Shown here: piece after piece, positions 1 through 64,000 of the stretch | Numbering within the stretch: the stretch's first letter is position 1 | Layout of the letters: every line of letters starts with the position of its first letter | Source of the DNA: Schmidtea nova | Taxonomy: Eukaryota | Assembly: GCA_044892505.1 (NCBI GenBank) | Contig: CM097883.1 | Coordinates: 70,556,001 to 70,620,000, forward strand | Length of the DNA stretch: 64,000 nucleotides | Direction: 5' to 3' | Translations under genes and position numbers: made by a program | The notes under the pieces: generated by a model | Seen by the model: only the letters and a program-made list of their open reading frames with translations | Database searches by the model: none | What the model was told of the DNA's origin: nothing

Positions 1-25554: not shown

Positions 25555-28500
25555 GTTGACTCTGAAGATCCATATCACCTCACGAAGATCGCTGACCGCA
25601 TTCACGCACTGCAACAACATAAACCCGCGCATATATTTACATCGCACCTCCACTACCCCCCGTTTATGCAGCGCATAAACATCATCCCCCTTTCCCTCGG
25701 ACAGTTGAAAGATATCCCAATAACACTTCTCCATCACATGATGTACAGAATCCCAATCACCTACCGACAACACACGCACAAAACATGCAACCCAATAACA
25801 GCGTCACACTAATCTGCTTTTACCTCAGCAGACTTAGACAACATGCACAGAAATGTTGCATCGGTTGCACGTCCGAATTCCGTACACATCAAAATCCAAT
25901 CATCCCAGAGTGTATTCACCATCACCTCTAGAAGAACGAAGCCAGATCGAGCCTTGACGAATTCATCTGGCGCACACGCGACGCCCATCCTTCAAAAAAC
26001 TAACCCAGTCATTGGACATTCCTGGACGCCCCAATGACTTACCGCCAGTGAATCAAAATTTTCACAACAAACCACGTCCAACGCTCATTCTATCATCTCC
26101 GCAAGCAATCACTATTTCCGAAATTAACGTTGATCCACCTACATTACAAGTACCTGGCTCAAAACCAAGACTTTGTACAGCACAAACACCCCCAAGCACA
26201 CCTCGCACAATACTAACACTAACACTAACAAAGACACTACACACAGCATTACCCACATCACCGCCAACAATATCATTCACAGTATCATCAAAAACAATAC
26301 TATCAATACCGCGAGCATCGGCTATTTATTCTCATGACGAAGCCAGCGCAGGCAACATGCACGTTCTACCCAACCCGCCACAAACCACCTTTCATGCACC
26401 ACCCCCCCAATGCCCCTCATCACTACAAACAAGGCAACCCTTACACTAAAATTACCCAGAATTGTCGGAAACTCCACAATCAATGCAGAACTGTTAGAAG
26501 AATACGGCCAACCCGGTCGACGAACCATAACACTACTTATAGACACAGGCTCTTCATATTCAATTCTTACCTACCACCTTCGCCGCAGACACACACTGCT
26601 CATGCTCCACCGTAGCAGCAAACGGCACGCACATATTACTCTCAGGTACAAAAATAATTCGGTTTCGCCTTCCAGGTTTTTCCAACCGTTTCTCACACTC
26701 CTTCTATATCGCTGATACCACATTTTCTATACTAAGCCTTGATTTCTTAACGACCGAAAAAGTGAACATCGACTGTAAGGACAGAAGAATATATCAGCTC
26801 CCTCAGCCAGTTTTCACGATAGTTTCACAACAAGCAACAATCTCTTTAACAGCAGACAATGTAGAATCAGTCATCGCCACACATTTCTTAAACCTTCTGA
26901 CCAAGTCTACCACACACGTCCCCAGCAAGGAGTCCGTCCATTTCATCACCACCGTCCCGTGTACACCACAAAACGCTCGTTCCCGACCTCTAGCTATTAA
27001 TAAACGACAGGCCGTAGAACTCGAATTTTCCGAACTAGAAGACAAGGGCATCGTCCGACACACCTCATCCCCATGGGCTTCTCCTATTCACGTAGTAACA
27101 AAGAAAGACGGCTCCTTTCGTCCTTGTGGCGATTGTCGCGCATTGAACAGCGTCACAATACACGAGACTTACTAAATGCCTATCAACAAGGATTTGTTTT
27201 TACGTTTTTTCGGGAACACAGTTTTTTCCACAATTGACATCGCCAAAGCATTCCACGAGTTCCCTCTCAATCTAGATGATATTCCAAAAATAGCAGTCAC
27301 TACCGCTATTCGAAACTTCAAATACCTTTTCATGTTATTTGGCCTCAGAAACGCCACTCAGACACTACAACGCTTCATGGACATCACCTTCCGACACCTT
27401 AAACACACATTCGCTTATCTAGACGACATCATCGTCGCTTCCCCCGACGAATCTTCGCACGCAAAAGATCTAATGCAGGATTTGACGTCCTCAACAAAAA
27501 CAACCTCCAAATCAGCCCTGATAAGTGCCAGTTTTTCAGGCCGCGCGTCCGCTTCCTAGGCCACATACTATCCCCAGACGGATGTGAACCATTCCCAGAA
27601 AGACTAGATGTTATCCATGCATTTCGAAAGCCGTCCACGGTCACAGAACTTCGCAGCTTTCTCGCAACTGTAAACTTCTGTCACAGATTTATCCCAAACT
27701 CGTCTCACATTACCGCACCACTATCAGCATTCAATCACGGCCCCAAAAAGGTTATTATAAAATGGTCCGACCAAACAGATCAGGCCTTCACAAACGTAAA
27801 AAACGCCTTGACTAATATTTCAACGCTGTATTACCCACATAACAAACTGCTACTCACTCTAACCACCGACGCCTCAGACATAGAAGCCGGGGCGGTTCTC
27901 TACCAAATTAAAAACGACGCTCCCCGCCCCATCGAATTATTTCCTCGGAAATTCTCACTACTAGCCATTATGCTCTCTGTTAAACATTTCCGGCACTTTT
28001 AGAGGGTAGACATTTCACAATATTCACCCACCAGAAACCTCTCCTGCACTGCCTCACCATGAAAGATCCTTCAAATAGGGTATTCCGTCAGCTCGCATTT
28101 CTATCATCTTTTGATTTCGAGATCAAACACATCACAGGAGGTGACAACGTAATTGCAGACTGTTTTTCACGCGCGATCATAAACTCAATATCCTTCTTCC
28201 CCATCTTCTTACTAGACACCTTAGCTTTCACACCACCTTCCAAGGTCGACATTTCCACGTTCAAAAACTCCCACAAACTCATCGACGGCGTACATTACGA
28301 CACATCCTTGAACAACACTCTGCGCCCCATACTACACGAATCACTCCGCAAAGAAGCGTTTCTCGCTGTCCACAACATTCATCACCCCGGAATTAAATGC
28401 ACTTACGCACTACTCCGCCAGAAAGTCACCTGGTACTCAATATTCAAAGATGTCAAACAATGGGTAAATGAGTGCCAAGGCTGATAACAACATAAAGTCA

Positions 28501-29500
28501 ATAAGCACGTCAAACCACCACTCACCCTTTTCCCAGTGGCTCCCGCTTCGACATTCTGCACATTGACCTAGTAGGACCCCTCCCAGCAGACGACGGTTTT
28601 TCCTTCATCCTTACCATGATAGATCGTAAGACACTTTGGTTTGAAGCAGTCCTTATACCAAATATCACTGCACCTACTGCGCAAACTATCTAGCCTCTAC
28701 CTGGTTCTCTCGTTACGGTATCCCCACAACCATTATCACAGACCAAGGCCGCCAGTTCGAATCAGAACTATTCAAATATATTACAAACGCCCTTAACATT
28801 AAACATCTACGAACTTCGGCCTATCACTCGCAGACCAATGGCGTCGTCGAACGCGCTCACCGTACCATCAAGACTTCACTTCGCATCCTCGCATCTTCCT
28901 CTGGCTGGACCAAATCTCCACCGTTCGTACTACTCGGATGGCACAACACACCCAATCGCTCAAGCGGAGTATCTCCGGCACAATTACTATTCGGCGCTAA
29001 TACACGCATGCCATCAGAGCTCATAGAGACAGACTCTTAATCATCTTTACAACAAATAAATCAAGCCCGTAGCAACTTCCTTGCCTTAGACTCAAACCCG
29101 TCCTTCACATACTCAACCTCTTACAAACCTTACATGCCAAATACACTTACCTTAGCATCACAAGCCTGGTCGAAATGCATTGATTCCACTAACTTGAAAC
29201 ACCGGTATAAAAGACCATTCCACTTCATCAAACTATATAAAAACACGGCCCAACTGCACATCGACGGTGCACCACACATCATAAGCCAGAACCGCCTAAA
29301 ACCTGCTTTTGTACTAGCCGATCAAGACAATCAACTTCCCCTGCACCACCCCTCCGACTAAGATTTAATCGAAGACCCCCCTAATCGAAGTTCCCCAATC
29401 CCTATCCATTCCACATACCGAACCATTTCGCGATGTATCTTCACGTAACCGCATCCGCCGTCCTCCACAGTATCTCGCAGACTACCATCTCGATTTCCAC
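25555..29500 (+). mobile_element. degenerate Ty3/gypsy element 2 (partial gag, PR, RT, RNaseH, IN; no LTR seen)
   Basis: LLIDTGSS, PWASPIHVVTKKDGSFRPCGD, IDIAKAFH, AYLDDII, TTDAS, HNIHHPG and integrase motifs are spread over frameshifted ORFs on a C-rich plus strand. Confidence 0.9.
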
Positions 29501-29732
29501 CCCGATCCTTGATTAATAATTTGGTGCTGCGTTTTCCTTCTGTTGTTCGAATTCCATCTTGAATTGTATTGCTTTTCGAATTTGTGCCAGTGCGTTTTTT
29601 GTTGATTCTAAATTTAAATTCTGCTAGTTTTATATATACATTTCGAGAACTTAATTCTCTTCATCAAGTGCTACTCAATCTTCCATTCAAATATAATGAA
29701 GATTCAAATATAATGAAGATTCAAATATAATA

Positions 29733-30932
29733 ATGATGAAGAGAATTAAGTTCTCAAAATATATTGTGCAGAATATATATTTGGATTGGCGTTTGTTTTT
29801 AATTATTTTAGTGCCATGTATGTTGTGTTATGTATTGAAGAAAAATAATTATCCTTCAGTTGTTACGGTATTCTTTGAAAGTCTGTATAGGAAAAAGTTT
29901 TTATATAAAGAGATTGAAGATGTTCAATTTATTGACCAAAGAATTTGGATTGACGTTCTAGAATTGAAGATTGAAAGGCGTAACCACCTATCCTATGTAT
30001 TGCCTTTGATTGGATTACTAATGTGTAGAATGATAGATAATTTTTATAATTCTAAATGTATAGAGTTTTATATTGCCAAATTAGTATTTCAATTAAATGA
30101 TGAGGTTTACATTCGTGCTGATTATTTCTCTTATTCTATTATTTATGAATTAATTGGTGTGATTGTTGGCAATTCTAAGTTTTCTGTATTGCTTTTTGTT
30201 CTGTTCTCGTTTATTTTTTCAAATGTCATGGGTGAAATGCCACATACATTGGAAAAGACTGCCCGTCTTCTCTGATTTCGAGTTTCAGAGCATAGTCAAT
30301 TAATGGGATTTAGCGTTGTTTTTAGTCATATCGATGTTTGTGAATATGTAAGTGTGAGAGTTTTGAGTGCGTGTGTTTGCTTCATTTTTTGCGGTTTGAG
30401 TAAACTAACTGATGTGTTAGTTGACGATGTTTATTTTTTTCTTTTGATTTGTGTTCTATACTCGTTTAATATTTCAAATGTCATGGGCGAAATGCCACAT
30501 ACTTTGGAGAAGACTGACTATCTTTTCTGTACTCGAGTATTAGAGCATTTTCAGTTGGGGATTATAGATTTTGTTTTTAATCATTCTGTTGTTTATAAAT
30601 ATGATTTAATGGGATTTAGCGTTGTTTTTAGTCATATCGATGTTTGTGAATATGTAAGTGTGAGAGTTTTGAGTGCGTGTGTTTGCTTCATTTTTTGCGG
30701 TTTGAGTAAACTAACTGATGTGTTAGTTGATGATGTTTATTTTTTTCTTTTGATTTGTGTTCTATACTCGTTTAATATTTCAAATGTCATGGGCGAAATG
30801 CCACATACTTTGGAGAAGACTGACTATCTTTTCTGTACTCGAGTATTAAAGCATTTTCAGATGGGGATTATAGATTTTGTTTTCAATCATTCTGTTGTTT
30901 ATAAATATGAAAATATTTATAAATATTCCTAG
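29733..30932 (+). pseudogene. hydrophobic membrane-protein-like ORF pair (family X) with internal 306-bp tandem duplication
   Basis: ORFs 29733-30275 and 30303-30932. The motif NVMGEMPHTLEKT occurs three times. 30303-30608 and 30609-30914 are near-identical in-frame repeats. Confidence 0.6.
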
Positions 30933-31114
30933 AAAACAGAGAATATTATATTTTTAAAATTAATTTATTTAAATTTAAAAAGATTTTAATCGTTTAATTT
31001 TTTGACTATTTTATAAAATTTATAAAAATACATTTTATTTTAAAAATTATTATTAATTTGTTTGATAAATATTTTTATTTGATTTATATTTGAATGGAAG
31101 ATTGATTAGCACCC

Positions 31115-31183
31115 GATGAAGAGAATTAAGTTCTCGAAATATATTGTACAGAATACATATTCGGATTGGCGTTTGTTTTTAAA
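31115..31183 (+). pseudogene. truncated second start of family X
   Basis: GATGAAGAGAATTAAGTTCTCGAAATATATTGTACAGAAT repeats 29735 onward for about 65 bp. Confidence 0.7.
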
Positions 31184-33840
31184 AATAATTTGTTTTAATT
31201 ACTAATTTTCCTATTAGTGTGAAAATTTAAAAATATTCTAAAAGAAGTCAATTTAAAATTACTACTAAGTTTAATTATTATTAAATTGACTAATTAAATT
31301 TATTGGATTAATAATTTTCTTAAAAATGTAAAAGATTTGAAATATTATACTTAAATTATTAAAATTAACTAAAATATTACATAATTAATTATAATTTATG
31401 TTAATCCTAATTTAATTACTTTAAAATATAATAAAAATACTAACATAACCAAAATAACCGATTTTGACTTCTGTTTTCTCCATATATTAAACATTTTGTG
31501 GTTTAAAGGCAAATATGTTGTTTAAATAAGGTAAAAACGTGAAGAGGCAGAATTCGAAATAGTTTTGTGGGATAAATAAACTTTTGTCTATTTCCATTTA
31601 ACAACAAGCTATCGCGGCATTATGATGGGAGAGCGAATCAAACTCGGAGACAGGCTGAAAGATTTTTCTGGTAATGATGACGTGTCATCATGGCTGAAAA
31701 AATTCAAAATGATGGTCGATTTACAAGCCTTGGGAGAAGTCACCAAGATATTGCCTCTATTTCTCGAGGGACCAGCCTTTGCGGTGTTCGACCAGATGCC
31801 AGATGAATCGAAAACTAAATGGGAAGAAGTTGAGAGGACCTTGCTGGAGGCGTTTGGCCTTGATAAATACAAGGCATGGGAGCAGTTGATCTCGACAAAA
31901 TTGAGGGGTGAACCAGTTAATGTTTTTCTGTCAGAGATTAAACGATTGGCAGCACTTGCAGGAGTTAATACAGACGAAGTCGTTTTGAGGGCATTCATCG
32001 TAGGCCTGCCAACCGCGGTGTCAATTCAGTTGCGGGCGAGTGGAAAAATTCAAAAAGCATCGATAACTGAGATCGTTACTATTGCGAGAGCGATTATGGC
32101 AGAGAGATGATGCGTCATGTGCGGTGGTGTCTTTTAAAAACACAAGGTTTCAAAAATCCACCAAAGACGTAACGTGTTGAAATTGCAAAGAAGTTGGACA
32201 CGAAGCCAGAAATTGAACAAAAGCGGGGAAAGAACAAGGGGAAAGATATGTGCCGGATCTTCCTCCGAGACAAATATAAATGCACTCCCAACGATGCTGA
32301 TCAGGGTCAATGGTAAATTAACCAATGCTCTAATCGACACTGGCTGCTCGCAGTCCGTGATCAGAAAAGGACTCGTAGAGTCGAATCGTAATGTGCATCT
32401 GATTACAACTACGAATGGCCGAAAAATATCAATCTTAGGTATCGAATTTATGGGTCGTGCTTTTAATGTTCGTGTACTAGTTCTTGAAGATGTCGTTGGT
32501 GACTTCGGATTGATTGTTGGGATGGATGTGTTGTCGAAGGGTGTGACAATCAACATCTCGTCAAGTGGGATTCAATTAATTGCAGCAAGCACTGTCGAGT
32601 GCGGTAGTCAAAATCACACTTCCGATGTTGATATTGAAGGTCCAGATACGACCACAATTGATGATAGAGATTTTGTAGCTTTCTTTAACAAAACGCAAGG
32701 GTTGGTGAAATGGAAGTGGTGCTTTCGATCAAGAAGTTCAGATGTGGATCGAAGAGGGTTGGTTGATTCCATTCGATGGCGAGGTGGAGTTTTGTTACCA
32801 TGGATGACGGTGAAACAAGATACAAAAAACAAAGTCAAACTGGTGCTTAATTATCGACATTTAAACAACTTCATTGAGAGTCATACAGGCAGCACATTGG
32901 TATGTGACGACAAACTAAGGAGCTGGCCGTAGAAAACGGGTAACCAAGTGATGCTCGACCTGTCAAAAGCGTACTTGCCGATCCATGTAGATAGAGAGCT
33001 GTGGCAATATCAGGTGGTCAAGGTTGCTGGCCAACTATACTGTCTAACACGAGTCGGCTTTGGTATGAATTGTGCGCCTAGAATCATGACTGTAATTTTA
33101 CAGAAAGTACTTAGTATGCGAAATGAAATACAGAAGGCAACCGATAACTATGTGGATGATATAATCGTCGATGTTGACCAGATATCCGTTGATGAAGTTA
33201 TAAATCACCTTTCTCGTTATGGACTAAAGACGAAACAGCCCGAATCAATAGAATCCGCAAGAGTTTTGGGATTATAAATACAGTCTGATCACAAGGGAAG
33301 ACTCATTTGGTTTCGAGGAAACCACATTGACCTACCCAAGGTTGACCAAGGTTTGTCAAAACGTGATTTGTTCTCTTTGTGTGGCCAGTTAGTCGGGCAT
33401 TATCCCGTATGTGTATGGCTTCGAATTGCGTGCAGCTTCATTAAACGGTGCAGTGAGGGAGAGTACTGGAATGACCCAGTTGGTACAACGGTGCAAACAA
33501 TGATGAATGACTTACTAGAGCGAGTAAAAGTTCAGGACCCTGTCCAGTGAGTCTGGAAGGCGAACGTACGCGAAGAAGTGGTACTTTGGTGCGACGCAAG
33601 TTCGATCTGTTTCGGAACATGTATCAAGGTCAATGGCCAAATAATCGAGGATGCTGCGTGGCTTCGTAAGGCCGATGATTCGGCTCATATCAAGGTCGCT
33701 GAGTTCGACGCTGTGAAAAAAGGGGTCAACCTGGCACTGTGATGGGGAACATGCAGGCTTTGTATAATAACCGACTCGGCAATAGTAAAAGGTTTGCTGA
33801 ATTGTATTTTAACAGATTTAAGTAAAATCAAGACGCATGG

Positions 33841-34717
33841 TGTGGTGACATAATTAATATGTAAATAAATATTACATTTATAATATTCATAAAATCTTTA
33901 ATATTTATATTTATACTAAATATATATTATTAAAAAAGAAAAAAACTTTTGTTTGTTTTTATGTAAATATTTGAAAAATAAACGACATCTTGATTTAGTT
34001 AATTTTGTTTTTTACATTGAATATGAAAATTTTCTTTATGTTTTCCCTAAATGATTATAAAGTATTTTGTGAAGATAACAACCTTAACAATAAAGTGGAA
34101 AATTGCAATGATAATCATGAATTAAATCCGGATAATATTAGTAGAGACATAAAATACGGCATTTTGCCAAGTCTTCTTTTAAATTTCGAATTTCATACTG
34201 TAATGCGAGTTAAAGTTGCGAGCTTTGATAAATTCGAACCAATAACTGAAGATATCCTTTCAAGGGAAACTTGCTCAAAAATTATTGGTTTGTAATTCAT
34301 TTGCAAAGATTTCTTATTTGAAGCATTAATTCATGCAATTGTTACAATGGTTGAAATAGATCTAATAAATGATGAACAGACCGATATGTTGAGCAGCCAT
34401 GCTGAGTTTATCACCAATTATAACGAGAGGTGCGATAATTATAACAACAGCAGTAGTTCATGTCTAAGCACAGCTACCTTAATGAGATCACACAAAGGGT
34501 ACCCCCTTTGACATCCATTTGCAGTGATATTAAATATCAAATCGGAAAACATCCAAAGATAATTTCCCAGCCTGCTGGCCGCTATCAAACACAACGATTT
34601 AGAAAAACTCAATGTCCAACTGTTGGGCGAATTTTATAATCCCTAACGATACATGGTTGGACTAACGAGGAAATAATCGAGGCAAACAATATAATGATGG
34701 TAAAAGTCAATCCCACA
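33841..34717 (+). repeat. 5' LTR of inner element (877 bp)
   Basis: Starts TG right after the TSD and ends CA right before the PBS. 34157-34717 is repeated at 38780-39341 at about 94% identity. Confidence 0.85.
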
Positions 34718-34718
34718 A

Positions 34719-34736
34719 TGGTGTCAGAAGTAGGAT
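34719..34736 (+). promoter_or_regulatory. primer-binding site complementary to a tRNA-Leu 3' end
   Basis: TGGTGTCAGAAGTAGGAT, 1 nt after the LTR. It matches the known TGGTGTCAGAAGTGGGAT tRNA-Leu PBS with one mismatch. Confidence 0.88.
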
Positions 34737-34901
34737 GTGATCTATATTATATATTTATATTAAAAAAATCATATATTTATATTTTTTCACAAATACTAAT
34801 AACCACATTTTCCCCCTCCCCAGTGCGTGTCATTTATCTCCCCCTCCCCGTTACTGAAAGAGCCTCATTATTTTCCTGTCCTCGCCAAGGCTACAGCGCA
34901 A

Positions 34902-35117
34902 ATGAGAGACTTCGCACGCAACTTATCTCGCACATTTCCACTTTCTCTAACCTTGCACGATTTAGAACGCTTCATTTGCTCCATTTGGCACTTGAAATTA
35001 AACACTTTTTATTTCTCACACATAGGTTTTAGCGTAGTGAACGATGGGGAACCATTAGCCAAGGTATTACCGCCGGGAGGAGTTGTATACGTGACATTTA
35101 GATTACGTGGAGGCATG
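34902..35117 (+). CDS. ubiquitin-like domain ending RLRGG followed by Met, upstream of Gag
   Basis: MRDFARNLS...TLHDLERFI...GFSVVNDGEPL...VYVTFRLRGG|M. It is 71 aa from ATG 34902 to GG 35114, with about 14 positions matching ubiquitin by eye. Confidence 0.6.
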
Positions 35118-38100
35118 AATGAGAGTGATCTCACCACCACCTTACCACCTCTATCACCTGATGCCTGAAATCCTTACATTTCCACTTCATCGACAGGCAG
35201 CACGAGTATCAACACCTCTACAACCCCCAATATTTTCACGTCATTTTTTTAGATGTAAATTGATCACCGAATGCCTGGTTATTTATTCTCGAACGATCCT
35301 TCCACGCCAGAAAAATCGCGACTTCACAGCAAAAGTTCGACCAGCTATTCTCGTCTCTCCCCACTGAACTCCTTTCCAAACTCGCGCATCTCTTACCAAA
35401 CCTTTTTTCCGAAGTTGATCCTTTTACTTCCCTTAAAAAGGCCATAATCAATAACTTCAGAGAACCAAAAGCAGAAATATTTTGTAAATATTTCAAGACC
35501 CAACACCTAGGTTCCAAACGACCATCCGAATTCTTGAAGCAAGCCATAGACAACTTAGAATCGCTACAGCAAGGCATTACTCAAGATAACGCCATTCTTC
35601 GTCGCTTTTTCCTTTCTGCCTTGCCTCAACAAACACAAGCCATCTTAGCGGTTTCCAACTCCACTTCGCTCGCCGATATCGCCAATATGGCCGATAAAAT
35701 AGCCGAGGTTTCTCATCAGCCAAATAAAGGTTTCTACAACCAAACATCGGTAAGAACACCCATGAAAACTCCAGTTTCTACGGACCATTCTTTTACTCCT
35801 CTCTTATTGGCAATCGAAAATCTCACCAGAAAAGTTCAGAAACTGTAGGCAAGGTCTACATCAACGGACCGAAGGCGACTGAGATCATAGTCGCGTGACA
35901 ACACCCGTGATAAAAGTCCCTGTATATGTTATTATCATCAGAGGTTTGGAGTTTCCGCACACAGTTGCCAGATTGGGTGTAATTATAGAAATGAGAAGGC
36001 GGATTGCAAACAGATAGACCTCTGCATATACCATGGAAAGTTCAATAAAATGGCCAAACACTGTCTAGAAGGTTGCAGGTTCTTCCAAACTTTTCAAGAA
36101 CCCAGCGACAACAAACAATCAAAATACTAGTACTGCCATCATTTCATGCGGCTGAAGTCGATGGTCATCTCAATTCATCTTTTTCCTCTCCCTTTTTATT
36201 ATGAAGGCATACCACCAAATTCCTGTCGCTCCATCTAATGGTCAAAAAACAGCTGTCATCACTCCTATAGGTCTCTTCGAATTCCTGCGAATGTCTTTTG
36301 GTTTAAGGAACGCTGCACAAACATTCCAGAAACACATCGATCACATATTATCCGGACTAGATTATGTAGTAGCCTACGTCGACGACATCTTAGTCGCATC
36401 GCCCGATACCGAGACACATAAACAGCATCTATCTGGACTCGTCAAAATCTTAGAGCAACATCAACTCAAGATAAATCATTCCAAATGTCAATTCTTTCAA
36501 ACAAGTGTAAAATTTCTGGGACACACCTTATCTGCCGACGGAATAGCTCTACAAACTGAACGTTTAAATTCCATCAGAAATTTTTCTAAACCGGAAACTG
36601 TAACGCAGCTTCGCAGCTTTTTAGGCGTAGTCAATTATTGCCACAGGTTCATACCTAGGATATCTGATATTCTTGCTCCTTTGACTTCGCTCAGCTCGGG
36701 ATCAAAGCAATCTGTTATAAAATGGACAGATAAATCTGACGCTGCATTCATCGAAGCAAAAAAAGCACTAGAATCAATTCAGACTTTGGCTTATCCAAAG
36801 TATTCCCTACCTTTCAGTCTGACCACAGATGCGTCCGACGTCGCAGTTGACGCTGTGCTAACACAGGAACAAGACGGTATAGTTCGACCTCTTGAATTCT
36901 TTTCTAAGAAGTTATCCGAAACGCAAACCAAATATTCCGCGTTCGATCGGGAACTTTTAGCCATATTTCTGTCTATTAGACATTTCAAACATTTGCTTGA
37001 AGGTAGATCCACTACGGTTTACACCGATCACAAGCCGTTGGTTCATATAACCACTATGAAGGATCCCTCTCCGAGGCAGTTACGTTTAATTTCTTTCATC
37101 ACCGAGTTCACCAGTGACATCAGACACATAGCGGGTAAAGAGAACATTTTAGCTGATTTTCTCTCACGAAGTACCAACGCTATCTCCTTGGAACCCCAGT
37201 TTACAAGTTCCACTCTGCGAGAGAATAAACCAACCGAAGTTGATCTACAATATTTCCAACATCATAAATCAAACGTAGACGGCATTGATTTTGACTCCTC
37301 ACTTTTAGGAACTCTTAGACCTATTCTTGGATCCGAGCTTCGAAAACAGGCATTCCGTGTAGTTCATGACTTACATCACCCTGGCTCGACCGCCACCTAT
37401 AAGCTGCTAAGAAACCAAGTCGTCTGGCCCTTTATGAGACGAGATAATAAAACATGGGTTAGTCAGTGTTTTAAATGCCAATCAAACAAAGTTACTCGAC
37501 ACGTTAAACCACCGCACATGCACTTTCCAACAGGTGATCGATTTGATGTCGTTCACATCGATCTTGTCGGACCTTTGCCAATAGACAATAGTTTTTCGTA
37601 TCTTTTAACAATGATAGACAGGAAGACAAGATGGTGTGAAGCAGTTCCTCTACGTTCTGTCTCAGCAAACATAGTCACTGAATCTTTTATTTCGGAATGG
37701 GTTTCACGATATGGAATTCCCAGACAAATTATTACCGACAGAGGAGTGCAATTAGAATCACAGCTATTTGTCTCTTTATCGGAACAGCTTGGCATCAAAG
37801 GACTCGTTCGACTGCATATCATCCGCAGACGAACGGCCTCATCGAGAGATTTCACCGGACACTCAAGCAGTCACTACGTATACTCTCTCGAAACTATCGC
37901 TGGACAAAAGCTTTGCCTTTTGTGCTATTGGGTTGGAGAAACACACCATCCAAGACAATCGAATCGTCCCCAGCTCAATTACTCTTCGGTACAAACACTA
38001 CAGTTCCCAACGAGCTCATCGACCTCGGGGAACAACCAACAATCGAAGAACTCAGTACCGCCAGACGTCATTTCCTTGAAATTGATAGCAATCCAATGTT

Positions 38101-38779
38101 TTCGTCAGCAAACGCCGAAAAACCTTTTATACCGAAATCTCTATCTTCTGCTAAACCCATATGGATTCGTGCTATCGTTGATTCTGCTTTAAAGCCTAGA
38201 TATACTGGACCATTTCGACTACTTAGTATAGTCGGGAACTATGCAACAGTCGACATTAACTGTTCATCCGAAACAATCTCTCTCACACGTATTAAACCGG
38301 CATTCGGACTTTCAAAATTCCTCGATCCCAGCACCAGAGAGCTTGTCCCTGCTTCTACAAACAGTTCAGCAGACCAATAAAACATCTGTCAATTTGAGAT
38401 CACCACTAACCCTTCCAGACATGGATTCAACTCTCCCTTCACCGATTGTGCTTACTGAAAATACTTGTTCGCACGAGGCAGACATATCTTCTACGGATAT
38501 AATCAATGAGCCTTCTAGTTCTGATGACAAAAACACCACCGGTAGCCCGGAAACAATCGGTTCACCGGCTAGCAACAAAACTTCTAGACCACTTTCAATT
38601 TTGAAAGAATCTCCTATGGCTCATTCCAAGATTGCTTCTACTACAAAGCATCGCGTCTCAATTAACCCATGGGTTCGCAAGCGCCGTATAGGAGATAATC
38701 CTAACGCTCCAACTAGACTGCATCGAATACTGTGAATATACTCCTCCTTCTTTTCGATCTATTTCTTTCCTTTTACCTT

Positions 38780-39341
38780 ACGGCATTTTGCCAAGTCTCC
38801 TTCTAAATTTCAAATGTCATACTGAAATGCGAGTTAAAGTTGCGAGCTTTGATAAATTCGAACCAATAACTGAAGATATCCTTCCAAAGGAAACTTGCTC
38901 AAAAATTATTGATTTGGAATTCATTTGCAAGGATTTCTTATTTGAAGCATTAATTCATGCAATTGTTACAATGGCTGAAATGGATCTAATAAATGATGAA
39001 CAGACGGATATGTTGAGCAACCATGCTGAGTTTATCACCAATTATAACGAGAGGTGCGATAATTATAACAACAGCAGTAGTTCATGCTAGTAGTTCATGC
39101 TAAGTTCATACCTAAGCACACCTTACCCCCTTTGACATCCATTTGCAGTGATATTAAATATCAAATCGGAAAACATCCAAAGATAATTTCCCAGCCTGCT
39201 GGCCGCTATCAAACACAACGATTTAGAAAAACTCAATGTCCAACTGTTGGGCGAATAATATACTCCCTAACGATACATGGTCGGACTAACGAGGAAAGAA
39301 TCGAGGCAAACAATATAATGATGGTAAAAGTCAATACCACA
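38780..39341 (+). repeat. 5'-truncated 3' LTR of inner element
   Basis: Homologous to 34157-34717. Lacks the first ~316 bp and has no PPT upstream. Confidence 0.85.
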
Positions 39342-40796
39342 CATGGCATAGCCGAGATGCTCGTTCGACTCCGATTAGGCATTAAAAGAAAGCTATAACT
39401 TAGCTTTATTAGTTGATTTTATCTGTTCATCAAAAAATAAGGCTGACGTCCTAACTCGTGTAAAAAGCACGTGGTTAAAACCACGACAGCAGGCGTTATG
39501 TTGCGCGTTGCAAGAGCAGATATCTGAGATTCATAATCAACATCATTTTGGTGTCAATAGAATATGGTATTTCACGAAGATTCAAAATGATCAGATAACG
39601 AGAAAAGACTGTTGTCAGAAATTTGTCAGATCGTGTGACCGTTGTAAGGCAATTGATCCTGGCCCATTCGATATCAACATGGTTCACTCGAGGTTCAGGA
39701 AGTGTGGCGTAGACTTGCATGCGATATTACACATTACAATAATGATTGTTATTTCACATTGATAGACTGTGGTCCCAGCCGCTACTCACTGTGGAGGAAA
39801 ATAAGATCGGAAAACGCAAGCGAAATTTGTATAAACCTCATGCAGATATTCAGAAAAAGAGGAGCACCGGGGGAGCACCGGAGGTGCACCGGAGGAGCTT
39901 CTACTCGACAACAGCCCGGTGTTTCGATCAAACAAGCTTGTTGATTTGTGCAAAAGTTGGAATGTGCAAATTCATTTTAGATGCGCGTATAGACCACAAG
40001 GCAACATGATTATCGAGAGGAACCATCGCACCATCAAGCGAAATGCAGTAAGGTGTCGGACAGATCCTTTAACAATGGTGCAATGGTATAATCTGGCACC
40101 GACTGACGGAACTGATGAGGAATCGTGTCCCCACATAAGATTGTTCAAATATCCGTGGAAACAAGAAGTCGGCATCAATACAAGAGGCATACAGTGAGGG
40201 GACAGGGTTTACGTTAAACCCTCAAATGTCAGGTGCACTACTGAATGGCCAATCGGTGTGGTTACTAATCCGGTGGAGGATCATTAAGTCGAGGTTAACG
40301 GTGTTCTACGACATATAAAAGATGTTCGTCGCGTGGAGACACCTGAGTGTGAACCCGTGGAAAGGCAACAATCCACTTGTGTACGGCATCGTCCTGAATA
40401 TCTGTATAATTATGATTATGTAGATGACTACACCAGCGACGATCAAGAGTCTGTTTCGAAAACTACCAGGGCTGATGATCTTGAAATCAGGGCGGAATGT
40501 GGTTTAAATGAAAATATGTTGTTTAAATAAGGTAAAAAACGTGAAGAGGCAGAATTCGAAATAGTGTTGTTGTATAAATAAACTTTTGTCTATTTCCATT
40601 TAACAATAATCACTATTTCAAATGATAATGATGAAATTATTCCAATAATTATAAATTCATATTCAGNNNNNNNNNNNNNNNNNNNNNNNNNNNNNNNNNN
40701 NNNNNNNNNNNNNNNNNNNNNNNNNNNNNNNNNNNNNNNNNNNNNNNNNNNNNNNNNNNNNNNNNNNNNNNNNNNNNNNNNNNNNNNNNNNNNNNN

Positions 40797-40981
40797 ATGA
40801 CTATAGATCAAAATTTTTTTTTATAAACAATAACACAATATTTCGGCACAGCCTTTATCAAGTGTGTATTGTGTCATATTGTGTTATTGTTTATAAAAAA
40901 AAATTTTGATCTATAGTCATTATGAGAATTATTGATAATAATAATAAAAAAAGATTAAAGGTGAAAAAAGATAATTATGAT
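40797..40981. repeat. fold-back palindromic element, copy B
   Basis: ATGACTATAGATC...GATCTATAGTCAT arms with an asymmetric centre, adjacent to an N-gap. Confidence 0.88.
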
Positions 40982-40989
40982 ATTATTGA

Positions 40990-41063
<74 letters not shown>
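40980..41063. repeat. (ATT)n microsatellite
   Basis: Near-perfect ATT run. Confidence 0.95.
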
Positions 41064-41064
<1 letters not shown>

Positions 41065-41206
41065 GACTTCGAATATAAGATGTTCAATAATTTATTTAAA
41101 TCACAACTTTTATTCTTTCCAAATTTGAATTTCTACTTTTCATTTTCTTCTGGTTATTTAAACAAAAATAATTTATAATATATTTCTGCAATGTCATTTA
41201 ATTATA

Positions 41207-44200
41207 TTATAATAAAATACTACATAGCCCTCTTTGTTTTAAGCGGAGCAAAATATTTTCTCCAATCGTTTCATATGAATTTTCGCTTCTTTCTTCTGCT
41301 ATTATAGCAGGTTTTACTCGTTGCATATTTACTGTAACTTCGTTTGAGTCTTTGCTTATTGTTACAGTGTTCCCTTGTATTGACACGACTTTGTACGGCC
41401 CACTGTATCTTGGTTTCAAGTGATGCCTTCCGGTGCTTCTAACCATACTAGTTTTGTCGATGTCCAATTTCGCGGAAAATTGCTTTTATCTGCTTTAGGA
41501 TATCTTAGATTTGGATTGGTATTCAGTGTATTGTAATTTTGTCGAGCCTCTTCTAGTGCCTCCTACTCTTTTTCGCAAGAAGCTGAGAATATATCTACTG
41601 GTAGCATGGTGCCACTACCAAATAACATTTGCGTTGGTGATATGTTGGTTGGTGCGTGTGGAGAGTTTCTCCAACCGAGTAGTACCATTGGTAAGGCTTT
41701 TGTTCATCTGCACTTCTGTGTCATGCATCTTAATGTCGTCTTCAAAGAACGATGAAATCTTTCAATCAATCCATTTGATTGCGGATGATATGCAGTTGTA
41801 TGTATGTATTTTACTCCAAAGATTTTAACTAAAGTATTAAAAATATTACTCTGAAATTGGGTGCCTTGGTCGGTTATAATATGATTTGGAATTCCATACC
41901 TTGCAAACCACGTGTTTGTTATGACTTTTACAATAGTTTCTGCCGATATTGATGTAACTGGAACTGCTTCCGGCCAACGAGAATATTTATCCATATGAGT
42001 TACTAGATAAGTGAATCCTTCCGATGGTGGTAGTGGTCCCACAATATCCACATGCAGAACTTCAAATCTATTTCCTGTGGGAAAACTCTGTATTTGGGGC
42101 TTTAATCGCTTGTGAATTTTATTTGCTTGACACTCGATGCAACTGCGGCACCACTCTTGAATATATTTTTTTTTCATTCCAGGCCAACATGCTCTGAGTT
42201 TTGCCAGCTGATAAGTTACATTGACTCCAGGATGATGATGTTGATGTACCTCCCTTAGTTCTTTAGATAAAATTGGCTTAGCTGTCCCAGATATTGACAT
42301 ATCGTAAAATATTCCATCTTCTTCTATAACCTCTTTAAACCTTTCTACATCTGTCTTCTCAGAAGGTTTTGCTCTGATTCGGTCTTTCTTGAGATCTCCT
42401 TGGAATTGAATGGAATTTATCGAAGCTTTTGATAGACAATCTGCTACTACGTTATCTTTACCTGCGGTATATTTAATATTCAGATTAAATTCAGATAACA
42501 ATGAAATTTGACGTTGTTGCCGAGGAGAAGGTTTCTTCACCTCTAACGCATGAACTAAAGGTTTATGATCTGTAAATATTGTAAATGATTTTCCTTCTAG
42601 CATGTAGGAAAAGTGTTTTACGGCTTCTACTATTACTAAAAGGTCTCGATCGAATGCTGAATATCGAACCTGGGTAGATGATAATTTCTTTTAGAAGAAT
42701 TCTATTGGTCGTATTTCGCCATGTATTGTTTGATGTAACACGGCTCCAATTGCTAGGTCAGGCGCATTTGTTGCCAAAGATACTTCTGCTTTGCTATCCG
42801 GGAAAGCCAGTGTTTGAATCTGTGCTAATTTTGATTTCACTTTTCAAACGCTGTTTTCGCTTCCTCAGAATAGATGATGGTTTCCGATTTCTTTCCATTT
42901 ATCAGAGACGATAACGGTGACAATATTTCTGAAGCCTTTTTAATAAATTTATGATAAAAGTTTACCATTCCGAGAAATGTTCTTAATTGCGTTACTGTTT
43001 TTGGTATCTGCATATTTTTGATTGTTGCTAAACGTTTTGGAATGGGTGCCACGCCATTTTCCGATATCATGTGCCCGAGAAATGTAATTTCCCTTTTAAA
43101 AAATTGACACTTTTCCATGTTAATTTGCATATTGTTAACATGCAATTTTTCTAAAACGTTCATTATATGACTCTCATTTTTTGAATAATTCTGAGAGGAT
43201 ATTATCACTTCATCCACGTAAGCAACCGCGAAATCTGCTTCACGTTATACTTTGTCTATGTACCTTTGGAAAGACTGAGATGCATTCTTTAACCGAAATG
43301 GCATTCGTAGAAACTCGAATAATCCAAACGGTGTTTCCACAGCTGTTTTTTCGATATCCTCTTCCGCTACCGGTAACTGGTGATACGCCTTCTTTAGGTC
43401 ACTTTTTGAGAATACTTTGCACTCACTAAATATATGTTATATGTCTGATATTAAAGGCATTGGATAAGCTTCTGATTTTGTGAGTCTGTTTAATGCTCGG
43501 TAGTCTCCACATGGTCGAATAGATCCGTCTTTCTTTGTTACAATGTGCAACGGCAAAGACCACTCTGAGTCCGATCGTCTGACTACTCCATCTCTTTCTA
43601 ACTGTCGGAACTCTTCTTCTGCCGCTTTCCTTCTTTCGGAATTCAGCTCTCTGACTTTACAAGTAACCGGTGTTGTCGCTATGGTTGGAATGTGATGCTC
43701 TGTTTTCCTCATATCGTTCATTGTTGTTGATCTTGTCACGCAATTCGGAAATTTATTCAATAATGCTTTCTCCACACTTATGGGAATGTTGACCCTATTC
43801 TCTCCAATAACGTTAACTATTGAGGTGCCATTTTCCTCTGATTTATTTCTATCAGTTAGCAGTCAATTTCTTTTGCAGTCTACCAATATATCAAAGTGGG
43901 CCAAGAAATCTTCTCCTAAAATAGGTGTCATCTTTTGAGCAATTGTGAAAGTCCACGTGAACTCTCGCTGAAGTGGTATCATGAAAAAGGATATTGTACG
44001 CTGTCGATACACTGGTATAATTGACCCGTTTGCACGACTAAGTTTTGAATTGGTGTCCCACCATCTGGTGGAATGATTGACAAACATGAACCTGAATCAA
44101 TTAAAAAATCAAAGTTTTTATTTGTACCCACTACATTAGATTTTATTTTGAAAATACTCATGATCGATGAGCTTCCTGAAGTTAGTTTTTCCTCAGGAGG

Positions 44201-44880
44201 TTCTGCCTGTTTCCCTGCTTTGATAATTGTGACTTTTAGGAACATCCAGAAATACATTTAATGGCCTTTTCCCAAAATAGTGCATGGTATATGCATATTG
44301 ATTTAATTTCTTCATTATTCTTTTCCTTGTATTCACAACCAATAACGCATTTCAGTGCATTGTTTTTAAATTTTTGGTGAAAGTAGCATATTAGTGGTTT
44401 TGATTTCCGGCGATCTATATCTAAAGTTTTGGTTCGTTGAATAATTGTAACGCACATTTCCTCCGACGATATCTCTTCTTTGTTTCCAATGCTGTATATT
44501 TCTCGGACATTTATTTCCATTAGCTTGTCTGCGATCTTGGCTAGCTCATTCACGTCTTGTTGTGGATTTAATGTCAGCATTAGTTGCATTTGCTTTGGTA
44601 ATATTCTTAAAAATAATTGCTTGATTAAAAGATCATTGTTGGCAGAACCTTCTTGAATTTTATTTAAATCGCTTCTGAGTTTTTTTGTGTATTCGGATGG
44701 CTTTAACGTGCCTAGACTTGGCGTTTTGAAATAGAACTCTATCAAATTGCTCTGTTGAGGTAGGTATTGTTTCTATATTGCAGACTTTAAGTTTCCATAT
44801 GGCTCTTTATCCGCGAGTATGGATTCTAGTTTCTCTTCTAACTCGTGTAAGAGGCTGTTAGGTAAAGCTTTGTTCATTAT
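41207..44880 (-). mobile_element. degenerate Ty3/gypsy element 5 (partial gag, PR, RT, RNaseH, IN; no LTR seen)
   Basis: FLIDSGS, SEWSLPLHIVTKKDGSIRPCGDYRALN, YVDE, FTDHKPL, LHVDIVGP, ITDQG, NGLIER and YSGPY in minus-strand ORFs. Related to elements 2 and 4. Confidence 0.92.
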
Positions 44881-45260
44881 TTATTATGGCGTGCAAATAA
44901 TAAATAAAGTGCATTCACGTGCATGATATTTACTATATTAATATATTTATATTTTTAATTAAAATTTATTCTTGACAAATTTGTTTAGTCTTATTTTATT
45001 TAATTCGAAATATATATTGTTAAATTACGTATGTTTTTTAATTCATTAACTTTTTTTCTTATTTCATACTATTTAACAAAATTTATTTTTGATTTCACCA
45101 GCCCAACAATTCAATTATTAAAAATTAAGGATTGTTGAATTTCAACATCCTTAACATCACTCATAATGATAATTTCATTTTTATTTTTTTTTGACACACA
45201 AGTTATATGTATATCAGCAGGTCTTTTGTTATTATATCATTTATTTATAGAATCATTTAT

Positions 45261-45520
45261 CATAATTACCTTTTTGTTTCACCTTTAATCTTTTTTAATA
45301 TTAATATCAATAATTCCCATAATAATTAGACTATAAATCAAACTTTCTTTAAACAAGTACACAATATTATGGCACAGCCTTTATCAAGTGTGTATGAAAC
45401 ATATGTATAAAACATAGAGTGTATGAAACACACTTGATAAAGACTGCCGAAATATTGCGTACTTGTTTAAAGAAATTGTGATCTATAGTCTTACCATTAT
45501 GGGAATTATTGATATTAATA
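45261..45520. repeat. fold-back palindromic element, copy C
   Basis: Same arms as copy A. Centre is expanded by about three GTGTATGAAACA-like units. Confidence 0.88.
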
Positions 45521-46623
45521 AAATCATTTATAGTTTTATTTGAATTTATATCATTATTTGTATTTATAGTATTAATATTATTTATAATATTAGAATTTCG
45601 AAAGATCGATTTATTATTTTTAAAAAACTGTGAAAGATGAATTTTATGTTCATTATTAAAGTCGGAATAACGTAGGGTGTGGAATGTTTTGCACTTCAGA
45701 CATATGAAAAAATCAATGCCATTAATCTTATAATGAAAATATTTCGCCATTAGATCATGACATTGATTATTATGTTTCATAGATGAAACACAACAATTAT
45801 GATAAAGTGAGCCTGAATATATGTCAAAAATTAATTATTATCAAATATAATTGTTATGAAACGATATTTATAATCTTATAAAATAATTTCTATAACAAAT
45901 TATTATAAAAATGTATTTATAATAAATTGTTTTCTATAGCAAACTATTATAAAAATGATTTTAATAAAATTGATAATTTATTATAGAAAATTACATATTA
46001 AAAAAGTACATAAAAATCTTTTAATGTTGTGTCCTACAACAAATTATTATAAAAATGATTTTAATACCTAATATAATACATAATTGCAAATTAATAAAAC
46101 TTCATAATAACAACTTTAAAATCAAATTAAAATTATTAAAAAATTCATATAAGAATACTATTAAAAAATCATATAAAAATTAAAAAAATAATAAAAATAC
46201 TACTTACATTTGACATTAAATATCTGCATATTGCCTAACATATTGGCATTCTCGCCTAGAATATTCATAGTTGGCATGATATCATTTTCGTCTACCATAT
46301 TCTCGGCTAGCATATTCTGAGTTGCCATATTGTTGGGGTTAGGCTGAAGTAGTGCAAGTAAAACGGGAGTGCGCCAGGGGTTGAAGGAAAAATCAATAAA
46401 AAGGCTGAAAAGTGTTAAATTCACAATTAATAAATAAATACAAAAAATTAATTAAAAATTTGAAAAATTTGAAAAATTTAAAATGAAGATTTACCGGGGA
46501 AATGGTATGTACGAATGGTAAATGGAGAGACGAATATGATAATAAAATATCAATAGGGGTCCCCAAAAAAAGAAATTCAGTAAATAGAAATTAATTAAAA
46601 ATTAATAAATAATTTCGTAGTTC

Positions 46624-47187
46624 TGTAGAAAACCCGAGTCAGGGTAAGCCCAAGTGCATAGGAGATCCGGGATAGTGGAGAGCCCGAGCAAAGGGAAACC
46701 TGAGAGGAAATTGAATTAACAAAAGCGCGGATCAAAGAAATCAAATTAGAGCAAATCATGATTAGCAAAATTCCAATTACGGAATATCATAATTGAATTT
46801 GACCGCCAGTTTGGAAAACATAACCAATTTGTTGACAAATTGGGAAAATATAAAAGCGGCAAGAAAAACAGAAAATTGCCAGTTTCGTCGAAGAGAATTA
46901 TCATCAGTTTTAAAGAGTGAGTAAGTGTAAAGGAGATTTTCGTGTAGTAACATTAGCCAATCAAGCATATCAGAAAGTGCAATCTACCCTTGGTAGACCT
47001 AACCCTATCGCTTAGACAAAGAGTGCAGAAAGAGAGCGTAGAAACAATAAAGATTATATTGATTTTAGTTGTTCTGAATTCTCAGATTTGAATAAATAAA
47101 ATTTAGTGTGTTGGGTCTCAGTTATATTTTTATTAAAGGAGCACCAGGAGTCAGAAACTAGACCGACTCAAAATTAATAACCCAACA
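46624..47187 (+). repeat. possible solo-LTR-like segment
   Basis: Purine-rich island with TG start, internal AATAAA and an ACCCAACA end. No TSD or partner found. Confidence 0.25.
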
Positions 47188-48121
47188 ATATTATTAATTG
47201 GAATATCATTATTATTTGAAATATTCGGAACTGCCATATTATCAGCTAGCATAAGTCCATTTAATTTTATCGAATCTGTGTTAATAGATCTAAGCTCTAA
47301 AATGTGTTATTAATTTTATAAATAATATAAAATAAAAAATTACCATTCACTTCCAAATCAATATTTCTTTGGACTCAATAAATAAAAGAATAAGCTGATG
47401 TTGAAGCTGCTAAAATGATAAAAATGATAAATAAATAAAATAAATAATTTACCAATATTGGAGAGAACCTTGGTTTTTATGTTGTTGATAGTCTTGAACA
47501 TCTTGAAAAAGTAATAATAATTAAATTATGGATTAATTGAATTGTATATAGTAAAAAGTGAAATAAAAATGGAAAGATAAGATATATAAATATAGTTTTC
47601 AATATTTATTAATCAACCAATCAAAAGCAGTTTAGAAAAGGAAAAACGTACACAATATGAATGTTTATATAATTTAAGTGCATGTGTTTACATGTTTAAT
47701 ATGTATGCATGATTGTGTAAACCAAACACGCAAATATGGTCAATTAATGGAATGAGCATTGTTCTCAATCATTGGTGATTTCTGAATGAGCAATTAATTT
47801 AATTTAATTTAATAATTGTGATTATTATTTTTCTTTCAAACTTGTGTTTTACTGGATCAATTTCGGATTCAGAATTTTTGAGTTCTTTTGTAATTTAAAA
47901 GATTTTGAGTAATAATAAATATTTTTAGATGATTTTTTAAAAATTAAAACTTTGGATTTAATTTTTTGGCCTTTTATTAAATCAGATATGATATTGGAGG
48001 ATTTTAATGCATGTAATTATGAGGTGGATTCTGACGAAGTTGATTATGCAGAGAATAATTATAACATTGAAAATTATAACATTTAAATACGGAAAGCCAT
48101 GGAGAATCATGAAATCCGACA

Positions 48122-48670
48122 ATGGTGTTAATACTTTCGCGTGTCTCTGACGGTAATTCACCTGAAGATCGCTTCAAAGTCTATCTAATTGAAAATTTCC
48201 GTAGATTATCGGCAAAAGAAGATTTACTGCGATCGCTTGTTTCTCCCCATCAGTTTATATTGTTCTGTATATACAGTTGTGGCATTAGGTGGTTCATTCT
48301 CAGCTTGGTGAAGAAACATTATCTGCAACAATTTACATTGTTTGGATGGACTCATGTGACACTGCTAGTAATAGTCACTTCTTCCCATTTTATGATGAAC
48401 AATATATGCACTGGAATTATATTGTTTTCAGTTACAGATTTTATGATTATATGTAATGATATTATGGCATATATGTTTGGGTTTTTTTCGGGAGAACTCC
48501 GCGAATTAAATTATCCCCTAAAAAAATATGGAAGAACTTATTCGTTGTGGTTTGTCTATATTGGTCTTTGATATTCTTTTCTCTCAATCCTTGATCAAAT
48601 ATGATTATTGTTTATATCTACTGAAATTTGACGATGGAAAAATTGCTCTACCCATGAAATGCGGCATTCG
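48122..48670 (+). pseudogene. CDS: phosphatidate cytidylyltransferase (CDP-DAG synthase) fragment with two frameshifts
   Basis: LSLVKKHY, FGWTHVTLL and ICNDIMAYMFGFF. After a shift in the T-run at 48482-48488 it reads GRTPRIKLSPKKIW, and it shifts again near 48530. No introns seen. Confidence 0.88.
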
Positions 48671-48714
48671 TTCGGTTCTCAATATTCTGATCAGTCACAA
48701 CTGGCCTGGATCTA

Positions 48715-49290
48715 ACAATCATATTAATTTTTGTGAATATAAAAATGTGAAAAATTTGATTGCGCGTGTTTGCTTCGATTTTTGCAATTTAATTAAATTA
48801 ACTGATGTGGTTGCTGACGATTCGTATATTTTTCATTTGACTTTTATACTCGTTTAATTTTTCAAAAGTCATGGGCGAAATGGTACATATTTTGGAGAAT
48901 ACTGACCGTCTTTTCTGTACTCAAGTTTTAAAGCATTGTCAATTGATGATGATTGGTTTCTTCTTCAATCATATTGTTATTTATAAATATGGTAATATTT
49001 ATAAAATATTCTTTAAAATTTTTTTTTTTAAAAATATGATTCTTAAGATTAATTTAATTAAAATAAAAAATAATTTTATCGTTTTAAAAGTTTTGATTAC
49101 TTTAAAAATTTTTATTGCATTTTTTTAAAAATTATGATTAATTTGTTTTAAAATTGATTAATTTGATTTATATTGAAAATGTTTACTGAATATCATCAGA
49201 CGATGAAAATGAATTTCTCTAAATATATTGTGCAGAATATAATTTTGGATTAGCATTTGCTTTTAATTATTTCAATGTCATATTTTTTGT
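48715..49290 (+). pseudogene. diverged paralogue of family X (3' part, spacer and next 5' start)
   Basis: KLTDVVADDSY, MGEMVHILENTDRLFCTQVLKHCQ and YKYGNIYK, plus ATGAAAATGAATTTCTCTAAATATATTGTGCAGAAT at about 49203. All parallel 30303-31183. Confidence 0.8.
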
Positions 49291-50019
49291 ATTATATTTT
49301 TCTATAGTTTCAACTTTAAAGCGCTTTGATAGTTATAAAAGAAATTTTAAATAAAACTAAATTAAATAACACATTTACAATATTCACCACCTTATTAAAA
49401 ACTTGTTGGGAAACATAAATACTGTCAGAAGAAGTGTAATAAATCACTAAAGTATATCATTATTGTAAATCTGACGCATTTCAGAAACGAGAAGTTTCTG
49501 GAAAACCGCGAACATCTGCAACTCAAGAAAATGGGCAGGATATTTGAGACCTTATTAAGTCTGACAATTCCTTGAGCCTTGTCAATCTCTCTATGATTAC
49601 TGACATCTAAAAGTCTACTATTCAATGTATTATGACCTAAGAACTTCAAAAGATCAGTGTCCATACCAAATGGATTCCATATGACTTGAGCAGCATTCAA
49701 AAGTAAAACTGAGTCTTAAAATGCTAAGACGTGCTTTGATGGCTCATAACATTAGTAACAGATTGTTCTCTATAGATGAGAAGAGAATATAACCTCAACG
49801 TTTACCATCTTTGTATTTCACCAGATTGTGGATCTATTGCTGGAGGCAATAGACCACAAGCATAATACGTGACAAAAATATTTATGGTTAATGTCCACAG
49901 ACCTTGAAGGCCACTCCTACTTTGGGGTTTTTGTCACTGGAGATAGTCAAAACATGAATGGTATGCGGAATTCCTATTGTGAATTATTTGGCGTTTTCAT
50001 TTTACGAGCCATATCCTCT

Positions 50020-50310
50020 TCCAAGATAATTCTCGCCCGTATATGTCGCGAATACAGTTCAAAGCTGAATGGAAGAAAAAATATCAACATTCTTCGACAG
50101 TACCATTATTCTTCTGATCTGATTTTAATAGATCAATACACGTTTAAAGCTTTTGAGGCATTTTGAGAAGTGGATAATTTGTCTACAAAGGATTTAGTAA
50201 GAGAAAAGATTCAAAATTTTAATGTAAATTTTACTAGTGAGGAATTTAAGAAAGAATTTAGCTGGTTGGAAGCCTAAATCGGCATTGTGATTTACAGTGG
50301 TGAAACCAAC
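50020..50310 (+). mobile_element. highly decayed mariner transposase C-terminal remnant
   Basis: QDNSRP (equivalent to HDNARP) at 50022, and YSSDLILIDQYTFKAF (equivalent to YSPDLAPSDY.LF) at about 50107. Confidence 0.5.
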
Positions 50311-51539
50311 TTATAAATATTTAACCCACTTTATCCTACGTCATTTGTTTTTATTGAATGCTATTGAATCTTTTAGAATATAAGTCACAAAAAGTGACAT
50401 TATTTGGGACCCCCTATATATGCTTTTGCGAATTAACTTTTTTTAACTAAATAATTTTATTATTTATAAAGGTATTAGTCGATTGAACTGCGGCAATCGC
50501 AGAAAAAGAATAACTATATATCAACGCTCCAAAAGTTTGGTAAGGAGAGCCGACACATTGAAAGTGCATGGTTTAAATCTATCAGAGAATGAAGGTTAGA
50601 AAGAACAATTTGAAAAAACATATGATAGGTGGAGGTCAGGTATAAATGTTATGTAACCTCTAAGGAGCCAGGCAGATTACAAAGCGTGACAACGTATCGT
50701 AATCTAAGTTCACATCAGCTTTGATTATTAATTAAACATAATTTTTATAAATTGATATATTAGAAATATTAGAAAGCATCACTAACTTCGAAAATAGTGA
50801 AAGAATATATGGGAATAGACACTGAATAGTATTTTCATATTTATTTATTAAGACAAAATGCATTAAGTTATATATGTAGGGTAATGTCAAAATAATTCAT
50901 AAAAATTAAATTAAATATATTACTTTTAATTTGTAGGTAATACTGNNNNNNNNNNNNNNNNNNNNNNNNNNNNNNNNNNNNNNNNNNNNNNNNNNNNNNN
51001 NNNNNNNNNNNNNNNNNNNNNNNNNNNNNNNNNNNNNNNNNNNNNNNNNNNNNNNNNNNNNNNNNNNNNNNNNNNNNNNNNNNNNNNNNNNNNNNNNNNN
51101 NNNNNNNNNNNNNNNNNNNNNNNNNNNNNNNNNNNNNNNNNNNNNNNNNNNNNNNNNNNNNNNNNNNNNNNNNNNNNNNNNNNNNNNNNNNNNNNNNNNN
51201 NNNNNNNNNNNNNNNNNNNNNNNNNNNNNNNNNNNNNNNNNNNNNNNNNNNNNNNNNNNNNNNNNNNNNNNNNNNNNNNNNNNNNNNNNNNNNNNNNNNN
51301 NNNNNNNNNNNNNNNNNNNNNNNNNNNNNNNNNNNNNNNNNNNNNNNNNNNNNNNNNNNNNNNNNNNNNNNNNNNNNNNNNNNNNNNNNNNNNNNNNNNN
51401 NNNNNNNNNNNNNNNNNNNNNNNNNNNNNNNNNNNNNNNNNNNNNNNNNNNNNNNNNNNNNNNNAGATGTGTGAAAAAACATAAAATATCACAATTATAA
51501 TATCACATTAAAAACTTTGCTTTTATGTTTATCATTAGA

Positions 51540-51890
51540 AAAACCAAAACTGTTTGAAACATTAGATGTTAAAGAACGAAGATCCTTTTGAAAATGTCTG
51601 TTGCGTGGTGTCAAACATAAACAATATGAACAAAAAAGAATTTTTCAAATCTTGTCTAAAAGACATTCAACTCATAAATGACAGGCCCGCTGAAGTTTTA
51701 AGACATTTAAAATCAAAACTCGAATACCTTCAACCAAAAATAACAAGCACCGAATCAAAATAATTTATTAAAGATTTATTTATGAGGGTCATGCCATCAG
51801 AAATCGGAAGAAAACTAGCAGCAAGTAATAGACGGATCTAGAAACACTTGCAGATATTACCGCTAAAAACAAAGATAAAACTTTCCCAAC
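51540..51890 (+). mobile_element. gypsy gag remnant
   Basis: QLINDRPAEVLRHL...LFMRVMPSEIGRKLAAS...DLETLADI parallels the gag of elements 4 and 5. Confidence 0.55.
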
Positions 51891-53155
51891 AATTTGCAAA
51901 ACTTACAAAAACCAAAACATGTGAGAAAATAAACGTAATAATAGCCAAGAACGAGAAATCACAAATAATAACGAAACAAACAAATTAATAAACACTAATT
52001 ACAAAATTCGACGACGATATAACCGAAAGCCAGAATCGCATTAATGAACTACGAGAAGTCCAAATAAGAGACTCAAGAAGAAATCAGGTGAAGCAAAACT
52101 ATGAAAACAGCTACGTCTGACAGAGGTCACATTCAGGGAAACGATACAGCCCACAAGGAAACAACAACAATAAATACAAACAAAAGAAAGTTGGTGTTAT
52201 TTGAGCAATAAATGTAGCGAACTTGATTTTCAAACAAACCTAACTCGGAAAACAAATAAAGTCACCGATGACAATATAAAGTTTTAGTTTTCTAATTTCC
52301 ACTTTTGTTTATTATTTAAACATATTACGTAAACACGCACGCACACCCAATTTGTCCCGATACGGTTTTAAAGGCGACTCTTCTGGGCTCAGACTTCTTT
52401 CTTTAACATATGCATATATTACAGACATGACATATGCATATGCTACGAACATAGCATCCACCAAAGAAAAATAATTTCAGAGGATCTTCTAATGGGAAGA
52501 GTCGCCAGTTGTAGATAGAACAATAAATTTATTGTAAATTAATTTGTAATAATAAATTCATGTGTAATTATTTTTAAAAATATAAAATTCAATTGTTATG
52601 TCAAATTATCAACTATTTTCAAAATGTCGGGGAGTCGGAAATTGAAATTTCCTTACAGAAAACCATGTAAAATACAATAAATATATAATTTTACAGTTTT
52701 TGATCCATGAATAAATACATCCTACTTATCGCATTGTCTAGTTATTAAAATTTTTCTTATTATTTTTTTGGGGGGTACAGAGTTGTTAATAGAAAACTCA
52801 CCATTAATAGTTTGCTAAAGGCACCAAATACCTATCAAAAGAAAATAAAGCAGAAAATAATTTAATTACAATTTTTTTAGTAAACCAATTCTACAATTTT
52901 TTTATTATTTGAAAAGTAGTACTTCTGATTAGAAGAACAAATTTTTAAATTTTATTTCCTTTTTAAACTATATTAAANNNNNNNNNNNNNNNNNNNNNNN
53001 NNNNNNNNNNNNNNNNNNNNNNNNNNNNNNNNNNNNNNNNNNNNNNNNNNNNNNNNNNNNNNNNNNNNNNNNNNNNNNNNNNNNNNNNNNNNNNNNNNNN
53101 NNNNNNNNNNNNNNNNNNNNNNNNNNNNNNNNNNNNNNNNNNNNNNNNNNNNNNN

Positions 53156-53358
53156 ACCTTTGATCTTTTTTTAATATTATTATCAATAATTCTCATAATG
53201 CTGACTATAGATCAAAAATTTTTTTATAAACAATAACACAATATTTCGGCACAGCCTTTATCAAGTGTGTATTTACAAGTGTGTAAATACACACTTGATA
53301 AAGGCTGTGCCGAAATATTGTGTTATTGTTTATAAAAAAAATTTTGATTTATAGTCAG
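53156..53358. repeat. fold-back palindromic element, copy D
   Basis: 76-bp arms 53201-53276 and 53283-53358 (2 mismatches) around the 6-nt loop AAGTGT, with N-gaps on both sides. Confidence 0.92.
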
Positions 53359-55407
53359 NNNNNNNNNNNNNNNNNNNNNNNNNNNNNNNNNNNNNNNNNN
53401 NNNNNNNNNNNNNNNNNNNNNNNNNNNNNNNNNNNNNNNNNNNNNNNNNNNNNNNNNNNNNNNNNNNNNNNNNNNNNNNNNNNNNNNNNNNNNNNNNNNN
53501 NNNNNNNNNNNNNNNNNNNNNNNNNNNNNNNNNNNNNNNNNNNNNNNNNNNNNNNNNNNNNNNNNNNNNNNNNNNNNNNNNNNNNNNNNNNNNNNNNNNN
53601 NNNNNNNNNNNNNNNNNNNNNNNNNNNNNNAATTATTAAATTAACCTATTATGTAATAATAATTCAAAATCGTAGTTTCAAGATTAGTGGTTATTTATGA
53701 TGTTTGATCTTTGTAGTGCCTCCGTCATATATATATATATATATTTAATTAAATATTATTATTTACAAAGAAAAAAAATTTTTAAAAAGCAGAAAAGAAG
53801 AATGAGATTCAAATGATAAAGCACCAGATAAGCAGATTAAAAACCAGATAAATAAATGTGTCATTATAACAATTTTACTTTTGCTTTAGTTTTATGGGCA
53901 ACGAAAGTTACAATCACTATAATAGTTGTATTTGAATCTTGGTATATGTGTGTATGTGTTTGTACGTATTCTGTGTCAATAATGAGTAAATAATTAAACT
54001 TCCTTTTTAGATGTTATGCAATGAAGAGCTACATAAGTGCGAGTTGTATATTTGTCTTCAGAATATATTTTTGCGTATGTCTCTTTCTAATAATGATATT
54101 AATTAAAAAAATGTTCAGATTGCACAAAAATCCACAATTAAAAATGCAAAATTTAATGCTTTAATTTAGGTTTAATCTTATGGAATTTCACAGTCATAAA
54201 AATCTATAAATGTTAGTATGAAGGGTTGATGAACGGATCATAAAGAACTATGATTAATTATGTGATCATTCGTATATTAAATCTATGTAATTATGTTAGA
54301 TCTACTATAATTAATTATGTGATTGTTTTCGACAGGTAACTACTGGTTACCAATAGTTATTTGGTTACCATAGGATTAGATCCTGCTATGGTACCAAAAA
54401 TATTAATAAAAATAATATTAAAAATAATAATAATAATAATTAATAATTGTAACAATACTAGTAATAATAATAATAATATTTAATAATATTAATACTATTA
54501 ATACTATTATTAAAAATTTTATAATTGAAAATGTGATATTAACTGTGAAATATTTAAAATCAAAAATCTTTCTTTCTATCGAAATATAATTAATTTTCAT
54601 TAATGACAAATTTGATTAGGAGTTTTCAGTAAAAATATCAGTTGTGTTTTGTTTATTTAGCGAGAAAATAAAAGAAAACATTTGATAAGACTTGGTGAAT
54701 ATCGATCAATCGAAGCAGAGAATGTGCTGGCCTGAAATGATAAGAGAAAATCCATTTAACATTCCAAGTCAATAATAATTTGACACAAATCATTGATGCA
54801 TGCTCAAAACTTTGGTGAGTTTCATTAGCCGTCACCGAAGCGTAAAATAAGTCAAATTTATTATCAATTTTGAAAATTGATACCAGTGATTTTCAGAATG
54901 GTGCAGGATCGATAAGCCAGGCGGTGCGCGAGACAGAGAGTGAGTGTTATATGCAAACAAGCGGTGTATTTTTTTGACAGATATTGACAAATCTCCAAAC
55001 AGATTAGCTGGTGACGATAAAGTAATTTGTGATCGCAAATGGCAGGTGAAATAGGATTAACAACGACTACTCACTCACATGTACAAGGCGCAGATGGCCC
55101 TCTTCGTGAGTATTTCTTTAGGATTTGTAAACAAAACCGTATTTATATCTTTTACAATTTCATCAATAGATATGTTGATTAACAAATTTACATAACTGTT
55201 TAGTTTTTTTGTTTAAACTAAGCTTTTGCCGAAAGGTTTAACGGGGTTCGGAAATGATTTATAATCCATATAGGTTGTTATAAAAAATTACAGAAAATAA
55301 AAAACAGCTAATTAATGATAATTGATTAAAAATAAGTGAAAAATTGTCGACATTTTTTAGGAGCTCTAAATTTAAAGGAAAAGTAGGAAATGGGAAAAAA
55401 ATATTTT

Positions 55408-55410
55408 CTG

Positions 55411-55471
<61 letters not shown>

Positions 55472-55527
55472 TTACACAAGCATGGCAACGATTTCATTAA
55501 TATAAAACGCCATTTATACAACATACG

Positions 55528-55570
<43 letters not shown>
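55408..55570. repeat. two (TA)n microsatellites
   Basis: TA runs at about 55408-55470 and 55532-55570. Confidence 0.95.
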
Positions 55571-55574
<4 letters not shown>

Positions 55575-55713
55575 TCGTTTTTCACCTTTGATCTTTTTTT
55601 AATATTCATATCAATAATTCCCATAATAACTATAGATCAAAATTTCTTTAAATAAGTACTTATTTAAAGAAATTTTGATCTATAGTGATTATGAGAATTA
55701 TTGATATGAATAA
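55569..55713. repeat. fold-back palindromic element, copy E (loopless)
   Basis: Perfect palindrome 55629-55686 centred on AGT|ACT, with imperfect outer arms. Confidence 0.9.
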
Positions 55714-58700
55714 TATATATATACCATGATGTACAGACAATTCATGATATTTCAGATGTTATAGATGGGATTTAAATTTTTTCTGTTTTAATCCTCTTAT
55801 GATGTTAGAAGTGTTGGGCTGGCGAAATCGCAAAAAGAAATTTTGTTTAAATTGATCAAAAATTAAATATATACAAAAGGGAATAATTTTAAAAACGAAC
55901 GATAAAGTATTACACAGTAAAATAATGCAAAAGAAAATAAAACAGTAAAGTACAATAATAGTCATACAAACCGCATTCTATAAGTCTGTCGAGATACGGT
56001 AAAACGAAAGAAAAGAGGCATCTCAAAAGAGACCACAAAATTTGAGTGAAGTCGTATTTACATACTATGGACCGCATGAGAATTGAATGGGGAAGATCAT
56101 TACTTGTACAGTGAATACAAAAAGCATGATCAAAAATAAAATTTGTATTAGAATAAAGAAAATAATTTATTAAAAATTTAAAAAAACTCGATTGAAATAT
56201 CGTAAAAATAACAGAGATAAGAATAAAAATAGAATTAAATTAAATTAAATTTGAATGTTTTAATTAATCAATCATTGCACAAAAATAATGGATACATACA
56301 TAATTTAACGGAATTAAAAACAAATATTTTAGAAATAAATAAATTGAATTATAAAAATAAATTTACAAAAAATAAATAAATAATCATTTTGCTGAGGTAC
56401 CCAGAATCTCAACTTGATGATCTTATTTAAATAAATAACTCAACACTTGTTCGAAATAAATTTTATTTAATTAAAACAAATATAACAATTACCCAAATAA
56501 AATAATATTACATCCACAAGTTTAATTGTTTTTTAAATTTGTGTGTATATGTTACATATGTAATGTGTAATGCTGAATGGGGTTCTGACCTCGATATACT
56601 GTATGCTCGAGTTTAAGTATTCAAAGTCGATTACAACTAAGAAATTCTTCTTAAGCGAATATTTTATAGGTGGTTTGACTAAAAAACTCAGTTAGTTTAT
56701 ATACTAATTTTTGAGGTACTTAATCTGCCAATAATGATTGTTATTTTTCTACTCGAGTTGATTAACATTGTTTTCAAAACTGAATTGTTTTCAAAACAGA
56801 ATTATTTTCAAAACAGAATTGTTTTTAACCTTGGAATTATTTCATTTTGCTGACCGTTGTAGGTCATAAATATAATTAATTTAATCAAACAGTAATTTAT
56901 TTATTTTAATTTATTTAAACAATCAGTATTATTTATTTTTTTTATTATTATTTATTTTATTGAATTAAAATATAAATCAAAATATAAACTATTCTCCAAA
57001 GTTTACAAAATTGATTTACATAAAATATTTCCAAAACAAAATATTCTTTCAAAATTACATTAAATTTTATCATTAATTGTGTCCATCACCATAAAATAAA
57101 AAATGTCGATAAATGTTCACAGGCTCACAGATTGTAAATTGATAAATTGTCATAATTATATTGTCAAAAATTAATTGTCATTCGATTCATTGTCTGATCT
57201 TGGTTGCCGTCCACATGTACATCTATTCTATATTTTTTTCCTACTATTCTATAGTCATCATTAATTTCGAATGTGTTGACTGTTCTTCCTGAATCTGAAA
57301 ATTTATTTAAACTAATAAGTAAGTTTAAATCGTTTTATAATTATTTCAATAATAACATATGTGAGCGTCAGTAGATTTAGTACAAATAGACGCAAAAAAA
57401 TACAATCTAAAAACTTGAAATTAATTTTTCATTAATTTTGTATTTCGTTAGCCAGTCGAGGGCCTAGGTATGTTTTGTTTTTATTTTGTTATAGTATAAT
57501 TTTCGTTTGAAATTTGTATTAGGATTAATAGATATTTGATTTTGTTATGTTTATTTAAACATAAACCCTCATACCATCCGGAGTAAAACACATAAGGTGC
57601 ACCCCAGTGGTTCCCAACCACAGGCGGAAGGCCTCTCAGCAGTGATTCTTTCGGGGGTTGAGTCGATGCGGCGACATTGACACAAATTTTGGCGGGAGAA
57701 AAGGTGGTTACAAATGAGTATTCATTTTTTTGGTGAATTATTTTTGAATGAATAAAAGTAGATGGAAACATTTTATAAATTGATATATAATTTTTTGAGG
57801 ATGAATAAAGGTAGATATGTGATAACAGGGAGTAATATATATGTAAGAAGTAATCATGAGACAGGACCGAAAAGTAAGCAGATGTGTAAGTCCTTCTATC
57901 GGCAGCAAGAACCTGAAAGAGAGAATATAGTGAGGAGTATTTTTGGCAACGAAGATCATCTGCATAGTTAGTTAGGGAATAACTACGAATACACGATTGT
58001 GGTAGATTAATATTTATGTGGCGGTATGGGCTGTATTAATCCCTAGAAATCGTTTACAATTTTTATAACAACACCCATACCTCCCAGCAGAAATATTTTA
58101 CAAAATAAATCCTTTGTAATGCTGGAGAATACGAAACCTTTGAGAGCCGTACCCGGTATGATGACCGCCAGTACTTAATAAAGTATTCTTTATTATCACA
58201 AGATTTATAATTATTTTTGTTTTTTAGACAATATAACCAAAGTTTGTATTGAATTGAAATAAAAATGAATTTTTATTTATTGTTTAAAAAATGAAAATAA
58301 ATGAAATCTAAAAAGAACAAAAGAAACGAATACTAAAGATTTTAATGAGAGTTAAATTCATTAGAAAGATGAAAACTAGAATAGAAGAAAGATAGAAAAT
58401 ACCGACAGGGGTGATAATGAAAACAGCAATTCAACCAAAGTAATAAAAGGTCTCTTTGAATTTAAAGTATATTTCAACACAAATCCAGAGCACTCTAATA
58501 AACGGGAAAACACTTCAATGATTTGCAGGTTGCTTAGTTTAAAATTTTTAGTTGTGCATACGCTTTCGACGTATTATTTCTTCTACGATTTAATCATTAC
58601 CAAAAATAAAATTCGTTATTGACGGATGATTTTTCATCACGGATTTTTTTCTTTTGTTTCTTCTGTCTCTTATTTGCATCACTTTTAAAATGTCTCTTCG

Positions 58701-58836
58701 TTTTAAATATTCTATAATTATTTTATCAATTTCTAATAAAAGATTTTAAAAGTGTAAATAACTCACCAAACATTAACAAATATAACAAAAGATTGAAATA
58801 ATAAATGTCAAATTCAAAATCAATGCATTAGAACTA

Positions 58837-59078
58837 TTAGGTTGTCCGGAATGAAATGTCCGCTAAATGGATTATAATTCAAAAGACGCACAAATATATT
58901 TAAACATGTATTATTTAATCAAAATATGATTCATTAATGTTAATACACTCTTGCCATCGTTGCAGGAGCTTTTCTATACTTTCTTTTAAAAAAGTCTCAT
59001 GTCTGAAATCCAAGAAATGGATAACTATCGATTTTATCTCCTACAAATCTTTGAACTTCCTGCCCTTGATATAAAGAG
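58837..59078 (-). mobile_element. mariner 3' end remnant
   Basis: TA plus TIR TTAGGTTGTCCGGAATGAAATGTCCG at 58835-58862. Minus strand reads GRKFKDL*EIK...FFKRSIEKLLQRWQECININESYFD* (frame read by eye). Confidence 0.8.
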
Positions 59079-59935
59079 TTAAATGTATAAATAAGTGGAT
59101 ATCAGTTGGTAATAGATTGGGTGAGCCAATACACCTTTACCTTGTAGTTTTGCGTTTATCTCATTCAGTAACACGTCAGTAAAATCTGCCTCGATGTCTT
59201 CCAATAAACTTTGGAATTGCCTGTGGTTCAGCCCTTGTGCTCTTATTAAATTCACTGCACGCAAAACTGGATCCATAACATGCTTGAATTTTAAAGAAGA
59301 CTTACATAGGCTTTCTTGATGAATGATGCAGTGAAAAGACAACGAACTGTGTAGTGGAAAATCCTCTTTGATTTTATCATTTCTCTGTAATTTCGAAGTT
59401 TTCGTCAATTCATTTGATGTAAATGAATAACAGGGCAGTGTCCTGAATATCAGTAGTCTTATCTAAAGCAATAGAAAACCACTGAAAACAGCCACTGGCT
59501 GTTAATAACTGTTCTTGAATATTCACTGCAATTGCATCTATGCGACGAGCGATCGTTCTTTGTGACAGAGGTATGGATTCTGTTTTTGACCTAACTTCAG
59601 GACACACAGCACTGACTGCATCAACCAAGTAATCTTTAATAAATTCTGCTTCTGCAAATGACTTGTTTTGCTATGAAATTTATTTGGCCAATATATAACT
59701 AGCCTTCGTCACGTTCTTTTGTAAAGATGACGTTTTATGAACACAGTTTGCTGCTACTTCAAACTATTTACCAGATGGGTTGCTTTCTTTTGAAGTTCTT
59801 GTTTTGATAAATTGTGTCCAAAGTTAGCGTGTCTAGTTTAAAACTGCTTCATGACAAATCAAACATACAGCTTTAACACCAACGTTGGTAAATAAATACC
59901 TTTCAGTCCACTCCTTGTTAAAAACACGGCATTAT
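59079..59935 (-). mobile_element. hAT (Buster/SPIN/Charlie-like) transposase remnant with deletions
   Basis: CRVFNKEWTERYLF..AVCLICHE, PLSQRTIARRI, FSIALDKTTDIQDTA, HCIIHQESLC and LNHRQFQSLL. Confidence 0.9.
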
Positions 59936-60003
59936 TAATATTATTAATATTATTAATATTATTAATAAACGTATTTTTCTATAAAACTTTGTTGATTTTG
60001 CCT

Positions 60004-60940
60004 TGTTGTCTAAATATTCATCTACAGAGAAAAAAATAAGAAAGTGAATAAGAAAGGCAATAGATAGAGTATAGCCACGTGAATGAAGGGCATGTGTCAC
60101 CGGGGAAAACGGCGATAAGTGATGATATGGAAGTTGAGAAATCTATCAAAAGAGTGTACAGCCATTGCAGGTGTAACGCCAGATGGGCATGATAGAACGT
60201 CGAAAATCGTGAGACCACGAACTAAGAATCTTGAGACTCATTTAAATGTATAATGGAACATGAATAGAGTAGAGTCACACGACTAGCGAATGGATAAATG
60301 TGGAAGAAGTCAGAAAAACAAATAAATGGCGATAAATGTTATGTTTTTTAGATAAAATTCACATGTCAGCGAATCGAAGATTTGATAAGAAGTGCTGAGA
60401 CGAGACGCTAACGTCAAATATGATGGGGTATTTTATAACTGGAGAACAGTTACTTTTCGCCTTACGAAATGAAGTTAGTAAAAGAGAAACTCGATCGCAC
60501 CTAATAGACTATCTTGGACCTATAACTAGAAACGAGTGCATTAAAAATATGGTTGCAAAATTGCCGATGCCACTTAACTCAGCAATTCATCAGCAATGAC
60601 CCGAAGAATCAGATAAGGCCGATATCTCTGAATAAATGGTTTCCAATGACCGAGCAGACGACCGGAGAACCTGACAAACCTAGCGGTTCCCACGGTGGAT
60701 TAGCTAAAAGAAAGTGAATTAGCGCGATAAAGAGAAGACGTCGAAAGAAGAAATGCGACATTAGTTCATGAACTTCATCCACGTGATTTACTGAATTTCA
60801 GTATTGTATTGTGTATGGTTGTAATGATATCAAATAAATGTATTAAGTAAATTAGGCGTTCATATTTATTTGTTAAGTTTTATTTTGTTTCTAGTTAGAG
60901 TATTGTGCAAGAAATTCCAGTATAGAATAAATACATTACA
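60004..60940 (+). repeat. possible LTR-like segment
   Basis: Purine-rich non-coding island starting TG and ending AATAAATACATTACA. No TSD found. Confidence 0.25.
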
Positions 60941-61379
60941 AAAAGTTAAAATAGAATAGGGTATATTGAGGTGTAACCTCATCAGTTTAGCCGAATATTG
61001 AAGTGTATTTGGTAGGAAGAGATTGCGTAACATTGCCTGATGAGGATTTAAAATTAAACAAAAGTTTCAAACCACGCAAACCGAACAATTTAAATCTCTA
61101 GTGGAAAGGCTCGAGAGTAAATTTTCTTTCATGTTTCATGCACAACAAAAGTGAGCTAAATTTATCAGCTTTTTTAGGCGAATCTTCTCTTATTATATGC
61201 TTTCTCCAATTTCTTTAAACCATTTAATTAATTTTAACAATCTTTCTATTGTCACCGCTTTTTAATATATATTTTGACAGCTCAGGTGTCATCAATTGGC
61301 AATAAACAAGTTCAATATACAAGTTCAATATATAATTTGTGTTTTATGGGATTTTCTATATCTCTTTTATAGTATAAAC

Positions 61380-61724
61380 CAGCGTTTCCCAAAGTTTTTT
61401 CAGCGCGGCACCCTTTTTGCTTTCAAATATTTTACGGAACCCTATTTACAAAAATCAAATGCAAATGTTGCCAGATCTAGTTTTTATATAGTAAATGAAA
61501 TGGAATTGGCACATATGAAATAGAATGGAAATGCATTTTTGAAGGCAATATCAATGGAATTGAAAAGAATTTTAAATTGGATCGAATAAAATCGAGAATT
61601 ATTTATTAATCTTTATTTATAAATCTTTTTTTTTATAAATTATTTATTTACAAAAAGTTCACGGAACCCCTGCTATCAGTCCACGGAACCCCAGATTCCG
61701 CGGAACACACTTTGGGAAAAGCTA
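61380..61724. mobile_element. 345-bp hAT MITE (Buster-type)
   Basis: 16-bp TIRs CAGCGTTTCCCAAAGT and ACTTTGGGAAAAGCTA. 8-bp TSD GTATAAAC (61372-61379, 61725-61732) fits nnnTAnnn. Subterminal ACGGAACCC repeats. Confidence 0.92.
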
Positions 61725-61758
61725 GTATAAACAATGTCCCTTGAGCGTCGGAGCGGGA

Positions 61759-61843
61759 TATTTCAGTCCCGCCGTTTCAGTCCCGCCGATTCAGTCCCAC
61801 CGATTCAGTCCTGGTCAAATCAGTCCCGACTGTTTCAGTACTG
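61759..61843. repeat. ~14-bp tandem repeat (TTCAGTCCCGCCGA-like), probable DNA-transposon subterminal array
   Basis: About six imperfect units running into an N-gap. Confidence 0.7.
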
Positions 61844-64000
61844 ANNNNNNNNNNNNNNNNNNNNNNNNNNNNNNNNNNNNNNNNNNNNNNNNNNNNNNNN
61901 NNNNNNNNNNNNNNNNNNNNNNNNNNNNNNNNNNNNNNNNNNNNNNNNNNNNNNNNNNNNNNNNNNNNNNNNNNNNNNNNNNNNNNNNNNNNNNNNNNNN
62001 NNNNNNNNNNNNNNNNNNNNNNNNNNNNNNNNNNNNNNNNNNNNNNNNNNNNNNNNNNNNNNNNNNNNNNNNNNNNNNNNNNNNNNNNNNNNNNNNNNNN
62101 NNNNNNNNNNNNNNNNNNNNNNNNNNNNNNNTGTGTTAAATTTTAAAAAATATTTTTATTTAGTCTTTATATTAAAATTGTTGGGTATTTATTTTTAAAA
62201 TCGGTATTTGCTCTGTCTCCTCGGTGTTTTTTGTAACAATCCACTAAGACCCAACACAAGAAATTTTTATTTGATTCAAATTAATGACAATATTTCAAAA
62301 AACCTTTCTCTAACTGCTTTCACTGTTTTCTTGGCGCAGGGATAAGTCTCCTAATGGAATATCTCGCTTTGTAAATGTATTTGAATTTAAAAATTGACCT
62401 TTTCTTTTTTATGACGCTCCGCTTCCAAATATTTTTTTCTTTTTTTTAAATTGTCTTCGACCGTACTGGCAAATATGCAGTTTTTGCCTCTCTTTATATA
62501 CCCAATTTCTCGTATTGATTTATGGGTGTTATCAACTTGATTCTCTACAAGCTCTGTTAGATTGTCAGTTTGATTCATTATCCTGTCAGTCTCAATTTTT
62601 GAAGCAATTAAAATGTCAAAAGAAATTTAATTGCTTCTCGTTGCTTCTGTAGAAACATCAGTTTTTGAGGCAATTAATTGTCAAAATCACTCGCTCGGGT
62701 TCTCATTTGCTCGCGTTCTCCATTAGCTCGGGCTTTCCATTAGCCAATTAATTCTTAATTAATATTTTAATATTTTATTTATTTTTTTGGGCACCCCCAT
62801 CGATTTTATCTTTTTATATTTGAACTCATCTCATCAATCAGCAGACACCCATACCATGTTTTATGTTTTATATTTATATATTTTATATTTTTATATATTT
62901 ATATAAAATATTTTTATATTTTTAATTAATTTCTAGATTTTTGTGTTTTTATTAATTTTTTTCAATTTTTTTAAATTTTTTAAGGTCACTATGACAAACC
63001 CTAACAAAATGAAAAGTTCTGAAATAGAAACGAACAAATCAAAGGGGAAAATAAAAGACGTTAATGATAACCAAATATATTGTCAAAGTCAAGTATTTAA
63101 GGGTTAATAATCCTTCATTTTCGGTTAACTAGATTTGACTCATTGTGAAACTAATATTAAATTCATATTTTAATATAGAATTCTATTCCAGATTAACGTG
63201 TGAAATACGAACCAAAATAATGTTAATGATCGCACATAAAACTGGTATTACCAGTAATAAAATTATCATATCAAATAAAGGGAACACTTCCAATTATAAG
63301 ATTTTGCTATACTTTATCTTCTCTTCATTTCTTTCCAGATGCGCGTCTCGTGCTAAATATAATCCCAAATATTTATGTAAAGTCTTGAAGTAAATGACGA
63401 TAAAGAAAATCGCGAATAAAAAAATCAAGTGGCAGATAAAAGGCGGTGCTGATGAAACTCTCGAATTGAGTAAATATCAAAACAAAAATTGCCATAAATC
63501 ATTATTAGTAAGAAATAAATTTCTGCGACAAATTATTACTAATTATTAGCCCAAGGCTTTATTGAGATCTTTTAGAAGACATTATGGGATTAAAGTTTTC
63601 ATATAATACTTGAGTATTGGTTTATCCCGGTAAATAATAAATAATTGAGAACATTTTGCCTGGATTATTTAAAACTAGAATAAAAATTAACTTCATTTTC
63701 ATATTAAATCATGATATTATTTTTTATTTCTTTTTCATTGAATTTTTTGCTTAAATCATTGTGATTTAAAATAAATGGAAACATTTTTTTTTGCTTTAGA
63801 CTTTTATTATTAGCAAGAATATAGAAATAAATTCAGTTGAACACAGGGCCGTCTTATCCAGGAGTCACCAAAGACATTGTGTCTAAAGTCTGAAAATTTT
63901 TAGAGGCCCACAAAAATAGAAACGAAAAAACAGGTTAACGAAAAAAAAATAATTTCACTAAACAAATAATAACATCAAATAAAATGGGTCTTTTCTAAAA

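Follow-up and report, generated by a model that had tools for sequence, protein, structure and literature searches.

A decayed Ty3/gypsy retrotransposon with a diverged ubiquitin-like domain before Gag, and putative host-derived starts in the LTRs of its relatives

The window, a stretch of 64,000 nucleotides of Schmidtea nova contig CM097883.1, contains a decayed LTR element of 5.5 kb (33841-39341, plus strand) of the Ty3/gypsy type with a DUF7041 Gag (Table 1). Among the hallmarks of such elements, TG...CA LTRs, a 5-bp target-site duplication, and a primer-binding site (PBS) were present in the window, and a polypurine tract, missing from this copy, was present in the copies L081 and L082. 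The PBS proper, TGGTGTCAGAAGTAGGAT, occupies 34719-34736 and is presumably of the tRNA-Leu type; the element itself may be Mag-like. In pol, the order is reverse transcriptase (RT), RNase H, and integrase in the window, and the complete order protease-RT-RNase H-integrase was observed in a sister family, family D. About 805 bp containing the protease and the start of RT are gone near 36200, and about 420 bp are gone at the 3′ end, a loss that took the polypurine tract along with the initial 314 bp of the 3′ LTR. With these two deletions, and with stops and one frameshift in gag, the copy in the window is dead. The direct repeats were also considered as non-LTR repeats, and this was rejected, the 3′ LTR being simply truncated.

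The element is inserted in another plus-strand gypsy-like element (31497-40609; Retrotrans_gag, protease, and RT), which has terminal repeats near 31497 and 40498. Contigs from DNA runs of one study show the empty insertion site at 33840. A decayed gypsy element with a Gag that appears related by eye lies on the minus strand at 41704-44772, and its gag front and PBS were looked for upstream and not found. Tandem repeats of 255/306 bp were observed at 29658-31182, with a further copy 18 kb away at 48830-49266, and the window shows a strong GC skew at 14-30 kb.

Table 1. Features of the LTR element and its insertion site in the window
Feature	Position	Strand	Remarks
Target-site duplication, left	33836..33840		CATGG, 5 bp
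5′ LTR	33841..34717	+	TGTGG...CA; AATAAA at 33977
Reading frame within LTR	34023..34511	+	From ATG 34023; broken in window copy
Piece derived from ribosomal protein S5 (uS7), in 5′ LTR	34550..34684	+	In frame of PBS ATG; one stop in window copy
A + PBS	34718..34736	+	Reads ATG GTG TCA GAA (MVSEV)
Leader, PBS to ubiquitin-like domain	34737..34886	+	Out of phase in window copy
Ubiquitin-like domain (Ubl)	34887..35114	+	C-terminal RLRGG
Ser/Thr/Pro-rich linker	35115..35243	+	First residue Met; stop at 35166-35168 in window copy
Gag	35244..36130	+	DUF7041 capsid-like helical region, coiled segment, Cys/His-rich C-terminus; frameshift and stops
pol remnant	36156..38380	+	RT, RNase H, integrase
3′ LTR remnant	38779..39341	+	94.4% identity with 5′ LTR over the overlap
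Target-site duplication, right	39342..39346		CATGG

The initial annotation had described a ubiquitin-like segment of 71 aa that opens with ATG 34902, 165 nt past the PBS, and ends in FRLRGG (35097-35114) directly before another ATG. All these landmarks were found in the sequence, and the ubiquitin-like character of the segment was upheld; its extent was not, as the domain consists of about 76 aa. Because strand 1 of the predicted fold begins four codons before ATG 34902, this ATG lies inside the fold, and translation must therefore start upstream for the whole fold to be made. A splice site or spliced leader that would supply a Met before the domain (a pyrimidine run and AG near 34889) was considered as well and is not needed, because the frame continues upstream in other copies.

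A Pfam search with the single window Ubl gave no match, including none to ubiquitin, and all five of its matches in the PDB were weak and of the ISG15 type (best E 0.07). No PDB match was obtained with a profile of 14 close copies, and no Ubl match with the single Ubl sequences of two related families, E and F. A 16-row profile covering nine families, aligned over 76 columns almost without gaps, matched mono-ubiquitin in register with E values of 5e-6 to 1e-4. From the same alignment, AlphaFold2 predicted the beta-grasp fold that had been anticipated (pLDDT 90.6), with strands at residues 2-8, 11-17, 41-45, and 66-71 and a helix at 23-34, and the best Foldseek matches of this model were ISG15, ubiquitin, and SUMO chains (TM about 0.7-0.77), the fold matches to ubiquitin chains having 11-20% identity. 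Of 144 candidates in the AT-rich, 1.25-Gb genome (G000), 80 matched the segment. The ubiquitin-like pattern, with these genome matches, the ISG15-type and mono-ubiquitin matches, and the beta-grasp model, is beyond chance, and the predicted structure supports the segment as a divergent ubiquitin-like domain. It is not ubiquitin proper, judging from its sequence: identity is low, and the Ile44 patch and Lys48 are absent, Ser and Phe standing at positions 44 and 48, respectively. A model for a sister family had the same order of strands and helix, a linker of about 30 residues with low confidence after the Gly-Gly, and a separate helical capsid-like region, which suggests that the linker is likely flexible.

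Among the 20 best copies, the Gly-Gly was kept in 16 and RLRGG in 11. Natural copies have the Ubl and Gag in one frame, contrary to what would have refuted the initial annotation; in L017, for example, both lie in a single open frame of 309 codons. The string VSTPLQPPIF, previously regarded as Gag-like, proved to be an off-frame reading, since in L017 the Ubl frame itself continues into the capsid region. Instead of the two frameshifts reported earlier, the window copy has the stop in the linker, one frameshift near 35244-35250, and further stops. The idea of a captured Ubl as the leader of Gag held insofar as the Ubl precedes Gag in frame, but the Ubl does not stand at the start of the protein. 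It forms a spacer within the protein, preceded by a leader that varies and whose frame begins in the 5′ LTR. Together with the PBS, the A in front of it creates an ATG in frame with Ubl-Gag (184 nt before ATG 34902 in the window copy), and in many cases the frame is already open in the LTR, hundreds of bases ahead of this ATG.

In the family of the window element, the LTR frame is a mosaic. In the copies L004 and L005, the frame that starts at the counterpart of ATG 34023 reaches the PBS uninterrupted over 231-241 codons, and a source gene for the first part of the frame (up to 34511 in the window) was looked for and none was found. The uS7 piece is present in both subfamilies, and its PDB matches to uS7 (E 7e-9) were obtained with the matching LTR frame of L081. 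An RRM label for subfamily B was discarded, the match being weak (E 0.42). In this old family, the PBS and the Ubl are in phase in 12 of 30 copies, which is the chance level; the most frequent distances between them, 185 and 186 nt, span single-base runs.

A DUF7041 Pfam search of G000 and its follow-ups yielded four more Ubl-Gag families (D, E, F, and H) as well as several without a Ubl. The LTR frame of family E is short and runs into the PBS; 13 of 21 copies keep it in phase with the Ubl. In family F, the Ubl ends in LLKGG and looks SUMO-like by eye; the leader between the PBS and the Ubl is 2 kb long and contains a SAPS-domain piece and, in one copy, filamin repeats (L086:1035-3249 and L087:1759-2961). 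The Ubl-less families (L023, L042, L038, and L048) share the Gag family and have a short leader without a Ubl. Their gag, too, begins at an ATG lying slightly within the LTR and continues across the PBS, so that replacement of U5 would change the start. Leaders of database relatives reach about 876 residues, and in some of these proteins histone H2A, 5′-nucleotidase, cohesin-HEAT, and CNOT1/Rrp44 pieces lie in frame before the Ubl. A known host domain was detected in the leader of two of the 24 relatives scanned (22 with a Ubl), and a PBS-like peptide inside the leader of 10 of 42 Ubl-bearing relatives.

The origin of the LTR frames was clearest in family D. This family is young, as 19 of the 23 LTR pairs measured have an identity of 97% or more, and three of its copies (L076-L078) have whole gag and 1148-codon pol frames. 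The Ubl ends in YRMRGG in 26 of 27 copies examined, and the PBS ATG is in phase with it in 21 of 27. The LTRs consist of a common 5′ part and a short tail, with one of four types of sequence (A-D) in between. Type B is 99.4% identical to the 5′ UTR and first approximately 103 codons of a PP2A scaffold gene (L158), both introns of which, one in the UTR and one in the coding region, are precisely absent. Type D lacks the intron of its source gene (L184), and type A matches a single-exon gene (L161); no source gene was seen for type C, and no element sequence in L158 and L161. By comparison with the host genes, three of the LTR types were shown to originate from spliced host mRNA. A SAM50 label for type D received no support from Pfam or PDB. 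L161, which lies with its neighbours at G000:C1:73.1-73.3 Mb, belongs to a large family of single-exon genes with no confident Pfam match.

The three captures begin at −1, +7, and +12 nt from the LTR AATAAA, and short shared words were found at their junctions. Of 92 distinct LTR places in family D, 89 keep the captured host ATG in frame with the end of the LTR, 88 of them free of stops; types A, B, and D were fetched by protein searches, which favour open frames, and the 92 LTRs are not 92 independent tests because about four captures, with three to four length variants, underlie them. All length variants of types A, B, and D are multiples of three. In L095, two tandem captures are separated by a remnant of the old LTR end, and the frame is kept. 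Another copy (L110; G000:C2:250844628-250853628) combines a 5′ LTR of type A with a 3′ LTR of type B, suggesting recombination between copies. In L078:7740-9998, the captured frame of the 3′ LTR continues for 753 codons into the flanking DNA; sequence next to 3′ or solo LTRs may thus acquire a start.

Six database proteins supplied further Ubl families, so the comparison set comprised 11 families. All 11 end in Gly-Gly, with an identity of the Ubl body of 15% (4-35%) versus 43% for the capsid region. Among the best 150 of 6061 representative matches, of which 30 begin too near the capsid region to be judged, 42 have a Ubl in front of that region, 26 of them recognised by profile and 16 by eye. 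Every one of these 42 ends in Gly-Gly, and the following residue is Ser in 18, Met in 6, Ala and Asn in 4 each, Gly and Thr in 3 each, and one of four others in single cases; it is never Pro. Lys48 of ubiquitin is absent from all 16 aligned rows and Ile44 is present in only two, which argues against a role in chains or as a degron. When three families were pooled, Ubl variants in at least three copies were richer in silent changes than singletons (21:18 vs 153:55, p 0.02), whereas this contrast was absent from the leader (p 0.39); family by family, the test for the Ubl was not significant (p 0.18-0.20). These counts suggest purifying selection on the Ubl in pooled data only, and none on the leader. 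The apparent selection on the tail across very divergent families fits cleavage by the host.

In a tree of capsid sequences with 125 rows, from which 30 records too short upstream were left out, 43 Ubl rows fell within a branch of 46 and four elsewhere, so that six changes are required. Several origins of the Ubl were considered on this account and set aside, as a single origin was not rejected by the AU test (p 0.29; three more rows dropped). One protein of the main clade, P0031, has a PBS-like start and no Ubl. Two others, P0034 and P0049, carry near-canonical ubiquitin (Pfam E 1e-22) and are close kin of proteins with diverged Ubls, hinting at a fresh re-capture of ubiquitin.

We consider it fairly probable, from the sequence comparisons above, that these elements use borrowed host starts in the LTR, that the frame runs through the PBS and the Ubl into Gag, and that a host deubiquitinase (DUB) cuts at the Gly-Gly. 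The captured part would be U5, so the element RNA would start near AATAAA and present a host 5′ UTR and AUG almost at once. Ribosomes would then produce a leader-Ubl-Gag protein, and a host DUB would cut it after the Gly-Gly, giving Gag a constant start with any leader. Such cleavage is likely in view of the conserved tail; USP enzymes contact the Ile44, Ile36, and Phe4 patches of ubiquitin, according to the available text of PMC10611586, and with Ile44 mostly lost, cleavage by ordinary DUBs is not assured. The capture itself may occur during first-strand synthesis, when reverse transcriptase would jump at short matches to a co-packaged mRNA and then to the 3′ end of the element RNA, a model that fits the position of the captures adjacent to AATAAA. 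Out-of-frame captures would block Gag and die out, and the Ubl spacer likely came first, making captures tolerable. A broader version, in which start-snatching is general and ongoing, with U5 repeatedly replaced by host mRNA 5′ ends, the old DUB-cut spacer as an adapter that renders in-frame captures harmless, and perhaps a self-like disguise, is plausible, and here we lean slightly to the side of doubt.

Alternatively, the Ubl might be cut and act as in ribosomal-protein fusions, helping folding or setting the N-terminal residue. Translation of Gag would then start at the ATG of the PBS or further on, and the LTR would carry its host pieces as mere passengers, which stay in frame because an out-of-frame upstream ATG is harmful. 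The in-frame ATG at the LTR/PBS joint, the lack of detectable selection on leader residues, and the family-D copies that have a stop or shift in the LTR and an open remainder agree with this. However, the PBS codon is TTG in many family-E copies, and the first in-frame ATG met upstream of it is then one within the LTR; ATG 34902 falls within strand 1, and in-frame deletions and the two-capture chimera L095 keep the LTR frame open. We therefore regard passive host pieces as an unlikely explanation.

Lower still we place two further explanations. The released host fragment, together with a Ubl bearing a free Gly-Gly, might serve as a decoy or be conjugated to host proteins, or the captured RNA might hide the element from small-RNA silencing. 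The genes captured do belong to the core set of the host (PP2A scaffold, uS7, filamin, SAPS domain, and H2A), and P0034 and P0049 have near-true ubiquitin, but the captured pieces are unrelated to one another and swapped within one young family, Ile44 and Lys48 are lost in most rows, and the leader is without amino-acid selection, which makes this quite improbable. Equally little credence is given to a Ubl that stays attached to Gag as a tag for structure, solubility, budding, or degradation, or that is removed by the aspartic protease of the element. The drift of the Ubl body far from ubiquitin would suit a retained tag, but an uncut tag needs neither the Gly-Gly found in every Ubl seen nor the avoidance of Pro next to it, and Lys48, again, is absent. 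Removal by the element's own enzyme would be disfavoured by the preference of retroelement proteases for hydrophobic sites. Borrowed starts in the LTR combined with host cleavage at the Gly-Gly remain the preferred reading.

Ubiquitin insertions of pestiviruses act as a site for host proteases. The cytopathogenic pestiviruses (BVDV NS2/NS3; PMC13517609) likewise have a host-derived Ubl unit before a viral protein, but the insertions treated in the accessible part of that source are recent, near-identical, and found in single isolates, whereas the Ubl described here is old, fixed in a clade, about 15% identical apart from its tail, and located before a retrotransposon Gag. In ubiquitin-ribosomal protein fusions and FUBI-eS30 (PMC10611586; see also PMC8354635), a diGly-ended Ubl also precedes another protein and is removed by USP enzymes. 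FUBI is stated in PMC10611586 to be 36% identical to ubiquitin, and in these fusions the Ubl forms the N-terminus of a host gene product; in the elements, it has diverged further and lies inside the protein, after a leader that varies. The captures in family D resemble LTR-mediated retroposition (Tan et al. 2016, PMC5131818), in which spliced host mRNA is joined to LTR elements at short shared words, giving multi-gene mosaics, and family D showed the same combination of intronless host sequence and short shared words at the junctions. In that work, the retrocopies replace internal ORFs and give non-autonomous loci, whereas the captures here lie inside both LTRs, begin near the mRNA 5′ end, and are in frame with Gag, and gag and pol are whole in L076-L078. 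The giant gypsy element Burro/GYPSM1 (PMC6431247) also has Ubi2/SUMO-like and host-like domains in its polyprotein; there, Gag comes first and the SUMO-like motif follows downstream as one of several accessory domains, and the available text of that report describes neither a diGly junction before Gag nor an LTR capture. No description of the Ubl-Gag/LTR-capture layout was found in the literature consulted, which did not extend to Repbase/Dfam, subscription papers, and supplements. Each part has a precedent, and the element is a Ty3/gypsy element with an apparently undescribed way of expressing Gag.

If the preferred reading is true, it would represent a new route of Gag expression, in which maturation is left to the ubiquitin machinery of the host, acting as the protease, and the 5′ ends of host mRNAs can be exchanged for one another as starts. 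The Ubls, with 15% identity and a fixed tail, would provide a natural test set for the minimal features of ubiquitin that a DUB needs. The LTR would be a steady producer of host-gene mosaics, which are copied to both ends of the element and left behind as many solo LTRs, and such mosaics would bear on the origin of new genes, on self/non-self recognition by small RNAs, and on gene annotation.
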